NCBI RefSeq assembly: GCF_009834535.1
Contig: NC_045696.1
Location: 82,834,001 to 82,898,000 of the forward strand
Direction of reading: 5' to 3'
From: Camelus ferus
Taxonomy: Eukaryota
Length of the DNA stretch: 64,000 bases
In this document: in pieces, positions 1 to 64,000 of the stretch
Position numbering within the stretch: the first letter of the stretch is position 1
Layout of the letters: every line of letters begins with the position of its first letter
Position numbers and translations under genes: made by a program
Notes under the pieces: model-generated
Told to the model about the DNA's origin: nothing
Databases searched by the model: none
Seen by the model: only the letters and a program-made list of their open reading frames with translations

Positions 1-1559
1 GATTCCATGTACCGTTTGAATGATGGTCTATGACAAGCCTGGCACACCAGGGTGAGGGGGACCATTCCCGGAGAGAGAGGGCAAAGCTAGGATGAAACTG
101 TGGTCTCAACCAAAGGCGCAGGCTGGGCAGATGGTGCTAAGTGATCTGGGGAAGACCTGATCCTAAAGTAGCAACTGTAATGTCTAGTGCGATGTTTAAA
201 GCCTTGTAAGACCTAATTGCCAAAATACCTGACTCTTCTGTGCTCTCCATTTTGCCTGAACTGCACCTAAGATCGTTTTCATTTCTCTCTTGCTTGGCAT
301 TATGTCTGCCTAAATTTTTTCCTTCAGATTGCCCACATCCAATTGCATTCATTAGAACTTCGCTAAATGCCAAGTTTCCCATGGTTTTCTTAATTCCCTT
401 TTGAATTTTTTTTTTTGAGACAAACCTAGATCTTGTTAAAAAACCCTCCCACTGTGTCTTCTGTTACTAAAAAGTAATTAAATAAAAAGTGAGGTTTGGA
501 TCTATCTATCATTTAATTCGAAATTACATATGAATATAGAGAGGAAAAGTGACTTTGAAAGATCAATTCTCAAATTTTGATTTAAGAACTGTGTTATTAG
601 CTGAAATAATATGAACTGAGTCCATTCTTTTGACCTTTCCAAAGTCTAACCTAGTCAATTATTGCAGCAGAGCAGGGAACCAAAGAATGGCTTTGAATCA
701 GTCAGACCCAAACTGATTTAAGTTTGCATGTGGTTAAATAGACATTAGTTAAAAATAATTAATGCTGTCTTTGACCTTTGAAATGAGGAAGGACATTCAT
801 GGCTCTCCCCTGACTCCCACTCCATACATGTGAATCTACTTAACTCATTTCATTACTTAAAATAGAGGACATTTTAGTATGCCTTGATATTAAATATCTT
901 AAATAACATAAGCAAAGTTGTATTCTTCCTAAATGGATGCTGTCAACACTTTCCCTTGGATATTTAGGGCCTACATTTTTCACAGCTCACCAAGCTAACT
1001 TTTGAAAACATGTATATATTGAGAGTATGTTTTATGAAATAACCACTGATCAAATCTCTTTAGCACAGTTTGGCAAGGTTCTCCCCTTGGGTATTAGGAG
1101 AAGATCATTGATCGTTCCCCTTCCAGGTTTTAATAAGACCCAGAAATGGATGCAGTTATGTTGTTGTGTTTGTCAAATATATAGTGTTTTAGGGAGGAAT
1201 TTCTGAAATGCATCACAATGCTTTGCTTCCAGAAGGAAGAAAGATGTATTTTCTTTCTCCCTTTCTTCCCGTCATTTTTCCTTCTCCACCAGTCACCACT
1301 GCAGCGTGAACAAGGGGCCCCTATCATCGAGAATTTGCTCAACTACTGCTGGGGTGGAGACAGAAGGGAAGCAGTAGAAGTTTTCCCAAAGCAGGCTCTA
1401 AACAAACAGTAACCCATAATGTCGTTTTCATCTCATCCTCTATTGTTTCCAACATTAATTTCTAGTTCAGGTATATCTGGGGGGTTCAAAAAGTGCACTC
1501 TATGTTTTCCCAAATATCAGAGTTTTACGTCGACAAATGGAAGACCAGTACAGATGACA

Positions 1560-1830
1560 TAAGAGACACCTGTGAGACTGGCACGTAGGAGACTGTCAGT
1601 AAGTATTTAGTGAATGAGTGAATAAACGAGCCTCATCTGGGCCTTCATACAGGCCAACCCTTGTTCCCTCTTTCAGAAGATTCTTATTTGTCCACTGGGT
1701 TTCATTTAATTGTTACTTCACTGGAAAAACTTTCCTGACTGCTCTTCACAGGCTAAATTATGTCCCAATTATTTGTGACCATAGCACACTAAGCTTCTAC
1801 CATATCTTTTATCAAATTTTATTGGGATTC
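1560..1830 (+). mobile_element. L2 3' fragments
   Basis: CTGGCACGTAGGAGACTGTCAGTAAGTATTTAGTGAATGAGTGAATAAA is a typical L2 terminus. Confidence 0.55.
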
Positions 1831-1982
1831 AGTGTTCAGCGCCTACCTCCTCAACTGCCCAGGCCTATTATGTGTGGTGTTCTGTCCCCACCTCCCAGTG
1901 CAGTAATTGGCAAAAAGGCACTTGAACCTGAAAAGGTCAGAAGGAAGAGTGGCCAGGAAGTAGATTTCTACTGGCAAGAGCC

Positions 1983-2027
1983 AAAAACAAAACAAAACAA
2001 AACAAAACAAAACAACAACAAAAAACA
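1983..2027. repeat. (AAAAC)n microsatellite
   Basis: aaaaacaaaacaaaacaaaacaaaacaaaacaacaacaaaaaaca. Confidence 0.9.
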
Positions 2028-4789
2028 GTGGGTAAAGTCTGCAAAGGGAAACAAGTCCATGTGAAGGAAGGGAAGAAATGAGATAAAGAGATGCTCAGAA
2101 TGGAATGAGGGGAAGGGAACTACTTTGCCATGGCACTGTCACACATCCGCCGTGGATGAAGTAAGTTAACAAAAGAGAAGTAAAGACTAATTTACAGCAA
2201 TAGTAACCAGAATTTAAAAAAAAAATGTTGGAACAAGGAGGATTTCATCCACCTGTTTTTATGTCTGACCTCCCCACCGCCCTCCCCTGCACCAGTCAAG
2301 GGGAGAGCAAGTGAAATGAGAGTTTGATATGAGGGTTTGATTTAAGATTTGCATTTTCCCCCAAGGCAAAATCCTACTTTGTAATAAGTAAATACGAAAC
2401 ACATAAACTTTTCTAATAAAGAAGACGTCCATTGTTATGAGTCGGTCCCACCAACCTGACGTCATCTTTTATTGTCCTGAGAGGCATAGGTAGTTTACAT
2501 AGTTTTTAAATCACGTTTGGTTTGCTTTAGCGTTCACACACATATATTTTTAAAATCCAGTTTAATGTCAGTGAGTAGAATCTATGCTTTAAGATGTCCA
2601 TGAAAACATGCCCTTTACATCATTTTGCACAAAGGGGACATGATTTGGTATTTGTTTTAACAAATCTGCCATCGGTAGAGATGTGCTTTACCACGGACTT
2701 TTTACTCTGCCTCCAATTAGAAAACTATAGCTCATGAGAAATGTCAGAGAAGGATCAACGATAAATCAAATACATGTCCCAATTTTACGTTGTTACCAGC
2801 TCCTTGGACTAGGGTTGGGGGTGCAAAATATAACGTCTGCTCTGGCACAGAGCCAAGCCAGGGCTCTTATAAAGGGACGGTCATTCTCAAAACTCTTTAA
2901 CCCTTAGTCTCTATTGAGCTCATCACTTCAGAAACCTAAACTGGCTGCTTCTTAGTTTGAACACATAAAACGAGCATGCACACGCTCATCACTCTGAAAG
3001 TCCATTTGCCTTTCGGCAGGTAATTCTCAGAAGCACCTATAAGAATAGAGAATGTTATGATGCAAATTTCAGCTTCTTGAGACTCTAATGTGGATTATCT
3101 GGCTTTAAATGCACATGATCTGCAATGGTCACTAACATTCTGATTGGGATAGCCTGGACTCGATGAAACATGACTACAGTCCGAAGCGGCAGGGAGTCTG
3201 TCCTGAAACCTCTGAAACCTTGGGCCGAGCAGACACCGTCTGGAGGGGACTGGGACACAATGGCACCTCTACTCATTTATTATATGATAGGTCACACATA
3301 GCACTTTATTTTTACTTGAAGTGTGAATGCATCTCATTTTTGGTTTTCGCTCTCATTACCACTGAAGCATGATCCTTGCTATCAAAACTTCCCAGTAAGT
3401 AATTCCAAAATGAGAAAAAAGATTAATACGTGTACTAAGCAAAAATCACAATAAGACCATGTTCATATTAAAGCTTGCTGAAAATTTGAAGCATTCTTGA
3501 ATGAGGGGGGTGTGTGTGTGTGTTTATGTATTTATCACAAACCATTTTGTGTCTCTATAAACTGGTTTTCAGACTAAGGCTTTTTTGTTTTTGCTGTTAT
3601 TTTTTAGTTTTTCTTTCCTCTTACTTAGAAAATGGTATCTCAGGACATATGATAACTGAGAATTGGGAAGGAAACACAGCTTATGAGCATCAAGTGAGAC
3701 GTAGTTATAAAATGCCATCTCATGTAGGTCAGTCATATTTAAAATTATGTTTCCTTTAGCGAAGAATGTACCCACTGATAAGCTATCTCAGATAATCAAT
3801 GGGCATAGCTTCCTGTGAGCTCTACTCATGCTGAGTCCCTGTCGTTAGTTATAGCAATAGGAGAGAAGGAACTTGAAATACCCTCTTCGATTTGATAACT
3901 ATAGAATCTCGGCTACATACAAGGTTTAGCCAGAGAGCATATTGGTTTCAGCAGACTATGGTAAAGTTAATTAAGGATGATTAATGGAGCATTTTCCTTC
4001 CAATGATATCTGTGACAGAACAAAGCTGTCTGAGGCTTGTCAAGCAGAATTTGAGTTGAATGAGTATTTATGTGATCAAATCTGAAGGCTGCCTCTTGAC
4101 AGAGCGAGGATTCATCAATCAATCGCTCTGGCTCGCAGTGGTGGGAAATTGGGCTATTCCAGTAGGTTCTGCTCCCATCCCCCATTTTTTTTCATTCAAT
4201 CATCCCTCAGGCTACAATGCATCTTTAGCTTTTACCTCTGACCACCTTAAGGGCTATCAGAGAAAAGTAACGGCAAGAGTGAAAACATCTATTATGATGG
4301 TTATTTCTCAGCTGAACTCAGGCAATTGATTTCTGTTAAGCAGAGGGTTATAAAGTGACACAGGGCTGTGCAAGGAATTAATTGGCATTAATAAAAGTTA
4401 TTTTACAGCCTGACGAGAAATGATTGTGGGCTTAGTCAAAAACTATCTATCACATAGCTGTACCCTTTTGGTGCATGTACCTTTTTTCCTTATAAAATTG
4501 GCAGCCATTTCTTATGCTTCTGTAAAGTCAGTTAATTCTAAGAATAGACTAAAGAACAAACACAGCTTATACTTCAGGTTTTTGCTTTCAGCCATATTCT
4601 AGGATGTGCAGTGGTCAGATCTGGATTCTACATGTGATGGCCACTCACCCTGCAAGGAGAGGCAGAGCTGACCAGGTCTGCCCGGACAGTGGGCTCATTT
4701 TCACTCGGGATACGCAGAGTCTTGTTTAATTACAATGGAACAGTGGCAGTGCAGAGATATGAACAGGGATTAACCGAAATTGCAATATT

Positions 4790-5010
4790 CATTTTGGAAA
4801 GTTTATTTACACAAATAATTTCCCATGCATTATTTGATTTGATGCTCACAGACAGTTTATGCAAACAGGGGAGCTGTAAGGATTTCTATTAAATAGATGT
4901 GGAAACTGAGGTTGCAAGAAATTTCATAACTTGCTAGAATGATACATCTGTACCTGGCTGAGCTGGGACATGGGTTCAAATCCAGTCGCTCCTGCCACAC
5001 CCTTCTATCT
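4790..5010 (-). mobile_element. MIR SINE
   Basis: ATAGATGTGGAAACTGAGGTT...AACTTGC...GAGCTGGGA...TTCAAATCCAG (MIR core, reverse). Confidence 0.7.
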
Positions 5011-7122
5011 CTTTTGTGGACTGTGGTCTTTTTTGGGTCATGGCTAACTGCCTGTTTGCCCTCTTGAATAATGGCCCGGTATTTGCACCCAGAATCGAAG
5101 TGCAATCATGTAAGTTTGTCATGATCAAAGCCACTTGAGCAATTTCAGCCTGCTATTATGTGAGCCGATGCTGTATTTACTTCGGAGGTTGAATGACTGC
5201 AACTAGGAGTAGAATGTTCCAGGCACAGAGAAGCACAAGACTTCTGGCGATTTTAGGAGTAACACCCAAATTGCATATAGTCTCTTCATAGTGTCAATAT
5301 GAGAAATACACAAACGAATACAGCTTCCCAGAAGACTGGCCTTAGGACTCCAGAGGCATGTTGTTCAGATGAAAAAAATATATGCATACATGCCATGCTA
5401 TTGTTATTATTTAGTGAGATGTTTATAAAGAGGCATTTTGGAGGATTTGGTTTTTGTATAGTAGAGAAGATAATTTTTCGGTTATTTATCAGAAAACTTC
5501 ACTTATTTCCCAGATCATGTTTATTCATCTTGAAATATTTATTGATTTTAAATCTACATTCTCACCACGATTGGAAAGTACATATAAGTAAACATACAAT
5601 TTTGGTTCATGTTTGATTTTACATAACAGTGTTTTAGTCATTTACCAATACTATATTAGTATTTGGGGGAAAAGTTTTGTTACCTTTGTTGTGTATTTTC
5701 AGAGTGCAAAGTGAAATACAAAAAAGGAAATAAATTTAATGAAAAGATTGCCATTGGATTAGATCAGTTTCATTTGATATTGGTTTCTCTTTAGTTATAC
5801 TTAAACATAAATGCTGATTAGTTCTTTGTGTCTAAACTATAACAATGAGTTTAGATTTGTAAAATTTTTTTGCAATGAATGATTAATATTCCAAAAATTC
5901 AGAATAGGCCTTAGCTTCTCCACCCTGTTATCCTTAAAAGTGATATTAAATATTTTTTTAATTTAGTATTTTTCTATAAAAATATTGAAAGATCTTGATT
6001 TCATTTGTTTTCCCTTTTCATACTTTTTTTTGTATAATAATATCAAAGACCTCTTTTGTGTTTGTAAACATTTTTTAGACTGACAATTCTTCATTCTATA
6101 AAATGTTTTAGGACATGAAAACTGATTTTAGCTTTAGAGGAAAATCCAAAGAACAGAGAGAGTTAGTCCAAAGACACAGAGAACTGAACTCTTCAGTCCT
6201 TAGTTTATCCACTCTGCCCGTCTGATGACATTGACAATGCCAGCGCTGTCCAGCAAATGCAGAATAGGGAACTATTTTTTCTCTTGTCACATGCACTGTA
6301 TTTCTAAGGACTCTCAGACAGTAGTAGCTTTATGGGTCATCATATCACAGTCTGAGCTATAGAATTTGCAGTGAAACAAAATCCTTATCTCTGTGTCATA
6401 TGAACTATGATTGTCAGTTCTTTCTCCCCTCAGGATTTGGGCAATTAATTTTTTAGATGTAAGTTCAGGATTAAATTTTAAAAGTTAATTTAGACCTATA
6501 GCTCTGACCTGGGGAGATAATTTAATATCTAGATGCTGTTATTTCATAGTTTTCTTCTTTTACCCCAGGCCTACTCCCTTTCTTTGGTTTCCATCACTTT
6601 AGCATCCCCTCCTCACTTCATCTGAGTCACTGATAAAATGATGAAAGAAATAGAGCAATTTCCAGGTTGCTGTTGAGCCACTGATTGTCCCTGTTTGCAT
6701 ATCCTTGAGCTCCAATATCCCACAGACTCCAATGATTAAAGTGAGTAAACAAGATATCACTTTCATATCTTGGATGAATGCATATGCCATTTTCCAAATT
6801 AGAGTAATTAGTAGTTAGAGTATAGGTAATAGTAATCAGGGTGGGTTTTTCAGCAGGTTTGGTGAAATGCACTGCAATTGCAATATTGATACTCACACTA
6901 TCTGTGAAAGTACTCCCAACGGGGTAGACAATTTGGTTATTCATTGGACATCAATCATTTGGCGAGCTGGACCCGTTTACACTTTCTTAGTTGATCCTAC
7001 ATGATCCAAAGCGAATATGGCAAGACACTGGTTTGGCAGCTGACAATTTAAAAATGAAAAGGAATGTCCATGCATACTTTTTGCATGTTCTTTTACAACA
7101 GTATCCACATTCTTTTATAACA

Positions 7123-7282
7123 TTTTCTTTTTTTTTTATTTTTAAAAAAAAAATTTGGGAGGAGGAAAGCAATTAGCTTTTTTTCTTTTTAAATTAATTT
7201 TTTTCATGGAAGTACTGGGGATCAAACCTGGGACCTTGTGCATGCTAAGCATGCACTCTACCACTGAGTTATACCCTCCCCC
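7123..7282 (-). mobile_element. Camelid-type tRNA-derived SINE with TSD
   Basis: The minus strand reads GGGGGAGGGTATAACTCAGTGGTAGAGTGCATGCTTAGCATGCACAAGGTCCCAGGTTTGATCCCCAGTACTTCC (Pol III A/B boxes) plus an A-rich tail. TSD TTCTTTTATAACA at 7110-7122 and 7283-7295. Confidence 0.9.
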
Positions 7283-8239
7283 TTCTTTTATAACAGTTTC
7301 AACTGGGTTAATTACAGGATAATAGAACAGAGCAAATTGGTCATAATTCTTATCACATGGAAGGCATGAGAGTATGGGTAAAATTTTTTTGATTAAAATT
7401 AATTGAAATTTTGGAAAATGCTAAGAAAATTCAGAGAGGAAAAATTATATATAATAGATAAAAATATATATAGAAACATATAAATAGGAATATACATATT
7501 ATATATTCCTTTAAAATATGGGTATTTATATCTGAATAGTGTCATGTCTGATATATTCTACACACTACCTTGAATTGTGAAACATGTTTTACAAGATTAT
7601 AATCAAGAGGTGTGGGCTCTGTTATTCTAATACAATATTTCTAGAAAAATATCTTGAATTGGAAACAAACAAACAAACATTAAAACATGGGTTCTCAGTG
7701 AAAAAGTTGAGTCTTCATTCCAGACCTACAACGAATCCTTGGCTGTTATCTCAAAGTGCGTGCCTAGAGTTTTGCATCGTTAGGTTTACTTAGTGTCTAA
7801 ACAATCTAGTAAGTAAACCTTTCTATTTTAAGGCCAGACGGAATCAGCAAAGATGACAACTATTTGATACCATTGAAATGTCACTTGCAGACTTATTCTA
7901 ACCACCCTAGTCTTTAACCGCAACATACCTGCATTTTTTCCCCAATTTTTCTAAGCAATGCAATGTCTTTACAGTTTAAAAAAACCCCAACAAACAGATT
8001 TTGATACTTTTGCTCATCTTCTCTATTTTTCACAATGTGACAAAGATATTTTTTCTTTCTCTTTTCACCCTATCTCTCTCTGCCCCTTTTCACTAACTGT
8101 CTCCCTACCTTCTCCCACCACCCAAAACAAAACCACCTCAATATGTTACTCTTCATCTCATCTCCAGCCTCTAAGACAGAACTCTGCCCTCCTCCATTTT
8201 ATCGGGTCAATCTTACTTTCTTTTAGGTTTTGATTTAGA

Positions 8240-8460
8240 CCTGCCTTTATCTGGGAAATCTTACAGATGCGCTTTGCCTTCCACCCCCACCCCTGGTAGA
8301 GGCAGGTGCTCTTCTGTGCTCCCTCAGACTTGACAGTGCTCCCTTATGTGTCTGCATCCACCAGCATACTGGACACTCCATGAAGCCCAGGTCTATGGCT
8401 GCCTTGTTCATGGCCACATAGCCTGGCATGTAATGGGGGCTCAATAACTAATAAGGAACA
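8240..8460 (+). mobile_element. L2 3' fragment
   Basis: CTCCATGAAGCCCAGG...CTTGTTCA...GCCTGGCATGTAATGGGGGCTCAATAA. Confidence 0.65.
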
Positions 8461-8974
8461 AGAGAAAGCAAGAAAAAAGAGGGGAGAGGAACAATGCCAT
8501 TTTGTAGAAAAATATTTTAAGAACTCTCTTAAATGCAACTTCAGATGCAGCACAGCTACCTACCAGGAATCTGCAGTAGAGGTGGGCAAGGAGTTAGCCC
8601 TCCAGATGTGAATAGTCCTCCTGTTTAGTGGCTGAAACAGTGCACCAAATTACAGACTTCTTATTTGTCAAATCAGCCACTTTCACACATGCTGCAAGTC
8701 TGAGAGCAGACTTGGCTCCCGAGGAAGGTGGATTTCTGTTGATACACAACATAATTGGCTCCAGCACCTTCTTCCCAATTACCAGGCTTGTCATTTGTAC
8801 TGGTTTTGCCTCTTTATCACTCACTGTCCATCTTCAAGCCATGAGCTGAGGACCTGGGCTGCTTAGAAGGATCATAAAATCTACTCCAAGTGTCCCTGAA
8901 TTAAAGCCTTTACCTTTCTTTCTACATTGGCTGAGGTACCATGATTAAGAGAACTGGCACCTGTTTAGGAACAA

Positions 8975-9140
8975 AAACCTCTGTCAAATCTTGGCTTCAT
9001 CATATATTAACATGTGACCTTGGACAGATCACTTCTCTGACCTGTATTTTCTTCGTCTGTACAATTGCTGCCCTATGTTCAGGTTTTTGAGATAATCAGA
9101 CTCATGTGAAAATGTGATGCAGGCTCTAAGCACTACTGAG
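8975..9140 (+). mobile_element. MIR SINE
   Basis: CAAATCTTGGCTTC...TGTGACCTTGGACAGATCACTTCTCTGACCTGTATTTTCTTCGTCTGTA. Confidence 0.65.
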
Positions 9141-11427
9141 GTCCCAAAGTGATGCAAATTGACCACAAGATCGTAGACTCTAACTTGTCCATCAAGAGGG
9201 AGATTGAGATTCCTCTATCATGAGAAATCAATCATAATTTAGGAGGCTTTCCTCAATTCTGGAATTATAAAATGGGACTCAGAATTGGGGGCTGTCTATA
9301 TAAAGAGATATTTGTAAGTGCCCTCTTTTGTTTTGAGTACCTCTGGAAAAGGCCTCCTACTTTATTGTTTGCTACTCGAAAACGTTACCCAGATTTTTAA
9401 AATACCTTGAGTCTTGAATGTTTAAATTTAGATTATATTTATATTATGGTTGAGCCCCATTCTTTCCTTGCCTAGATATGTGAATACTATTTTTGTGTGC
9501 GGGTAAGCTTAAAAATTGACTGTCTAAATATTTAACCAGAGTTATTTTAAAAGAATTTCATTATTTATCTTCTTTATGATTTATATTATCACATTCTGTG
9601 TCTGTAGTTATGGTTTATCATAAGCAGCCCATCTGCTACAACAGCCAAATTGGAACATTCATATAAGATGAGTTCAGATATCATAAACATGACAAGAGAT
9701 GGATTACATTTAGTCTTTCTCCATGTTTAACCAATTTAATTTGTTTCCTATGCAGAAGAGGCTCTAAATTTACTTAATATATGTTAGCACTTAGGAACAT
9801 AGTTAGAAACAAGGCGAAGGTCTTAACCTATTCGTAAATAAATGAGAAGATTCCTGTCGGAGTGAAAGAGAGAGAGAGAATTTATGTCAAACAATCAGGA
9901 ATTTAATACATAGTGGTCTTTTAGGATGTCCAGTTTGTGTACATACTCTTAAGGCGTGATTACGAATAACTTCACTTCCTATAAACAATGTGACTGGAGA
10001 AATTACTCACAGATACAACAAAAAGGGGAAGAAAGGTAAGACGTTTTAACTAAAGCCAATAAGTGAATTACTTTCCCTGAAAAGGTTAAAAATGGCAGAT
10101 TTATTTTTCGTTGCCATAATATTTGTCTTTGTTGGGCCAGCTATCTGAGGTATTCTCCAGAAGATTCAGAGCTCGTTGAGACGTCACCGCGTGACCCCAG
10201 GTCCAAAGTCACAGCAGAGTCCCGAAGGATTTTTCCCTTCTGCAGTTTGGGGACTCAAGGAACCTTAACTGAAGGCTAAGTCTGTTGGCTGAATGAAAGT
10301 ATTGATAGCGCTGTAGGGAAAGCTTTCAGCGATTATACTGGATTTCCCTCTGCCCTTGGTAAAGGTCAAGTAGAGGACTTTTTAGTGCAAGCAAAAGAGT
10401 CATTCATTTTTCACTCTTTAGGTAAAGGACTTATGTCATATTATTAGTGAAAATGTGATTAACTGTTAAAGCAACATAGGTCTTAATGATCTATAAAGCC
10501 ATTTCTCTCAAAGTTATGGATTCATTGCTCTGCGGTACTAAATATATGTTGTTCTAGGATCGTACAAGTCATGAATACTAAAAATAAAAATAAACATATT
10601 TCTTTGATGATGATTTATTACCAAACAATTTGGAGCTAATACATTCGCATTATAGGATGCAAATACAAATGTGACACAACTGAGTGGGCCTTTAAGATGA
10701 AGTGTCATTACTTCAGGAAATATGGGCTGTGCCTCAACTTCATCACAGCCTTTGCAACATAATGTTTTGAGAGCCTGTGACTGATGTTTCCACTTGCAGC
10801 AGTTGGGTTCTTAAGTCCCGTACTTAGTGAGAGAATGGTTTCATTCAGCCTCGTTGATGACCTAAAAACCCACATGTGGGGATATTACATGCCATTGTGA
10901 ATTAGAATTTGAAGTTGGTAAATGGGATTGGGTGGCTCCTCTCAGGTAGGACACTGAGTTCACAGTGAGCAGGATGCAGAGGAACGCTGGCAGACTCGGC
11001 AAACAATGGTACCACGATCCTGTGTCCAGAAGAACAGGCACCCCTCCTGTTCTGGTGTTAGCATCCCGGATGTACCTGGTGGTTATTTTTCTGTATCAGG
11101 ACAGAGCTGTCCAGTGACCCCCAGATTACTCAGCAAAGTAAAAAGCTCTGCAGAAGTTGAGTCTGTGTATGTCAAGTTGACCTCGTTTTCTTCTTTATGT
11201 CTCTACTTCTTCTCTTTCGAGGTCCACAACTTCTTATTATCACTTCATTTCTCTCATTCTTTCTTCCGTTTACTGTCTTTATCCCCTCTACTTTTCTTTC
11301 TTTTATTTTTGTCTCCCCTCTCCTTTCCCCATTTCATCCTGTTTCTTGCTTTCTGAATCAGGTGGTGAGCTGACATCAAGTATATTAATAGTTATATTCT
11401 TGGCACTGTTAAGAACTTGCTTAAAGG

Positions 11428-11773
11428 CTGCACAGCATCCCAACCAGGAGGGCTGGAGGTAGTGCGGCTGCCCAGGTTTCATCCCAGCCAGATCCATGGA
11501 CATGCGCATTCACACAGACAACAAGCTGGGTGCCTACCTTGAGGACCTGATCACCAAGGGGGAATAAGGGGCCCGGAGCCAGAGATCAGCTCCCCTGCCC
11601 CTCAAGGCAGAGTTCCCGTGTGTGGGGGAGGGGGCATTTCATTCACAGATTGGTGAATAATGAAATTGGTTTGATTCACATGGGACATTTGTGCTTTTAG
11701 AGGAAAAGAGACTCTGATTCTTTGAATCTTCCTCCGTAAGTTTATAAATATATTTTTTTAGAGGAAAAAAAGA
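11428..11773 (+). pseudogene. 5'-truncated retroposed insert (probable processed mRNA 3' end), parent unidentified
   Basis: Flanked by a perfect 17-bp direct repeat AAGAACTTGCTTAAAGG (11411-11427, 11774-11790). The junction TT|AAGAA resembles an L1 endonuclease site. TATAAA (11743-11748) precedes an A-rich tail, and the 5' half is GC-rich. Confidence 0.7.
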
Positions 11774-13571
11774 AAGAACTTGCTTAAAGGAAAGAGGTTT
11801 TCTGGTATCAAGAGAGAACCATGCTCCTTAAGACTGAATATGTGACTCTTCCCCAATTCTTGTTTCAGTCTTGCTGATTGCTCGAGTCTAAATGGATCAT
11901 TATTGTCTCCTCAATTTTTTTTCTGTTGGTACAATATGAATAATAAGATAGTTAAGATGGTATTTGTGCAACGGCCTTTAAAAAATAACTTTGCAAGTGG
12001 AAAGGAGGACAAAAGGAAGCAAATGATGGAGCAAAGTACACATTATATGAGCACTGCAGACGGCTCTCTGGGTTAGATGGCCCCAGCGTGCGTCTAATTT
12101 ATGTAGCTGATAACCCAAGTTAACAGACAGCCTGGCACTATTATGGAGGTAATATTTTCTCAAGGATGTACAGTCTTAAACAACTTCTTCCTGTATTAGG
12201 TTCATACATGCTTTTCTTTAACATAAAGCAGGTATGTCTGTTCTCTTGTTCCATTTCATTTTCTTGGAAAAATAAATTTATTGCAAGCCAGCTGAATGGA
12301 AATTCTGCTTACTGTTTACGACTGAAGTTGCTCTCCCCCTCTCCTGTATTACCCAGGGAATTCGTTCAATATAGAGTCTAATTCCACACCCATTTCTTTA
12401 TTTTGCCCCTCTCCATCCTTCTTTTCAGGGTTCTGTTTCAAAACCTATATTGCCACAGAGCAGCTGGTAGCACTTAGCAACCACCTGCACAAGTAGTTCT
12501 GTTTCCAATGGAAGAAAATTTAGCTTACATAAGGCAAAAAAACTGTAAGGTGTCGGCTTTTCCATTTTTATTTGTATTTGTGTACATTTTCTTACTCATT
12601 GATGAATGTTCTGCTAAGTGAAACTTAACTCCTTGGTAAAGAATGAGAAACGGTATGGTATAGCGGTCATTTGTTTCCGTAAGGTTTGGTTAAATTGAAA
12701 CTCTGTCAGTAAGGCGAGAGGTTGATCATAGCCAGGAAGAGACTCTTAAAATCTGTAACTTCTTTGATGGGTGAGAAGGCACCCTCTTGAATTGGAAACT
12801 TCTACCACAATTTTCCAGGCAATGGTCCCTATTGAGGACTTTGACAAGCACCGTGATGTGTGCTGGGTTCCCATGAAAGGCATTGTACAGTCAGACTTTT
12901 CATACCTAACAGTAAATAAATTACCTTCCTATTGCTTGGGAATAAGTTTAAATCTCTACGTTTTTATTAAATTGTTCACATAACTATACACTGAATATTG
13001 ATCGTAACTGCACTAGCAGTGACTAATGTGTCAAGTGGTGACTTTTCTTAAATCAAGGTAGCTATTCTGTAAATGAAACTCCAACCTAAAAGCCGGCCAT
13101 CTACAAATAACATCTGATGACTAAGTTATGTAAAGCCAACTGCAGCTCATAAGTCATTTCTGCTGCTTACCCCTCTCATTTAATCCTCAGTCACCATTTT
13201 TTTCCCCTAGGTAGGTTGAACTGAATCAGAGGAAAGCTATGTCATTTGGCCAAGGTCACTTAGCTAGTCTTTGTAAACTCATCCACACTTCTGGCATAAT
13301 CATCTTTTGAGCAGAAGAGTTCAGCAGGTAATTTTGTTTTATTTAGGCTTAAAAATTTGGAGAAGCCACAGAATATAGTTATGTAGTTATTCTATCCAGG
13401 AATCTGAACAATGCATAAATGCTGGATTTCTTTTCGAATCCCACTGTAAGATGGAAAGGATTCTAGAAGAAATTTAATATGATATCATAGCTTTACAAAT
13501 TAACAAACCAAAATGTATGACCAAGATTACCCACTGGTTTATGGTGGTGCTGAGACTAGAATCAAATTAAA

Positions 13572-13682
13572 TTCCTTCCTCCCTCCTTCCTTCCATCCCT
13601 CTCTCCTTTCCTTCCTTTCTTCCTTTCTTCCTTCCTTTTTCCTTTATTCATTCTTCTTTTCCTTCTCTCCTCCCTTCTTCCT
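13572..13682. repeat. (CTTC)n-like pyrimidine low-complexity tract
   Basis: ttccttcctccctccttccttccatccctctctcctttccttcctttcttcc...; probably an expanded L2 tail. Confidence 0.85.
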
Positions 13683-14290
13683 CAGATATTTCAGTCCATA
13701 TTCTGGGCCAGTTACTACTCATCTAAGCTAGGTATTGGAGATAAACCATAACTAAATCAGATTCCTTCCATGCCCTCAGGGAGTCCGGTCCCTCAGGAGG
13801 AATACAGCCAACTGAACTAGTACCATGCTGTCATGGCAAAGGTATGGGCTATTGGATATGGGTGACATTTGGGAGGGACATGCATCAAAATCTAGAGGGA
13901 GTCAGAGAAGGTTTCCTTGAGGGAGTATCTCTAAACCAACACTTGAAGGATGATTAACTTTATTCCAATGAAGGAGAGTTACATAGTAGCAGAGAAGAAT
14001 GTTCAGGTATTAGCCCAGAGGCAAGAGAAAGCATAATGGAGCCCATGCACTAACAGCAGTTCAGTTTGAGTGTGGGAAGGCAGAGAGCAGTGAAAGAAAG
14101 ACTGATTTGAATTCCCTTTAAAGATAAATTGATGCTTGTAAAACTCCATTAGGAGCTATGACGTTTACAAGATAATACTTAATTATAATAGAATAATCTA
14201 GGATAGTGAGTTATAGAATGAGAAGTCCTAAAGCAAAGAATTCAGATTATGAACTTCCCTTGGGGTTTGGAGGAGAAATGGTCATCATGG
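13683..14290 (-). mobile_element. L2 fragment
   Basis: TGCCCTCAGGGAG...GGGAGTCAGAGAAGGTTTCCTTGAGGGAG...ACTTGAAGGATGA are reverse-strand L2 motifs. Confidence 0.65.
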
Positions 14291-14339
14291 ACCACAGGAA
14301 GCAAAGAAATCTTCAGGGAAGCTTTTGAAAAATAAGTAG

Positions 14340-15700
14340 CATGTTTATAGATTACCTTCTTGCTTTCCTTTTCTCCATGAACAAATAGTCTATACCATCT
14401 GTCTCTAGTTCTTCAATTTCCATTCTGTCTTCAGCTTATGGCAACCTCCATTTTGCCTGTAATACTTGAAAAGGGCAGTAATGATCCCCAACAGCCAAAT
14501 CCAGTGTGTTTGTCAGTCTTTGGTCCACTGTGATGTTCTTTCTCAGGACAGTTCTCTCTTTCTTAGACCCTATTCTTCCTCTGGCTTCTGGACCACTGCT
14601 TACTTCTGGGTCCCCCTCTAATTCTGTCTCCTTTTCAGGGTTCTCCTTATCTGCCCCTTCACAGAGCTCAAACGGTCCCCAGGCTCCAGACTTTGGCTGT
14701 CCTTCCTTCAGCCAAATGTCCTTCCTTCCTGATTTCCCTGGGTGATTAAAATGCCATCGATGTATCCATTAAGGACTCCCAAAACATTATCTTGGGCTCC
14801 ACACCTACAGTTCCAAACCTCTTGCTGAACATCTCTACCTGAGTGTCTTGCCCCACTTCAAATGAAGTAAAATCCATCCTCCCTCCCCTTATTCCCATTG
14901 CATTAATATTTTCATCATCTACCTTGTTTTTCAAGCCAGCACTTGTAAGTCTGCCTTGGCTTCTTGCATTTCATTTTCTCTTCACCCACGTTCAGTGATT
15001 TGCCAAATTTTATACTCTACACTCCAGAGATGTTTCTTGATTCTGCCTGATCCTCTCAAATCATACTGCCTTTCCCTTAATTCAGAGCTTCACCATCTAT
15101 TGCTAAGACTGTATAAGAATGCTCTTAATGGTCTCCCTTCCATTCAAGAACAACCTTTCTAAACATCAAACCAAAGCTAGTCTTTTATTTGCTTACGGCA
15201 CTACTCTAAGATTTTGTTTAGGGGAAGAAAGGTATTCTGAGGCTGAAAAACTTCAAAAATTAGGAAGCCAAACTCTATAGCCTGATGTACATGACCCTTA
15301 GTGATTTAGCTGCAAACTACCCCCCGCCGCCCTCCCCTAATCTTCGTTCACTCAGAGTCCTCCTGACAGCACTGTGCTCCTCCACGGCTCCCTGTCTTTG
15401 TGTGTGCTGATTTCCCCCCTTGAAGTCCCCTGTGTTTGCTCTCCACTTTCTTCACTTTCTCTCCCTGGCAAATTCCTGATGATTCAACTTAAATCTTGCT
15501 CTCATAGCTGTCTCTGAGAGAGGAACCTGCAGGGAGACATTCTTCATGAATCTCTTCTACAATCCTTACCACATCAGTTGCCTCCACCCCCAGATTGCTT
15601 CTCACCCCCACCCCCCATGGCACAGAGTGAGTCTTACTTATGTTTGTACCCCAGCTGGTAGCCCAGCATCTGCGACGCAGGAGGTGCTGCTCTGTTCACG
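14340..15700 (+). mobile_element. Long degenerate L2 fragment
   Basis: GCCAAATCCAGTG...CTTGCTGAACATCTCTACCTGAGTGTC...CACTTCAAAT...CTTAATGGTCTCCCT...TGTACCCCAGC...GCCCAGCATCTGCGACGCAGGAGGTGCT. Confidence 0.7.
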
Positions 15701-16179
15701 TGAGATAAGGCTGCTCCTCCTCCTCCTGCTGTTGTTGCAATGACCAAGCCAAAGGAGATTTCAGGGGCAAAAGAGTGAAATATCAAGAACGATATTTTAG
15801 GTGTTTAGGATGATTGATCTTAAAGTCAAGTGAAGAATGGGTTAAAAGGGGGGAAGTCTGAGTCAGGGCAATGGGGTCTCACAGAGATTCTCAGAATAAT
15901 AAGGGATTAATTTATAATCTATAGTAATTATAATAATCTGTGATAAAACATTAATCTAACTGGATTGAAACCTACTGCAGATTCATTGCTGAATTGATGG
16001 AATGAGAGAATAGATCTCAGGGAGAAGGGTGGAAGCCCAGAGTCTCTTCATTTTCTTTGGCGATCCCGACTATGGCAATAAGTACTTTTGTCCATTCCCT
16101 CCCATGGTGTTTTCCCTCCATGGATCATCTTTCTGGCTCTGCCAGCCCTCTCCATCCCCATTGTCTCGCTGGAGGGGCA

Positions 16180-16400
16180 GCAGCAGCGTGCTCTTGTTAC
16201 TGTGTGGCAGACACTGCTATGCACTTCACTCCTATGACCTCATGAAAGATAGTGAGGTAAGTACTATGTTGCCTCCCCTTTACAGATGAGGACAGTGAGG
16301 CTCAGAGATGCTAATTCAAAAAAAGCCTCCTTGCTGTGCAGCTGTGGACCCAGGGGAGGAGCACAAGTCTGATGCTGACCTCTCTTCCATTCACTGCTCA
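16180..16400 (-). mobile_element. MIR SINE
   Basis: GTGAGGTAAGTACTATGTTGCCTCCCCTTTACAGATGAGGACAGTGAGGCTCAGAGA. Confidence 0.8.
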
Positions 16401-16852
16401 GTCTCAACAACCTCCATTTAGCCAAATATGTTTTGGACCAAATATCTGAATATTCACAAGTGTTCAGTTAATATCTTCTTTGTGAATGCAAATTAGGGAA
16501 GTTAAAGTTGCGGAGAAATGAGTTCTCCAGATATTTGAAGCGCACATCTTTGAGCCCTGTGGCTTCTATAATGTTGCCGTAAGGATGAATACGTCTCTAA
16601 AATCATTAGTCCAGGAAACCAGATAGCCAAACTTGTTGGATTCTTGTCCTAAATCAAAGTAAATTGGCACTAAATGACTCTCTTTTAAGAAAAGTGTATA
16701 ACTTTGGCACATGGGCTTAACCTCTGTGCTGCCCAAATTAAAGGCAATTTTCCTGCACTTGTGAGTTCTCCCAGGCCTCACATTGCTAGACAGCATCACT
16801 GCAGATGTAGACTCACAACTTGCTTCCCTGCTTTAAAGTTGAATCTCTTGAC

Positions 16853-16995
16853 TTTTTTCAAAGCGTGGTTCATGGACCCCATGCATCAAAAATCAGGATA
16901 CTGTTTTAAAATGCAAATTTCTGGACTCAACCTCGGACCTACTGATTTAGAACCTTCCAGGGTGAGGCCCCAAAACCTGCTTCTCTTTATGAAAT
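16853..16995. mobile_element. MER5A-like (hAT-Charlie) fragment
   Basis: TTTCAAAGCGTGGTTCATGGACC...TTTTAAAATGCAAATTTCTGGACTCAACCTCGGACCTACTGATTTAGAACC...GGGTGAGGCCC. Confidence 0.75.
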
Positions 16996-17334
16996 AACAG
17001 TCATACAAAATAACAGGAGTGTGGTGATGGTCCCTTGAATAAAGTGAGACTAAAAGTGCTAAGCATGGTCGTTAAAGTATGCAGACATTTAATAATAGCT
17101 GTTAGCCTTGGCAGCTCTATTTTACATTACGCCCTGCCAAATGCCTTTCAGCTAGTGACCTTCTGTGGTAATTAATCACAAGCATATCAGCTCTGTAAAT
17201 GTTTAGACTCAGTTCAAGCAGCTCTAGCACCTGCCTAAGTGATCCCTCTTCCTACCCCTCTTTATTTTGTTGTATAGCTTTGATTTGCATTTCTTGTCTT
17301 CAAATACATGTAAGTCATTTTCTAAGAGCCTCCT

Positions 17335-17515
17335 CTGAGCAGGAACTCTACATGGATTTCACTTAATTCTTGTAAGACCCCACAAAGGAGACATTATCAG
17401 CCCCATTGCACAGTTGGGAAAGCTGAGACTTTGCTCAAGGTCACAGAACCAGAGAGTTGGGGGAGGAAAGTCTGAATGCCAGACACCTGACCCCATAATC
17501 AAGTGCCTCCATAAG
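17335..17515 (-). mobile_element. MIR SINE
   Basis: CATTATCAGCCCCATTGCACAGTTGGGAAAGCTGAGACTTTGCTCAAGGTCACA. Confidence 0.7.
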
Positions 17516-17867
17516 CTTTTCCCCAGTATTCCAGGTTGTTTCAGCTTAGATGGCTTCTTTCCTGATAGGTGCAGATATAGCTTTAGTTTAAGCATCCTGT
17601 CTAGGACCTCTGGGCACCACTGTCACCCAGGCTGTTTCTGTGGCACATACGTCTGTGGTACTTTTCAGATCCTCACCTTACAAAGTTAACACACTAGGAA
17701 GGAAGAGCAGATAAATGGTATTGCTTAAATTTGAAGGCATAATTAAAATCTAGACTTTTTTTAGTAGAATTTTTGTTCATATGTTTCTTTTTGCCAGTTT
17801 CATTAACCTAATGTGTGTGGAGTCAAGAGATGAACTTTTCCCCTGGCACTATTACTGATTTTTTTGT

Positions 17868-18071
17868 CAGTACTGATGAATCGGGCTTTCTGCAAAGATA
17901 AGAAATGTTCTATATCTGCATTGTTCAGTACATTTGGCACTGGCCTCATGTGGCTATTGAACTATATGGCTAGTGTGACTGAGGAACTGAATTTAAAATT
18001 TTAAATTTAATTAATGAATGTTTAAATTTGAATAGCTTCATGTGGCTAGAGGACACCATATTGGACAGCTT
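17868..18071 (+). mobile_element. MER3 (hAT-Charlie) DNA transposon
   Basis: GAAATGTTCTATATCTGCA...CATGTGGCTATTGA...GGCTAGTGTGACTGAGGAACTGAATTT...CATGTGGCTAG...ATATTGGACAGC follows the MER3 consensus. Confidence 0.85.
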
Positions 18072-18109
18072 AGGCCTAGATATGTCTACAGGAAGGCACT
18101 GACGTCAAG

Positions 18110-18345
18110 CATCTAAAAATTCAAACCTGAAGCCAGACTGGCTCATTAGTCTGTGTGACTTTTTGCAAGTTACTTGACATCTCTGTTCTTCATTACTTTG
18201 ACTATGAAATGACAGTAATAACACTATGTGCCTCACAGGTTGGTTGTGAAGAGTACACTGAGCAGTCTTAGGTAAAGACAAGCACAGTGCCGAGCACGTC
18301 ATAAGAACTCATCCATGTTAGCAGCTGTTATTTTACTATTATTAG
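18110..18345 (+). mobile_element. MIR SINE
   Basis: CTGTGTGACTTTTTGCAAGTTACTTGACATCTCTG...CCTCACAGGTTGGTTGTGAAGA...GCACAGTGCCGAGCAC. Confidence 0.8.
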
Positions 18346-20869
18346 CTCACCTTCCTAAAGAATTTGAAGTTTCCTGCCTTTTTATTTGTGATGTGAAATC
18401 TACTTAAAAGTGCTGACACCATGGTAGCTGCTTAGTAAATATGTACTGAATCAAATGTTTGAAATCCCTCGGATTTAGGACTTTCGATACAGAGTCTTGG
18501 GAAATGCCTTCCCTCCTTCAGATATGCAATAAGGATGTGCAAGTCTGTTTGATGGTCGAGACGAATGAGAAGAAAAGGAAGTGAGGAGGCTCTAATACTG
18601 ATGAAGAAAAAATAAAATTCTTTCATCTTTTGTCCCATGCAACTCAAATACCTATGATCTAAAAATATTCCTCTCAGATTTGATATGTGAGAGGAGATGA
18701 TCAAGGGAAGGGACATTTTAACAGGACATGTGATAAATAGCAGGAGGCCATTTCTCTTCTGGGTTATTACAAGTTGATCTCGGTGACTTACTAGCCAGTC
18801 GGTATGTAAGTACCCTGTGCATCGAAATAACCACACATACCTAAAGACACTTGTGCACCACATACAGTGTGTGCCTGTCTATTGCATGTATGTGTACAAA
18901 TATGAATATTGACATTAAAATTAGATAGTAAAACCTTTTGATTTAGTGCCAACTGAGCCTAGCCACAGTAAATTGAACATCTGAGCTATCTTGGCATGCC
19001 TTAGCTTTATAAGGCCTTGTAAATGGCTACATAAATATTTTCTAAATGGAAATCATATTAGACCGGAGGCTTAGGGTGCTGTAGATAGGAAAGAGAGGTA
19101 AATAATTGCCTTTTTATTTTGTGACCATATTAGAAATGCCAGACAATGGAAAAACTAGTAAAATTAAAAAGGAATTCCTGAAGGAAAACAACGTGCTGGC
19201 TCACACAGAGCCTTTCTTCTTCGTCTGCCCTGCCGATCGATGTTGACTACATTCCCAGCGACTCGGTTTCACAGTGAACGACTCAGGCTGCTGTGGGTCT
19301 GGGACAGAGATGGCGTGGGGCTGGGGGGACTCAGGAGACACCATGCTGTCAGTGAGTGCTCCTGCCTGCTAAGCCGACAGCTGAAAAAGAGAGACCAACC
19401 GCACGACTGAGAGAAATATAATATGTCCTTTTAACGAGTTGAATTTGAAGAACTTTTTCAGGAAAGGGGAACTGAGGCCCTTCTGAAGGGTTTTATTGAT
19501 GACAGTTGCCAGCCTACACCTTGAAGAGCTGGTAAAAGGTGCCCAACATAGATATTTGTCAGTTTACTGCGAAGAAATTCTCTCCTTTGAAAAACTTTCG
19601 GTGGCATGCTACGGAGATGGCCCTGTTGGTACAGCCTTATTTAACTGTTGACTTTGTGTTGATTTTATTATTCAAGTAGGTCCCACCTATTGTTTCAGAG
19701 GTCAATGAGCTTTTTCATTGCATTTCATCTGAACCTTAGCCCCTGGTCAACCACACTCTTGCTTCTTAGGCAAACATTCTGCAGCAGCTGGGTTGGAAAC
19801 TATCATTCCACACATCACAGCAAATCTCAGACAACTTGAGTTTAATTATTCCCTGTTGACTGGCTTTGCCATTACTAAAATCTCTTTTAACACTGACATT
19901 GAGAGTGGAAGTGTAGGGTTTCTGAGCTCTCAGCACAATAGCTTTCGCATTAATATCTCACGGTTTATTTCATACAGCAAAGGTCTGTTTGTGGTGTCTA
20001 AAATTTGTTTAAACATAAATTGCAAAGAAAGGCATGGCTGACACAATACAGCTCTATACAGTGGAGAGAAAGGCTGTGTGAATAGGCTTAGATACTTTTT
20101 AAAAAGTACATTCCTCTTATAAGAAAAAAAAATTTTGCCTTTCAAGTGCATGTCAAAGAGATTTTAATCACCCTTTTGTTTTTGTTCATTTTTTTAGAAC
20201 ACATTTATGTTTTATGACTTTGCTAAATAAATAATGTAGGTATAGAGTATCCCAAACTGAACTTTTCATGATGTTTAACACTCTGTAATTTCGTGATTAA
20301 TAGTGCCTAATCTGAATGTCCCATGAAAACTTTGTGCAGCAAGAGGTGTTCAGTGTTACTAAAGGTTAGCAACCTCACAAAAGGGACAGTTTAGTGATTG
20401 TTTCCAGGGAGCTTTATAGTCTCACAAGTTATAAGAAAAACAATAAAACTTTGGCATTGGATAGCTAGTGTAACATACCGTAGGATTTATCACTACCTAG
20501 AAATTAATGCAGAGAGAAAGAACTGAACAATTTATATTTTAAAAATTCATTTTGAAATATTAAACACGGGAGGACCTAGCATGTGGACACAACTGTTTTA
20601 AAGATAGTATGTATTTAGTGAATTTTATCTTAGCCGACAAACACCCCCAGATTCCACTAAATAATACACGGCCAGAATCTTCTGCTGCTGTCCTGGCCAT
20701 AAACTACTTTCCCCACCTGAGCACCCAACTTCTAGCTGATGCCTGTAGAACCCACTGAAATGTGGTAGGATTGACTCTGAGGAACCAAAGTCCTTCTTGA
20801 TGGTGGTATCTTGACTCTGCTCTATTTGAGAGTTAAGGCACATTACCAATTTCACAAGTAGTATTAAAA

Positions 20870-21400
20870 AAAACCCAAATCTGATTATGGCTCTCCTCTG
20901 TCAAAACCCTCCAATGGTTCTCCACTGCATTCATGAGAAAGCTCAAAACTTACGTCATCACTTACGAGGCCCTCCATCATCTGGCTTCTGCAAACTCCTC
21001 TGCCTACCACCTCTCTCCATTCTTTGCCAAACTGGTCCTCTCTCAGTTCCTTAAACTGCCCACAGTCTGTCACTCACTTTGTACATATATGTTCATTCGT
21101 TCATTGACTCACCCGTTCAATATCTATTGAGCATTGACTGCCAGGCACCATGCTGACTGTGAAGGGCTATGTCAGAGGATAAAATAGATGTGTTTTGTAC
21201 CCTCTTGATGTCTATAAACTAGTCAGGAAGCCAGGAACAGAACACATAACTCCAAAAGCTGTCCTCTCAGACTGTGTTTCTCTTGCACATGGCTCTCTCA
21301 TTCTTATATTTCACATCTCATATTAAACCTCCTTTCCTGGAGAGGCTTCCCTGTTGCTTCCTCCAGGTTAGAGCCTACTGATACATGCTGCAGAAATCCA
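20870..21400. mobile_element. Cluster of L2 fragments in both orientations
   Basis: + strand: CAAAACCCTCCAATGGTTCTCCACTGCA...GGCCCTCCATCATCTGGC. - strand: TTCATTCGTTCATTGACTCACCCGTTCAATATCTATTGAGCATTGACTGCCAGGCACCATGCTG. Confidence 0.7.
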
Positions 21401-21649
21401 ACAGAATCAAATGAATAGGAATTAGACTTCAGACTTTATGGAAGCCCAGCTTGACTCTGTGGCTTCCCCTTGAGTCTTCATTGGTCATCTTTATTCGCTT
21501 GGTGGTGTTTAGCTTTGGCGGTGCAAGGCCGTGCCTAGCTGTTTGGGTGAGGGGCTGGCATGCAAGGTAGAGAAGAGTGTCTGGAAAAGCTGGAGGGAAT
21601 CGTTTGTTGATTATCTATCCATCACGAGTATTTTACTCCTATTAAAATA

Positions 21650-21875
21650 GAATTGACCCTCGAACAACATGGGTTTGGACTGCGTGGGTCCACTTGTATG
21701 TGTATTTTTTTCAATAAATATGTACTGTGGTATTACATGATCCAGAGCCCCAGATGGTTGATCTGCAGATGTGGAACCGCAGGTAGGGAGAGCTGACTGT
21801 AAAGTTATATGCAGGTTTTTGACTATGCAGAGGGTGGGTCCCCCTAACCCTCCCATGTTGTTCAAGGGTCAACTG
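21650..21875. mobile_element. Tigger2-family (TcMar) non-autonomous DNA transposon / MITE, full length
   Basis: 24-bp terminal inverted repeats (GAATTGACCCTCGAACAACATGGG ... CCCATGTTGTTCAAGGGTCAACTG, 21/24 match) with TA dinucleotides on both sides. Confidence 0.9.
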
Positions 21876-21929
21876 TATTTGATCTTTATGCAAACATTGT
21901 GAAATGAGTAGTAGAGAAAGAGGAGAACA

Positions 21930-22260
21930 TAAAACTACAGTCCAGAACTCTAGAGACAGACCATTCAAATCTGCCGCTGGGACCCCCCGTCTCCTCAGCT
22001 GTAATAATGATATTTGTCAGGATTGTTAGGAGAATTTTAGTTATATCAGATCATATTCACAAAGCCATCAAAATATGCCTGGCCCATTTTAAGTGCTGGC
22101 TTTTATTGTTATTCCCATGTTGTAGATGAGGAGAAAGGCTTGGAAGGGTTGGGTACCTTATGAAGATCATAAAGCTAGAAATAAAAAACAAAAGAGGCAG
22201 GATTGAGACACAATCTGTCCAATTTCAGACTCAAGTCTCTACTCTCTACACCAAAGCAGG
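21930..22260. mobile_element. Two adjacent MIR fragments (+ then -)
   Basis: CTCAGCTGTAATAATG...GGATTGTTAGGAGAATT, then CCCATGTTGTAGATGAGGAGAAAGGCTTGGAAGGGTT. Confidence 0.6.
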
Positions 22261-22979
22261 TAAATATCCACCCAGTCAGTGAGTGAAGGTGACAGAAAAG
22301 GCACTCAATGATTACCAGAAGAGAGTCTGTGTTTAGAAGCCTGAGTTTTAAGAAGTTGTCTTCATGCCTGGTTTCTGTGAATAAAGCCGTGCTTGATTTC
22401 TTAAGTAATGGGCAGCAGTGGCCATGTGAGTAATATGCCAGATGGTTGTTTAAATCCCTGGGAAGCAGCATATTCTTCTGTTTAATTTTAAAATACAATG
22501 TGTCAGGTTGAGAAGGGAAGATAAGAAAGGAATGGCCTTGTCTTGTGCTGATAAATTGCTTTCTCCAAATATACCTTCAGGTGGACACCACTCTACGCTC
22601 TCAGACCTGTTGCCTTTCCTTACAAGGTCCAAGGAGCCATGGTTTAAAAAAATGTATCTGTATTATCCTCATGTGGATATAATGTCTTTTAAAAATTGTC
22701 CATAATTAAAACATTATTGATATGACTGATCATTTAGGTATAAAATTAGTGAGTCTAGATTTTTCTTTATATGAAGATTTTTTTCACATTATGTTCTTTA
22801 CAATTATTATTTTTTCTACCTATCTTTTGTAGCAGTCTAGAGGGTTAGCAAGGAAACCTCTATAATTTTAATGTCATACGTCCATTCCTGTCCCTTACAC
22901 TAGGAATGTATGACCACGCTGGAAGAAAATGCTTACTGGTAGGGCTAGTACCGATTTGTGCAAAATTTAGTTCCATTTT

Positions 22980-24070
22980 AATTGAACATCTAATATGAGC
23001 CAAGGACGAAGATATAAGACATTTTTTCTGCCTTGGAAATCTTAGCGTTTACTGATAAATGTATACAAATAGATATTTTTTAAATGTAGATAGATTTATG
23101 GCTGTGAGGCTGTGGAAACATAGCAAAATGCCTACCACTGGGAGTTTGGGGATTTGCCACACATTTCTGAGATTAAATCTTTAAAATGATGAATATGAGT
23201 TAACCAGGTAAATAGAGGGTAGAGAGGGTTGCTGAGAAAGTAGGACCTGCCAAAGCAAAGGCTCAGAACCTGGATGCGAGGACTTACAGACTGGTCTGTA
23301 CTTGTGGACGGCAAAGCACAAGGTAGGGGGCAAGAGGACCTGCGTTGACACAATTGGTGGGGGCCACATGGAGTGTTTGTTGTGTCGTCTTAAGTTCCTT
23401 GACTTCAGACTGTCAGTAATAGACAGTCATTGAAGGATTTTGAGCAGTGAATTAACATGGTTTGATTTGTACACAAGCTAATTCATCAGCTGCATTCGGC
23501 AGAATGGGTCTAATGAAGGCAAGTCTGGATGCAAGGAGTTGAGTGTGATACTTAAAAAGAGAGAAAACCAGCAACAGCGAGAAGCACCTGATATGAGAAA
23601 TATTTAGCATATACAGCTGATGAGGCTCGAGGGTTGGCTAGATTTGGGAAGTGAGAGAAGTATAGAGTTTAAGATGGTGCAAGCCAGAAAAAGAGTGTGA
23701 ACACAAAATGTTTTCAGAGTTGGCCGCCCTGATTTTAAGATGCCTCTAGGATGACTGGATACCCCAGTCTGGAGTTCAGAGGGGAGCTTGTGGTTAGAGA
23801 CATCGTTAGGGAGTTACCAGCATAGGAGGGAGAGGGAGGAGTAAAGCTTTGAGAATGGCTGGAAGACAACCTGGGGCCATGTTAAAGGGAGAATGGGCTG
23901 AAGACAAAATCCTGGGAGAAACCCAGCATTTACTCAGCAGAGAGATTGAAAATGACCCCAGTGGAGGATCCTGAAAAAGAACCCAGAGGAGAAGGTGAGT
24001 CATGAATGTGAAACAAGTAGACCATCTCAAGGAGGCAGTGGCTGTCAGTGTCAGGTGTTGTCATTTTTGC
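22980..24070 (-). mobile_element. Long degenerate L2 fragment
   Basis: GTCATTGAAGGATTTTGAGCAG...ACATGGTTTGATTTG...TGGATACCCCAGTCTGGAGTTCAGAGGGGAG...CCTGGGAGAAACCCAGCATTTA. Confidence 0.7.
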
Positions 24071-24239
24071 CTGTAATTTATTCGTTCCTATGCTATTTTT
24101 GTTTTTACTGCATTTGCTAATTATGAGAATAAATATGATACAAGTAGGGCCAAAATGAAAAAATATGTTCTCTCCTGAAGGGTAGGCTCTGGAAAGATAA
24201 CATTTTCTTGTAAATAAAATAATTATTATCACAATCCTT

Positions 24240-24480
24240 TAATTGATAACTGTATGCTAAGAGTTTATACAGTGCCCTGATATTCAATATCATTTTATGT
24301 TCACATGAATCCAATAAGAGAAGCATTGAGACCTTACTTAGATTTCTACCCTTTTTCCAATCTAGAAGCTGATTCACTGTGAGGCTAAGGGACTTGTCAC
24401 AACCAGCTGCTGGTAAGCTACAGAGCTTGGACAATACAGTGCTATGTCCTTAGCCTCCTGACCCACTGGGCCTTCATGAT
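24240..24480 (-). mobile_element. MIR SINE (degenerate)
   Basis: GAAGCTGATTCACTGTGAGGCTAAGGGACTTGTCACAACCAGCTGCTGGTAAG. Confidence 0.55.
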
Positions 24481-26029
24481 ACCATGATAGGAATCCAAAT
24501 ATGGCAAATAATAGTTAGTATATACTCCTTTATCCATGGACACAAAATCTTCACTTCCATTCTTCAGGTTTATTACTTTCCTCCTAGTCATGAGCATTCA
24601 AAATCTTCAATTTCATAAAATTACAATCATTAAAATGTCAGTTATCATATAATCTCTTTTCTGTTCCATTTTCCATATCCATAGGAAAAAAACTGCAGTC
24701 ACAATCTGTTTCTTCTGAGACTGAGTTTACTTGGGGGATAATGTCTGGATTCCTAGGCCTTTAATTATATCTACAAAGATATCTGCAGAAGTCAATAAAC
24801 TAAAAACCCATAATATAATGGAAAGAAAGAAAAGAAATTGGCATTTGTCAGGATTTTGTAGAATACTGGGTAACATTATGCTGAATAAAATAGATAGTAA
24901 TCTGTCTAAGACAACTCAAAGAATTAAATCCGTGTCTTTGGAGGTAGCATGATTACATTACCTGATACGAGGTTCTTAAACCTGTTCTTAAACATACTAC
25001 TTCTTAAAAATGAACAGATCTCTGTGTCAGGTCAAATCATAGGCAGACATTAAAGAACATTTTTTGCATATATTCCTCTTAATAAAAATTTATAACATCC
25101 AGTACAAAAGGAGAGTTCCCCTGGTTTCTCATTCCTCAACTCTTTTGAAAGTTGCCTGTTAGATTTCATATGAGTTTCCTGTCTTCTACTCTACTCTGGA
25201 TGGAGCCCACAGAATTCAGTTTAATTTCCTATTGCTCATTCTGAAGTGACCTGGTGTTCCTTTAGTATTAATGTTTTTTTCTCTTGGGAACTTTCTATTT
25301 CACTGGAATCAGTTCTCTGGCTTCCCTTGAGAAAACTAAGGCCAAGTTCTTCCTTGCCCCACCCCTTTATCTATATCTTAATGGTTTTCTCTAGTACTTC
25401 TTCCAGGCATGTTTCCCTGTTTCTCTTAATGGACTTTTCCATCTCACAGCAGTTGAGGAATAACTTCTTATCCCTGTTATAACGCATTTTCATCATTTCC
25501 TTCCTCTGCCTCAGAGTAACATGGAGTAAGTTCTTGACAAATGAGTATCAAATTATTTATCCCAGTAATCATTTATTTATAATTATTTTTATTTTGTTTT
25601 TAATCAATTTATAAATACATTTTAAAGATTATTTTTACACTTCTCTTTTTAAAGGATTACAATGGCCACACTAAATGTTAAAGAGCTTAATAACTGTGTT
25701 CTAATGTAATATTTCAAATTTGCATTCCATCAAACATGCATTAGGTACCTACTGTTTACAAACCACAGAACCAGGCATTAAAAGAGATTAAAAAAAATCA
25801 GAAGGGCCAAGTCTCCAAGATGAATAAAGTCTAACTGGGAATTCAGGATGAATGAAAATCTAACAATCTACTTCAAATTATTATTGGTTATTAATCAGTT
25901 TCTTCATGAGAACTAAAGTAATTTAATTCATTCTTATAATCTCAGCAAATCTTTCTAGTAGAAAAATATAATAGCATTTTACTTGCAGCATTTTCTTCCT
26001 CTAGATCATCACTATTGCTTCTCCTTTGC

Positions 26030-26030
<1 letters not shown>

Positions 26031-26064
<34 letters not shown>
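26031..26064. repeat. (AAAT)8 microsatellite
   Basis: Perfect aaat repeats read directly. Confidence 0.95.
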
Positions 26065-26067
<3 letters not shown>

Positions 26068-29000
26068 TTGGTAGGAAATTGGCATGTTTAAAATTAAATT
26101 ATGCATGTGTAAACTTAGAGAAGAGAACATTCTTAAAATAATGCAAGGAATTTGTAAGCATACAGTGACGCAAAAATCAAAAGAAATTCTAGGAGCACAT
26201 TTTTGAAATTTTTCTATTAATTTAACAACATGGAAAGCAGAATATCCATTTTGGAGTTTTATTATATGCGTATGGAAGACTGTTCTGTAATTTACAAATG
26301 AAAACCGTTGCCCACTGGATTTAGAATTTGTAGTCTCAGAATGGAGAATAAAACGTCTACCGTGTTGGTCAGTCCTTGGTGGAAAAGGACATTATGGGTA
26401 GAATCTCAAAAGCACCAGTAAGTGTATTTAAAATGGGTTAATACATTTAATTTGATTTTCCTATTCAGCTGCTGAGTTCAACAGTGTACACCCTTCTTCA
26501 ATAATATGAAGGGGAAAAGATCCCCCAGCTGCTACTTTTATTTGAGGGGACACTGAGTTCTCCCAATTGTAGGTAAATTACTGGGGGAATTACCTTTGGA
26601 GCTTTGTGCACTATTTCCAGAATTAGAAAAGCGGGCTTAGAATGCAGAGTAAAGAAATCATCAGAGCATTAGCCGCTGTGTGTAGAATGTGAAAAAAAAA
26701 CTGGCCAAGTTCACATTTTTGGCACTCAGAAAAGTGTGTACACCTTTGAATTGTGCCTTCATTTGATTTGTTATAATTAAGTACCATGGGAAACAATACA
26801 ATTTGAGGGTTACTTCTGAGAAAACGGGGAGGCTTGGTGTTGACTTTTAAGGTCTGAGTTGGAACAGACAATTTTAATGATTAATTTTAATGATATCGCT
26901 AAATCAACAGAGGTAAAAATAGAATGATTCGATCAGAAGAGGGTTTGCAGCATTAAGCATGTATATGAAATAGCTTTTGTGACAGTCTGGGGATTTGATT
27001 TCCAGTATGAGCTACATAAATGGCTAAATATAATTTTCCTAAAATATTACTTCATTGGGCCAGTAGTAAGATATAATCTTGGCCTTTGTATTTTGGCTGG
27101 CTGACATTTTCTTCTTTCCCATGAAAAAAAAAAAAAAGTAGAACTGCCCTCACCGAGAATTGAACAGAACAGAGTATCGCGCTGCCCCTCTCTGTTTATT
27201 AAGATAAACTTCTGATAAGATGGCTAAGCAGGAAGTTGGAATAGTTCGGGGAAACTAAAGGCTACTTCTTGCTCTCACTATCTGGGATATATTATTTTAC
27301 AGTTTGGAAGCCTATTTTGAAGGTTTCTTTTTGTTTTTGTTTTTTTTTTAAAGTACAAGATGTACTGAGGTTTGAGTGATACTTCAAGTTTCTTTTCAGT
27401 GGGTATTGAATAAGTGTGAAAAATGTCAGTATTTTTATTTGTATTAACACTCTGAGGTCAGAGCAAACATTTAGTAACGTGAGAGAAAGTATGCCACTTG
27501 GGTTCTGGAATGTTTGCAAAGGACATAGCAGAACGCACTTGGAAGTATAATTACCATCATTTCTATTGGTAAATCATCTTGGTAACATTGATTATTTCAG
27601 CCCAAATTAGTGAGATTAATTTAACTTGTTGATAACTCCAGACATTGGTTTTCTTATCATAATTTCAAGCCTTTCTTCTACTTAATGTCTGAATGAAGGC
27701 AATATTTCACCTGTGACCCAGGACAAGGTAGTAAGTATTATATTTCTGCTAAAGATCATGTGTAATTTTCCCTCCATTAAATAATAAAACAGAAAACAAA
27801 TTCTCTTCGATAGCTCTTTTCTCAGCTAAAGCACATTGTTAAATTTAATTTAGTCTATGCTTATGGAGTGAACTTGTGCTAGATAAAGGGGAAATATTAC
27901 CTATAACTTTGGAAAGTGCAGAAACCAAAATCTGAGCAAGCTTATTTTCCTTTGTTCTTTCCCACATAGAATTTTTCTATTAATAATATGTCTAAATTTA
28001 AAGTGGTTGTATGTTATCTGTCAGCTATTCTAAATCATATATATTATGCTTTTACTATATCCTCTGGATTTTTATATGTGTTAAAGAAGTTAACTCTTTG
28101 TATGGAAATTTGAATTTTTTCCTGGTATTCCAGACCTTCTATATGACTTGCCAATTGTCTGGTTTTAGTTAGAAGAGCCTCCTCAATGAAAACCAATGTA
28201 CTAGTTTGTTATCTTTAGCACAGCCTGACTATAAGGTTCAAGTACCAGGAATCTAACAAAGTGGACTAATGAGGTCTCCAGGACAGTTTTGATACGGAAA
28301 AAAGAAAAAAGAAAAAAAAGATTAGATGTAGGGTTAGCATAGACTCTTTAAGTCAATATAGGAAATGAATTTAGAACCGTTTTGGTTTGCCCATAACCAA
28401 TTACAAGCAACTGATGTTAACACATCTGACCTAGTGGGATTTTCATCTAGAAACTGGCAACGTTTACCAATTTCACAGCTACAATTCTCTAACCTAATAT
28501 CTCTCAGGCCAACCAAAATAAAACAATACCATAATTTTATAAAGACCAAAGTAGCTTAATTTGAAGCAGCATGAAAGAAAAAAACGGATAGTACTGTAAG
28601 ATGAGAAATGACCAGCATTAGCTCTGGAATTTAAGGCATTTTCAACAAAAACTCATTATGAAACGTCTAAAACTGATTTTAAAAATTCCTCTGAAGGTGA
28701 TCAAATTATTTAACAATCGGAGTGCAAGTGTTTTAAAGTATCTTTTTTCCTTACCAGTGTTCTCCCATGAGGAGCTGCTATTCTCTTTCATTTCTCAATG
28801 ATTTTATTTATTTCATTTATTTCACCTATTTCATTTCATGGAGAATATTTTTAAAATATATTATCTTAAGAGGATCAGAGTCAGTAGCTGGGTGGATAAT
28901 AACACTGTTGATCGAAGTGCGGAACCTGGAAAGACAAGTACTCAAAAGCCATTTAAATGTGTGCATTCTGGTATGTTTTATTAAAACAATTTTGAAGCTA

Positions 29001-30312
29001 TGGGGTGTGCGTGTGTGTGTGTATGTGATATTTACAGAATCAATTTTCCTACATAGGGTTGCATATTTACTCATAGATGTATAGATCACATGTGTATAAA
29101 GTAAACTTTCAATTATCCAAGAACAAGTTAACTTTTTTGGGGAGTAGAGGTTGGTGTGTTACAGATTAACCATAGTTAAAAGCAATCATAGACCACTGTT
29201 ACCATTAAATGACTCTTAATCAGCTACATATTAGGAGTTGTTTATTATTTAGAACTTCACAATAGGTAATAAACACCACAGCATCCTTTCTCCTACCACG
29301 TGGGAGATATGTCATATACTGGATTCATGCTATCTTCCTCCACTCTATGCCCATCCTTATCACTTTGCAATGGCCCTTAGAAAAGGCTAGAAGGTCTGAT
29401 AGCTTGCGATAGGACCGGAGGACGTAGGTGAGGAAGGGAAGGCACAGAGAATAAAAGATACATTTCCATTTCAATTCAACCCCTAAATTTGAGACCAACA
29501 AAGAAAAAAGTGAAATTTTCTAGGAAACAAAAATAAATAACAGATTATAAAAATAGACCTTGCTATTTCTGCTATTTCAGTTTACATAATTTATGTCCAT
29601 TGATGAACGTAGTTTATTTACATAGTTTGTATGCTTAGTGTATGCAAACGTTTGAACTCTTGTTTTCACTCTTTTGGTTGTAAAATAGTAAACCTGTTGT
29701 TAAATGTCAGATGCACTTTAACCAGTACATTTGCATCACATAACTATTCTACAATGTTTTGGCTTTTTTTTTACATTGATTACCTTTGTTTTCACATTGA
29801 ATTGACATGTGTGACTGCCATGCACACCCTCTCCATTACCGTACTGATTATAGTCAGATAAATAGGTACTAATGCATGGATGCATTTATGGACACCCCTT
29901 TACCTGGGAAGGGGTTTGAAGATCATTGTGAAATATTTAGTTCTGAAAAAACTCCTTTTGAGCACACATTTGGAGTGATGTTGAGAGGGTGGTAAAAATT
30001 TAGGCAGTGCAGATAATGTGTACAGTAACATTCAATAGCATCTTTGAGAAAGCCCCAAGAGATCCTGAAAATCAGAATGCAGTCTGCCCTCCCGTCACAC
30101 TGTTGTCAGTATTATTCCAGTGTACATTAGCCTGTTGTTTTCTATGGCTGCCACACAGTAAATAAAAAAATCACTAGCATTTTTTAAAGAAAAATTTTAA
30201 GTTTTCTTCAAGGATAAGTTCTTTCAGCAGTCACTGCTGCAAGCATTATCTGTGAGAAAGCTGTGATAATGATGGAAAGCTATTAAGATGAACTAGCGAC
30301 AAAGACCATTGC

Positions 30313-30560
30313 AGGGGGTGGGGAGGAGAAGAGATAAACTGGGAGTTCGAGATTTGCAGATGCTAACTGCTGTATATACAATAGATAAACAACAAGTTTA
30401 TACTGTATAGCGCAAGGAACTATATTCAATATCTTGTAGTAACCCATGATGAAAAAGAATATGAAAACAAACATATATGTATATATATGACTGAACTATT
30501 ATGCTGTACACCAGAAATTGACACAACATTGTAAACTGACTATACTTCAGTTTAAAAAAA
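30313..30560 (+). mobile_element. LINE-1 3' UTR fragment (cetartiodactyl/camelid-type)
   Basis: GATAAACTGGGAGTTCGAGATTTGCAGATGCTAACT...TATACTGTATAGCGCAAGGAACTATATTCAATATCTTGTA...GCTGTACACCAGAAATTGACACAACATTGTAAACTGACTATACTTCA plus an A tail. Confidence 0.88.
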
Positions 30561-32624
30561 GAGGATATTATTTTTTAAAAAAGGAAAAAGGGAACCTCTC
30601 CATGCAGGGGGGAGATGGGATCCTTCAATGAGAGTGGAATTCACGATACACATAGTATGGCCCAGCTGTTTGGGAACATTAAAAATCCCTTCACTTAAGC
30701 TGTTGAAAGCTGCAAAAAAGACCAAATGTTTTCCATCTCAAAACACATTTTACTTAGCCGTGTTTTGAAAGCTGTTATCTAAACATTGAGAAAAAAAAAA
30801 AGCCCAGCATATTTTAACATGATTTCTTCCTCGGGTGCAAATCAGCAGTTATAATTTAATTGAGGAAAGAGAGTGAAAAAGGTAGAAGGAAAAGGCACAT
30901 TTTATTCTCCTACCTTCTTGTTTATCTTTCCTTAAAGTACTTGAAGGACATAAAACTGGGAAATAAAAAAGTCACCAGCATACAGTTTTGTTAACTTATC
31001 TTGTGAACATTAAACATTATGCCTCAAATTTCGTATGGTACATAAAGTGTTTCGCCTTGCAAGATCGTGTATACAGCACTTCAAAAAAGCCAGGACAGCT
31101 CACTAAATGTAATGGATGTGTAATGGCAGATCTTTAGATCTCTTGTATTTGGCATGACAACTCCGGGTTCTTTAGGTGCTTTAAACCTGATATCTAAAAC
31201 CATGTATTTTTTTCCCCAGTGATGAAAAACATAGACTAATTACAAACTTCTCTCATGCTGTAGAGATGGCTTGACCATCCGGTGCCATTGCAACATTTTG
31301 ATTTCACTATGTCTCCTTTGGTTGCTGAAATTAATCAGTTTCACAACTTCATGTTCTTAATATATTTTCTTGCTAATTTTAGAATGAATACTAGAATGAA
31401 TACTTGCTGAGCAGAGTCACAGTGGAAATATGTTGTCTGATGGTGCAATAAACAATTTATTTCTATTAACTAACAGTTTTAAGAGATGAAGTCTTAGAAG
31501 CTGTCCTATGACCTGCATCCAGATGTAGCTTCAACAAAATCTTCAAGAATACTCATTAGGCAGTTTTAAAAGATACCTTGAAAAAAAGGAACCAATTCCC
31601 ACTTTAAGACTTACTTCGATAAACCAATTTATTTCCTGTAAAAAATTATGTTGGCTATTATGTTGACAAAACTTGTGTCAGGAAACTTTACTAAGAACGT
31701 GGCTTAGACAAGGAATAAATATGACATGGGGTCAGTGCCTTGCACCCGAGATGCAGACCACAAATGGTTTTTGATGATAAAACACAAGGAAGTTTCAAAG
31801 AGTGTAAATAATCAGATAAGGAAGCAGAGAGTAAGGACAGACATGCTCAATTTTGGAGGAAACCACCACTAAGAACCCCAGGTGACCTTCTTTGGGCTAT
31901 GAGACGTAATTATGGTTTAATGACATAATGTTAAAAATTAAATCTCATTGTTTTTACTATCATCCCTATTATGACAGATTTATAGTTGTGGACAAAAACA
32001 TAAGAAATTGCTTTGTATTCTTTTATTTTTAACCTTCATGTTTTTACACAAATCTAAGGGAAGAATGTAAAATGAGAATAAAAGATACATGTTCTAGGGT
32101 CACTCTTAAGAACCTTAAGTAGATTAGAATTTTGCTTCTAAGAAGTGCCCCTCTTCTCTGCTTCAAGTACTGAATTCCTTTTTCACATGTGTTTTCCCAA
32201 GTGACTACGATGAAAATACATTAATCAATGAGAGGGTAATTGAAAAAAATGGGTTGATGCCACAAACTGAATATCCATACACATTTGTTCTTACTCTGAT
32301 TATGACTGAGGCTTCGGAAAATCATGTTGTGTCCCTGGCCTCTGTTTTCACATCCACAAAATGACTGTTAATTACAAATATGCAGTATAGATGCATCTGC
32401 GTTCTAGGAGTTTACATTGGTCTTGACAATACCCCTACTGCTTACTTCCTTTACTTATCTGATCTTTATAGTGAAACTGACATTAGTCTTCCTTACGGTC
32501 CCTGTCAGTCAGTGGTTGGCTCAGAGCGACCCTCATTGTCAACTCCCAGTGTCAGACGGATGGCATCTTTGGCAATTTACCAGGCCAATCTTTCAGGTCT
32601 TTATGGCTGAAGTAGTGCAGCCTC

Positions 32625-32850
32625 AGGAAACAATCATAGCGGAATATACAGTCAGATTAATCAGGATTTGAATCCCATCTTTAATACTTACCAGTTGTGT
32701 GACTTTGGGCAAGTTATTTACTGAGTACAGTTTTGTCATCTGTAAAACAAGGATAACAAACATTTACAAGCTGTTAATGAGTTATTAGAGGAAGTGACGC
32801 ATAGTAAGTCCCTGACATAGAGTAGGTGCTTATATTTTACCATCCTATCA
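32625..32850 (+). mobile_element. MIR SINE
   Basis: GGATTTGAATCCCATCTTTAATACTTACCAGTTGTGTGACTTTGGGCAAGTTATTT...TCATCTGTAAAA...CCTGACATAGAGTAGGTGCT. Confidence 0.85.
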
Positions 32851-33699
32851 TCATCTCTTGCTTCTGTTACTTCGATAGCTTGCTAAGTGGTCACTGGTGT
32901 CCACTTGCTCCACCCCAATATATTTGCCACATTGCTGCCATTGTGGTTCTTTAACGTGAGAATTTGGCAAGGACCATGTCTGGTTTTTCTTCAGAATGAA
33001 TGAATAAAAGGGTGAAATTAACAAGACTGACTAATGTTAGAAATAATCCATTTAAAATACACTTGATTAAAAAAAAAAGCTAATGGATATCTTTTGTCTA
33101 CATTTCCAATCAAAACCAAATAATTTATTAAAAAAGTTATTGCAACACAGAAAACTGCAATGGGTGTATGTATTTAGGCATTATGCTATGATTTAAAGGT
33201 GTTCTGCAGTTTTGTTGTTGTTTTTATTGTTACTGTTATTGAAAGTGAGTTGACTATGTCTTTGGTTGTTAAACAAAATAGGAAGACCCATTATCTGAAA
33301 CAAAATGTTTTCTAGTTTATCTACAAAGCATTGTCTGGGTATGTACCTTCAGTATGTATTCAGTTATTCTTAATTTAAGAAAAGAATTATGCCAGAAATT
33401 TCATGAGCTAACTTACTGCTTTTATATTTTACCAGAACAATTATTTTTCATTGTCTTTCATTTGTGCTGGCAGATTCACCCAGCATAGAGTACAAATCCA
33501 TCTGCTATATTAGAATATATCAGGAAAATTGATCTCTTTGTTTAGAACACACACATGAATATACATATATACCTAAGCTACTACAGTCTATATTTTAAAA
33601 ACTTTGGGGGATGTTATAGGGAATATAAGGAACAATAGGATGCTGAGTTTTATCAAAGAAATTGAAAAAACATTGGAAATACACTTAGCCTAACTCTAG

Positions 33700-34030
33700 C
33701 ACATGGAAAGCTCCCAAGGAATACTCCTTTCCACTCCTAACCAGGCTTTGAGTGAGCAAAAGCCCCACCTCTTCCATAAAGCTTTCCCCACCACACAAGC
33801 CTTTACGCATCTCTTTCCTGCCGGAATCTCTGTAGCACTTATCATTCAAGCCACATAATTTAGTACTTAATGACTTACAGTCTTGTACTGTTTGCTATTC
33901 TTTCAAGTAGCTTAGTCTTGTCTCTCTAAATAAATTGCCTGGGACTTTACAGCAGGGACAATGGTTCACACTAATATTTTATTCCCTCTGGCAGGCATAT
34001 TTAGTTGGTCATTTGCAACCTGTGAATCAA
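33700..34030 (+). mobile_element. L2 3' fragment
   Basis: CACCTCTTCCATAAAGCTTTCCCCACC...TGTAGCACTTATCA...CTTGTCTCTCT...CAGCAGGGACAATG. Confidence 0.55.
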
Positions 34031-34559
34031 GAGTCAAGGAAATGAAGAGAGTGATGTGAGACTGGGCTAATATCCCAGAGTTACTCTGAAACCCAAGAGT
34101 CCATGTAAAATTATGTGTACATGTATGTAAACATGGCTGTATGTACAAATAAGGAGATTAGAAAAAGAATTTCAAATTAGATGTAGACTTCCTAACTTGT
34201 AGCATGTTTGTGATATATTGTCACATGCAAAAAAGGGAAGTTATAGAATAATATATAAATGTAACTATTTTGGTGAAAAAAGTATATATATTTCTTTATT
34301 TTGTGTGAGCAAAGAATACGACAAGAAAAAAACACGAGACTGAGTATCAATTACCTCAGAATGATGAAACATGTTTACGTTGTGTTGTATAGTTCATAAA
34401 ACAAGCATGCATTGCTTTTATAATTTGACTTCAAAAAAATGTTCAAAAATGAAAACTTCAAAGTGAAGTGGAGTGATAAATGAAATTACCAGGTTCTCTA
34501 AGGGAAAAAATTAAAATTTAATTTAAATCTAGTTTCTTTGCCTGGATAGATGGAGAAGC

Positions 34560-34800
34560 ACTGGTATAGGAGAAAAAAGAGTTAGCTAAGAAGTTCTGTC
34601 TTCCAGGCACTGGTCTACCAGGGTGTCTACCAGCACCTACCAGCACTAGGACCTTGGGCAAGTTCTCTAACATCTGCCACTCTTTTCTCATTTTTATTGT
34701 GATAATTTTACTTGTCATGCCTATCATACCCTCTCATGGATTTGCATCATTCATTAATTAACTAGTTTAAATGAAAGCCCCTTGCAAAGGGTAATGTGTT
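34560..34800 (+). mobile_element. MIR SINE
   Basis: GACCTTGGGCAAGTTCTCTAACATCT...TTTTCTCATTTTTA...GATAAT. Confidence 0.6.
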
Positions 34801-35669
34801 ATCCCTACTCTACTCTCCATCACATCTGATGTGGTTTGGCTATTAGTTATGAAAACCTGGCAATCTCTCTGGGAGCCTGTAGAAATAAGCCAACAGCTAC
34901 TTTATCAGAAGTGGTTGCTGCTCCCAGGAGAGCTCCTGCAACCACAGAAAAAGGGGCAAGATCCTAGTCTATGGAAGTGATGGGAAGGGAGAGAAACATT
35001 GGTTGCTAATATTATTACCACATTTAGCACTGATATTGTATTGCCTTTCTTCTAGGTTTGGGCTAACGTTGGGGAAACTCTAGATAAACAGTTTATCAGA
35101 GCACTTTTATGTTCAAAGATCAATATCTTAGTCATTTTATACACAATAACAAAAAATCAGCAGACTTTGCAAAGCAACTTAACCTTAATCTGGTACATAC
35201 TCTCAAACCAATTGAAAACTCATGATCTACTAAGTGATGGCTCTGGAAATGAGAAACAAGTCTTTTTGAAATCTTGTCATAATGTCACCACTCCATACCT
35301 TATGATCAGTGTTTTTTTTTTTTCTATTTTCAATCCCAGATAGCCTAAATTCCAACAGGCTTTTTGGAAAGTTTTCCATAATTTGGCCTTATCAAGTCTT
35401 ACTCATGAATGCTTCTCAACTTTATGGCTCTTGGGATATCCTAATGAGTTTCTTGAGCAACAGTTCATGAGAGGAACCAAAGGCAAGTATTTGTTCCATG
35501 GGGATATGAAACCACCTCTTTCTGGCTGCAGCAAGGAAATGGCAAGATGAGGCCAAGATGCAGACTGGGGTTCAGGGGTGGTGCTCCTTCATGGCCCTGG
35601 ATTCTCTGATAATCAAAGGAAGCCAGGTAACTGAATTGTCCATATCCACCAAAGATCTTTGCCTGGCAT

Positions 35670-35885
35670 TTCTGTTATCTATTGCTACATTAAAAAATTA
35701 CCTCCAAACTGAAAACAATAATAAACATTTATTGTCCTCAGATTCTATGGCTTAGAATTCAGAAGCTGCTTAGCTGGCTGAATGGTTCTGGCCCAAGGTC
35801 TCATCAGGTTGCAGTTAAGACAGCAGCTACAGTCACCTGAAGTTCTGCCTGGTGCTGGAAGATTCGATTCCAGTCACACCCATTC
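35670..35885 (-). mobile_element. MLT1-family (ERVL-MaLR) LTR fragment
   Basis: GTTATCTATTGCTACAT...AAATTACCTCCAAACT...ATAAACATTTATT...CTTAGCTGG...GGTTGCAGT...AGTCACCTGAAG is the reverse complement of an MLT1 LTR 3' end. Confidence 0.75.
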
Positions 35886-36494
35886 GCATTTCCGGCCCCA
35901 GCCAACAGAACAAATTTACACACCCAAAACTGAACAACCTCTACTGAGATCCTCTAGATTCACACCAACATCTTACTCTGCACATGTCCTTTTTCCTTTT
36001 TCTTGAATGTTTCACCTCCCATTGTCTTCACATTTTGAAGAATTATATCTCTTCATAGCCTATTGACTAAAATGTACTCCACACTTAATTTCTGTTCAAT
36101 TTTTTTTTAAAAAACTGTATCACTTCCAAGAGAATCATGAAGATTCCTACTTCGCTTCATGTGCCTTCTTTTGCCTATCTCCAACAATTCCTTTGTTATG
36201 AAATATTTCTCCCCATCTCCACCCCCCACCCCCAAAACTGGGATTCCTACATTAGTTGTTAGATGCCATAATGAATTTGCATTCCCATCATTTATTTTGG
36301 TTATTTTTCTCTGGTTCTCTATGTTTCCATTTCTGTTTCTCAAAAACAAAATGCTGCCTGAGTGATGGCAGGTACATCAGGAGCAAAACAAATATTTGTT
36401 TCTCTTCTGATGTAAAGACATCAATGAAGAAAACAAACCAGAGAGGGTATTTATATAGGAGGTAATAACTGTTTTATAGAATTAGAACTCTCTT

Positions 36495-36965
36495 TAATAA
36501 TAACTAATGTTTATTAGGTACTTATGGGCTGGGCACTGAGCTAAGTGCTGTGCATGGATTGTTGTATTTAATCATCTCAATAGCCCTGTGAGATACTATC
36601 ATTATCCTCATTTACAGATAAGGAATCTGAGATGATAAGTAACGTGACATGTCACCTAGCACATAGTGAAGAAGCTGCGATTTAAGTCCAGGCTGTCCTA
36701 CTGTAGTGTCTGTGCTTTTAATCACTATACTGTTTTCCCTCCTTGTGAGTGTCTACTACATACGAGGCATTATACTAAGTTCTATACATATATACATATA
36801 TACACACACACATACATATATACACTAAGTTCTATACATATATATATATATAAAATCTCCATTGTTTAATCCTAATAACCTCCTATGATATAGTTGCCAT
36901 TACCACAATTTAAAAAATATTGAAAGAGAAATTCAAGAAGCTTAAGCAACTCTCTCATCATTTAA
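36495..36965 (-). mobile_element. Two tandem MIR SINEs, the second interrupted by a TA/CA microsatellite
   Basis: GGGCACTGAGCTAAGTGCT...ATTATCCTCATTTACAGATAAGGAATCTGAGA, then GAGTGTCTACTACATACGAGGCATTATACTAAG...TTTAATCCTAATAACCTCCTATGA. Confidence 0.75.
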
Positions 36966-37759
36966 CTAGAAGCAGACTCTACCCAGGGCCCCAACATCAG
37001 AGGGCTATGACATAGCAGGCAATCGGAGATGAGACTGCTCTTGGGCCCAGGGGATTTTATGATTTGCACAGAGGAAACCTGTGGTCTCCTGAGCCCTGGG
37101 AAAAAGATCTGACTTCATTATGGCAGCTATTCAGCCCATCGCCTTCCCTGCTAAAGTCCACAAGAGGCGGGGTGTTTGTCAAAACAGACTGTGGCATTGC
37201 CACCAAATCCGAGGTGTGAATGATTTGACAGCTGAGTCATGAGAGTCATCAGCCACTGGGATCACCTGGACCACATTGAACAAAATTATTGGGAACAGGG
37301 AAGAATTAGAAGAGAAAGGTTGGCTTGCCATCCACAAGTTCTTTGGCTGGAGGATATTCTATTTGACTTCATTATTTACCTCGCAACTGCTATGGAATAC
37401 TTTCAAAACTTAAACCAAATTCAGCAAATTTGCACTTTTCTGAGGGCTTAGATTCTGCAGTGAACAAGTAATTGAAAATCAAGTGTAGTCAAAACTTCCC
37501 TTGCTCAGCCCTTAAACCACCCGGTGTTGATATAGAACCATCTTGGCTTTAGTTGAGCGTAAGAAAAGTGGTGTATTTGTATTTAGTGGATTTGCATTTA
37601 GGTGCTGCACGGTGTGAAAAATACATCTCTGTAAACCTGAAAGTCACACTCAGTGCAACAAGATACTCAGTACAGAAAGCATTTAAATACCGATTCCTGC
37701 TGAGGGAATAGATAGCTTATGTCTCCATCTCATGCTCTTTTCCTGGATAAAGGATCATT

Positions 37760-37792
37760 ATCTCTCTCTCTCTCTCTCTCCCTCTCTCTCTC
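37760..37792. repeat. (TC)n microsatellite
   Basis: tctctctctctctctctctccctctctctc. Confidence 0.9.
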
Positions 37793-40700
37793 CTCCATTT
37801 CCATCTCCACCTCACTCTTTCTTTTTCTTCACAATAGTTGAACATTAGTAACTTAAATGTATATCTGTTACGTTATAAGGCCACTGGGCTTTGTAAGAGT
37901 GAAATTTAGCAAAATATACTTTATAAAGACTTTTAATGACTTTCAAAATATTCCGGCATTGGTTACAAGGAGATATGTACAGGAAATGATAAACATTTAT
38001 CATGGTAATTTCTTTGGTGATGACAACACAAAATTAACACAAACGAACATGTTACATAGCTGAAGGACTTAGTGAATCATTTAAATTTGATTCATCCAAC
38101 TCTTTTAGAGTACATACAAACTTTCTTAGCTCTTGTAAGAATGGAAATAGGGAGGAAGAATATAAAACTGTGTAAGATACAATGTAATATGACACAAAGG
38201 CATGAATTTAAAATTTTAAATCTGTAGTCATTTCGATCTTACCTTCCTAGGCTCATAATTTTGATTTTCTCCATCTCATGACTGGGTTCCATGGTTTATT
38301 TGTAAATTGATAGTCCAGATCATATTCAGAGAGAAATTATGTGTGAACCAAGGTGCGTTTTTTTTTTCTCTTTAAGTATTCACGTTCCTTCTGGCATTCT
38401 TCCTGATAGTTGTAGGCACTACATTAGCAAGCCTAGATTTGTTCTCCAGCCAAGAACTACATACCAAAACACAAATACCTTTGAGAATCTACATCTTGGA
38501 AATTCACCAGTACTTAATTCTGGAGTTTATAGACAGGCTATATTAGGATTTTATTTGAAGCTGAAGAATTGACTCAACAAAATTTACAGAAAGATATTTT
38601 TAAAGCCACACCTGAAATCATGTCCATATTTTCATAATGATACTGAGATTTTGTTGGTACTTCAACCACTGTTGGAATATTCTGACATTTTACCATCTGA
38701 TATGTATCAAAAGATGTGACACCCATTAAATGGATTATAAGCCTCACATTTTCCTGGCTGTATAGAGTTTTTATTTTTTTATTTTTAAAGTGTCTGGCCA
38801 TGGTTATTGGCATAATAAAATGGAATTTTAGGGTTTCCAACATAGAGAAAAGATAAATGTTTCACTGAATCATTGGTAAGAACTTAGCATATTGACTATT
38901 TTTTGATAATTCTGCAACAGGGACATGACAACTAGCACCTACTGTCAGAATGTGGAAGTGGAATGGTAATTCTGGGCCAGAACTGCCTTGCCATCCCTCC
39001 CCTGTGTTCAGCGTATGCCTCTTTAGTTAGAAGCCAGCACTTTCAATAGATCACGAATTAATCACGGTCATCAGTGCTCTTTACCAAGAAGACTGTGTGG
39101 ATGCTCCTGTGAAATGTTCTGTTCCTCAGGATGATGAGTTAATTCATCTGGAACAACGTTAGTTCATCAAGGTTTGTGGTTTATGTGAGGATCAAATTCC
39201 TGTAATTTTGTATGCCGTCTGATTTAATGTCCACTTAGTTTAGCAGTTAGACAGCCATCAGCCACCTGAATCCAATATCAAAAACTGAAGAAAAAGCCAA
39301 TTCTTAAACATTTAATTCAGGCATTTATAGACTTAAGATTAAATGACTGCTTTTCTTTCTCCTGAGGAAACACATATCTAGATAATGCCAAATCTTATTA
39401 AGAAAAGCCTAAATAATATAAAACATTGTGTGTCCATATGCTCATGATAAAAACCTATGCTGTAGTAGGGCTTGTAATGGAAGAGGAGAGGAAAGGGTGG
39501 GTTGATTCTGAAATGAAACTATACACGTTCCTTTGGAAGGTTCTCCTACCATATACTCAAGTAAAATTACAGCAGTTCGCAGGCAAAGGATTCACTGGCT
39601 AGAGTTACTGATAACCTACTTTCTTTGTGAGCCTGATAGACCTTCCAGATGCTTTCAAATTCAATGAAAAGTTGAGGCTTGATTTTGTCTCTCTGTATCT
39701 ATAACTATTTTTTTGATCAATAGTGAACAGTCAATTGATAGAAAACTATTTAGGAGAATTCTTTGTCTAGTTTCAAGCTTTGCTGAAATAGATGCAAAGT
39801 AATATAAAGCTTTATTTCCCTCTTAGGTGTTCTTTAAGGTGGAAGGGGAAAGCAGTTTTCCTATCTTGGTTGGCACCCCCAAAACAAGAAATAGGTTTCT
39901 ATACTGAAGGACTTCTTACACTTTGAGAGTCTCAGAGCATTTACCATGTTGATGTTCATTGTGAAGTTCCAAGTGGGAGCTATCTTGACCTCCTCTGACC
40001 ACAGAGCATATTTTCAGGGACTACCTGGTAACAAGTCAGTGGTGTGAAGCGTACTTCTTGCTGTCAGACAGCTTTGGGGTAGATGGGCAGATGACAGAAG
40101 TATCCCAAATGACCCTAAATATGATGACTGACTAGTAAATGACTTTAATAATGAGTACCATAAGCACTTCAAGGAAGGGAGCCTGGAGGGCTGTGAACGA
40201 GCTTGATAAATAGAACTCTGACTTCTCTTCCTTGATCTATTGTTGCATCTTCTGAATGCTGTGAATATCGAAAATAAGTAGAGCCAAAGGGCCTGCGCGA
40301 ACACAGTTCAAAGACCAAGAGCTTCTACTTACATTCCGAGTTGTTAACCAGAGCCAAAGATTTGCTTAAAGGGACGAATCTGAAAATGGGTCTGGAAAGA
40401 GAAGTTTGACGCCTAGTTGTAGAGGAGATTGCGTTTTGAATTAAAAGCTTTATTTTCTAGCAAATCAGGAACAACTGGAGTTTTTGTTAGTGTGGTTTTT
40501 CTTTTTTTACCTTTTGTCTCTAGGTGAAGCAAAACATTGTCTTAAGTTTGTTACTCAGGAAGACTAATTTTTGGTGATGCCACCGAATTCGGGCCTAAAA
40601 CGACAAGGGTCTTCATTAGGCCAGAGCAGTGGGAAAGTGAAGGCCCTGGAGAGACAATTTAGCAGACTCACCAAACCAGCAACTGCTCACTGGGAAGGAG

Positions 40701-41359
40701 GAGACAGAAGGCACCCCAGGTGTTGTCCAGGGTTGGTGCCCGGGTAAAGGCCAACCCAGGTAGTTGGTATGGAAACATCAATATGGGTGGATGGGGAAGC
40801 AATAAAATGCTTCTCCTGGGACACAGCAGTGATGGAAATTTCTCTCTCTAAATTCCCTAGGAGAATTATCAGTGCATCAATTGATCCCCATGGGGGAACA
40901 GTGGTAAACAGTCCAGTTTCCTTGGATAGTAAATATAACAATGCCTCCTACATTTAGCCATCATTAATTCATCCTTGCAAGAGCAGTTCAAAGATAGTTT
41001 GGCCTATTATGAAAAGATGCTATACTCAAGATGTGAGTATGAATAAAATTTGATTCCATCCTTAAGAATCTTACAGTGACTCTTAAGAAGGACCACTGGG
41101 GATTTTAATCATGATTACTGAAAGGCATTACAGATACAACTGTAAGGTGAGGTGGAACTGGGCATCAGCCAGGAGAGAAGCACAGATGACTTGGGATAAA
41201 AGATGGAATGGTCAAACCTGGTTGGTAGGGATCAGTGGGCATAAAAAATGGGTGGCTTTGAAGGCTTGGTAAGATTTTATCCAAGATAATCAAGGCAAAA
41301 TAAAGTATAAGCTGAGGAACAATAATGATTAGAATTACATTTATATTAGCAATACTGAT

Positions 41360-41810
41360 AATAATAATAGCTACTTTTAATTGATTGTACACTACGTGCC
41401 ATGTATGATTCGAAGTGATTAACATACATTGCCTCATTTCATTTTCCAAAAAAATAGAATGAGCTTATACTGAATTGTGGGGCGACTGGAACACAGTGAC
41501 GTTTAAGCAGGCGAGTGCGTGACAGTTGCCACGTGGGCAGATTAGTGGTGTTGAATATAAACTGGTGGGGGGCGGGTAACTGTTGGTCAGCATAGGAAGT
41601 CACTGTGATCATTCTCACTAGACATATCAAACATCCAAGCTAAGCATCCAGACTTGATAGGAATGAAAATCATGGAAGGACCTGATACATTTTTTCACCA
41701 AACACTTACTGAATACCTACTACACACCTGGTGTTATGTTAGGCCCCAGGCAATAGGGGCAAATGAGATAAACCCAATTCCTGCCTCCCCACCCCAGTAC
41801 AGTCCACCAG
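41360..41810 (-). mobile_element. MIR fragment followed by an L2 3' fragment
   Basis: ATAATAATAGCTACTTTTAATTGA...ACTACGTGCCA (MIR); CAAACACTTACTGAATACCTACTACACACCTGG (L2 end). Confidence 0.6.
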
Positions 41811-42279
41811 AGGGCATTGTCAAGAATAAATTTCTGGACCTGGATGACAAATACTGGCCTAAGATTAGTCCAGCGTGTATGTGTGTGGCCCCTACTCTGG
41901 TTTTTAGGGTTCTTGGGTCTCAGTGGTATCTCACCCCCATCTCAGAATTCTCCCTCTTACTGATTGGCAGAGAACACAGTCGGGGGGACAGAGCAAACTC
42001 AGCTGCAAGCCAGACAGAGACAGACATCTTCGAGGGTAGCACAGTTTGAGAGAAAAAAACATTTTTCTTAAAATTCTTCTCTTCCATAGGTCAGGGTAAG
42101 GATTAGGGCAGCTGACATTGGAATGGGAGAAAGAGGATAGAAAAATACTTAGACCTTGCCATTCCGCAAAATATCAACCAGACTATCTTCCTCATTATGT
42201 GTGTACGTAAGTCCATTCTAACCCATTACACAAGCACAAAAACTGTGAAACTTACAGTGTTTTGACCTGTTCCCACGAA

Positions 42280-42460
42280 CTCAAAGCAGTTCATGCTCAC
42301 ATTACCCAATTTATTTTCCCAACACTCTTATTAGGCTGATATTATGAAACTATCATAGAAACCAACTCAAAGGTTAAGTGACTTACCCAAAGGCACACAG
42401 CTAGGAGGGGAGACAGGAGCAGAGAAAGGTCTTCCAACTCACTTTTTCCACACGATCATG
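42280..42460 (-). mobile_element. MIR SINE
   Basis: AGGTTAAGTGACTTACCCAAAGGCACACAGCTAG. Confidence 0.7.
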
Positions 42461-45400
42461 AATCTGAAATGGTGTTTCTAAAGTCTCAAGAAAGAAGCTG
42501 ATCCTGGATTTATTACATAATGTGCTAAATGCTGTCTTGAAAGATTTAATTAATTTAAATTCATAAAATAATAAAAAAAATTAATTCCCAGCAGTGGGGT
42601 TTAATTCCAGACTCCTTAATTTAGTGCCATGATTCTTTGATCTAAAGTTAGGAAGAATGAAGGGATTTGGCTTTTTGAGACTAATCATAATCGAGATCCA
42701 AGTTATCTTCTATACGATAAAAAAGATAATAGTCATTTTTGCTCAGTGATCTAAAAACGATTATAATCTGAACAATCAGATTAATGTGCTATGTATTTTT
42801 GTGAATATTTATTCTCAGTTTTATGAATATTTATTTACTCATCTTTTTTTTTTTCTTGAATGTATCTCTAAATGCATACGCATCATCATATTGCACATCT
42901 CTACTTTCGGTGGATAAGAAAGAGAAAAACAGTGGTGTTTTTGTCTCTCTTTCTCCACCAAAATTTTACTACAATATATTTTATTTAAGTTTTTATTTTA
43001 TCACAGTGTTTTCATTTAAACTTGGTATAAATTTGTTGTTGTTGTTTTGCTTCAGCCACAAAATAACCACTCAGCGTAATAGCTTAGGACTGAAATACAT
43101 CAAAATAGCCCAACAAAAAATATTTTAAATATGGCAGCCTTAATTGGAGTTTAGGAAATAAATCTTTGAGTATAATAATTTATTCACTAGAGCTGTTGTC
43201 TCAGCAAAGTATTTCATCTTAGTTTCCAAAGAGCTGCTAGTCATTACTAAATATATTTAAAGTCGAAGCAAAAAAAAAAAAAAATTACTTTCATCCTGGC
43301 CAAATATCCTATAAAATACTCAACTGTTAAGAAAGTCGTCTGCATTTTTTAAAAAAGATCAGATAGGTGATTATGTTTGTGTAGTTGATTAATAAAAAGG
43401 GAAGTAGGTAATGGTTCACTGGGGAAACTTTTCTATCACAGTATCTGTTATGAGGTATCCCATGCTGTAGGCACAATAACGGGGTGCTAATTCTGAACGC
43501 ACACAGGGCCGTCCTACAAAGACATCGAGATTTGTAGGAAATCAACCCTCCAGCAGTCCTGGCAAGCCAGACTGACCCCAGCAAATGAAAATAATCAAAA
43601 GTAATTAGAAGCGTGCTGGACTACTCCTCGGAGAGCCGGGCGGGAGAGTAAACATGCCTGAATCCTCGAGCCACTGCAAAGGCCCATGTCTGAGCTGTTA
43701 GGTGCCCTGACCTTGTCCACATAAAGATGTGATTTATGAAGTGCAGGGCACAGCAGCAGGGCTTCTGTCTTCTCCTGGAGAACCAAATTACTGAGGTGGA
43801 GATTAACATGCTTTCAGTCGGGCCCATTTCCAGACCAAGGGAAATTTTTTATTTACATTTTTTTTTTACCTTTAATTTCCTCTTTTCCTTTTTTAAGTCT
43901 TCCCACTCCCATAGATTAAAAAAAAAAGTCCATCAAGAGAGACCAGAAATATCTCTCTTGAGCAGTGTTAATGTGTGTTGACTGTGGTCACTCAGAGCTC
44001 TGTTTGTTTGTAAACTCTTATTGCGGGCAACTGCTTTGCTGGGTCTACCCAGCCAACATCACAGAATACACCTTCAAGTTTAGGGAGCCAAGCCTGTAGA
44101 ATACGGCCCTGATTAAAATAAATACATTAAAATTAAACATAATTTTACCTTTGACTCCATGGCTTTCCGATCTAGTTTCTTTTACTTAAACATGATGCAT
44201 CATTACAAGGTTTACTCTACTAAGTAGAAAAAACTTGAAAGAAAAAATTGTAGGTGGTCAAGAATTTGGAGGGAAAGAAAGAGGAGAGACAAACTGGAGT
44301 TTCTGTATTGGGAGAAATATTTATATGCAGGAATCAGTGGGGAGTCTCTTGAGTCCTAAAGATACACCTATATTTTTTTCTTATCTTTGTCTCAATTAAA
44401 TGGTAAGATCTTACAAAATACGATTCTAACGTGGAAAAGGAAGCATTGATTTTCTTTTTAAACACTCATCAATATCCATACAGGAAGCTAATTTAATTAG
44501 CAAGCAGTTATTGTTCAGCCAAATGTCAATTTCTCAGATTATTTCATGCTTCTTGACATGCACTGTATGCAACAGGATTTCACAGGATCTCCATGAATGA
44601 AACTGCGCTTGAGAAATGTAAAAATGCACTTGTATGTTCTTGAAAAGCTACAAAAAAAAAAAAACCCCAAAAAACCAAAAACGGTGTTAAGACAAAAATG
44701 TCAGGCTTGCCGTTCAGTGTATATTTAGCCTCCTCAAGAAACCCAAAGCTGCAGAATTAAGGGAACTCTACTTAGGCTGAGGTTATAAAGTGCCTTCCTC
44801 TATAAACTAAAAACATAATGTCAGGGTGAATGGGAACATACTTTATTAACTTTATGGTATTGAAAACTGCCAGCAAGTTGTCTTGTTTTTAAATATTGTC
44901 CTCTGCAGAGTGTTACAGGGCTGTTTGTCCACAGGAAGCCTATTAAAAGTGGACAGTGCAGTCATTTCATCTGGCTTTGGCTGGACTGCTTTTCTTTCCT
45001 TTAATGATGTGCTGGAATGTACCATGCCCATAGGGTCTCCATTAGCAGAACTTTTACTTCTGGGACAACCATGAAGTTTAAGGCTTAAAAGAGGCATCAG
45101 CTTACAGTCTTGTGGGAATCACTTGAATACTGGAGCACTAACTTCTTACTGCTCTAACTAATATATTGACTTATTTTAAATAAACAGTTACACAATGAAG
45201 ACAGAGCCAGTGGCCTTATTGGAAATCTTTGAGCCTGTTAAAGATTCTGCAATTTGTGCAGATGGGGGGAGGAAGGAAGGGGCCTGAGGAGGGTTTATGC
45301 CCTTTTCAGACCAGGAAGAAAACACATTAACCTCTCCCACCCCAGCCCTGCCATCAGCCAAAGGGGGATCTTTACAGCTCCCAGAAAATCTATCAACTCA

Positions 45401-46326
45401 CACTCAAACCTCATATTTTCCAATGCCTTTTTCCTGGTAAACAACAATTAACAGAACAGGACAGAAAAAACAATCATTCCTTCTGGAAAATGTTTTTAAA
45501 ATATGATTTAAAAAAAAAAGACATTGCTGACAAATCACTCGATGTTCTGCTTTTAAGCTTTACATTTGTTGCTGTATGTTCTCCTAGTTGGTCCCCTTAA
45601 TATTTAGATCATCTGTCCTGATACATGTTTGCAAATTAAAGCTGGTTTGAGATTATAGCAAAACCATTATTTTTAATAGCCCATTTCAAGGGCAGCGCTA
45701 AACACTGCAGAACACGCATGTTACTGATTACTGCTGAGCAGACAGCGGCTTTTGCAGATTAATTTGTAACTGGGAACTACTGTAAACAGATTTCACCAGA
45801 AATCCCGGGGAATAAAGGGAATTGGTGGTGGTATTTGTCTCCTTGTATTTATTTATTGTTTTAGAAACCTCCTGATGGAAAGCGAGCTAACCGGGGAGAA
45901 AACCGCCCTGCTGCAAAAACCTTTTCCTCCAGCCCTCCATCTCCTCTTCCACGTCAGTTTTGATCAGGGGAGGCAGGTCAGGGTCTTCTCCTAAAAGCTT
46001 ATTATTTGAATAGCCAGAGGCTCCTTTCATGAGAAATAAGGCCCTTCTAGCTACTCTGGGATATCAGGACCCTATTTTTAAACTTCAAGTTGTGTCAGGA
46101 AAAAGCGAGGTGATTGCTTTTACATGAAGTTATTATATAATCAAAGAGTAGAGGGGGCGTGGTGGGGAAGGAGAGGGAGAGGGAGCGGAGAGAAAGAAAC
46201 ATTGAGATTTGATGTTTGCCCAAGTCCTTTAGTCTTTCTCACAAGTTATTCAGTAGAGAATAAGACTGATGATGATAATATTAATAAATAATAATGATGA
46301 GGCCAAATAACCCCCTATCTCTCTAG

Positions 46327-46590
46327 ATCAATCTTCCAAGGACTAGGGAGAAAGTGTTAACTCTTTTGGCTCTATTTGGGGAAGAGAAATTCATACGTAG
46401 AAATAGCCTTAGCTCAGGCCGGTGTCTGCGGTTCTGGACTGCGGGGTGCACTCGTCCGGACCTGAGGCTCGGGAAGGCGCGGGAAGACGCGGGATCCCGC
46501 GCCAGGCGGAGGGCAGAGCCTGGCTGCTCGCGCCCGGCGGGCGGCAGAGGGTTCACCTGGGTGGCTGGAGCCGCGGGCGCCGCCACTTAA
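46327..46590 (+). other. MECOM: Orthologue of the MDS1-specific terminal exon (coding part to the first in-frame stop), frameshifted relative to human
   Basis: Acceptor ccccctatctctctAG at 46326. The exon frame starts INLPRTR (recalled human VHLPRSR). The +1 frame from 46367 reads WLYLGKRNSYVEIALAQAGVCGSGLRGALVRT*, versus recalled human WLYLGKRSSDVGIAFSQADVYMPGLQCAFLS* (17/31 identical). Confidence 0.8.
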
Positions 46591-46900
46591 TTCGGGGCGC
46601 AACGCCATCTACCGGCGTCATGACGCACCTGCAAATACCCAGACCTTGAAAGTCGCCCCGCCTCCCCCACCCGAACCCAATATAAGGGAAAAAAACTTGG
46701 AGGCCCTTTCCACGAAATCTTAATTTAGCCAGGACCTGCCACTGATTCCATGCGACCTTTTGTTTATCCACCGACGTTTCCTCCTTTTCAGAACAGCTTT
46801 GTAAAGGGCAAGGAGGTGGGGGCCAGGGGCTAGGGCTGGGGATTGGGGCGCTGAGCTCTCAGACCCCCTGATCAGGCCGCACTGTCTGAAGCAATCGGTT
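46400..46900. promoter_or_regulatory. CpG-rich island upstream of the EVI1 promoter
   Basis: GC-rich with dense CpG (e.g. ggcgcgggaagacgcgggatcccgcgcc) against an AT-rich, CpG-poor background. Confidence 0.8.
46603..46615 (-). promoter_or_regulatory. CTCF core motif about 2-2.7 kb upstream of the EVI1 first exons
   Basis: The minus strand reads CCGGTAGATGGCG, a full match to CCRSYAGRKGGCR, inside the CpG island. Confidence 0.75.
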
Positions 46901-48278
46901 CCCCAGATTACTTGTATTTAATACACAATGCATCATAAAACAAATCCCTCATCCTGACAGGAAGAAAATAGAACAGCTCATAGCTTGAGCCGGTCCAATT
47001 TATGGCTAAATTAAAAAAAAAAAAAAAAGGCTCCTACAATGGGCAAGTTGAGGAAGGGCAGGAAATCAATGGCAGCAAACCGGGAGCTCTTAAAGGTTCT
47101 CAAGCGCCGAACTCTATGGGAATATCTGACCGGGTTTTAGGTTATTTACAAAGGATTTTTCCTGTCCTACCTACCACTGCTGTGCGATTTTCCCTCAAAC
47201 AATGGCCATTATCTGAAATAACAGTTCAATGTCACAGATAACAGGCCCCCGAAACGAATTAGTCACCACCTCTTGTCATTTTCTCCCCCCCCCCGACATC
47301 CCTCCTTTTTGTTACTATTTTTGTTTTTAAATCAGCATTTTGGGGAAATATAGACCTACTAGATTTACACGTCTATTTGTTCTTGGAAAAAACAAAAAGG
47401 GACTTGTACTGTCCCCGTTTGCAGATGAAGTTTAACATAAACGGGCTTTCCATCCCCTCCTTCTCCACCTCCCCTCAAGTGTCCCTTGACTCGCTTACTT
47501 TGCTTAACTTTCCATTGTTGAGCTGAGAAATTGGGTTTTGTTCATTTGTTTTTATGAATGAAGTTTTGTGATAAAAAGCGTTTATTTCCATTTAACCAAA
47601 GGATTTTGCTAAAATTTCCAAGGTTGGCTAAAGGAAATCTTTAGACCCTTTTATTCTGTCACACATTCCCTATATTCTTCCTTCCCATGTTGTTTCTGAA
47701 ATGTGTTGATAAAAACTGACCATATATTAGAAAGTTAGGAATCACCGTATGGTGCTGATCCTTCCAGACAACATTCATGATGTTAAAAGTTTAAAAAAAT
47801 AATCTGAGTTATCAAATTGCTTAATTACACTTTGGGGCGTTCACGATATTTTAGTTAATGTATCAGAGAATATGGCAAAAACTCACCAGACAATCGTCAA
47901 CCTCTTTTAGCCCATAATACACTACTTGGGCAAGTTGTATGTAAATAATGTTTCAGGTTTTTCAATTCCTTCTTCTAAGAAAAATCCGTTTTAAAAAGTA
48001 CCATACTCTTCTGCTCACCTAACTATAATAATGGAGGGAGTACATTAGAGTACGAATTTCAGTGATAATAATAAATATTTAGCAGAAAACTAGAAATGTC
48101 CATTTCAACTTTTTAGGCTACTGTTTTCTGAGAATTTCTGAACTAATTCTGTTTAGCGTGAGCCAGCGTCTCTGTACCCTAACCTCATCCTCGCCCCCTG
48201 CAGCGCCCCACCCCCAGCCTTGGTGCACACACCCTCACACCCCGAAAGCACTTCTCCACCCCATCACTCCCATCCCCC

Positions 48279-48280
<2 letters not shown>

Positions 48281-48332
<52 letters not shown>
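48281..48332. repeat. (CA)26 perfect microsatellite in the EVI1 promoter region
   Basis: Uninterrupted CA repeat read directly. Confidence 0.97.
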
Positions 48333-48335
<3 letters not shown>

Positions 48336-48399
48336 GCACACTTACTCTTGTGCTTTCAGGACACCGAAACACAGGATATTTCCCTGGGGAAAGAAATCC

Positions 48400-49340
48400 T
48401 GCCTGGCGAGATCTCCCCATTGGTTGTTTACCCAGAGAAATCTACATGTTTAAGGGGGATGGCGCATCCATAATCAGTCTGTCCCTATAGGACTGGGTCT
48501 TGGCGACCTTTTTGTGACCTCTCCCTCCAGAGGAGGCTGCTGTCACTTTAAAAATTTACTGAAAGAGGAGCCCGTCTGGCTTCCGATCACTCTGGGCGGC
48601 GGGAGATAGCTCCCTTTCTCCCTCGCCCCGGGTTCTTTCTGGATGGCCGAGCAGATCCTCTTTAAAGAGACAGTCCATGAAATAGAAACCCGGCGGCTGA
48701 GCTAGGAGTTGCGAAAGGGGACGATCCCGTGAGGGTCTAGGACCGGGGAAGGAGCTGCTGAGGATCAGAAAGGGGGCTAGAGCTCCCCTCGCCTCCCCAG
48801 GCCCCCCACCTTTTCAAACTCCCTCCTCCTGCCTGTATTTTCCCCCACCCCCCCAACCCCCCCGTGGAACTGGGAGAGAGAAGTGGAAGAAGTTTTAGTG
48901 GGTTTCAGATAACTTTCATTACACATCGGGCTGATAAGAGCAAGAGAAAGTGAGAAAAGAGGGAGGTGATGTGAACCAGAAGGAATAGCTCGGAGCTCAT
49001 TTAGGAAGGGGGAAAAAAGCCAAAACACACCAAACCCGGGTCACTTCAGACGAGAGGAGACTTCATTTCTGGTCTTAAAAATACACTGTTGGCGGACAAT
49101 AAATCTGAAACGCGTGGTCCTGGCAAGCAGATCCCAGAGACGGACAAAGTTATCAGAGACCATTCGGAAATCGAGACGCGAGGCTTTTTTTTTTTTTTTT
49201 CCGTAATATTTCGAAATGTGGCTCGGGATCGTATGAAAGGACTTTCGTGCAGGAAAGCTGGGGGCTGCTGATCCTTATATTTTGTTTAATTCTTCTGTGA
49301 TTGCCTTTTATTGCTGAGTTGAGGCCATAGAAATCTGAAG
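48400..49340 (+). other. MECOM: EVI1 non-coding exon 1a (3' end firm, 5' end approximate)
   Basis: Strong donor AAG|GTAAGA at 49341, preceded by TATTGCTGAGTTGAGGCCATAGAAATCTGAAG, which matches the recalled human EVI1_1a 3' end. The TSS cannot be determined from sequence. Confidence 0.7.
48495..48520 (-). promoter_or_regulatory. Composite IR3/DR5 retinoic-acid response element
   Basis: The minus strand reads AGGTCA-caaaa-AGGTCG (DR5, 48504-48520). GGGTCT-tgg-CGACCT forms an overlapping imperfect inverted repeat. An IR/DR RARE is described for human EVI1 exon 1a. Confidence 0.75.
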
Positions 49341-49439
49341 GTAAGAGAACTCACTTTAAAAAAAAAAAAAGTCTTGGCGATGCGCATAGTTTGTAACTTC
49401 GGACAGTTTCCTGCCTTGGCACCCCTTCTCCGGGGCGCC

Positions 49440-49567
49440 CCCCGCCCCCCAGCCTTCTTTTCCTACTTGCCCGCAGTCTCGCGGAGCCCTGTGCTTATCT
49501 ACGTCGCTGGGACTGGCGATTTCCTTGTTCCTCCTGTGCAACGGTGCGGTCTGGACGCGTCTCCGGG
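49440..49567 (+). other. MECOM: EVI1 non-coding exon 1b (5' end approximate)
   Basis: TGCGGTCTGGACGCGTCTCCGGG followed by donor GTGGGT at 49568; matches the recalled human EVI1_1b 3' end. Confidence 0.7.
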
Positions 49568-49754
49568 GTGGGTCGTCCGGCCTTCGGTGGGTCTCTCTGC
49601 CGGCTGTCGGCCTCCTTTCCTCGCGCTCTTCTCCTGCTTCCCCTCCCTCCGTGTGTCTGTCCGTCGGTATCAGGGACGCAGAAGGTGGGGTTGCCAAAAT
49701 CTGAATTCCTGGCACCGGCCACGCGACTTTGGAGCCGCTTTCGGCCGAGTTCCA

Positions 49755-49834
49755 CCTTGCCAAGTAATAGCTTTGCTGTCCAACATCGTGTGCTGCTTCG
49801 CGAGAAAGTCACATTCGGACCCTTTGGCGAGATT
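49755..49834 (+). other. MECOM: EVI1 non-coding exon 1c (also the first exon of the 1d variant)
   Basis: CCTTGCCAAGTAATAGCTTTGCTGTCCAACATCGTGTGCTGCTTCGCGAGAAAGTCACATTCGGACCCTTTGGCGAGATT matches a recalled human EVI1 transcript 5' end. The GT donor at 49835 is weak (GTGGGG). Confidence 0.7.
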
Positions 49835-50879
49835 GTGGGGATTTTTTTTTTTTTCTTTTTGCTGTTGGTTTTTTGAAAGGGCCTTTCTCTAAAGTCCACC
49901 TAAAGGGAATTCTTTTTTTTTTTTTTAAGCTATCTTTGGAACTTGACAGCTTTTAAAAACACAGGAGTGTGTTAGATGAAATGACGGAAGATGTGTTGTT
50001 ACTTTATTTTATTCGAGATTTCCGAGACGATTAAGACATTTGGGAGACAAATGCAGTTCTGTTAGCAAATCAAAAGCGAATAATTCACCCAGGGGGGAAA
50101 ACGTTTCTGAAGAAACTTAAGCTTTTGTCTTGGGGCAAGAATATGCAGAGTAAGAAAGTTAATATGTTGGTGAAATATTTGAATAATCATGTAACATATA
50201 TGTAAAAAGATATTCTTTGGAAATGAACCTGTTTTTAAATTAATTTCACTGTTGACAGTGGCAATGGCAATAATGTTAACACGGAATAAAATTACACCTA
50301 GAATTTTTATGTGCAGTATATGCAATAATTAACTCCCTGCCCCTGCAAAAAGGAATGCTAGAAAGCTAAGGGGATAGATGATTTTTGACTTTGAAATTAA
50401 CAAGTTTTCCACGTCTTTCTGCAAATATGAAATGGAACTGGTGTTGCATTTCACTGACTTCACCCTATTTCCTTCATTAAATATTTCTCTAGTGTGTCAG
50501 TAGAACTGCCTTTCTTTTTCTTTCTTCTTCTTCTTCTTCTTCTTCTTTTTTTTTTTTTTTTTGGGTAGTCAAGAAAACAAACAACACAGATCAACCAGAA
50601 ACCAAACAAGCCAAAAAACAAAACAATAATCCCAACCTTTTGCTAGTTTGAAGTGTGCACTGCTGTTGTTATTTATGTTCCTTCTAGACATCCGAGGAGG
50701 GGGGAATCTCCAGTTGCCATTTGAGTTGATCAGCATTGAGAGTTGAAGAAAACAACTTAAAGTTTGTAATTTTATAAATAAGAAATTGTTAAAATCTGTT
50801 CTTCTCACTAGAGAGGGTATTTAATGTAGACATTTTGTTGTTGTTACTGTGAAGAGGTGTCCTGGAAAAAGACTTGCTT

Positions 50880-50883
50880 TGTG

Positions 50884-50931
<48 letters not shown>
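50880..50931. repeat. (TG)n microsatellite, about 25 units with one interruption
   Basis: gtgtgtgtgtgtgtgtgtttgtgtgtgt...; ends about 90 nt upstream of the 51021 acceptor. Confidence 0.95.
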
Positions 50932-50933
<2 letters not shown>

Positions 50934-51020
50934 GCAATTATTATCCTTATCTTCTGTTTCAGTTTTTCTTTTTAAAATTGTGGGACAACTTATTGCCCTT
51001 TAATTGTCTCATGGCCAAAG

Positions 51021-51083
51021 GCTTATTCATAATGCCTCTTGACTAGAGACCTCAGAGCACTGGGCTGCTTCTTGAAGTTTGTG
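51021..51083 (+). other. MECOM: 63-bp cassette exon (orthologue of the EVI1_1d-specific exon)
   Basis: Acceptor AG at 51019-51020 and consensus donor GTG|GTGAGT at 51084. The sequence GCTTATTCATAATGCCTCTTGACTAGAGACCTCAGAGCACTGGG...CTTGAAGTTTGTG resembles the recalled human 1d exon. Confidence 0.7.
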
Positions 51084-52280
51084 GTGAGTTAATGACTTGA
51101 ATCTGCAACTGAGTTACCTGAATTCTGTGCAAAATTGCTTTCAGTCTATCTACCCACGAGTTTAGTTTTAACTTTTATAGGTATAGATACAGCAGGGTTC
51201 TGTGGGGATTATTTAATTCATTACCTTCTGTTCTAGACTATATTGTTTAGTCTTTGGTAGGAAACTTCCTCAAGTTTGCGTTAACTGATTGACATTAACA
51301 TTACCAGCCTTTCTAGTTGTTCACCATCAGATCAAAAACTCTGCAGCTTTTAGTACTGATGTTTAAAACATTACTGCTGCTAGTGAGTCAGAATAGCTTC
51401 AAAGTACACAAAACCTTAAAAATGGATATTTCCCATTTCAATCTCTGTTTAATAGGCATCCTAAGTAGTGATTGCTATTTAGTGTAGGCCAAATGTAAAA
51501 TCTCATGAAAAATAACAATATCCAAACATATATAATGATGGCAGTTTATTGCAACATCTTTATGTATTTTTCACTTGTTCACAAGCCAGTTTTGGTATTT
51601 TGCTTATGATACGTAAAACTGAAATATGCATTGGCATGTGTTAACCAAAACATTAGGTTGACATATTTTGCATGAGTGTTTACCGATGATTTATTTTCAC
51701 TTGTTTTTCCTTAGTTTCATCAGAAACATCAATGGGACAAATCTCATTATCTTCTTCAATTAAGGGTGTGATTTAATTGTTTCATGGTAGTGCAATGCAA
51801 ACTGAAAAGGAAAAACAATATTTAAAGTTTTTAATTGCATTAATTTAAAGTGCAAAAAATGTGAACATACACACTTAAAAGGGAAGACTATCTGAGCCTA
51901 AAATATTGACTTATTTAGTTTAGAAATATTATATTAATATATGCCATTCAATATTATTTTTGTAAAAATCACATTGGATAAAATTAAGGCAGTAACACTC
52001 ATTCATGCATAACAAGGAAATGAGCATTTTTTGAAACCAATTAATCAGTTTTTGTAATAATTTACAATTGCTTTGTTCCTTTGAAAAAGCAGTACATTGC
52101 CACTTCCAAGATAACTTACTACTATTCCTTCTTTATTCATATGTATGCTGTCTGGACTTTTTTTCTTCTAAGGATTCAAAGGAGGAACTATACATTTGAA
52201 TGAAATATTTTCAAGTAATTAACCATTCTAAATGAATGAACTGATATGGAAATTGATTGTTCTCATCTTCTTCCTTCTAG

Positions 52281-52415
52281 ATCTTAGATGAGTTTTGCAA
52301 TGTGAAGTTCTGCATAGATGCTAGTCAACCAGATGTAGGAAGCTGGCTCAAGTACATCAGGTTCGCTGGCTGTTATGATCAGCACAACCTCGTTGCATGC
52401 CAGATAAATGATCAG
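52281..52415 (+). CDS. MECOM: MECOM internal exon (MDS1-EVI1 exon 3 = EVI1 exon 2), PR/SET domain part: ILDEFCNVKFCIDASQPDVGSWLKYIRFAGCYDQHNLVACQINDQ; coding in MDS1-EVI1, 5' UTR in most EVI1 transcripts
   Basis: Polypyrimidine tract and acceptor tctcatcttcttccttctAG at 52280, donor CAG|GTATGT at 52416, 135 bp open in phase 0. The peptide matches recalled human MECOM except Y->C at residue 6. Confidence 0.98.
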
Positions 52416-55400
52416 GTATGTTGTAAAGATTTTCTTGTCTTTCTTTGAGAGCACTAAAGTATCAGTGAAGCCTGAAGAATAAAAATAACAGTGAGCTGCA
52501 ATAGACCCTTGTGGCCTGTTTGTTGATATGGGAAAAGGTAATGCCCAAATATAAGATGCAGAATAAAGTCATTTTCAGTACTACTTTCTTTCAGTACTTC
52601 TATTTTGGGGAGTTTATTCAGTTTGTGCTAGTAGACTTCATAAATGCTTTAGTTTTCTGAGTGTGATTGAATTAGTTAAAAGCTGAATACTACTTATTGT
52701 TAGCTGGTTTTTGCCTTTTTTCTTTGCCATCATAACAGAAAGATATTCATAGAAAGTATTGAGCTAGTGAAGAACACTTTGTGAATTTAAATTTATGCAG
52801 AAATGGGAAGTGATACACTTGGAAGATCATATAGATTTTATTTTAAATAGTAGGTAGATATATATGTAGGATCTGTGTGCGAACTTATCTGATTTTGCAT
52901 CTGATTTGCCTAATTATAATGAGAAACACTTTTGGATCAAATGCATTTTTTGTTGTTTATGTGAAAAGTTCAAAAATATCACTGCTTGAAATTGCCTTAT
53001 GGAGGCCCATGCAGTGAGGTTAACTTTAATAACAATAACCATGAAACAAGATCATGAAAATATCATGAAACATATTTTGCACTCAGTAAAGGGAGGTTAT
53101 GAATCTTGTAACTTTGGATGACAGTACCTAAAACGAAGAGAAGGTCAACCTGTTAATTTTTGTTTTATAAACATCACTGGGTTAGAATTTAATTATGTTA
53201 TCATAATTTATTTCTTTTAACCCAATGGTGACCTAAATCAAATACGTTTCAAAGACTGTATTAAAATGGTGGCTTGGCAAATCTACTAGGAAAATCACCA
53301 CCAAGAAAAAGAAAAGTTTAAATTAAGATGTTTCCAATTGAAAGCTAGTAAGTAGTACTAGCGTCATATGGTCCAAGACTATTTCAGTCGTTGCTATGAG
53401 ATTATTCTTTGGCATTTTACCAGCTACCAGACAATTTTTACTGACTAAACTGCATGAGGTAGTACATTATACAATTAGGTTTAAATGAGAATCATTTAAA
53501 AATCTTCAACATATATCAAAAATAATAAACCAATCAATTGTTTTTTCTCTTTGCTGGAAGAAAACAAGAGGCGTTATTGACAAAGGAAAACATTATTAAA
53601 TTAGCTATTGATTGTGTGCAGAAAATATCCCAGGTCTGTCATATGAGTTTCTGTCACCATCAACAATGCACATTTTTTGAGCACTGACTATTTGTAGATG
53701 TGGGAAATACGTAGGTGTTGTAAATGAGTGAATTGTATGTGTGATGTTTCCTAAAAAAGGAACTGGTGGACTTCAAAAGGCAGCCGTAAGATGAAATAAT
53801 GTAATTATGTCATAATAATTATTTGCTATCCATATTTACTGACAATAGGAGCTGTTTCCTCAGACAGATAAAACTGTTGTAGGATCAGTGAAAAGATGGT
53901 TTAAGAATAGGACTTGTGGCCAATCCTTTTTTCATTTAATATTTATGCATCTGATACTTTATAATAAATATACTTTTGTCCTTGGGAATCATGATTGCAT
54001 TAAAAAGGGAAACTATTTTGCTGCTTCTAAGTATGAATCAATTGCTTATTACAGTAGGCATCTATAATTTTCACATAGTTATTTTTGAGGCACACGTTGT
54101 GAAAAGCGTTGCTTTTGAAAGAATGCTAGCCTCACATCTCAATGAATAGCATGTTTACCTATGTCAACTGAAGAATCAGGGAAAATAGTTAATCAAGAAA
54201 AACATAAAAGGCCAATATTAGACATAAACTATTATTTCTGTAACTTCTCACTTTAAATTTATGCATTATGTTGGCAGAAATCTAAAATTGTAACAGAGTT
54301 CATATCAAATAACGTAATTGTGAAATTGACATTACATGGTTAAGTAAGTTCACGCATAAACAACGAGAGAGGAAAGTCAGAGGCAAAAGTCAGATTTGTG
54401 TGATAGGCATGTATGCATACAGTCACACTTAACCCAGCTGACATGACAAAAGAGAACAGACACCCAAACGGTGTATGCATATATTATAAACATATTCATC
54501 TATAAGCAGGTTTGTACATTTCTAAAAACCAGTTAAGACTAGCAATTCCAGGCAGCTTTGAAAGGTGAATGTTGGACTAGGTACAGTGATAAAAGAGCTG
54601 ACTAAAGAGCTTCTCTAGGTCTATTTTTCCACCCTCTTTTCCATGAGGAATAGGAGTTGCCAAATGGTGAATGAGCATAGCTCATCACCTGATGAAGGCT
54701 CCCACTGTGTGAGATATTATTTAATATCCAGATACAGGGAGAGACCCTGGATCAGGAGTAATTCTTAAACATTAACAGCGTCCACTCACCTGCACAACAC
54801 AAAAGCAAACGAAGCACTTTACAAGGAACTGTAAAAAGTGTTTCTTTTTGCTCTGATTCTTAGATAGAGCTCAAGTTTATAAAATGAATTCTAAATCAGT
54901 CCTGGACTATGAAAGGGAAGAATTTTAGAGGAATCTTTCAATTGCAAACTAGTCGTTATAATAATTAGGACATCTCACAAAGAAGGAAAAAGATGACCAA
55001 AAACAAAAAAGAGGGTCTAAATTATAGTTTTAGTTTTGCAAAGATACATATTTTTCAAAATTCAAATATTAAAGATCAAGTTTAGTCAATTTGGATCAGT
55101 ATTCTAATGATGTGAAGGAGTTCTATAAAAGAGAATAAATGTGTCTGCTAAAGATGATAATACAGTTTGGTAACAGTGAGACAGTCAAAACACGTATACA
55201 GGATAAAACTCATCTGATTTGTTGGGAGGTGAATGACTACTTAGAAACAGCAAGGGTTTTGATTTTCAGTTAAAGTGGATAAAGGATGTAATCTATTTTG
55301 TATCATAAAAACAAAGGCTAATCAATTAACATTTTCCTAATGCCTCTCTATAAGCATTTTATTTGAGGGGATTTTCCTGAGCTTAAATCTTCCAGTAGAT

Positions 55401-58400
55401 TTCTCTGAGCTATTTTATTGCAGATTTTTTTTTTTTTTTCCTGGCCAGAGTGAGCTTTGTGGCAGCTTTCTTTCTTGACAATATTGCCTGGAAGACTCGG
55501 GTTTATTGTTTTTAGATGTCTTTTCCATTTCATGTTTTCAAAATTATTACAGTGATTTTTCTGGAGATAGAAATACTTAAAAGACTGGCATCCCTGCTAA
55601 ACCATAATTTCTAAGTAGCTGCAGCTTCTGACTGATATCCTTGTTCCCTCCTGAAAGTATTGTATTAACCATAGTAATTTATCTTTGTAAAAGAAGGCCG
55701 CACCAAAGACACTAGTAAATTAAGACCACAGTCACACTCAAGTCCTAAAATAGTGGATCCATTAAAAACACCCAAGGCTCTTTACCCTTGACGTCCTAAT
55801 TATTTTTTCCCCTTCCTCCTTGAACTTTCTGTACAGTGTTACATGACACAGTTTTTAGCTGGAAATTTTTATGGAGACAGACAATGCTTCAGTATTTGTA
55901 CATTTTAACAGCCTAAAGTTGTCCCACTTGAGGATCAAGAACTGGTGCTGAGAGGTAGATCAGGGCAGGAGCAAAAGCAGAGAGTTGGATGATGAAACTT
56001 CTTTCCAGAATAGGTCCTCAAGAGGACCAGATATGCAGAGGAAGCGTGAAAACGGTTTATTAACTCTTCAGAGGTTGCAGTTACCTCTGGAAGCACCCAT
56101 GTGTTTAATGTCAAGGAGGCCAAACATCTAGATGATTTACTGACTTGTTTTTTTTTTTTTTTTTTAATTTGGATATTTTGATGTCCTTTCCTTTGACGTC
56201 TTGTAGATATCTTACTTTTACAAACCATTTCAATGAGTGAATGGATGGAGCAGTTGCTTTAGGTTTGGTCTCACCCTGCTCCTACCGTTCCCTCCATCCT
56301 TTGATAAGTTTCCTCATACTGTCACATTGCTGTACACTCCATCTAGGTCAAAGGCAGGAGGACCCACAGACCCCCTAGGTACCTCAAATCGGGCCAGTTT
56401 TTATCTATGATATGTTCACAAGTTGTGTGTGTGCAAAATAGCTCTCTGGACACAAGTCTTCCTCTAATACTTCTTCATGGTGAAACCATGTTGGCTGTCA
56501 TCGGACAGGCCAGTAAGGCCCAATTCATGTAAGGGGACTACTTAGACCTACCAGGACCTGTCCTTCCACTCCTGAGAATTAGAATGACCTGGGCGTGTAC
56601 TCTGGGGTAACATTTTATAGGTATATGTGTGTGTTCTGCATCGTAGGAAGGAACACCTTTTCATTCCAACTGCTGGCCTGCCCTAACATGGTCTACAAGT
56701 GGAATAAAGTTCTCAGAAACCCAAGACATTATTAATCTTGTCATTTACACAAGGTGATAAGTCCTTTCATTTTTAAACAGGCCCTTGACAGCTGGTATTT
56801 AGTAAGTAGAATAAGAGAAGGCTGCTGTTCGCACTAAGAGAAAGAAATGTGTCGATAAGAGATTATCTAATTCCTGATGTATATTTTGAAGAAATAGGAA
56901 TATAGAAGAGCGAGTGCCCCTCAGAGAATACAAGGCCAGAATTGACTTCAGGGCTTCTGCCAGCTCTCTTGTGGTTGAGGAACAGCAGCAAGATTCTACA
57001 GTGTTTGCAGTTGGAACAGGCATTGTTCTCGTTTGTGCTTTACCTTATAAACTTTTAACTGCTTCCAGGACCATCATGGCTGAATTGGCACACCCGCGTC
57101 CCTCTCCTCAGCTCCACGTCCGTGGTTCTATCAGGCTGCTATGACACTAGAACAGTATTATTATTGCAGGCTTATTATGGGCTCAATTATCAAGTTATTT
57201 TCTTTGGCTTTTTACTGGGAAAAAAAACTGTATTCCTGCATCATTCAATTAATGCAATTTGTGCAAAAAAGCAGGGAAGATCAGCGATGTAAAAGCAAAA
57301 TGTAAGATCTCAGCCTCTTTCTACTTTTTAAAAATGTTTGCGTCAACCGTCAGGTCATTTGTTAATTTGCTCTTCCTTTACAAGTATTTCTGTCCACATT
57401 TTCTATGACCTCTTTTGATGTTAAAATTATTATTGGCTTTGGCCATTTTCTTTGCTTTGCTTTTAAGTCAAGTTCCACTTTTATACCAAAGTTATGTTCT
57501 GCTGTTTTAAGATGAATGCCAGCTGGCAATACCCAGAGACTGGCTTTGTGAACAGTGCCTAAGCTGACTTTGGGGGGATGTTGTCTGGCTGATAAGTTAC
57601 TTCCTTCACCCAAAGAAGAAACTGTCTCAGACATAGTTTGCCATTTGATATTTATGTGATAAAACAAATAGCATCCCCCTCAAAAAAAGTTTCCCTCGTA
57701 TAATAACGCCCCGAACACAACACTGCCATAATACTACACAGGCTAAGAGTTTTTATTAAGATGCACAGACCGCAGAAGTTGGAAAAAGAGGATGATCTGA
57801 AGTATTCTGTGCACATTTAAAGCAATTAATGTTTGCATGCATGCAACACTTTTCATTCAGGAAGGTCTCAAAGCATCACACCCACACGAGATTCTAGCTA
57901 TTTCTGGAAGATAAAAAATAGTCATCAGAATGCATGACAAGCCATCAAGGAGGAAGATGTGTTGGTCAGGAACACAAGAAAATCCTCTAGCCTAGTTAAA
58001 AAAACCCCAAGGATGATCTTTAGCTTTCTCATCATATAATGATGGGGCTCTTCCCAAGCATTCGGAAATTGTTCAGAATGATCCATTTTCAGCCACTTTG
58101 AGGACAGGTGGCTAATGCATATTTCTTGTAGGGTCTGTAGAGAGATCCTTGGAGGTTATTGCACAGGGCGGCTTGCAAGGTTTCTAGGCTGGTTACACTG
58201 TAGGCTCCAGGTACCATAGTAAGTGGACCTTTATTTATCACTTGCCCTATTTTTTGCAAATCGGAGCCAACAGTCAATTCTCTCTGTTTCATCCAGTAAA
58301 TTATACTTGGCTTTCTCTTTGTGTTATTAACAAAGAGATTAAAAATGTGGGGTGGGAGAAAACTCCTCCATTAATATTTTTGTTCCAAAAATAGGCAGTG

Positions 58401-59689
58401 GATACATAGTTTTCACTTTGGAAGCGAATATAAAAAGACAGTATTTGATATTTCACAGTTAATATTTTCTAGTCTTTAGATGTTACCCTAAAGACAAATA
58501 GGGGTTACTATGTCTTTGGAGAAGCTAAGGATGGTTTGCTTTGGCAAAGCTCGGCCATGATAGTGCTTGCATTCTGCTGGACACGTACCTTTACATTCTG
58601 TCATCAGTCTCTCTGTCTGCTGGAGACACTTTTCCTCATCTCTTACTCATCAGGATCAGAATGTGTAATAGGGTCCTTCTTCCAGAGGCCAAAACTTGAA
58701 CATCACTCTTGCCCTCCTGAATTGGGGTTTCCCCCGTTGCTACGGATAGATCAAGGGTCCAGACGGTGTTTCCTAAAGCCAACACGTGTGCCCACATTGT
58801 CTCTGTGGACTTGATGTTACCGCTGCAGCACCAAGACTGACCGATGTGTTAATATCAAACGTTGACTTTGTTCAGATACGCAAACTGTTACCTACCTCTG
58901 CTCCCACCCACCCTCCAAATGTTAAAGTTCCATTCAGCTTTTTCTAGTCTTGAGACTGGCAAACCGAATAAAGCTATAGAAAATAAAACATTCGGGCTGA
59001 ATGTTAGGAGCTGGAAGGGGAAGAAATCAACTGTCAGCCTCAGAGTGAAAAGACAGCAATAGTCTGAAAAAGTTGTCTCGCAGTGCAGATTTTGCAGGGA
59101 GTACATTTCTCTATTATTTCAATTATTACAACTTCCTGAAGAGGGTGAAGGTCACTCATAATTCACACTTCTGCCATTTTTAGACATGCCAAATGCAGTC
59201 TATTAAGCATAAATAAAACTTCCAGTGCTTGACCAGGAAAAATAAACGGGGATTCGTAACAATGAGGCCTTGTTCATCTTTTTAAAAGTAAATGATCTGT
59301 TTTCTTTCTTGTTTTCCCTCTTGTGCACTGAATTTTTCTGCTGTCTCAATAGTACAAGCCTAACACTTTAAATCGATCCAAGCATAGCAAACTAGACAGC
59401 AGGTTTGGTCTGACAGATTTTAGATTTTTCTATTTTATAGGATAATAAACAAGAACCCACATTATTACCATCTATAAATACAAATGGTAGCATCATCAAT
59501 TTGATGGAGGAATAGGTTGAACACAGGCTCTGACAGTATAAGACAGAATTAATCTGAAAATCTTTTATAGCCTGTTAACTTTCCTATCAGAATGCTTATG
59601 TGTCCATACTCTCTTTAGTGGCTGTCTTCTCGGACTTAAATAACAAAAGAAAATTAATATTTAATAACATGGGATACATTCCAGCGCTG

Positions 59690-59960
59690 ACTATATATAA
59701 TGTATAATTATATATAACATATGTTACCTGTAATATGTAATTTATAAAAATTGTAAATACATATAACTTATGTGATATAAATTAGAATTAATCATATGTC
59801 ATTAAATATTAATTTATGTTAATATATAAAATGTGAGATTGCTAATATCTTATGCAGATTTTAAAATTTCCCTAAAACATACACTTTGCCACATTTATAC
59901 ATCACATATAAAATATATAACATATCCAAGCACACATATAGTTATATATAGCATTGTATG
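59690..59960. repeat. AT-rich low-complexity (TA-rich) tract
   Basis: ctatatataatgtataattatatataacatatg...; almost no G or C. Confidence 0.7.
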
Positions 59961-62900
59961 AAAATATAACTCAAAAATTTGCTAAAGCAAATCTACATCA
60001 CCACTGCCTTTTAGCCCTAGCATAGCTTTGCAAATACTAATTGAATGGATATTCTTTTGGCATTTGGAACTGATGTCAAGGTTTGATTAAAATAAATCAG
60101 ATATAATAATTATCTTTAGAGCAATTCTTATATACATGTATAATTTTATATTTACGCCTTAAATTGTGAATTTCACCAATAGTAGAAGTGAACAGTTCAG
60201 AGGATTTCTAGTTTTATTTTCAAAGATCTGAATGACTTAGAATTAAAAAAAAAAATTAAGAAATTTCACTAGTGTGCTATATTTTAGCAAAATTTAAAGA
60301 TAAAAGAATACAAAAGATCTATTAAAACACTTACTATAAACATTTATTCTTATAAATGAAGTATTCAGAGGTCCAGATATAATATCCATATTAAATGGAT
60401 AGAAATACAGCTTTCTGGAAAAATTAAAAAGAGTCCAGCAAGACATTGGGAAAAATAATTTTTTTACATGATAAAATAAAAAGACCACCTCAACTTCTGA
60501 AAGTTTCAAATGTATGGAGAGTTAGGTCATGTTCATAAGATGTTGTGTTTCTGGAATTTGGTGTATTAGTTACCAAATAGAAAACTCTAACAGAGTTAAC
60601 ACAGTTTTAAAATATTTATTGACTTTTTAAAAAATGGAATTCCCATATAATCCTATTTTCTTTATTACAAGGCCCCATTCCTCTAATTTTTCACCTTATA
60701 TTGGGAGGGATTGAGTTTTTCCCTTCTAATAGAGTGATCTGAGAGAGACAGATAAAAATAATAAATCAACAACCCTTTTGTATTAATTCCAACTTTCTCT
60801 AAGTGTTTGAGACTTTTGATCCCCTCTTTATATACTTGAGTTGAATTCATCACAAGATCCCAGATCCAACACATTTTTATTTTGGTTCCAGATAACTTTT
60901 TCCATAAAACCCCCTGATGGAAGAGACCTGTTAACTCTTTTATGGAATTTAACAGAGTAACTGATTCCCTTCCATTTCTCTCCAGCACAAAACCAGAGAG
61001 GTTATATTAGTAGCGTCTCTGCTTCTGGCACATAACTCAGATGCCATTAATTCACAGGACTGCAATGTTGCCAAAATTTGGAGAATACACTGATTTTAAA
61101 GACATTGTGATTGTATTTGTCTAAAAGAGTGGCCAGTCATACTTAATAGACAACCCTGCAGAAGCTGCATAAATTACTTCTCTCCTCTGTTATATTTTCA
61201 TTTGCCAAAAGACCTATTTTATCACGTAAAAGCATAGATGTGACCTCTTATTTTCTGAAAGGCTTGATTCCTCCAAGATTACGTTCCATCATCCCCCCCA
61301 CATAATTGCTTTGAGGCAACAGACTGTCATGTTTTCATTAAAACTACTCCTCTCACTTCTCGAACGCCTGCTGGTGTATTTATTGCTAGAATGTAAACCA
61401 GCTTTGTATGTAGACATTGCTGAATTCAAGTTTTCAGATCATACTTTGGGGCCATCATAATTACAGGAGGAAAAAACATAATTTTACTTAAGTCTCTCTA
61501 AGATCCGAAGAGATGAGATATAGTGAAGATGGCGAGTGGTAGCAACACCTTGGAAAAAAACCACTGGATTTGTAAGGGTGGTAGATGGGACTTCGAGGCA
61601 CATTCTTACTCCGATAGGAGGAACCTTGCCCAGAATCTGCCCTCATTACGTCGGGCTCTTGCCAGTTCTTTTCAAACCTCAGTTTCATGAGCACCATAAA
61701 AATTCACTTAAAATCGAAAAGAACACCCTGAAGTTAAAACCCACTCTGCTTTGCCTTGCCTTCCGTGGCCTGGAATGTCACCTTTTACCTCCAGTAGATA
61801 AAGCCAACATCAACACTCTTCCGTGTCTTTTATTTTTTATGCACTCAATATTCTTCACATGACAATCTGGACACTTAAAGGGAAATTACAGTAGTGATCT
61901 ATGTCCCGGCGAAGAGAACTGTCTTTCTAATACACAGTTACAACATATCCATCATTTTCTTTTGTTGCTTGGACCGTTCACATTGGATTGAGTAAATCTA
62001 AAATGGAATTAAAAGAGACATGATTAATAATGAACTCCAAAGAAACAGTGATATCATAATCCTCTCTTCCAGTGATCTCGCTTGTGTATCTAAGCAGCAT
62101 TCCCCAACAGAGACAACCGTACTGTTTGACAGTCTTGCGGGATGTTGTCTCTTTAACCTCACTATTTCCGAGAAGCCACCGAAAAGTTCTAATATGTCAC
62201 AATTCAAATGTCAACATGTTGTTGGAAAGGAAGCTAATAAGTTAAACCTTTGAGAGATGCCAAGAGAAGAGGTGATTCAAACTGTTGAGAGAAGTCCATT
62301 GTTTTCTAAGGGGAAATGGAACTCTAGAATGAAACGGGGTACTTATAAGCGTTTAACTGGAAGGGTTAGGAGAAAAAAGCAAACGGACGCTCATTTTTTT
62401 TTTTTTTTTTAATCTGGTAACTTTTTGAGTAGAACTATGCCTCTCAGCATACTTCCAAAGAAAGGAAAATGTGAAGATTAGGGTTAATAAGATACAAGCT
62501 GTAAACTTGCTGGTTTTCATAGAAACAGCACATTACAAGGTGTAATTTTCCTGAGACGGTCTGGATTCTACATATAGATAGAGATAAAGAATCTTAGATT
62601 AAATTATAACGTATCAGAGTAACATTTTATGTTTGGCATTATTTTCTATAAACCAACTTGATGTCATTAAATTACTGTTGCCTGAAAAAAAAAGATTTTA
62701 TTTTGACAGGGAAGAAACTAATCAGAAAATTCTCCTTGAGTTATTTTTTGAATTTAGCACAATTTTATGCTCTGGGCTTTTTAAAGAAAAATAAACAATT
62801 GGACTTCAGAGCCACCTACTGGAATGAAGAGGCACGTACTTATGCTTAATGTCCTCTGTTTTTCGAAAGATAAACAAACAGATAAATATAATTAAAGTTA

Positions 62901-63138
62901 TGCATGTTTCTGTTGAGCTTAAAAGACATTAAATTATTCAGCTTTTCTCAATTTCTAAAATCAAGTGGTTCTGAAAAAAAGCTACAGTTAGAGGAATGTC
63001 TTCTCAAAATAAATCCTTCCCACCTACTAGGGTGTACCAGTTTGTGTTATGTGATTTTTCTTCCCGTTGGATCAAGACTGAGCAGAATTAAATCCCTAGT
63101 TTTGTTGTTGTCGTCGTTGTTGCTTTTGGTGGTATTTG

Positions 63139-63202
63139 TGCTTGTGTGTGTGTGTGTGTGAGAATGTAACTGCTTGTGTGTGTGTGTGTGTGAGAATGTA
63201 AC
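63139..63202. repeat. Perfect 32-bp tandem duplication containing a TG tract
   Basis: TGCTTGTGTGTGTGTGTGTGTGAGAATGTAAC occurs twice in tandem. Confidence 0.92.
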
Positions 63203-63364
63203 TGATCTCATTTTCCCCAGTTAACTAACTTTATTTTTTTCTTCCATAATCTCTATCTGGTTACAGAATTGTTTTTTTTTAATAGTCTTAGGATAAAATT
63301 TAAAACCAAGAATACTTTATGGTAAAATGAATAAGCACCTTAAATGGTTTCATGGTTAAATTCC

Positions 63365-63452
63365 TATTTTTATTGAGATATAATTGACATATAACATTAT
63401 ATTAGTTTCAGGTGCACAACATAATGACTCAGTGTTTGTATATGTTGCAAAC
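63365..63452 (-). mobile_element. LINE-1 extreme 3' end fragment (L1MA-like)
   Basis: TTTTTATTGAGATATAATTGACATATAACATTATATTAGTTTCAGGTGCACAACATAATGA. Confidence 0.8.
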
Positions 63453-63459
63453 TAGAATT

Positions 63460-63610
63460 AAATGATTTTATGAATGAAGAAACCCTGAAGCCTGGACAAG
63501 TAAATTGGGCAATGACTTACTTAAGGTCACAGAGCTGGTCAGGGAAGAGGTAGGCAGCTCTTGGAAATTATAGGTCAGGGTTTTTTCCACATTTACCCCA
63601 CTGCTTTTTA
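63460..63610 (-). mobile_element. MIR SINE
   Basis: TTTTATGAATGAAGAAACCCTGAAGCC...AATGACTTACTTAAGGTCACAGAGCTGGT. Confidence 0.65.
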
Positions 63611-64000
63611 GTCAGTCATTAATGGATTTATTAAATCCTTCCTCTCATCAGCATTTTGCTGGAAAGTAAGAGGAATAAGCACCACCCCCAAACCTTGGTA
63701 AATGAGTCAATTGAAGGCGTAATGCCTGCTTTCGAAGAGTGGGATCAGGAGCTGGGTGATGAAGGCAGGTCCTGGATCTGTGAGTACCACTTCTGATTGG
63801 TAAGAGAGGGATTGAGTTTTTAAGAAACAAATGTTCTTTTTTGACTAGGTTCTCTACAGCTCTTGCTGTCATGATCCTTTATGTTGTGTCTCTCCAACCT
63901 ATAACCTTAGAAGCACCTTGCTGAGAAGGTGCTCCTTTTAAGGACATGTTGCAGGGGGTGATGGTGCCCCTTAGCTGGGCCACTGCTGGAAAACAGAGGA

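What the first reader, a model, noticed from the sequence alone, without database searches (positions are those of the whole stretch)
46327..46590. MDS1 terminal exon is present but frameshifted, giving a different 87-aa tail
Seen: an intact acceptor at 46326. The spliced phase-0 frame runs 87 codons (INLPRTREKVLTLLALFGEEKFIRR...AAGAAT*, stop at 46588-46590). The +1 frame from 46367 carries WLYLGKRNSYVEIALAQAGV...RT*. Recalled: human MDS1 ends VHLPRSRRVSVHSWLYLGKRSSDVGIAFSQADVYMPGLQCAFLS. The Trp codon is 40 nt into the exon here versus 39 in human, a net +1 shift. Inference: the splice site and DNA are retained but the peptide is not. The MDS1-only transcript may therefore work as a splicing/termination decoy that stops long MDS1 transcripts just before the EVI1 promoter and tunes the PR+/PR- ratio, rather than as a protein.
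Basis: partly seen in the sequence, partly recalled or inferred. Interest (0 to 1): 0.72.

Follow-up and report, generated by a model that had tools for sequence, protein, structure and literature searches.

The report
MDS1 last exon with drifting frame
This mammal carries the counterpart of the last exon of the human MDS1 transcript in a reading frame that differs from apes but matches a lemur gene model, and the DNA is likely kept because it overlaps a known control site of the neighbouring EVI1 promoter, so the finding is modest.

Summary
Observation confirmed. The acceptor ends at 46326, the spliced frame runs 87 codons, and the +1 frame matches human and gibbon MDS1 tails. An assembly error is unlikely.

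The frame is not peculiar to this animal: a Lemur catta model reads the exon in the window's spliced frame (24/53 identical). Two indel sites lie in the first 41 bases: -1/+2 against apes, -1/+1 against lemur. Single-step parsimony makes the ape tail the derived one. Tail identity to lemur is 24/54, against 116/125 in the upstream exons, which is what neutral drift gives.

The exon lies in a CpG island. Its stop codon is 13 bases from a CTCF-type motif that maps to the published EVI1 enhancer-docking site (PMC8479123). That explains DNA retention without a decoy role.

Splicing and poly(A) use in this species remain untested. No earlier scan note covered this locus.

The parts
46311..46326 (+). 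3' splice-site-like sequence (pyrimidine tract and AG at 46325-46326), orthologue of the MDS1 last-exon acceptor
   Evidence: human, gibbon and lemur tails align from 46327
46327..46590 (+). Phase-0 open frame, 87 codons plus TAA; the first 53 codons are collinear with the lemur model's tail
46345..46348 (+). Indel site A: one base fewer than in human, gibbon and lemur (exact base not resolved)
   Evidence: primer register
46362..46367 (+). Indel site B, pyrimidine/T-run: 6 bases here, 5 inferred in lemur, 4 in human
46367..46465 (+). +1 frame matching the ape MDS1 tail; its TGA (46463-46465) corresponds to the gibbon stop position
46301..46820 (.). CpG-island-like stretch containing the exon's open frame (62.5% GC, 23 CpG in 46327-46590)
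46573..46592 (+). Best local match (14/20) of the published guide RNA against the EVI1-promoter CTCF site; it spans the TAA stop
   Evidence: not above chance window-wide, placement rests on neighbouring primers
46603..46615 (-). CTCF-type motif (1 mismatch to a recalled 13-base consensus), likely orthologue of the CTCF EVI1_PR docking site
   Evidence: PMC8479123 passages and supplementary file 3; primer at 46638-46657, 18/20
47010..47028 (+). First ATTAAA downstream of the exon's stop, running into a genomic run of 16 A (candidate poly(A) signal or internal-priming site)
48070..48075 (+). First AATAAA downstream of the stop
49338..49346 (+). Strong donor (8/9 consensus, GT at 49341), likely end of an EVI1 first exon
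   Evidence: exon identity inferred
52281..52415 (+). EVI1 exon 2 (PR-domain remainder, phase-0 acceptor), the competing acceptor for MDS1 exon 2
   Evidence: 100% identical to mammalian MECOM proteins

Best explanation
[quoted passage not shown] Shown: position in MECOM, intact AG, homology to human, gibbon and lemur tails, two indel sites, neutral-level peptide divergence, and primer mapping of the docking region. Inferred: any MDS1 transcript that uses this acceptor instead of EVI1 exon 2 gives a truncated half-PR-domain protein with an arbitrary tail. Inferred: the acceptor is a tolerated minor splice choice in open promoter chromatin, not a selected switch. Inferred: the ape tail arose by a 1-nt loss in the T-run after the split from lemurs.
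For: Three indel states in four species within 41 bases. Tail identity window/lemur 24/54 against 116/125 for exons 1-2 (dromedary P0026 as stand-in; Fisher p=6e-12), within the simulated neutral range at 25-30% DNA divergence. The untranslated +1 frame matches gibbon 19/32 and human 17/31, better than the in-frame lemur match, so peptide likeness is a shadow of DNA likeness. Only 3 of 264 fetched MECOM-type proteins use this exon. No Pfam family and no atlas hit of 0.9 or more for the 87-aa tail. PMC3561350 (passages) found no MDS exon 3 in Xenopus. PMC7985498 (passages) calls MDS1 protein function unknown. PMC8479123 places an essential CTCF site 2.6 kb upstream of the EVI1 start, in 'forward' orientation. 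Its forward primers map to the window's minus strand, as does the motif, which lies 2.7 kb before the 49341 donor. Its primers match at 46638-46657 (18/20), 46984-47002 (18/19) and 47031-47050 (19/20), against shuffled maxima of 15-16.
Against: Window and lemur keep one open frame for 54 codons through compensating -1/+1 indels, which selection for frame would also give. By chance a shared net frame is about 1 in 3 and no stop in 54 codons 0.23-0.45. The first five codons are nearly invariant in all four species. Human/gibbon tails are 40/44 identical against 110/114 in the body, not clearly relaxed. Lemur DNA was not seen; its indels are inferred from a predicted protein whose RNA support is unknown. 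The CTCF motif count is not above chance (3 matches; 7 of 100 shuffles reach 3). The guide match (14/20) equals the shuffled mean, and three other published oligos (both upstream deletion guides, one reverse primer) did not map above chance. The 264 proteins are redundant, include non-mammals and gene calls on raw contigs, and come from partly listed clusters.
Confidence: 0.7

Rival explanations
1. The window/lemur frame is the ancestral, selected coding tail of an MDS1 protein, and apes carry a frameshifted version.
For: Same net frame and 54 open codons in two lineages; compensating indels 17 bases apart; 87 open codons has P 0.04-0.07.
Against: 44% identity against 93% in the body; stop positions differ (54 against 87 codons); no other non-ape model with this tail among 264 proteins; none found with the tail as query (weak evidence by the tool's own note); no family or atlas support.
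Confidence: 0.12
2. One reading: the exon is a selected splicing/termination decoy that ends MDS1 transcripts before the EVI1 promoter and tunes the PR+/PR- ratio.
For: The acceptor is intact and as pyrimidine-rich as that of EVI1 exon 2 (12/13 each); no donor of 7/9 or better lies between 46327 and 48950, which fits a terminal exon; the peptide is not conserved.
Against: An AG surviving in three lineages needs no selection at this divergence (inference). No AATAAA until 48070; the nearest ATTAAA abuts a genomic A-run. The exon was not found in Xenopus although MDS/EVI and EVI both exist (PMC3561350). The two start sites are reported as coordinately regulated (PMC8428393 passage). The CTCF site accounts for the conserved DNA. 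None of 8 papers listed for MDS1+EVI1+'transcriptional interference' is about this exon by title or abstract start.
Confidence: 0.1
3. The shift is an assembly error in a homopolymer.
For: The +2 lies in a T-run.
Against: Unflagged runs of five studies hold 0.98-1.00 of the sampled words, one at 1.00; lemur gives a third state at the same run.
Confidence: 0.02

Closest known systems
Human MDS1 exon 3 / MECOM isoform 9 (EAW78549.1, P0239; 169 aa)
   Same: Same locus position, same phase-0 acceptor, homologous DNA over at least 135 bases.
   Different: Net +1 shift, an 87-codon instead of a 44-codon tail; use of the acceptor is not shown in this species.
Lemur catta MECOM-like model XP_045395574.1 (P0124)
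   Same: Same exon, same net frame, 24/53 identical.
   Different: Two compensating indels inferred; stops after 54 codons; a predicted model only.
CTCF EVI1_PR enhancer-docking site (Ottema et al. 2021, PMC8479123; passages and supplementary file 3 read)
   Same: Motif orientation, distance to the EVI1 first-exon region and primer positions agree.
   Different: Binding was shown in human cells only. The passages I read do not mention that the site lies in the MDS1 last exon; the main supplementary PDF could not be read.

Membership tests
Orthologue of MDS1 terminal exon (exon 3) | Lies in MECOM upstream of EVI1 exon 2 | tested here: met
   EVI1 exon 2 at 52281-52415
Orthologue of MDS1 terminal exon (exon 3) | Homology to the human tail starting at the acceptor | tested here: met
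Orthologue of MDS1 terminal exon (exon 3) | Intact phase-0 3' splice site | tested here: met
Orthologue of MDS1 terminal exon (exon 3) | Spliced to MDS1 exon 2 in this species | not tested
   No read-level data obtained; no non-primate protein model with this tail
Orthologue of MDS1 terminal exon (exon 3) | Ends at a poly(A) site before the EVI1 promoter | tested here: inconclusive
   ATTAAA 47010 beside a genomic A16, AATAAA 48070
Protein-coding exon under purifying selection | Reading frame preserved across lineages | tested here: not met
   Apes differ from window and lemur; three indel states
Protein-coding exon under purifying selection | Peptide conserved above neutral expectation | tested here: not met
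   24/54 against a neutral 0.46-0.53 and a body value of 116/125
CTCF EVI1_PR docking site orthologue | CTCF motif antisense to MECOM about 2.6 kb before the EVI1 start | tested here: met
   46603-46615, minus strand; 2.7 kb before the 49341 donor; start site itself not mapped
CTCF EVI1_PR docking site orthologue | Published oligos bracket the motif | tested here: met
   Downstream oligos 18/20, 18/19, 19/20; upstream 46348-46369 and 46508-46526 (2 and 1 of 200 shuffles as good); guide and three others not above chance
CTCF EVI1_PR docking site orthologue | CTCF/cohesin occupancy and looping | not testable with these tools
   Shown in human cells only (PMC8479123)
Regulatory decoy / attenuator terminal exon | Regulated use that changes the full-length to short isoform ratio | not testable with these tools
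   Needs RNA data and perturbation
Regulatory decoy / attenuator terminal exon | Splice signals conserved above background across many species | tested here: inconclusive
   Only three lineages; two metagenome pattern scans found no further orthologues

The most novel reading that the evidence does not exclude
The MDS1 last exon is a chromatin-coupled switch: CTCF bound just behind its stop codon slows polymerase and favours this acceptor and termination, while read-through MDS1-EVI1 transcription disturbs the same docking site, so one element sets both the PR+/PR- balance and enhancer docking at EVI1. On this reading the human MDS1 tail is an ape-side frameshift product with no role of its own. 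CTCF-aided exon inclusion is recalled from CD45 and was not tested here.
Probability: 0.08. Interest if true: 0.6.

Novelty: new member of a known kind. Interest (0 to 1): 0.18.

Why it matters
It suggests that the curated human MDS1 isoform ends in a lineage-specific, probably accidental peptide, so effort on an 'MDS1 protein function' may be misplaced. It also places the MDS1 last exon on top of the CTCF site that leukaemias use to activate EVI1, so edits of that site also alter this exon's RNA. Both are useful annotations, not a new mechanism. Non-conservation of exon 3 is already in print for Xenopus (PMC3561350). I found no paper on the mammalian frame pattern or the overlap in ten searches of the open-access library; subscription papers were not searched.

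Tried and rejected
87-aa tail against longer proteins: 0 of 1474 candidates at E<=1. The 34-aa +1 frame against 1.84 billion representatives: 1 hit, an unrelated repeat protein P0238, rejected. No whole genome is held, so MDS1 exons 1-2 of this animal were not seen; dromedary P0026 stood in. Read-level evidence for junctions and for other mammals' indels was not obtained. Two pattern scans of metagenome contigs for non-human orthologues gave 0 loci. Fifteen other alternative tails from gene models were tested by tblastn and none lies in the window at E<=0.01. Pfam gave 0 families and the atlas a best score of 0.75. Fears 1996 (PMC39995) is not held. An internal poison-exon model is disfavoured because no donor of 7/9 or better occurs before 48950. 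A human AATAAA seen in a published primer is antisense to MECOM and is not a poly(A) signal.

Full report
Locus. The window is part of MECOM on the plus strand. EVI1 exon 2 lies at 52281-52415 and its 45 codons are identical to mammalian MECOM proteins. MDS1 exons 1-2 are outside the window and no whole genome is held.

Observation. AG ends at 46326 and the phase-0 frame runs 87 codons to TAA 46588-46590. The +1 frame carries the ape-like peptide from 46367 to TGA 46463-46465. The acceptor has 12 of 13 pyrimidines, as has EVI1 exon 2; 21 of 649 comparable sites score as well. The human MDS1 isoform (P0239, EAW78549.1) was retrieved as a cluster member of gibbon P0135 and equals the recalled tail. 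An 87-codon frame arises in 3.8% of block shuffles and 7% of dinucleotide shuffles of this GC-rich stretch. In one search, 20 of 24 listed runs hold part of 46200-47100 and 17 hold half or more of 86 words. Runs of five studies not flagged as possible sources reach 0.98-1.00, which makes an assembly error unlikely.

Which frame is derived. A search with MDS1 exons 1-2 among proteins of 103-331 aa gave 216 hits, 120 listed. Twenty clusters were opened; two were listed only in part (15 of 73, 15 of 26). Of 340 proteins fetched, 264 had a recognisable MDS1 exon-2 end: 108 continue into EVI1 exon 2, 123 run into the intron or stop, 30 have other tails, and 3 use this exon (human, gibbon, lemur). 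These rows are redundant and not a species survey. The lemur tail aligns without gaps to the window's phase-0 frame (24/53, E 4e-15 pairwise). The gibbon tail aligns to the +1 frame (19/30) and not to phase 0. Frameshift-aware alignment gives -1 near 46345-46348 against all three primates, then +2 (apes) or +1 (lemur) in the T-run 46362-46367. A later -2 against human appeared only at the lower gap costs, and a +3 near the lemur tail's end at all three. A published human primer shows the same 2-nt gap. The run is thus 6, 5 and 4 bases long in window, lemur and human. With single-base steps the primate ancestor had 5, so the ape tail is derived (inference). The older ancestor is not resolved: of four equally short histories two give the window/lemur frame, one the ape frame and one a third frame. 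The match with lemur may therefore be coincidence. Lemur DNA was not seen, and the RNA support for its model is unknown.

Is the tail under selection? Window against lemur: 24/54 in the tail, 116/125 in the body (Fisher p=6e-12). Random mutation of the exon at 25-30% gives 0.53-0.46 identity and leaves 54 codons open 30-23% of the time. The untranslated +1 frame matches gibbon 19/32 and human 17/31 (all). Pfam finds no family in the 87-aa tail and only a partial PR domain in human and lemur MDS1; the atlas gives nothing of 0.9 or more. Against this reading: the compensating indels, the near-invariant first five codons, and human/gibbon tails at 40/44 against 110/114 in the body.

Why the DNA is there. 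The open frame lies in a CpG-island-like run, 46301-46820. A CTCF-type motif sits on the minus strand at 46603-46615, 13 bases behind the stop; the consensus is recalled, and three matches in 64 kb are not above chance. PMC8479123 reports a 'forward' CTCF site 2.6 kb upstream of the EVI1 start, whose deletion or mutation removes enhancer looping and EVI1 expression (passages). Ten oligos from its supplementary file 3 were mapped. Three match strongly downstream of the motif (46638-46657 18/20; 46984-47002 18/19; 47031-47050 19/20). Two match inside the exon (46348-46369, 46508-46526; 2 and 1 of 200 shuffles as good). The guide and an overlapping primer fit best locally at 46573-46598 but not above window-wide chance. 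Three did not map above chance. Forward primers fall on the window's minus strand, so orientation agrees, and the motif lies 2.7 kb before a strong donor at 49341. The exon and the docking region therefore overlap, and the highest identities lie behind the stop. The paper's main supplementary PDF could not be read and may show the motif position or the overlap.

Decoy model. For it: an intact acceptor and no good donor before 48950. Against it: no AATAAA until 48070, and the nearest ATTAAA (47010) runs into a genomic A16 that could prime oligo-dT. PMC3561350 found no exon 3 in Xenopus by RACE or genome search (passages). PMC8428393 reports coordinate regulation of the two start sites (passage). 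No junction or 3'-end data were obtained, so use of the exon in this species is open.

Papers seen. Passages: PMC8479123 (plus supplementary file 3 whole), PMC7564095 (plus section 1.1), PMC10553128, PMC11490020, PMC8428393, PMC12642003, PMC7985498, PMC3561350. Not held: PMC39995. Reviews disagree on MDS1 exon numbering; I follow PMC3561350 (three exons, stop in the third).

Verdict. A real orthologue of a known exon with an unstable frame, lying on a known regulatory site. Drift plus regulatory retention 0.70, ancestral coding tail 0.12, selected decoy 0.10, assembly error 0.02. New member of a known kind; interest 0.18.

Noticed in passing
window 41804-41816 (+) and 62810-62822 (-): Two further CTCF-type motif matches (0 and 1 mismatch); the first points towards the 46603 motif. 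The count is not above chance.
   Followed up: no
window 47010-47028: ATTAAA directly followed by a genomic run of 16 A, between two well-conserved primer sites; a possible internal-priming origin for short MDS1 cDNA ends.
   Followed up: partly
P0137, P0138, P0154, P0283, P0309: Gene models of lynx, dromedary, two bats and a beaked whale share another tail after MDS1 exon 2; the four tested do not lie in this window. It may be a second alternative exon or a shared prediction artefact.
   Followed up: partly
P0122, P0127: Marmot and grass-rat MDS1-only models end with 6- and 2-residue tails unrelated to this exon's frames.
   Followed up: no
window 48643-49807: The N-terminus of a tamarin prediction (P0003) maps in three pieces to the EVI1 promoter and first-exon region, probably a mis-predicted translation of conserved non-coding DNA.
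   Followed up: no
window 19141-19420: Small isolated CpG-island-like run in the MDS1 intron.
   Followed up: no
window 48280-48331 and 50880-50931: Long CA and TG microsatellites on either side of the EVI1 promoter region.
   Followed up: no

Follow-up and report, generated by a model that had tools for sequence, protein, structure and literature searches.

A short cassette exon in the MECOM (EVI1) locus of Camelus ferus is, judged by sequence comparison, the counterpart of a human leader exon that is already known and routinely assayed, EVI1 exon 1d. The exon occupies positions 51021-51083 of the window, by which we mean the whole 64-kb stretch of DNA analysed. We estimate at roughly 70% the probability that it serves as a minor untranslated leader segment in EVI1-promoter RNA, that MDS1-promoter RNA skips it, and that stray inclusions are removed by decay.

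The original prediction proposed a poison exon that switches between MDS1-EVI1 (PR+) and EVI1 (PR-). Its exon boundaries, its gene, the human MILDEF isoform, and the conditional stop codon hold up; a selected switch, a conserved 63-nt symmetry, a camelid-specific loss of the ATG, a GUG start, a join to MDS1 exon 2, and an action of TDP-43 are not supported. A stop codon of this kind is ordinary in untranslated sequence, and it seems to be no more than that here; an on/off switch is not proven.

Landmarks of the EVI1 5' region

The features concerned are these:

48504..48520, + strand: inverted DR5 retinoic-acid response element that marks the EVI1 exon 1a orthologue; 17/17 against the element described in PMC2779989
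49569..49584, + strand: part of EVI1 exon 1b; 16/16 to primer EVI1_1b-F, by eye
49781..49834, + strand: candidate 54-nt short first exon of the human 1b/1c type; length from NM_005241.2 primer coordinates
50880..50931, + strand: (TG)25 microsatellite with one interruption; a UG repeat in pre-mRNA
50943..50962, + strand: candidate alternative acceptor, AG 50961-62; 14/17 pyrimidines, top 3% of 911 AGs
50989..51020, + strand: cassette acceptor, weak by pyrimidine count against 911 AGs, with branch-point-like motifs around A -29 and A -18
51021..51083, + strand: optional 63-nt exon, orthologue of human EVI1 exon 1d; EVI1_1d-F 17/22
51030..51032, + strand: TAA in the PR-domain frame; chance-level
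51032..51046, + strand: uORF of 4 codons, MPLD-stop; chance-level
51060..51062, + strand: CTG in frame with exon 2; best near-cognate start candidate (G at -3, G at +4)
51081..51089, + strand: terminal GTG and donor GTGAGT; the human counterpart of the GTG would be ATG, judging from Q03112-4
52281..52415, + strand: EVI1 exon 2, 135 nt; ILDEF...NDQ

The gene is indeed MECOM/EVI1, as predicted: the exon at 52281-52415 encodes ILDEF...NDQ. In MDS1-EVI1 this exon supplies the PR domain's C-terminal half; in EVI1 it belongs to the 5' UTR. Camel, alpaca, and many other mammals share its peptide unchanged, and its acceptor contains 16/17 pyrimidines, matched by 0.4% of 911 AGs. The order of landmarks (retinoic-acid response element at 48504, exon 1b primer at 49569, cassette at 51021, exon 2 at 52281) is the same as in the human EVI1 5' region. 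Neither MDS1 exon 2 nor EVI1 exon 3 was located within the 64-kb window.

The cassette is 63 nt long, preceded by AG at 51019-20 and followed by GTGAGT at 51084-89. In frame 0 it reads A-Y-S-stop, with the TAA at 51030-32; an ATG at 51032-34 overlaps this stop (as TAATG) and opens the short uORF, and the last codon is GTG (51081-83). These boundaries and motifs, together with the TG tract, lie where the original prediction had placed them. The donor is near-consensus and strong. The acceptor is weak: its 10/17 pyrimidines are equalled by 32% of 911 AGs.

Three observations tie the cassette to human exon 1d. First, primer EVI1_1d-F matches 51035-51056 at 17/22 positions, the next best match on either strand of the whole window being 15. 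Second, the supplement of PMC2779989 places this primer at 69-90 of NM_001105077.2, and exon 2 starts at 117 in that record and at 55 in NM_005241.2 (reverse primers placed by eye; two agree). The human cassette is then 116 - 54 = 62 nt, provided that both RefSeq records share a 5' end. Third, on the same reckoning, exon position 15 is where the primer begins, both in human and in the window. Equal primer offsets make the two acceptors homologous, and lengths of 62 and 63 nt leave the window exon longer by 1 nt. The frame-preserving length of 63 nt, part of the earlier argument for a switch, is thus not conserved, given the shared 5' end. Position, homology, and splice boundaries all agree with EVI1 exon 1d, the donor to within 1 nt if a shared 54-nt first exon is assumed.

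The 5' exons of EVI1 were reportedly defined by Aytekin in 2005, and exon 1d is what a clinical qPCR for EVI1 in wide use detects, its primer occurring in six of the papers searched. The human transcript is known as EVI1_1d, NM_001105077 (PMC2779989, PMC13246443), and its nomenclature varies between sources: in PMC2779989, 1d counts as an alternative first exon; PMC2474635 labels the same primer 'exon 1b'; and the numbering in PMC8474639, with the primer in exon 2 and the 135-nt exon as exon 3, is consistent with an internal cassette. PMC2474635 also describes a patient with CML in whom the EVI1_1d amplicon was expressed without MDS1/EVI1.

Upstream, the stretch at 49781..49834 is the likely partner of the cassette. 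Its putative donor is the weak GTGGGG at 49835, and GTATCA at 49667 is a candidate donor for exon 1b. A stretch at 46903-46922, within a GC-rich island some 1.5 kb upstream of exon 1a, resembles by eye, with a one-base gap, an shRNA listed as 'MDS1; NM_004991' in PMC13136877; this hints at a further upstream exon and possibly a mislabelled reagent. An (AC)26 microsatellite at 48280-48332 opens the exon 1a region, some 170 nt ahead of the retinoic-acid element (48504-48520). Among metagenome contigs, none of 97 pattern matches was a relative of exon 2. Of 24 sequencing runs listed, 20 contain all or some of the stretch, one being on record as RNA; they carry no weight as to expression or splicing.

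Start codons and the upstream acceptor

Human NM_001105077 presumably encodes the isoform Q03112-4. This isoform begins MILDEFY according to the table of PMC4009873, and it corresponds to ENST00000264674, 1116 aa (PMC11490020, Table S2); PMC11584820 gives NP_001098547.3. The human half-PR isoform invoked by the original prediction is therefore documented. It lends substance to one alternative, in which the cassette acts in translational control: it would supply either an initiation codon (AUG in human; CUG 51060 or GUG 51081 here) for an EVI1 with half a PR domain, or a uORF by which translation of EVI1 is damped. Further support comes from a rat model that starts M-ILDEF, from several rodent models with other short in-frame extensions, and from the CTG at 51060-62, which is open into exon 2. 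With G at both -3 and +4, this CTG is, by its sequence context, a better near-cognate candidate than the terminal GTG, whose context is poor (T at -3, A at +4). Initiation at GUG 51081, suggested earlier, is unlikely on that basis and was rejected.

Against this alternative stands the rarity of the start. Among 134 collected ILDEF proteins (only cluster representatives were ranked, human-type Y sequences would fall below those listed, and annotation may omit the exon), ILDEF follows GWE in 115, other sequence in 18, and a lone M in one, the rat protein. A query with the rat M-ILDEF N-terminus gave 556 matches; within the best 120, the M was covered by the rat protein alone. These counts lend no support to an ancestral ATG that camelids lost. 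They are explained as well or better by a gain in primates, with an independent one in rat if the same exon is involved, and they hint that the half-PR isoform begun at AUG arose in particular lineages and is not ancestral.

Other considerations point the same way. Seven out-of-frame ATGs in exon 2 are already present in every EVI1 leader, and PMC2779989 predicts that all 5' variants encode the same 1051-aa protein. Rodent and other models, one of them a mouse GenBank protein, carry short in-frame extensions before ILDEF, that is, other half-PR routes; the short rodent and bear N-terminal extensions map convincingly neither to the cassette nor elsewhere in the window. A role for the cassette in translational control is accordingly unlikely.

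A second alternative concerns the acceptor. The cassette may be vestigial in Camelus ferus, or AG 50961-62 may be used instead, with the resulting 121-nt exon normally kept down by UG-binding proteins. About a third of random AGs do as well as the acceptor at 51021, and AG 50961-62, a candidate within the top 3%, has the better pyrimidine tract and lies 31 nt from the UG tract. The CFTR TGmTn acceptor, another case of TDP-43 repression beside UG repeats, has a similar layout. The near-consensus GTGAGT donor argues otherwise, as does retention of an AG at the human-homologous position, and we regard this alternative as very unlikely. With the 121-nt form, an ATG at 51011 (MAKGLFIMPLD-stop) would come in as well, and loss of TDP-43 would be expected to lengthen the exon in this way.

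The TG tract itself ends 89 nt before the cassette acceptor and 31 nt before position 50963. Because of the latter distance, the likeliest role of TDP-43, if it binds, may be to mask AG 50961-62. The tract is one of two sense-strand TG-dense loci in the 64 kb; the other, at 63139-63204 in the intron after exon 2, is a perfect 32-nt tandem duplication with (TG)9 in each copy. A TG tract would fall by chance within 150 nt of one chosen exon with a probability of about 1%, and within 300 nt with about 2%, rising to perhaps 5-10% over a handful of local exons. Nearness of the TG tract is the sole feature of the cassette mildly beyond chance.

The stop codon and possible joining to MDS1 exon 2

In PR+ proteins, GWE leads directly to ILDEF in phase 0 in 103 of the best 120 (588 matches). 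MDS1 exon 2 thus ends in phase 0, and the frame used in the original prediction was correct. Its conditional logic is also sound: were the cassette included after MDS1 exon 2, the TAA at codon 4 would be a premature stop upstream of later junctions, albeit one expected at chance level. The human exon presumably has TAG at codon 4, and an exon of 62 nt would in addition shift the frame.

This logic underlies the reading as a regulated poison exon. Transcripts begun at MDS1 would be kept free of exon 1d by UG-binding proteins; once these proteins became scarce, the exon would be included, MDS1-EVI1 RNA would go to NMD, EVI1 would be spared, and the PR+/PR- ratio would shift. The exon has a genuine acceptor, and the position of the UG tract suits the proposal. 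In PMC5446763, where TDP-43 targets are defined with a 100-nt flank, UG runs mark TDP-43-repressed exons; the 25 TG units here, 89 nt upstream, fall within about 100 nt. In PMC6440020, Mecom is reduced in the neocortex of TDP-43 cKO mice at 12 months (-1.76; 0.05 at 3 months), a change in expression rather than splicing.

Chance accounts for the stop and the uORF. A frame-0 stop occurs in 73% of 13,401 local intronic 63-mers, in 35/47 pseudo-exons of the form AG-63 nt-GT, and in 66% of the 20,000 shuffled sequences; for an internal uORF the figures are 39% of the local intronic 63-mers and 30% of the shuffles. With frameshifts counted, about 91% of arbitrary UTR exons of ~60 nt would break the PR frame and so count as 'poison'. 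Stop and uORF at chance rates give no sign of a selected switch, and the prediction that they form one finds no support here.

Conservation is likewise that of a leader. In the single comparable stretch, the cassette agrees with human at 17/22 positions (77%, by eye), whereas the exon 2 primers agree with the window at 20/22, 21/22, and 22/24 (91-95%, by eye). The high conservation typical of a poison exon is absent, given 77% identity and a 1-nt change of length in one short stretch and one species pair. On this short sample, the cassette would seem to behave as UTR.

Protein sequences bear on whether the cassette is ever joined to MDS1 exon 2. A search with the end of that exon (best 120 of 131 short proteins) and 24 clusters, with up to 15 listed members apiece, gave 345 proteins, 262 of them with a MECOM-type GWE. 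The residues that follow GWE are ILDEF in 115 and V in 120; two proteins end there, and 25 continue otherwise. We read the GWE-V continuations as intron read-through or MDS1 exon 3. AY(S) follows GWE in none of the 262 listed proteins, and none of 20 human Ensembl MECOM transcripts has an NMD biotype (PMC11490020, Table S2); both negatives are weak, since NMD targets are seldom annotated and are under-represented in databases of proteins and annotations.

Of the 25 odd tails, eight were compared with the cassette, and none stood out. The best, from marmot XP_048670304 (SSTQCE-stop), is equalled or beaten by 4% of 3,419 AG sites, as expected among eight tries, and was therefore rejected. In RefSeq models from marmot, Arvicanthis, and guinea pig, MDS1 exon 2 is followed by exons in which a stop codon comes 2-13 residues on; these stop exons show no match to the cassette beyond chance.

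The literature also weighs against regulation, within its scope. MECOM is absent from six supplements of PMC5446763, K562 knockdowns included, where the pipeline sought unannotated exons. No control of MECOM splicing by TDP-43 or NMD was found in the literature searched, whose scope lay outside the bioRxiv cryptic-exon tables; and neither a MECOM poison exon nor co-mention of 'MECOM' and 'poison exon' was found in that literature, which left out most subscription papers. All told, a regulated poison exon seems highly improbable.

The same low credence attaches to a dual output of exon 1d (leader or start donor in EVI1-promoter RNA, the start being AUG in human or the strong-context CUG 51060 here; NMD trigger in MDS1-promoter RNA) gated by TDP-43 or CELF through the UG tract, the gate covering either inclusion of the cassette or its extension to the hidden AG 50961-62. 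If it were true, the level of UG-binding proteins would set the ratio of PR+ MDS1-EVI1 to oncogenic PR- EVI1 post-transcriptionally, and a length-variable microsatellite would tune that ratio between individuals.

A probable optional leader exon and its known relatives

The preferred reading, an optional untranslated leader, would account for the observations as follows. The exon 1d orthologue, which follows the short EVI1 first exons and precedes the 135-nt exon 2, would probably be included in a minority of EVI1-promoter transcripts, with EVI1 still translated from the AUG in exon 3. Being untranslated, it would drift like UTR: 77% identity, a 1-nt change in length, and ATG in human against GTG here. 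MDS1-promoter transcripts would skip it, because its acceptor is weak and that of exon 2 far stronger. Stray inclusion would lead through the premature stop to NMD, as quality control rather than as a regulated switch. The UG tract would be an ordinary microsatellite that may reduce inclusion or help mask AG 50961-62, without being a selected PR+/PR- control.

The distinction matters. The balance between MDS1-EVI1 and EVI1 is important in stem-cell maintenance and leukaemia (PMC9810535, PMC10553128), and reviews ascribe PR+/PR- output to two promoters (PMC7985498, PMC10553128). A splicing switch confined to PR+ transcripts, if real, would mean a further, post-transcriptional level of control at which splice-switching oligonucleotides could be aimed; non-productive MDS1-started RNA might then be detected by the common EVI1_1d qPCR.

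Poison exons of SR-protein genes and of BRD9 are conserved elements of AS-NMD. Like them, the window exon is a short cassette that contains a premature stop when read in one isoform's coding frame; unlike them, it is not highly conserved in the stretch compared, and it is a UTR exon of transcripts from another promoter. With the TDP-43-repressed exons described in PMC5446763 it shares a UG run (25 units) no more than 100 nt away; it differs from them in being annotated in human rather than cryptic, and in that its UG tract lies away from the pyrimidine tract of the used acceptor. The closest relative is human EVI1 exon 1d. Both lie about 1.2 kb before the 135-nt exon, with the same acceptor offset and 17/22 identity across the primer; the human exon, by inference, has 62 nt and ends in ATG, whereas the window exon has 63 nt and ends in GTG.
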